A DNA stretch of 18,084 nucleotides from Gemmatimonadota bacterium (lineage in GTDB: Bacteria > Gemmatimonadota > Gemmatimonadetes > Longimicrobiales > Gaopeijiaceae). Positions 1-18,084 of the stretch are shown piece after piece. Made by a program: the position numbers and the translations under genes. How positions within the stretch are numbered: position 1 is the first letter of the stretch; each line of letters begins with the position of its first letter. The stretch is taken from positions 1 to 18,084 of the forward strand of contig JBDHHQ010000084.1 of assembly GCA_039589315.1 (NCBI GenBank), given 5' to 3'. The notes under the pieces are model-generated. The model did not search any database, was not told the DNA's origin, and saw only the letters and a list, made by a program, of their open reading frames with translations.

Positions 1-564
1 GGTCGTGCCCAGGGGCGCCACCGGAAGGCCTGCCCCATCGATCTGGAGCACGGCCACGTCTGTGGTGGCGTCGCTTCCCACGACCAGCGCTTCGAAGTCC
101 CGCCCGTCCGGCAGAGTCACCAGGATGCGCTCCGCGCCCCGGACCACGTGATCGTTGGTGAGGATCGTGCCGGATGGATCGATGAGAAAGCCGGAGCCGA
201 AGCCGGTGGTTGGCCGAGGGTTGTAGAACAGCGACTCCCACGCCGAGCGGAGAAGGGGCGCGCTTCTGGCCGTGGCGACGTGAACGACCGCCGGGGCGAC
301 ACGCTCGGAGGCCTGCACGATGGCCGTGCGCTTCGACGCGACGATCTGGCTGCCCCGCGCCGTGGCGACCTGTTGCCCTGGAGGAGTGGCGGCTCTGAGG
401 GAGGTGGCAGGTCCAGGCGTCACCCGAGCCGGTGTATCCGGATCCGCGGCGGCTGCAGCAGTCCCGTTTCCGTCGACCTGACCGCACGCCAGGCCGACAG
501 ACACGGCGCATACCGCGATCGTGAGGGAGCAGGTCCGCGCCGGGCGCCGGGAGCGAAGCCACAT
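1..564 (-). CDS. HtrA/DegP-family trypsin-like serine protease, N-terminal part (runs off the window)
   Basis: Not in the ORF track; translated by hand from ATG at 564: MWLRSRRPARTCSLTIAVCAVSVGLACGQ...IVQASERVAPAVVHV...GFGSGFLIDPSGTILTNDHVVRGAERILVTLPDGRDFEALVVGSDATTDVAVLQID. GSGF, TNxHVV (catalytic His) and DxAV (catalytic Asp) are HtrA hallmarks. Basic then hydrophobic N-terminus ending LAC, so possibly a lipoprotein. Starts 8 nt after the transaldolase stop. Confidence 0.9.
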   Translation of the reverse strand, partial: MWLRSRRPARTCSLTIAVCAVSVGLACGQVDGNGTAAAAADPDTPARVTPGPATSLRAATPPGQQVATARGSQIVASKRTAIVQASERVAPAVVHVATARSAPLLRSAWESLFYNPRPTTGFGSGFLIDPSGTILTNDHVVRGAERILVTLPDGRDFEALVVGSDATTDVAVLQIDGAGLPVAPLGTT

Positions 565-572
565 GGGCGCCT

Positions 573-1229
573 TCAGAGCTCCTTTCCGAGGGCTTTCCAA
601 TCCGCCAGGAACCGTTCGAGGCCGATATCCGTCAGCGGGTGCTTGACCAGCTGCCAGAGCACCTTCGGAGGGATCGTCGCACAGTGCGCCCCGATAAGCA
701 TGGACTCCACGACGTGCAGAGGGTGGCGGATCGATGCTGCCAGGATCTCGGTCTGGACGTCGTAGTTGTCGTACACCTGCTTGATCTGGGAGACCAGCGC
801 CATGCCCTCTCCGCTGATGTCGTCGATCCGACCGACGAACGGGGAGATGTAGGTGGCGCCCGCCTTGGCGGCGAGCAGAGCCTGGCTGGCCGAGAAGCAG
901 AGCGTCACGTTGACGTGGATGCCACCCTGGCTCAGCTTCCTGCACGCCCGGAGCCCGTCCTCCGTCAGCGGCACCTTCACGACGATGTTGTCGTGGATGG
1001 CCGCCAGGCGCCTCCCCTCCTCGATCATGGTCGGCGCGTCCAGGGCCACGACCTCGGCGCTCACGGGACCGTTCACGGTCTGGGCGATGTCGAGGAATAT
1101 CTCCTGGGGGTCTCGGTCTCCCGCCGCCTTGAGCAGGAGCGACGGGTTCGTGGTCACACCGTCGATGAGTCCGGCATCCGCCGCCCGGCGGATCTCGTTC
1201 ACGTCGGCCGTGTCGAGAAAGATCTTCAT
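573..1229 (-). CDS. tal: Transaldolase of the small Tal/FSA family
   Basis: [22 protein letters not shown] (Schiff-base Lys), [25 protein letters not shown]. Glu in VSAEV and Phe in SPFVGR favour transaldolase over fructose-6-phosphate aldolase activity. ATG at 1229 lies directly after the truA stop. Confidence 0.9.
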
Positions 1230-1230
1230 G

Positions 1231-2106
1231 TCAGATGGGGTCTCCCTGACGCGTCCCGGCGGCACGCGTCGGTTCTGGGTCTCGTGCTGACTGCGACTTC
1301 GGATGTGGGTCCCTCGCCACGGGGTCGGAAGCCGGCCCGTCGGCCGTCTCCGGGTACTCGACCCGCGTGAGGAACAGACCCTCCGGCGGCGCGGGGGGTG
1401 ACGTCTCCGACTCGGCTTCGCCTTCCAGCAGCGCGCTCATGTCGGCGATCGGCCGACGTCCCCGCGCGATGTCCACCATGGTGCCGACGAGGTACCGCAC
1501 CATGTGGTGCAGGTAGCGATCGGCCGTGATCGTGAAGACGTGACCGAGCGGAGCCCAGGGAGCCCAGCAGGCCGATCGCACGGTACAACGATCCCCCCGT
1601 CCGGGCTGCCCTGCTTTGGCGAAGGCACGGAACGAGTGCTCTCCGGCCAGGGGCTCGGCGGCCGCCTCCAACAACCCCGGCTCCACCGGCTTGCACAGCG
1701 CCCAACACCAGCCTCGGTGGAACGGCGACCGACTCTCCGGCTCGGTCCCCAGGTGATAGGCATAGGTTCGAGCTACGGCCTCGTACCTGGGGTGGAATCC
1801 ACCGGAAGCGCGCTGGACTTCCGCCACCCAGATGTCCTCGGGGAGCACGGCGTTCAAGGCTCGGTGGAGCTCCCGAGCCGACCAGCGAGCCGGCACGTCC
1901 ACGGAGGCTACCTGGCCCGTGGCATGGACACCCGTGTCGGTGCGCCCGGACCCGAGCACGGCACGGCGAGTCCCGGTGAGTCGCTCGAGGGCGGATTCGA
2001 GTGCGCCCTGGACCGTTCGTTCCTCTCTCTGGACTTGCCAACCGTGGAAGCCGGACCCGTCGTATTGAAGCGTGAGTCGAAGGCGGATTCGATCCCCGGA
2101 ATTCAC
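1231..2106 (-). CDS. truA: tRNA pseudouridine(38-40) synthase TruA
   Basis: [31 protein letters not shown] (catalytic Asp), [36 protein letters not shown] start. Confidence 0.96.
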
Positions 2107-2112
2107 GCGGCA

Positions 2113-2118
2113 AACCTA
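2113..2118 (-). promoter_or_regulatory. Putative -10 element (TAGGTT) of a leaderless truA transcript
   Basis: Minus strand reads TAGGTT-tgccgc-GTG: a TAnnnT hexamer 6 nt before the start codon, with no Shine-Dalgarno sequence. Confidence 0.5.
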
Positions 2119-2155
2119 TCGAAGCGCCAGGGAGAAGTACAGTGGCCCGGAGCCC

Positions 2156-2185
2156 TTGGCCAAGCCGCCCCAGGGCCCGTAGGAT
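2156..2185 (+). promoter_or_regulatory. Putative sigma70-type promoter for trpD
   Basis: TTGGCC (2156-2161), 18-nt spacer, TAGGAT (2180-2185), about 60 nt upstream of the trpD ATG. Confidence 0.35.
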
Positions 2186-2247
2186 TCAGGCGTCTCGTCG
2201 CGCACCGTGCCCCGCATGGACGACCCGCTCCGCCCCCTCGGCCAACC

Positions 2248-3303
2248 ATGACAACTCCCGAAGACGAACCCGCTACCGGCACCGACCTCACTGCCCTCAT
2301 CGCCAAGGTCGCAGCCCGCGAATCTCTCTCGGCCGCGGAGGCCGAGGTGGCGTTCGATCGCTTCATGAGCGGCACGGCCACGCCGGTTCAGATGGCTGCG
2401 CTGCTCATGGGCCTCCGCACCAAGGGACACACCTCGGCCGAGGTCGCCGGCGGCGTCCGTGCGCTGCGCCGCGCGATGGTGTCTGTAGACGCTGGGGATC
2501 CCGCAGAGATCACCGACACCTGCGGCACGGGCGGCGGTACATTGACCACGTTCAACATCTCCACGGCGGCCGCTTTCGTGGCTGCCGGCGCCGGCGCTCG
2601 CATCGCCAAGCACGGCAACCGCTCCTTCACGTCACGCAGCGGAAGCGCCGACGTGCTCGAGGCGCTGGGTGTCACGATCGAGCTGCCGCCGGCTGCCATC
2701 GAGCGCGTCGCCCGCACCGTCGGCATCGTGTTCCTGTACGCCCCCGCGCACCACCCCGCCATGCGGCACGTGGGCCCTGTCCGTCGGGAGCTGGGCATTC
2801 CCACGATCATGAATCTGCTGGGCCCCCTGGCGAACCCGGCAGGGGCCCGGCGGCAGATGGTAGGGGTGTCGGACCCGGCGCTCCTGTCCCTGGTGGCGCA
2901 CGCACTGTTGGAATTGGGCCACCTCCGGGCATTGGTGGTCTACGGCGAGGCCGGTATGGACGAGCTCAGCCCACTGGGACCGTCCCGCGTGGCGGAGCTC
3001 GACGGGGGTGAGATCCGGGAGCTCACCGTCACACCCGAATCCCTGGGGCTGCAGACTCAGCCGGCCGAGGGTCTCGCGGGCGGTGAACCGGACGAGAATG
3101 CCCGTCGCATCATGAGCGTGCTGACGGGTGCCGATCAGGGTGCGGCCCGAGCCGCCACGCTTCTGAATGCCGGTGGAGCCCTTTACGTCGCGGGAAGAGC
3201 CGCTTCGCTCCAAGCGGGGGTCACGCTGGCCACGGCGTCGTTGGACTCCGGAGCCGCCCTCGAGAAGTTGGAAGCCCTCAAAGCCGGCACGGCCGGGGGG
3301 TAA
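2248..3303 (+). CDS. trpD: Anthranilate phosphoribosyltransferase
   Basis: DTCGTGGG, TFNIST, AKHGNRSFTSRSGSADVLEALG, HHPAMRHVGPVRRELG, NLLGPLANP, GMDE. The likely start is ATG 2248; the track's extension to 1504 overlaps truA antisense. Confidence 0.96.
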   Translation: MTTPEDEPATGTDLTALIAKVAARESLSAAEAEVAFDRFMSGTATPVQMAALLMGLRTKGHTSAEVAGGVRALRRAMVSVDAGDPAEITDTCGTGGGTLTTFNISTAAAFVAAGAGARIAKHGNRSFTSRSGSADVLEALGVTIELPPAAIERVARTVGIVFLYAPAHHPAMRHVGPVRRELGIPTIMNLLGPLANPAGARRQMVGVSDPALLSLVAHALLELGHLRALVVYGEAGMDELSPLGPSRVAELDGGEIRELTVTPESLGLQTQPAEGLAGGEPDENARRIMSVLTGADQGAARAATLLNAGGALYVAGRAASLQAGVTLATASLDSGAALEKLEALKAGTAGG

Positions 3304-3322
3304 GGGGATCTGGCCCCCCGGC
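3292..3322. terminator. GC-rich hairpin between the convergent trpD and small ORF; possible bidirectional terminator
   Basis: GCCGGGGGG (3292-3300) pairs perfectly with CCCCCCGGC (3314-3322). The 13-nt loop contains the trpD stop. No U-tract. Confidence 0.4.
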
Positions 3323-3324
3323 GG

Positions 3325-3465
3325 CTACGCCGTCGCCGAGCGGGGACGGGCCAGCAGAGCGCTGAGGGCCCGTACCGGCGCGCACGGAGTGCGGGTGGCG
3401 GATGACAACATCACGATCCTCGCACTGCTGCGATTGAGCCTGCCGACCACAAACGTCTTCCTCAT
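3325..3465 (-). CDS. Small hypothetical protein (46 aa) downstream of lexA
   Basis: Minus strand GGGAGG-cgaag-ATG. Translation MRKTFVVGRLNRSSARIVMLSSATRTPCAPVRALSALLARPRSATA*. Fills the lexA-trpD gap without overlapping either gene; too short for the ORF track. Confidence 0.6.
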   Translation of the reverse strand: MRKTFVVGRLNRSSARIVMLSSATRTPCAPVRALSALLARPRSATA

Positions 3466-3555
3466 CTTCGCCTCCCTGACCCGGGGGGGTACGTGCCCCT
3501 GGCAGCCGCCGGACCGGCGGGCGCCGCGGGCGAGCTTGGTGGAAAGGGTGGAGTC

Positions 3556-4164
3556 CTAGTACTTGCGGATCACGCCCACGACGACCCCTTGGACGGTGAG
3601 GTCGTTCGCGTCCACGAACATTGGCTCCATGGCGGAATTGGCGGGCTGAAGCCGGACCCGGTTGTCCCGCTCCCTGTAGAGCTTCTTCACGGTAGCCGAT
3701 TCGCCCCCGACCAGGGCGATGACCGTCTCGCCGTTCTCGGCCGTGTTCTTGGCGTTCACCACGATGTAGTCGCCGTCGCGGATCTGCTCGTCGATCATGG
3801 AGTTGCCTTCCACGCGGAGCACGTAGTTCTTGTGCCCGGGGCGCACCATGTCGGGGGGGACCGCGAGGGTTTCCGCGGACGCGATCGCTTCGATGGGGAG
3901 ACCCGCGGCCACCGCTCCCAGAAGGGGGAGGTCGACGGCCTGGGCGCCGGTTTCGTCGGGCACGACCTCGATGGAGCGGCTCTCGTTGTAGGACTTCCGG
4001 ATATAGCCCTTGCGCTCCAGATTGCTGAGATGCTCGTGCACCGTGGCCAGGGACGAGTACCCGAACGACTCGGCGATCTCTTCGAAGCTGGGCGCGTACC
4101 CTCGCTCCTCGATGAACGCCTGAATGTAGTCGAGGATCTCTTTCTGACGCTTGGTCAGGGGCAT
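3556..4164 (-). CDS. lexA: SOS repressor LexA
   Basis: MPLTKRQKEILDYI, PSFEEIA, SSLATVHEHLSNLERKGYI (winged HTH), VAAGLP (Ala-Gly cleavage site), GNSM (Ser), ATVKK (Lys). RBS GAGGAG 7 nt before ATG 4164. Confidence 0.97.
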   Translation of the reverse strand: MPLTKRQKEILDYIQAFIEERGYAPSFEEIAESFGYSSLATVHEHLSNLERKGYIRKSYNESRSIEVVPDETGAQAVDLPLLGAVAAGLPIEAIASAETLAVPPDMVRPGHKNYVLRVEGNSMIDEQIRDGDYIVVNAKNTAENGETVIALVGGESATVKKLYRERDNRVRLQPANSAMEPMFVDANDLTVQGVVVGVIRKY

Positions 4165-4188
4165 TTCATCGCTCCTCATCCGGTGAAA

Positions 4189-4231
4189 CCGAACAGGTAC
4201 CGAATGAACGATACCCGAACGTTGCCCGAAA
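4189..4231 (-). promoter_or_regulatory. Candidate LexA operators: tandem GAAC-N7-GAAC-type direct repeats
   Basis: Plus strand: GAAC(4191)-N7-GAAT(4202) and GAAC(4206)-N7-GAAC(4217)-N7-GAAA(4228). Equivalently, two copies of CCGAAC-N5-CCGAA. Confidence 0.7.
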
Positions 4232-4236
4232 CGCAA
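4208..4236 (-). promoter_or_regulatory. Putative sigma70 promoter of lexA
   Basis: Minus strand TTGCGT (4236-4231), 17-nt spacer, TATCGT (4213-4208); overlapped by the direct repeats. Confidence 0.6.
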
Positions 4237-4328
4237 GCGTCGCGACGCGGGGGCCCGGGCATCGATCCGTCAGGCACGGATTGCGGTACGTGCACGTGAG
4301 GCGTTCGAGGGGACGGGGAGCGCCGGCC

Positions 4329-5123
4329 GTGCACATCCTGGACCGGATCGTTCGGACCAAGCGGGCCGAGGTGGCCGCCCTCGGACGGGATGGAGACGCG
4401 CTGGTCGAGGAGGCTCGGATGGCCCCGCCAGCCCGGGACTTCGCCGGGGCGCTGGCACGCCCCGACTCCGTCGCGGTCATCGCCGAGGTGAAGAGAAGGT
4501 CGCCGGGTGCCGGGGCGATCCGGCTGGAGCTCGACCCCGTCCTTCAGGCACGAGGATACGAGTCCGGGGCCGCGTCGGCCGTGAGCGTCCTCACCGACGA
4601 ACAGTATTTCTCCGGTAGCCTGGACGACCTGCGCGATACGCGACGCGCGGTCGAGCTTCCCGTGCTCCGCAAGGACTTCGTGCTCGACCCGCTTCAGCTG
4701 TGGCAAGCCCGGGCAGCCGGCGCCGATGCCGTCCTGCTCATCGTTCGCATTCTCGCCGACGACGAGCTGTCGAGCCTTCAGGCCCTGGCCGGGGAGCTCG
4801 GCATGGCGGCCCTCGTCGAAGTGCACGACGGGGGGGAGCTGGAGAGGGCGCTTGCTGCCGAGGCCCGGATCGTGGGCATCAACAACCGGGACCTGAGCAC
4901 CTTCGAGACGAGCTTGGACGTGACACTGGGTCTCCTGGACCGGGTGCCGGACGATGTCTTGCTCGTGTCCGAGAGCGGGATCGGCGGACCGGCCGACGTC
5001 GACCGCCTCGGTGCCGCCGGGGTGGACGCGGTGCTGGTCGGAGAATGGCTGGTCCGGCAGCCCGATCCGGGGGAAGCGGCGGCCGCGCTGGCGGGGCGGT
5101 CCCGGACGGCCCGCCGTCGATGA
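4329..5123 (+). CDS. trpC: Indole-3-glycerol phosphate synthase
   Basis: ILDRIV, VIAEVKRRSP, SVLTDEQYFSGS, PVLRKDF, GADAVLLI, LVEVH, GINNRDL, VSESGI, LVGE. GTG 4329 chosen because GGAG lies 8 nt upstream. Confidence 0.95.
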   Translation: MHILDRIVRTKRAEVAALGRDGDALVEEARMAPPARDFAGALARPDSVAVIAEVKRRSPGAGAIRLELDPVLQARGYESGAASAVSVLTDEQYFSGSLDDLRDTRRAVELPVLRKDFVLDPLQLWQARAAGADAVLLIVRILADDELSSLQALAGELGMAALVEVHDGGELERALAAEARIVGINNRDLSTFETSLDVTLGLLDRVPDDVLLVSESGIGGPADVDRLGAAGVDAVLVGEWLVRQPDPGEAAAALAGRSRTARRR

Positions 5124-5791
5124 CGGACGTCAAGATCTGTGGGATCACGTGCCGTGAGGATGCGGAGGTGGCGGCTCGGGCCGGCGCCCGTTACATCGGG
5201 GCGGTCATGTATGCGGCCTCGGCCCGCAACGTGGACCCACAGCGCGCCCGGGCGTTTTCGGCGGGCCTGGCCCCGGAGCTGGTGTTGGTCGTTGCAGACG
5301 AGTCGCCGGAGACGGTGGCGGATTGGGCTCGCCGGGCCGGGGCCGCGGTGGTTCAGCTGCACGGTGACGAGTCACCCCAGACGGCGGAGGCCGTGGCCGA
5401 CGCCGGCCCCTGGGCCGTGTGGAAAGGGGTGAGGGCTCGCACCCCGGAGCAGGTACGGGCGGCCGTCCGCCGCTTCGACTCGGTGGAGGCGATCCTGGTG
5501 GACGGCTGGCACCCGGAGCGGATCGGGGGTACGGGGGTGCGGGTGGGCTGGCGTGACTTGACCGACCTGAGCGCTGTCATGAGGGAAGGGCAGCGCCTCG
5601 TGGCCGCGGGCGGGTTGACCCCGGAAAACGTGGCCCAGGTCGTGAGGATCGCCCGGCCCGACGTCGTGGACGTCAGCTCGGGTGTGGAGCGGTCTCCAGG
5701 GCGCAAGGACCCTGAGCGGATCCGGGCGTTCATCCGGGCCGTCACGGGCCTGAATAGAATCACGGGGCCTGCCGATAACCATGACAGGTAG
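5120..5791 (+). CDS. trpF: Phosphoribosylanthranilate isomerase
   Basis: VKICGIT, VQLHGDES, GGTG, AGGLTPENV, VDVSSGVE, GRKD. ATGA overlap with the trpC stop. Confidence 0.95.
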   Translation: MTDVKICGITCREDAEVAARAGARYIGAVMYAASARNVDPQRARAFSAGLAPELVLVVADESPETVADWARRAGAAVVQLHGDESPQTAEAVADAGPWAVWKGVRARTPEQVRAAVRRFDSVEAILVDGWHPERIGGTGVRVGWRDLTDLSAVMREGQRLVAAGGLTPENVAQVVRIARPDVVDVSSGVERSPGRKDPERIRAFIRAVTGLNRITGPADNHDR

Positions 5792-5815
5792 GGAGCAGCC
5801 GGAGGGGGATCCTCG

Positions 5816-7027
5816 ATGACGTTGTTGACGACGTCGGGCATCGGCCGGTTCGGTGTCTTCGGGGGGCGGTACGTTCCCGAGACCCTGATCTCCGCGCTGG
5901 ACGAGCTCGATGCAGCGTACCGGGATGCCTTGAAGGACCCCGCGTTCCACGAGGAGCTCGGCGCGCTCCTCGCCGATTATGTCGGTCGGCCATCACCGCT
6001 GTACCGTGCCCACCGACTCGAGCGTGAGGTGGGAGCGCGCCAGCTCTACCTCAAACGAGAGGATCTGAACCACACCGGTGCCCACAAGATCAACAACACC
6101 CTGGGCCAGGCGCTGCTGGCACGCCGCATGGGCAAGAGACGTGTCATCGCCGAGACCGGGGCCGGACAGCACGGTGTCGCCACGGCCACGGCCTGCGCCC
6201 TCTTCGACCTGGACTGCGTCGTCTACATGGGCGCCGAGGACGTCGAGCGCCAGGCCCTCAACGTATACCGGATGGAGCTGCTGGGAGCCGAGGTCCGGCA
6301 GGTCGAGGCGGGGACGCAGACCCTCAAGGACGCCACCAACGAAGCGCTCCGCGACTGGGTCACGAGCGTCGAGGACACCCACTACATCATCGGCTCGGTG
6401 GTCGGGCCGGCCCCCTTTCCCGAGATCGTGCGGGACTTTCAGGCCGTGATCGGGAAGGAGACCCGGGAACAGATCCTGGCTGCGACGGGACGGCTGCCGC
6501 ATGTGGTCATCGCCTGCGTCGGAGGCGGCTCCAACGCTCTGGGCATCTTCCATGCCTTCGAGGGCGACGCCCGGGTCGAGTTGGTGGGTGTCGAGGCCGC
6601 AGGCGAAGGCATCAGCTCGGGCCGACACTCGGCCTCACTCACCGCCGGACGTCCGGGTGTCCTTCACGGATCCTTGAGCTATCTTCTTCAGGACGCCGAC
6701 GGCCAAGTGGCCCCTGCCCACTCGATCTCGGCCGGACTCGACTACCCGGGCGTGGGGCCTGAGCACTCGTATCTCAAGGACACTGGACGCGCCCGCTACG
6801 TGTCGGTCACGGATTCGCAGGCCCTGGACGCATTCCATGCCCTCTCCCGACTCGAGGGCATCATCCCGGCCCTGGAGTCCGCCCACGCCGTGGCCCACCT
6901 GCGCGTGGAGCGGTCCGCTTACGCCGACCGGGGACCCGTCGTTATCTGTCTGAGCGGCCGCGGGGACAAGGACGTCGCTCATGTGGCCCGCTTCGAGGAG
7001 CGGGACCCGCCGGCCGAGGGACCGTGA
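5816..7027 (+). CDS. trpB: Tryptophan synthase beta subunit
   Basis: [31 protein letters not shown] (PLP Lys), [40 protein letters not shown]. Confidence 0.98.
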
Positions 7028-8781
7028 GCGACCCCGCCGACGCCTCGGGCGTGGCCCCCGCGGGAGCCATCGACTGGGAGGACCCCTCGACCCTTCCGCT
7101 CGACGAGGTGCGCGACCTCTTCCAGACCCTGGCGAAGGCGCTCCGCGCGTATCAGCTCTACGACGAAAACAACCCCGTGTACAAGCGCTTCGTGGGGAAC
7201 CTGCGGGAGTCGTTCCAGGGTCTCTGGGGCGAGGTCGGGCGGCTCCCGGTCCAGGTCGAGGAGGACCGCATCACCTGGCTCCGGGAAGAGGTCTACCGGT
7301 CCGAGAGCCGCGCCGATTCGCTGGCCTTCCTCTTCTACAAGGACGGCATTCGGGAATTCACGTTTCTCCCCGGCATCGAAGATGTCGAGCTCGAACCGCT
7401 CCTGAGCGTCCTCCAGCGGGCGCGCAACCTTCGTCCCGAGAGCGACGACCTGCTCACGATCCTCTGGGAGGCGGACCTCTCGCGCTTCCAGTACCACTAC
7501 GTAGATGTTCTGGCTGAGGGGATCGATAGCCCTATCCTGGAAGGAGATACGCAGCCTAATCTCAGGTTGATTCTCACAGGTGAGCTGAGTCTCGACGACA
7601 TCCCAGAGGCAGACGAAGCCGCGGCCCAGGTCGCCGGTGCCGAACAGGCCGCGCCCCTCCGGCCGAAGGTGAGCGCCGACGACCTGAACCCGACGCTCTA
7701 CTCCCTCAACGCGCGGGAGATGGAGCAGCTCCGCAAGGAGCTGGATCGGGAGATGGCCCGGGACCTGAGGGGGGACGTGCTAGCGGCGCTCTTCGATCGG
7801 CTCGAGGAGCCGGGGAACCCGGGTCGCCAGACGCAGATCCTGGCCATTCTCAGGACGCTGCTTCCCAACTTCCTCAGTCGTGGCGAGATCACGGCCGCCG
7901 CCACCGTGCTCGAGGAAGTGGGGGCCCTGATCCGGGACGAGCGACGCTTCGACGGCGCACGGCGAGCCCAAGCCGGGGCCATGGTCGAGGAGATCAGCGG
8001 CGCCGACTCGATCGAGGAGCTGATCCGGGCACTTCAGGATGGCTCGATCCGGCCGGCTCCCCGGGAGCTCAGCGACTTCCTGCGCCACCTGGGCGCCGGC
8101 GCGCTGGAGCCCCTGATCCGGGCCGCGGAGGAGACCGAGGAAAAGGAGCTCCGCCCCGTGCTGCGGGAGGCCTGTCGCGGAATCGCGGCGCAGAACCGCG
8201 TTGCCCTTCTCGCGCTCCTGGAGTCCGACGAGCCGGCCGTCGTCGCGGGCGCGACCCGAGTCGCCGGCCGGATCCAGCTCACCGAGGCCGGGACGAAGCT
8301 GTCTGAGCTCCTCAGCCACGAGGACGAGCGGGTCCAGCTCGCGGCTATCGAGGCGGCCGTCAACCTGAAGGCGTCCACCGCCGCAGGAGCGCTGGAGGCC
8401 GCGTTGCAGCACTCCGATCGGAGCATCCGCATGGCTTCGGCGAGAGGCCTCGCACACCTCCGGTACAAGCCCGCCGAGAGGACTCTGAGGCAAGTGATCA
8501 CCTCGAAGCAGGTTCGCCAGGCCGACCTGTCGGAGAAGATCGCGTTCTTCGAGGCGTTCGGTCTCCTGGCGGGCGCCGGTGGCGTCTCCGTGCTCGACCG
8601 GATGCTGAACAGCCGGGGCTTCCTCGGCCGTCGGGAGTCCCCGGACGTGCGGGCCTGTGCGGCCCTCGCCCTGGGCAAGATCCGGACGGCTGCCGCGAGA
8701 AAGGCGCTGGAAACCGCCGCCAAGGAGGACGACCCCGTCGTTCGCAGCGCCGTGAACCGGGCTCTCCGGGGAGAGGACTAG
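7024..8781 (+). CDS. HEAT-repeat protein with an uncharacterised N-terminal domain
   Basis: 585 aa, high GC3, GTGA overlap with the trpB stop. C-terminal HEAT-like repeats: [56 protein letters not shown]. Confidence 0.85.
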
Positions 8782-8784
8782 ACC

Positions 8785-10230
8785 GTGGGCGATCCCGGAT
8801 CCCCAGCGCGCGCCGACGGCGCCTTCCTCCAGGAGTACGGACGGAAGGTGCTGACCGGGTTCTACGCGGCCCTGCGGGCGCTGAAGTTCTACCCGGTCGA
8901 GAACACGACCGTGCAGCAGGCCATCGACGAGCTCCACGGCATCATCACCGAGCTGGTCGAGATCGAAGGAGGCGTCGAGCTCAAGGTGGTCGGGGACTTC
9001 TTCTTCCTGAACGAGACGCGCCTTCGGCTGGATCTCACCAACTACTCCACGTTCGGCAGCTTCAGCCGGGCCCTGGGCGAGCACGAGATCGGTGCCGTTC
9101 AGGTCCTGGAGGGGATGGGGCGGGAGGAGTGGGCGCCGTTCCTGTCGGTATTGCTCCGGAACGCCGAAGGCGATCGGCCCTTCGAGAGCTTCCTGGCCCG
9201 ATTGGATGGGAGCCCGGCACACCACGTGGTCCTCGAAAAGGCCAAGGAGACCCTGCAGACGGACCTCGAGGCCGAGGAGTCGCTCGCCGCTGCCAAACGG
9301 ACCTACACCCAGTCGGTGAAGGTCGCCAACGGTGTCCTCACCGACGTTCGCATGGGCCGGGCCGTGAACGTCCGCAAGGTCAAACGGGCCGTTCAAGGCA
9401 TCGTGGACCAGGTGCTGTCCAACGAGCCGTCGCTGGTAGCCATGACCACCCTCCGCGACTTCGACGAGTACACGTTCACCCACTCGGTCAACGTGTGCAT
9501 CTTCAGCGTGGTCATCGGACAGCGCCTGGGGCTGACGCGCCTCCAGCTCTACGAGCTCGGGTTGGGGGCCCTGTTCCACGACGTCGGGAAGATGAAGATG
9601 GACCCCGAGCTCATCACCAAAACCGGGGCCCTCGACGACGAGGAATGGGCACAGATGAGGGAGCACCCCACGGAGGGCCTGCTCCTGCTCTTCAAGCTGC
9701 ACGGCTTCGCGGACGTGCCGTACCGCCAGATGCTGACGGCCTACGAGCACCACATGAAGGTGGACGCCTCCGGTTATCCGGCGAACAAGCGGGCGCGCCT
9801 GCCCAGCCTGTTTTCCAGGATCGTGGCCGTGGCGGACTCCTTCGACGCCGCCACGTCCGTCCGCAGCTATCAGTACGAGCCGTGGCCGCCCGACGAGGTC
9901 CTCAAGGAGATGCGAGACAACCCGAGCCGCGGAATGGACCCGCTCCTGGTCAAGGCCCTGATCAACGCCACGGGCGTCTATCCAGTGGGCACGCTGGTCA
10001 TCCTCGACACGCTGGAGTTGGCGGTCGTGGTGCAGTCGAACCCGAACCTGGACATGCTGCATCAGCCCGTCGTGAAGGTCATTTCCGATGCCGTGGGGGT
10101 CCCCCTCGCTGAGCCGCGCACGCTGGACCTGTCCGAATCGGATCCCGTGACCGGTGACCCGTTGCGCGCGATCATCAAAACCACGGACGCCAACAAGTAC
10201 GGGGTGCGCGTGGCGGACTACCTCGTCTGA
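8785..10230 (+). CDS. HD-GYP-type metal-dependent phosphohydrolase (putative cyclic dinucleotide phosphodiesterase)
   Basis: DEYTFTHSVNV, FHDVGK, REHPTEG, EHHMKVDASGYP, RIVAVADSFDA, RSYQ, and a C-terminal GVYPVGTLVIL extension. Starts 3 nt after the HEAT gene stop. Confidence 0.88.
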   Translation: MGDPGSPARADGAFLQEYGRKVLTGFYAALRALKFYPVENTTVQQAIDELHGIITELVEIEGGVELKVVGDFFFLNETRLRLDLTNYSTFGSFSRALGEHEIGAVQVLEGMGREEWAPFLSVLLRNAEGDRPFESFLARLDGSPAHHVVLEKAKETLQTDLEAEESLAAAKRTYTQSVKVANGVLTDVRMGRAVNVRKVKRAVQGIVDQVLSNEPSLVAMTTLRDFDEYTFTHSVNVCIFSVVIGQRLGLTRLQLYELGLGALFHDVGKMKMDPELITKTGALDDEEWAQMREHPTEGLLLLFKLHGFADVPYRQMLTAYEHHMKVDASGYPANKRARLPSLFSRIVAVADSFDAATSVRSYQYEPWPPDEVLKEMRDNPSRGMDPLLVKALINATGVYPVGTLVILDTLELAVVVQSNPNLDMLHQPVVKVISDAVGVPLAEPRTLDLSESDPVTGDPLRAIIKTTDANKYGVRVADYLV

Positions 10231-10252
10231 GCACCGCCCCGGCCCGACCACC

Positions 10253-11071
10253 ATGAGCGCCCAGGAAATCCGCCTCGCCCGGGCCTTCGCCTCGAGGACC
10301 GAAGCCGGGCGGGCAGCCCTGGTGCCGTATGTCACCGCCGGCTATCCGGACGCGACGTCGACGGCGAGACTCCTCCTGGGCCTCGCCGACGCGGGTGCCG
10401 ACGTCATCGAATTGGGCATCCCCTTCAGCGATCCCGTAGCAGACGGACCGACCATACAGGCCTCGTCATTCGCGGCGCTGTCGGCCGGGATGACCCTCGT
10501 GCGCGCGCTCTCGCTCCTCCGGGAGTTCCGCGCCCAGCGGGAAACACCCGCGGTGGTCTTCTCCTATCTGAACCCGGTTCTGCGCTACGGCCTGGAGTCG
10601 TTCCTGGCCGAGGCCGTGGACGCGGGAGCCGACGGGCTGCTCCTCACCGACCTGCCCACCGGGGCCGACCCCGCTCTCGAGGCCGAGATCGATGCGTCGG
10701 GCCTGGCGCTGATCCGGCTGATCGCGCCCACGACCCCTGGCGAACGGCTCCGGGAGATCGTGCGGGGCGCCCGCGGGTTCCTCTACTACATCTCGCGAAC
10801 CGGTGTGACGGGGGCACGGAAGGACCTCCGCGACGAACTGGCCCATGAGGTGACGGCCATCCGTGAGCTGGCCTCTCTCCCCATCGCCGTGGGTTTCGGG
10901 ATCTCGACGCCCGAACAGGCGGCACGCGTCGGGGCCGTGGCCGATGGGGTGGTCGTGGGGAGCGCCCTGGTCCGCGCTCTGGAGGCCGGGGGCGTCGACG
11001 GTGCCGTCGCCTTCTGCCGGTCGTTACGGGAGGGAATGGACGGTGCGGGCGAAGGGGCGTCAGCACCCTGA
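10253..11071 (+). CDS. trpA: Tryptophan synthase alpha subunit
   Basis: PYVTAGYP, IELGIPFSDPVADGPTIQ, SYLNP, LIAPTT, YYISRTGVTG, VGFGIST, DGVVVGSA. ATG 10253. Confidence 0.96.
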   Translation: MSAQEIRLARAFASRTEAGRAALVPYVTAGYPDATSTARLLLGLADAGADVIELGIPFSDPVADGPTIQASSFAALSAGMTLVRALSLLREFRAQRETPAVVFSYLNPVLRYGLESFLAEAVDAGADGLLLTDLPTGADPALEAEIDASGLALIRLIAPTTPGERLREIVRGARGFLYYISRTGVTGARKDLRDELAHEVTAIRELASLPIAVGFGISTPEQAARVGAVADGVVVGSALVRALEAGGVDGAVAFCRSLREGMDGAGEGASAP

Positions 11072-11106
11072 GGTCCCGGAGTCTCGACTCCACCCTGGTG
11101 CCATGC

Positions 11107-11187
11107 GGCGTTGGGCTCCTGGCTTCCCGACTCCCGGCTCGGAGAGCGGCGAGGATCCACCCGCTGGAGGCTCTGAGGCCGGAGTAG
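11107..11187 (+). pseudogene. Orphan C-terminal fragment of a MacB/FtsX-like ABC transporter permease
   Basis: Frame reads GVGLLASRLPARRAARIHPLEALRPE*, matching the characteristic permease C-terminus (PAxRAxxxxPxxALRxE*). There is no room for the rest of the gene after trpA. Confidence 0.65.
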
Positions 11188-11232
11188 ACCGTGGTACCGC
11201 CGGTGCTGCAGGGCGTGTGCCTCAGCTTGGCG

Positions 11233-12903
11233 TCACCGGTCCACCGGTCCCGCGGCCAACCGCGCCTCCAATTCCGGGTCCGGCGTCACGAAGAGCGTCT
11301 TCACGCGATCCAGGGTGACCGCACCCCGCGGTGCCTTGCGTGGCTTGCGGACGTACTTGCGCCGGGTCCAGTCCACCGGGACGGTCCCGGACGTTCGAGC
11401 CCTGGAGGCCAGGGCCGCCAGCACCGCGGCTTCCTCCAGGTCACGGGCCGGGGGGCTCTCCGGCGCCGACCACCGGAGGATCACGTGGGCGCCCGCCGCG
11501 TGCCGGGCGTGGAGCCACACGTCGTTGGGGGCCGAGTGGTGGAACGTCAGATCGTCGTTCCAGCGTGCGCCGCGGCCGACCCGGATCTCCAGTCCCCCGG
11601 AGCTCCTGTACGCGCGGTAGGGCAGCGCGGGTCCGGCGTCCCGGCCCTTCTCCGCGGTAGACCGTGCGGGGACAGCGGCTAGGATCTCCTCCTCCGATGC
11701 CTCGCCGCTCCGGATCCGGAGTAGGAGCTGGTCCAGCCGCTCGACGTCGGCGACGGCCTCGTCGAGCAGAGCGGGAATCCGCTCCGCCGCACGCTTGGCC
11801 CTGGACGCCTTCCGGTAGTAGGCCTGGGCGTTGTCGGTCGCGCTCAGGGCAGGGTCGAGCTCCACGGTCACGGGCTCGTTGTCGAAGTCGATGAGCACCG
11901 CCGTCGACACGCCCGCCGGGACCTCTGCGAGGCGCGCCAGCAGCAGGTCGCCGATCTGCCGTGCGGCGGTTCCGTCACGGGCCCGCTCGCGCTGCCGCTC
12001 CAGCTCGGCCACCCGCCTCCGTGCCCGCCGGGCTGCGGCCTCCACGGTGTCGAGGAGGTCGGAGGGCACGGCGGCCGCCTGCGCTCCGCGAGCCGTGTCG
12101 ATCGCTTCGGCTGCCTGCCCGAACGCGTCCAGCAGCGTCTCGCAGCGGCGCCCGCCCAGCTGAGGCAACGGGCTAGGGTAGGGTTGCAGCCCAAGCGGGG
12201 TGTCGAGCAGCCAGGCGTCCCGCGGCTCGCCGTCGCGGAGTCTCCGCCACGCCTCGTATCCCCGTTCGAGATGAGCGCCCGCGTCGGCAGCGCTCCCGCC
12301 GGATGGCGGGAGCAGGGCCGGTGCGTTCAGCCGGGACGCATACGCCATGTGGTGCAGCAGGACCCGCCGCTCCTCACCGGCCGGGGCGCTGCCGAGTATC
12401 TCCTGCCACCGGGCCAGGGAGATGGGCTCCTGGGCGCCCTCACGCTCCGAAGCGGCGGGCGGCACGTACCGGGCTCCCGAACGGAGGGAGCGGCCTCCCG
12501 CCTCCCGGCTCCAGAGGGCGTGGCGAATGACGCCCGTCTCGTCTTCGAGGACGAGGGCGTTCCACTGGTTGGTCATGAGCTCCACCACGACGCTGAGTCG
12601 CGCCGGTCGTCCACGGACGCGATGGAACCGGAGGCGCAGCGCACGGTCGTCGGGGCGCGCGGAGACGGAGCGCAGGCGTGCCGGGAGCGGACGGGCGTCG
12701 GCCACCGGCTCCCACGGCTCCTGGAGGCTCACGTCGCCCCGCTCCGGGTGGAGACGGAAGACCAGCGTGGCTTCGCGAAAGTAGAGCAGCGCCGTTCGGG
12801 CGGCGTGGTCGAAGTACAGGGCGCGGAGGCGGGAACCGACGAGCCGGTCCTCCAGCTCCGCGGCCACTGCACGCACCAGAACGGAATCCCAGCGGATGGA
12901 CAT
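11233..12903 (-). CDS. rqcH: NFACT-family protein, RqcH/FbpA-like ribosome quality control factor
   Basis: N-terminal WDSVLVRAVAAEL, DDR and VELMTNQWN motifs; central coiled coil with LDPALSATDNAQAYY; C-terminal NFACT-R/DUF814 region IRVGRGARWNDDLT, WLHARHAAGAHVI, VPVDWT, YVRKP. Confidence 0.85.
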   Translation of the reverse strand: MSIRWDSVLVRAVAAELEDRLVGSRLRALYFDHAARTALLYFREATLVFRLHPERGDVSLQEPWEPVADARPLPARLRSVSARPDDRALRLRFHRVRGRPARLSVVVELMTNQWNALVLEDETGVIRHALWSREAGGRSLRSGARYVPPAASEREGAQEPISLARWQEILGSAPAGEERRVLLHHMAYASRLNAPALLPPSGGSAADAGAHLERGYEAWRRLRDGEPRDAWLLDTPLGLQPYPSPLPQLGGRRCETLLDAFGQAAEAIDTARGAQAAAVPSDLLDTVEAAARRARRRVAELERQRERARDGTAARQIGDLLLARLAEVPAGVSTAVLIDFDNEPVTVELDPALSATDNAQAYYRKASRAKRAAERIPALLDEAVADVERLDQLLLRIRSGEASEEEILAAVPARSTAEKGRDAGPALPYRAYRSSGGLEIRVGRGARWNDDLTFHHSAPNDVWLHARHAAGAHVILRWSAPESPPARDLEEAAVLAALASRARTSGTVPVDWTRRKYVRKPRKAPRGAVTLDRVKTLFVTPDPELEARLAAGPVDR

Positions 12904-12909
12904 GTCGGC

Positions 12910-12971
12910 AAGCTAGCGGCGGCCGGGCTTCCGGCGCACCCGCTCCCGAAACCCCGTGCCCCCATTATATT
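12910..12971. promoter_or_regulatory. Divergent -10 elements for apparently leaderless rqcH and panB transcripts
   Basis: Minus strand: TAGCTT (12915-12910), 6 nt, ATG. Plus strand: TATATT (12966-12971), 7 nt, GTG. Neither gene has a Shine-Dalgarno sequence. Confidence 0.55.
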
Positions 12972-12978
12972 CAGCGCC

Positions 12979-13815
12979 GTGTCCACGCCATCCGAACCGC
13001 CCCGCAAGAGAGCCAATGTCCGACGCTTCAGGGAGATGAAGCGTGACGGCGAGAAGATCGTGGCCCTCACCGCCTACGACGTGCTCTTCGCGCGCCTCCT
13101 GGACGAGGCCGGTGTCGACCTCATTCTGGTCGGCGATTCCCTCGGGCAGGTCGTCCTCGGCTACGAGTCCACGGTTCCTGTGACCATGGACGAGATGATC
13201 CACCACGCGAAGGCAGTACGGCGGGGAGCGCCGGGGACATTCGTCGTCGTGGACCTGCCGTTCATGACGTACCAGGTGTCCCCCCGGCAGGCCCTCAGGA
13301 ACGCAGGCCGGGCGTTGAAAGAAGCCGGAGTGGAGGCCGTGAAGCTGGAGGGCGGGGGGCCGGAGGCGTGCAAGAGCGTCGCTGCGCTCGTCGCCGCGGG
13401 GATCCCGGTCATGGGCCACCTGGGGCTCACGCCTCAGTCCGTGCACGCCATCGGCGGATACCGGGTCCAGGGACGCGACCCGGGTGAGGCCCAGCGGCTG
13501 CTCGACGAGGCGACGGCCCTCCAGGACGCCGGCTGCTTCGCCCTCGTCCTCGAGCTCATACCAGCCGAGCTCGCCCGGGAGGTCACCGGCTCGTTGGACA
13601 TTCCTACCATCGGTATCGGCGCCGGGGCCGGTTGTGACGGCCAGGTGCTGGTCACATACGACGCCCTGGGCCTCACTCCGGGCTTCCAGCCTCGCTTTCT
13701 CAAGCGGTTCGCCGAGTTGGGCGACCAGGCTCGCACCGGCATTACAGCGTACGCGCGCGAGGTGCGCGGGGGCACGTACCCGGGGCCGGACCAATCCTTC
13801 GGCTCCGACGCATGA
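12979..13815 (+). CDS. panB: 3-methyl-2-oxobutanoate hydroxymethyltransferase
   Basis: LTAYD, ILVGDSLG, DLPFMTY, VKLEGG, MGHLGLTPQS, IPTIGIGAG, DGQVLV. Start GTG 12979 is inferred. Confidence 0.95.
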   Translation: MSTPSEPPRKRANVRRFREMKRDGEKIVALTAYDVLFARLLDEAGVDLILVGDSLGQVVLGYESTVPVTMDEMIHHAKAVRRGAPGTFVVVDLPFMTYQVSPRQALRNAGRALKEAGVEAVKLEGGGPEACKSVAALVAAGIPVMGHLGLTPQSVHAIGGYRVQGRDPGEAQRLLDEATALQDAGCFALVLELIPAELAREVTGSLDIPTIGIGAGAGCDGQVLVTYDALGLTPGFQPRFLKRFAELGDQARTGITAYAREVRGGTYPGPDQSFGSDA

Positions 13816-14657
13816 GGCAGGTCGCGTCCGTCTCCGACCTACCGAAAGCGGTGGCGGACATCCGGCGACAGGGCCGTACGCTGGCGCTGGTCCCCACGAT
13901 GGGATTCCTTCATGCCGGGCACCTCAGCCTCGTCGACCTCGCCCGCCGTCACGCCGATGTCGCGGCGCTTTCGATCTTCGTCAATCCGACGCAGTTCGGG
14001 CCCGGCGAGGATTTCACCGACTACCCTCGAGACCTCGAGCGCGATCTGAGGCTGGCCCAGGCCCGGGGTGTCGAGCTGGCGTTCTCGCCCGACGTCCAAT
14101 CCATGTATCCGGACGGTACACCCCAGGTGACGGTACAGGCGGGGGCCATGGCTGAGCGATTGTGCGGCGCCTTCCGGCCGGGTCACTTCGATGGCGTCCT
14201 GACGGTCGTGGCCAAGCTCTTCGGGCTCTTCAGGCCCGACGTCGCCGTCTTCGGTCGCAAAGACTTCCAGCAGGCCGTGCTGATCCGCCGCATGGCGTAC
14301 GACCTCGACATGGGCGTGCGTGTGGAGCTGGGGCCCATCGCCCGGGAGGCCGACGGACTGGCAATGAGCTCGCGAAACAGCTATCTGGACGCCGAGCAGC
14401 GGGGGGAGGCGCCCCGGCTCTACGATGCCCTCCAGGAAGCGAAGCGCATGTTCAAGGACGGAGAGACGGACGCCCCGGCCCTACTCGGTGCCGTGCAAGC
14501 GTCCGTCTCGCGCTCCCCGCTGCTGACGCTCCAGTACGCCGAAATCGTCGATCCGGAAACCCTCGGGCCCCTCGACTCCGTAGGGTCGGGTGCGGTCCTG
14601 GCTCTCGCGGCCTTCTGCGGCGAGACCCGTCTCATCGACAACGTGGAGCTCGCTTGA
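13812..14657 (+). CDS. panC: Pantoate--beta-alanine ligase
   Basis: VPTMGFLHAGHLSL, SIFVNPTQF, RPGHFDGV, FGRKDFQQ, DGLAMSSRN, TRLIDN. ATGA overlap with panB. Confidence 0.96.
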   Translation: MRQVASVSDLPKAVADIRRQGRTLALVPTMGFLHAGHLSLVDLARRHADVAALSIFVNPTQFGPGEDFTDYPRDLERDLRLAQARGVELAFSPDVQSMYPDGTPQVTVQAGAMAERLCGAFRPGHFDGVLTVVAKLFGLFRPDVAVFGRKDFQQAVLIRRMAYDLDMGVRVELGPIAREADGLAMSSRNSYLDAEQRGEAPRLYDALQEAKRMFKDGETDAPALLGAVQASVSRSPLLTLQYAEIVDPETLGPLDSVGSGAVLALAAFCGETRLIDNVELA

Positions 14658-15262
14658 TGGGAAGCCTCCACCCCGTCGTCCGGGAGGCCGCCGCGGGGCA
14701 ACTGCCGGCCTGGGCCGAGGTCGACGAGGCCCGGCGCGCCCACATTGATCGGGTGGCGTCCCTGCTGCGGGAGTGGGCCGTCGTCCGCGGCGAATCACCC
14801 CAAGACGTCGCCCGGTGGACGGCGGCCGGGTATCTCCACGACGCTCTGCGGGGCGCTCAGAACGAGGAGCTACGGCAACTCGTTCCCGAGGCGATGGCCG
14901 AGCTGCCGGGGAACATCCTGCACGGACCTGCGGCGGCCGAACGGCTCAGGCTGGACGGGGTGGGTGACGAGGAGCTCCTCCGGGCCGTGGAGTACCATAC
15001 CCTGGGGCATGCGGGATTCGGCGATCTGGGACTGGCCCTCTACGCGGCGGACTTCCTGGAGCCGGGGCGTCGGTTCCGGAACGAGTGGCGCGCCGAGCTG
15101 AGGACCAGGATGCCCGGGGAGCTCGAGGAAGTGGTGCGGGAGATTCTGGCCGCCCGCATCCGGCATCTTCTGGACCGAGACCGGCCGGTGCGGCCGGAGA
15201 CGATGGAGTTCTGGAACACGATGACGTCTGGGCAGGCATGGGCAAGCGCTTCGGAGCTCTAG
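14657..15262 (+). CDS. yqeK: HD-domain hydrolase, YqeK-like (putative symmetrical Ap4A hydrolase)
   Basis: RRAHIDRVA, AGYLHDA, LHGPAAA, AVEYHTLG, LYAADFLEPGR match the YqeK motif series. TGATG overlap with panC. Confidence 0.75.
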   Translation: MGSLHPVVREAAAGQLPAWAEVDEARRAHIDRVASLLREWAVVRGESPQDVARWTAAGYLHDALRGAQNEELRQLVPEAMAELPGNILHGPAAAERLRLDGVGDEELLRAVEYHTLGHAGFGDLGLALYAADFLEPGRRFRNEWRAELRTRMPGELEEVVREILAARIRHLLDRDRPVRPETMEFWNTMTSGQAWASASEL

Positions 15263-15750
15263 CGACGTTTCTGGTCATCCTGGCAGTGGGTGCGCTCCTG
15301 GGCTCCGGTCTGGCTCAGTGGTTCTCCCCGTCGCCGAGCGCGGGATTCGTGTCGGACGCGGACTCGTTGGGGCGGGTCCGGGTGGAGGTCCGGAATGCCG
15401 GTGGACGCGGCGGCATGGCCCGAGCCGCTACGGACCGGCTGAGGGACCTGGGGTTCGACGTGGTGTACTTCGGGAACGCGGATCGGTTCGACCAGGATTC
15501 GACCGTGGTGGTCGATAGGGTGGGAGACGTAGAGAAGGCGAGAGCCGTTGCCGAAGCTCTGGGCGCGCACCGCGTCGTGAGCGAGCCCGACTCGAATCTC
15601 TACCTCGACGTCACGGTCCTTCTGGGCTCGACCTGGGAGGCGCCCGTCGCGGCGGACCCGGGGGCCGAGGACGGCCGTCCGTGGTGGGATGTGGGACATT
15701 GGTTCAATCGCCGCGAAGCCGAGGAACCGGCGAACCGAAACGAGGGCTGA
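15238..15750 (+). CDS. Membrane-anchored stand-alone LytR C-terminal domain protein
   Basis: N-terminal hydrophobic helix (FGALATFLVILAVGALLGSGLA), then VRVEVRNAGGRGGMA...LRDLGFDVVYFGNA...DVTVLLG, typical of LytR_C. Overlaps the upstream gene by 25 nt. Confidence 0.8.
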   Translation: MGKRFGALATFLVILAVGALLGSGLAQWFSPSPSAGFVSDADSLGRVRVEVRNAGGRGGMARAATDRLRDLGFDVVYFGNADRFDQDSTVVVDRVGDVEKARAVAEALGAHRVVSEPDSNLYLDVTVLLGSTWEAPVAADPGAEDGRPWWDVGHWFNRREAEEPANRNEG

Positions 15751-16517
15751 TGCCCAGACACAAGCGGTCGAAGAAGGCAAGCTCGGGACCCCGGACCCGC
15801 AAGGTGGCGGGGGAGAGCGATCAGCCCCGCCAGGAGTCTGCTGGAGGGGCACTGGAGTGGCTGAAGTCCCTGGGCGTAGCCCTGGTGCTCTTCCTGATCC
15901 TGCGCACCTTCTTGATCCAGACGTTCGTGATCACCTCGGGCTCCATGGAGGATTCGCTGCTGGTGGGCGACTTCCTCATGGTAAACCGGCTGGCCATGGG
16001 CAGCCGGATCCCGGGCACGGAGCTACGGATCCCCGGCTATTCGCGGCCCGGCCGGGGTGAGATCCTGGTCTTCGATCCGCCGCACGAGGACGATCTGATG
16101 CTGGTGAAGCGGCTCATCGGCATGCCGGGCGACACGCTGGAAATGCGCAACAAGGTCCTCTACCTGAACGGTGCGTCCCAGGAGGAGCCGTACGTCCGGC
16201 ACGTGGAGGACGGCGGAGACGACCGGCATCCCTGGATGGAGTGGCAGAAGGACCACCTCGTGGGTGACGTCGACCAGGAGTCATACCGGCCGACCCGGGA
16301 CAACTGGGGACCCATCGTGATCCCCGAGGACCGCTACTTCATGTTGGGGGACAACCGCGACCGGAGCCTCGACTCACGGTATTGGGGTCTGCTCGAGCGG
16401 TGGCGTCTGGAGGGGCGGGCCGTCTTCATCTACTTCAGCTACAACAAGGGGTCCTACCGCCCCTTCCCGTGGCTGAGAGAGGTCCGCTGGGGTCGCGTCG
16501 GCGACGTGATCCGGTGA
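15750..16517 (+). CDS. lepB: Signal peptidase I
   Basis: One transmembrane segment, ITSGSMEDSL (Ser), LVKRLIGMPGD (Lys), GDNRDRSLDSRYWG. TGATG overlap with the upstream gene. Confidence 0.95.
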   Translation: MPRHKRSKKASSGPRTRKVAGESDQPRQESAGGALEWLKSLGVALVLFLILRTFLIQTFVITSGSMEDSLLVGDFLMVNRLAMGSRIPGTELRIPGYSRPGRGEILVFDPPHEDDLMLVKRLIGMPGDTLEMRNKVLYLNGASQEEPYVRHVEDGGDDRHPWMEWQKDHLVGDVDQESYRPTRDNWGPIVIPEDRYFMLGDNRDRSLDSRYWGLLERWRLEGRAVFIYFSYNKGSYRPFPWLREVRWGRVGDVIR

Positions 16518-16557
16518 GCAGGCGGGCCGTCCGCCCCCGGCCTGACCGTTGACACCC

Positions 16558-17436
16558 ATGGAGCCCGGCGAGCCATCGGCTGGTCCCGCCGCCGACCCGT
16601 CGGCCGGGGTGGTCTTCTGCGGGCTCGCTCGGAACTGCGCCCACGCCCTTCCCGCTCTGCTCGAGGTCGTGTCGGCCGCAGGCCGCGCCCTCGGCGACTG
16701 GGCGTACGTCCTGCTCGAGAGCGATTCATACGACGGCACGGCGAATGTCCTCCAGGCGTTCGATGACCGGAACGGCAGGGGCATCGTGCGCAGCTACGGT
16801 CGGCTGCGCCGTCGATTCTCCGCGCGCAACGAGCGACTGGCCTACCTGAGAAACGAATACCTCCGACTCTCTGAGGAGTCAGGCTATTTCGACCGCTGTT
16901 CCCTCTGTGTGGTGCTGGACCTGGACCGGGTCAACGAGAACCTCGACCCTGCTCGCCTGGTCACGCTGCTGCAAGAGACCCCCCGCGAATGGGCTGGGTT
17001 GTTCGCCAACCAATCCGAGCGGTACTACGACGTCTGGGCCCTTCGGCACCCCGAGTGGAGTCCCGACGACTGCTGGGCCCGCGTGAAGAACCGCCCGGCG
17101 TCCATGAGCGAGAAGGACGCCGCGCGTGAGTTCGTGGAGGCCCGGATGATCCGCGTCCCTCCTGACAGCGAGCGGATCGAGGTGGAAAGCGCCTTCGGCG
17201 GGCTTGGCATCTACGACCTGGACATGCTCAGGGGATGCCGCTACCGGGGCGTCGCCGAGGACGGGTCGCCGGTGTGCGAGCACGTCCCGATGCACGCGCA
17301 GATCAGGAAGAAGGGCGGGCGGCTCTTCATCGAGCCGTCGCTCATCAACGGTAGCGGCGTGCAGGAGCACAAGGCCACGGGTGCTAGTCGCGCCGTGGCG
17401 TGGTTGGGCAGCGTGCTCCGCGGGAATCGCCCTTAG
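16558..17436 (+). CDS. Putative GT-A fold glycosyltransferase-like protein
   Basis: FCGLARNC, ESDSYDGT, RLAYLRN, VLDLD (DxD), YYDVWALR, VESAFGGLGIY, CEH. Start uncertain (ATG 16558 or TTG 16549). Confidence 0.6.
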   Translation: MEPGEPSAGPAADPSAGVVFCGLARNCAHALPALLEVVSAAGRALGDWAYVLLESDSYDGTANVLQAFDDRNGRGIVRSYGRLRRRFSARNERLAYLRNEYLRLSEESGYFDRCSLCVVLDLDRVNENLDPARLVTLLQETPREWAGLFANQSERYYDVWALRHPEWSPDDCWARVKNRPASMSEKDAAREFVEARMIRVPPDSERIEVESAFGGLGIYDLDMLRGCRYRGVAEDGSPVCEHVPMHAQIRKKGGRLFIEPSLINGSGVQEHKATGASRAVAWLGSVLRGNRP

Positions 17437-17451
17437 GCGACCTGGTGGTGT

Positions 17452-17597
17452 GGACGGTGCGGGCTGCGCGGCCCCGGTTCGGGCCGTTGCGCGCACCGCC
17501 GTGACGGTTGCGCCACCTTCCCGGGCGCTCCACTCGGATCACGGCGCCTTCACGCCGGATCCGAGCCCTCCCCGGGGCCGCGCAGCCCGCACCGTCC
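17452..17597. repeat. Perfect 26-bp inverted repeat closing a long imperfect hairpin
   Basis: GGACGGTGCGGGCTGCGCGGCCCCGG (17452-17477) is the exact reverse complement of 17572-17597; the spacer is 94 nt. Confidence 0.9.
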
Positions 17598-17889
17598 CCG
17601 ACGGTCGGCGATCCAGGGGGACGGCTGCGCTGCGGCAGTGTCGGATCGCCGAGCCACGGAGCTCGTTGTCGGTCGCGAGACAGGCCGGACGGGTGCGTCG
17701 GGCGCTTTGGTGGCAGTGGGCGGAGTCGGTCCACGCGACCGACCGCTCGGCGCCACCACCCGCGGGCGCCAGCGAAACGCGGAGTTCGCGCCTCATCCGG
17801 GGCTCATGCGGCACTCCGCGTACGGTCCGGATCGCGAGACGACGCGATCCCACCGGGCGACGTGCCCAGGCCGGGTCGCCCCACCCCCA

Positions 17890-18084
17890 CTACCCTTCGA
17901 GCTGCACCAGTGCGTTCGCTCGCAGCTGACCACACGCCGCATCGATATCGCGGCCGCGGGGCGTCCTGATCTCTCCGGACACGCCCCGGCGCTCGAGCAC
18001 TTTCAGGAACTCGCGCATCCGGCGAGGCTCGCTGGCCACCCAATCCTGATAGGGGATCGGGTTGAAGGGGATCAGGTTCACGAA
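17890..18084 (-). CDS. rlmN: Radical SAM rRNA/tRNA methyltransferase RlmN, 3' end only
   Basis: VNLIPFNP and RGRDIDAACGQL are the diagnostic RlmN/Cfr C-terminal motifs. The gene starts beyond the window. Confidence 0.9.
   Translation of the reverse strand, partial: FVNLIPFNPIPYQDWVASEPRRMREFLKVLERRGVSGEIRTPRGRDIDAACGQLRANALVQLEG

Follow-up and report, generated by a model that had tools for sequence, protein, structure and literature searches.

A homologous N-terminal domain on a HEAT-repeat protein and a predicted HD-GYP phosphodiesterase encoded side by side in Gemmatimonadota

HD-GYP enzymes, HEAT-repeat proteins and the RxxQ rule of substrate choice are already known. According to this rule, a glutamine at the motif makes PmxA cGAMP-selective, and the exchange Q518R reverses the selectivity (10.1101/600031). 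Glutamine or asparagine is reported there for 4.69% of HD-GYP domains; the six Rxx(Q/N) candidates tested comprised three that looked cGAMP-selective, two that cleaved both nucleotides and one without activity (10.1101/600031). The rule is restated in a census of HD-GYP proteins, which also describes undefined N-terminal domains as the commonest HD-GYP architectures (10.1101/2021.11.05.467447). Among the enzymes closest in layout, the Bd1817 family (Bd1817, PA4108, VC2497), the N-terminus is a DUF3391 domain, made of four strands in Bd1817 (10.1101/2021.11.05.467447), for which protein contact or dimer formation has been suggested (PMC3188283; 10.1101/2021.11.05.467447). The term 'HEAT' has 0 occurrences in the available text of the census (10.1101/2021.11.05.467447).

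Here, we analysed a window of 18,084 nucleotides, contig C84 of a 6.67 Mb Gemmatimonadota assembly that is 95% complete. Two genes of the window sit between trpA and a gene which we take to be trpB from its own sequence and its position ahead of trpA (Table 1). The first encodes a HEAT-repeat protein, begins with GTG and has a 4-nt overlap with the trpB stop; the second encodes an HD-GYP protein and starts 3 nt past the HEAT stop. Both open reading frames have the limits and lengths recorded in an earlier note on this DNA, and their named homologues belong to Gemmatimonadota. The same genome holds a second, divergent pair with the shared domain on both proteins (contig C161) and a broken third copy (contig C32).

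Table 1 Features of the HEAT/HD-GYP locus in the window
Feature	Position	Strand	Basis
trpB (context)	5816..7027	+	Pfam PALP, 156 bits
HEAT-repeat protein, 585 aa, short-HEAT, type 1 partner	7024..8781	+	Pfam HEAT_2, 74.1 bits
Shared N-terminal domain, HEAT copy, aa 26-159	7099..7500	+	HHalign, secondary structure, conservation
Predicted disordered linker, aa 163-215	7510..7668	+	pLDDT <50
Helical solenoid with HEAT repeats, aa 230-582	7711..8769	+	
HD-GYP phosphodiesterase (predicted), 481 aa	8785..10230	+	Pfam HD_5, 59.6 bits
Shared N-terminal domain, HD-GYP copy, aa 12-152	8818..9240	+	HHalign, AlphaFold model, conservation
Two long linker helices, aa 158-223	9256..9453	+	resemble Bd1817 linker
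HD-GYP catalytic domain, aa 224-397	9454..9975	+	invariant residues; alignment to solved HD-GYP domains
R360-S-Y-Q363, RxxQ substrate motif	9862..9873	+	homologue alignment
C-terminal beta-rich domain, aa 398-481	9976..10227	+	strands in AlphaFold model
trpA (context)	10253..11071	+	Pfam Trp_syntA, 290 bits

The earlier note had proposed, from a hand alignment, that both proteins begin with a homologous domain, and we confirm that this homology is real. The three peptide pairs quoted in support are found in both translations, and aligning HEAT aa 28-132 to HD-GYP aa 18-125 with a single 3-residue gap gives, at best, 24 identities instead of the 22 counted. At about 20-25% identity between the copies, BLASTP of the two single sequences is not significant (E 2.2); the local alignment score was matched by 2.7% of 2000 shuffles and the global score by 0/2000. 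The profile-profile comparison proposed as a check was done with two families collected independently beforehand, 120 proteins each, and gave an HHalign probability of 94.65% (E 6.4e-8, 113 columns), while eight control pairings of other segments reached at most 1.21%. A deeper comparison built on 206 gene pairs rose to 99.33% (E 9.9e-21, 135 columns), a value that is not independent of the hypothesis as its segments were cut by the joint profile.

Structure prediction agrees with this result. The AlphaFold models of the HEAT protein (mean pLDDT 86.6) and the HD-GYP protein (mean pLDDT 76.8) both give the order helix-helix-strand-strand-(strand)-helix-strand-helix-helix-strand, the comparison being one of order and not of superposed models. 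The HEAT copy has helices at 26-45 and 51-68, strands at 74-78, 82-85 and 88-92, a helix at 100-105, a strand at 109-114, helices at 118-134 and 143-150 and a strand at 155-159. Its counterpart has helices at 12-35 and 41-61, strands at 64-69 and 72-75, a third strand of two residues only (78-79), a helix at 87-99, a strand at 102-107, helices at 113-124 and 132-141 and a strand at 148-152. Because profile match and models extend further than the limits first given, the size of about 105 aa has to be revised: the domain, of the alpha/beta kind, is some 30 residues longer and comprises about 135-140 residues. As for nucleotides, the match of 15/17 between positions 7020-7036 and 8781-8797 is there as claimed, and the suspicion that it might be coincidence was well founded. 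Over 90 loci, the best 17-mer match between the two upstream regions had the same mean, 12.1, whether the regions came from one locus or from different loci, and 15/17 was reached in 1/90 cross-locus controls and 1/150 shuffles. By both controls, the similarity of the two gene starts was put down to chance.

To characterise the domain, we used a 53-row alignment of four subfamilies for conservation analysis and family searches. No Pfam family matched more than 1/53 of the domain rows and no NCBIfam family more than 2/53, and a sequence profile search of the PDB returned only a designed repeat protein (E 6.5e-4, 35 columns). The description of the domain as unnamed thus holds for Pfam, NCBIfam and PDB sequence families. 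In the ESM Atlas, the HEAT copy fell among unnamed clusters (0.89-0.91), and the closest named clusters for the enzyme copy were DUF3391 at 0.76, a value at lead level only. Identity with DUF3391 was rejected, with HHalign probabilities of 0.2-4.6% against 14 DUF3391 cores; the Pfam DUF3391 match covers the linker part only and lies below the cut-off, and the structural hint came down to one alignment from residue 81, the best Bd1817 alignments beginning at 160. The best structural match to Bd1817 comprises only the linker and the HD-GYP part. Fold searches, in which whole models and not the domain alone were the queries, returned HD-GYP, HEAT and generic matches only. The enzyme thus resembles the Bd1817 family in its linker helices followed by HD-GYP, but its N-terminal domain is a different one, which opens with a two-helix hairpin in place of the strands of Bd1817. 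On the HEAT side, Pfam, the AlphaFold model and fold searches identify tandem HEAT repeats forming a solenoid. The protein falls far short of the NCBIfam thresholds that define NblB and CpcE, and it differs from bacterial HEAT/PBS-lyase-like repeat proteins (alphaRep fold, CpcE/CpcF) by the shared domain and the link to a phosphodiesterase gene.

Judged by sequence, the active-site residues of the predicted HD-GYP phosphodiesterase are intact. The HD motif and the metal-binding His and Asp residues are present in an alignment to 4mcw and 5z7c; H233, H265, D266, K269, K279, H294, H322 and H323 as well as G330-Y331-P332, D351 and D354 are invariant in 116/116 aligned homologues. The stretch HHMKVDASGYP is a variant of HHExh[D/N]GxGYP with the GYP itself invariant, and the column of the third-metal acidic ligand (E185 of PmGH) holds Y229 here, next to a conserved E228 in the alignment. 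Instead of the c-di-GMP-specific guanine-reading motif RxY[K/R], the enzyme carries RSYQ, in which R, Y and Q are invariant in 116/116 close homologues; in the C161 paralogue the motif reads RPYR. The Rxx(Q/N) signature, with Q363 at its end, places the enzyme beside PmxA of Myxococcus xanthus, Bd2325 and Gmet_3476, with which it has in common the glutamine at motif place four and intact metal ligands. On the strength of this motif, the enzyme likely prefers 3',3'-cGAMP. PmxA is a membrane protein of Cache-HAMP-HD-GYP architecture (10.1101/600031), whereas the enzyme described here has no membrane span predicted in its model and comes with a HEAT partner.

The HEAT/HD-GYP pair recurs across phyla as two old types. 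A HEAT gene with an HD-GYP gene immediately downstream, and the domain on both products, was found in 30/30, 79/80 and 40/40 genome loci picked by the HEAT protein, the sole miss being a contig end. Metagenome loci picked by the enzyme had the pair in 49/80 cases, and 30/31 misses had less than 1,500 nt upstream. The enzyme domain starts at most 150 nt from the HEAT stop in 205/207 pairs. Type 1, to which the window belongs, combines a short HEAT protein with an enzyme that has Q in the motif (145/158 Gemmatimonadota-type loci) and, compared with the Bd1817 family, an additional C-terminal beta-rich domain. Type 2 combines a long HEAT protein with an enzyme whose motif has R or K (36/41, 5 unreadable). 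The marker motif of the beta-rich domain occurs in 156/158 type 1 versus 2/41 type 2 enzymes. Among 20 hand-picked pairs from Desulfuromonadia, Q was present in 7/10 short-HEAT enzymes and R or K in 7/10 long-HEAT ones. Both trpB and trpA flank the pair in 63/80 longer type 1 loci; since type 2 pairs have trpA/trpB in 0/40 loci, though with short flanks, the surrounding trp genes probably supply expression alone.

A quick tree of 87 domains, in which 39/84 inner branches are open and the rooting serves for drawing only, grouped 23/25 enzyme-side copies from several phyla apart from the HEAT-side domains (SH-aLRT 91). The HEAT/HD label changes 2 times on this tree versus 17 times with shuffled labels, a branch of support 99 separates the window's own two copies, and operon partners do not cluster together. 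As enzyme-side copies of several phyla form one group, the duplication is older than the pair-bearing phyla, which supports the 'ancient paralogous domain' of the earlier note. Alternatively, the two copies might be mere remnants of an old duplication, their roles lost or having nothing to do with each other, and translational coupling alone would keep the genes together. We consider this very improbable: the low identity of the copies and the tight spacing of stop and start would fit, but each copy is strongly conserved inside its own family, several phyla retain the pair whether or not trp genes adjoin it, and the domain is reused on other signalling enzymes.

This reuse is extensive. Against 1.84 billion representatives, the domain profile matched 9,302 clusters (50% identity) at E ≤ 0.001 and 2,830 at 1e-10; the larger count holds some noise, since the TPR protein P0248, which was within the best 150 library matches, turned out to be a false positive. 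Within Gemmatimonadota, the domain was matched in 113/151 genomes, 81 of these 113 with an even copy number (2, 4 or 6). In a separate set of 50 genomes, selected for taxonomic spread out of 80 GGDEF-bearing loci, 10 had a match. By their record titles, the both-domain pairs among the matches listed come from Desulfuromonadales, Thermodesulfobacteriota (two), Planctomycetia, Smithella, Sumerlaeia, Deltaproteobacteria and Gemmatimonadaceae; three weak pairs from Bradymonadales, likewise among the matches listed, have degenerate HD-GYP-like partners. The class of the Desulfuromonadales genome (Desulfuromonadia), which we take to include Geobacter, has the domain in 58/61 genomes. An architecture scan of 37 library matches and 25 locus proteins, as the earlier note had suggested, located the domain also in GGDEF, histidine kinase, PP2C and fusion proteins; it is hence not private to the HEAT/HD-GYP system. 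Two copies per chain occur in 11 of the best 150 library matches. Such tandems include GGDEF-AAA_16-[domain]x2 (five library proteins, three of them with C-terminal HEAT repeats, and three loci), a [domain]x2-HEAT protein and P0384, in which HEAT and HD-GYP are fused and copy 1 groups with the HEAT-side domains, copy 2 with the HD-side ones. Further architectures are Ser/Thr kinase-domain-solenoid, domain-histidine kinase (L178) and domain-REC-PP2C (L179), and L176, L177, L180 and L181 are lone HEAT or unannotated carriers. All of L176-L181 have a single domain copy, with no second copy detected nearby.

We propose, at a probability of roughly one half, that the domain is a docking module which ties a HEAT accessory subunit to a phosphodiesterase likely preferring 3',3'-cGAMP. 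The two copies would pair by like-with-like binding, and the pairing would set the assembly state or location of the enzyme. Paired in this way, the HEAT protein would be an accessory subunit dedicated to the phosphodiesterase, which it would control or position; its solenoid, on a flexible linker, may contact the enzyme or another partner. The substrate would be cGAMP for type 1 (RxxQ) and c-di-GMP for type 2 (RxxR/K). Co-inheritance, tight coupling, the full fusion and the tandem copies argue indirectly for a docking role, and so does the fact that the subfamilies have no polar pocket in common. The domain also occupies the place held by DUF3391 in Bd1817-family enzymes. Of the two functions considered in the earlier note, heterodimerisation is, we infer, the one towards which gene context, the tandems and the fusion point, and a shared-ligand or input-module role has little positive support. 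Mean-field coevolution had low power at the depth reached (157 type 1 gene pairs, effective number 121; 206 pairs in all, effective number 167): its top inter-domain z values, 7.1 and 6.3, fell within the 5.1-7.4 of shuffled pairings.

The conservation pattern bears on the ligand question. A tyrosine in the loop linking the first two helices is the single invariant column of the 53-row alignment and is kept in 99-100% of the 206 pairs on both sides; it is Y46 of the conserved Y46-x3-N50-P51 loop between helices 1 and 2 in the HEAT copy and Y36 in the HD-GYP copy. Such a residue could belong to a small-molecule sensor whose Y-x3-[HN]-P loop, in either protein, recognises one common cytoplasmic ligand. 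The enzyme would then be a one-component system, with the HEAT protein as parallel receptor or ligand buffer, and the domain does lie in the usual sensor place, N-terminal to unrelated outputs (HD-GYP, histidine kinase, REC-PP2C). However, the alignment contains no polar residue set common to all four subfamilies, and a sensor leaves unexplained why an enzyme that has one of its own should need, at almost every locus, a HEAT neighbour bearing another copy; we regard it as unlikely. With one tyrosine alone invariant, a structural or interface role would fit better than a shared ligand pocket.

Whether docking joins the HEAT protein to the enzyme is a separate matter. Since the domain also occurs singly (L176-L181), an adjacent partner is not always needed. 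The tandem copies of the GGDEF fusions group among themselves and are not split into a HEAT type and an HD type, and they therefore favour general self-pairing over a strict heterodimer. A shared third protein or ligand could just as well be what paralogous domains from one operon bind. It is conceivable, though doubtful, that each protein homodimerises through its own copy or that both bind a common third partner (a polar landmark or motility complex), HEAT protein and enzyme not touching via the domain. Single-copy fusions to histidine kinase and PP2C phosphatase, the resemblance of the tandems to independent internal duplications and the description of HD-GYP enzymes as active dimers (10.1101/2021.11.05.467447) speak for this, whereas the HEAT-side and HD-side clades are distinct and co-inherited across phyla, and P0384 fuses the whole pair.

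In the literature searched, which was mostly open-access, we found no description of the shared domain, its obligatory-looking partner, the two motif branches or the GGDEF-STAND fusions; the bioRxiv supplements and the published version of the RxxQ paper lie outside this scope, and family membership of Gmet_3476 could be covered there. The available parts of PMC7159879 and PMC8835794 describe neither pair nor domain. One of the undefined N-terminal domains of HD-GYP proteins is now defined and linked to a dedicated partner protein. Docking, if true, would be a new mode of regulation for this enzyme class, by an accessory subunit rather than a fused sensor. It can be put to the test in a tractable organism, since the pair is near-universal in the class with Geobacter, a model for cGAMP signalling.

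A wider reading, which we offer only as a speculative one with the odds against it, is that a new and widespread self-pairing module of bacterial signalling gives enzymes that make or degrade second messengers, as well as kinases and phosphatases, a physical link to HEAT scaffolds, the pairs being old two-subunit phosphodiesterases with a cGAMP and a c-di-GMP branch. Were this true, cGAMP signalling would extend to most Gemmatimonadota, the cGAMP phosphodiesterase in Geobacter relatives would have a regulatory subunit, and genomes without a Hypr GGDEF would have an unrecognised source of cGAMP. A search of the source genome for the c-di-GMP-I riboswitch gave no match, as did the search control. 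Some results count against cGAMP as the substrate, among them the mixed outcome for the six Rxx(Q/N) candidates. No cGAMP synthase, be it a Hypr GGDEF or a CD-NTase, was found in the 95%-complete source genome: its nine GGDEF domains include 0/9 with the Hypr serine, as defined in PMC6456294 (7 have Asp and 2 are degenerate), and a search for a SMODS nucleotidyltransferase found none. Across the phylum, a strict Hypr-like pattern occurs in 23/151 genomes, compared with the 113 that have the domain, and 20/20 Hypr-like loci inspected are GGDEF domains with that serine.

Besides the HEAT/HD-GYP pair of the window, the source genome contains a second, divergent pair, in which both proteins carry the uncatalogued N-terminal domain; its HEAT protein is long, its enzyme motif reads RPYR, and no trp genes were seen adjoining it. 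In a third copy, a TAA stop lies close to the N-terminus; after it, a type 2 (long) HEAT protein, represented by its first ~390 residues, is joined in frame to a type 2 HD-GYP part from which most of its own domain is missing. This broken copy reflects either a deletion or an assembly error. HEAT gene and domain are both absent from 15 of 16 sampled genomes of the host family, most of them 95-100% complete; this absence is a loss throughout the lineage.

Feature locations (L, fetched loci; P, library proteins; C, source-genome contigs).
Feature	Location	Remark
Second HEAT/HD-GYP pair	C161:3253-6524 (L001)	divergent
Third HEAT/HD-GYP copy	C32:18276-20486 (L033 4277-6487)	broken
Lone HEAT protein	C9:32767-34422 (L032)	N-terminus matches domain profile weakly (13.5 bits)
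GGDEF-STAND-type ATPase-[domain]x2-(HEAT) proteins	L059 5398-9669; L061 1395-4610; L062 6977-11137	in loci
Same architecture	P0282, P0320, P0373, P0380, P0383	from library
Pairs with HD-GYP-like partner	L182-L184	three, Bradymonadales record
Diadenylate cyclase domain	C8:95293-95646	
trpD-like gene	window, about 2248-3303	
LexA-like repressor gene	window, 3556-4236 (-)	
trpC-like gene	window, 4281-5123	
Glycosyltransferase-like ORF	window, 16549-17436 (+)	CAP59 mannosyltransferase match 25.9 bits, sub-threshold

The domain also occurs twice in GGDEF-STAND fusions. As the canonical Asp is kept in all four sequences inspected, these proteins are, judging from sequence, likely c-di-GMP synthases; no domain-bearing HD-GYP protein was detected in the three fusion loci. 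In all three pairs of the Bradymonadales record, recognisable catalytic motifs are gone from the HD-GYP-like partner; in one of them the HEAT protein carries a Ser/Thr kinase fusion.

In 23 of 151 Gemmatimonadota genomes, all from two families, the Hypr serine is present in GGDEF domains (L186-L205), which are candidate cGAMP synthases. The source genome itself encodes a diadenylate cyclase domain and thus likely produces c-di-AMP, a nucleotide hardly cleaved by PmxA.

Within the window, a gene that, judging from its translation, probably encodes a LexA-like repressor separates the trpD-like and trpC-like genes (presumed identities, likewise from the translations) and lies on the strand opposite to theirs. 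Further downstream lies the glycosyltransferase-like ORF.
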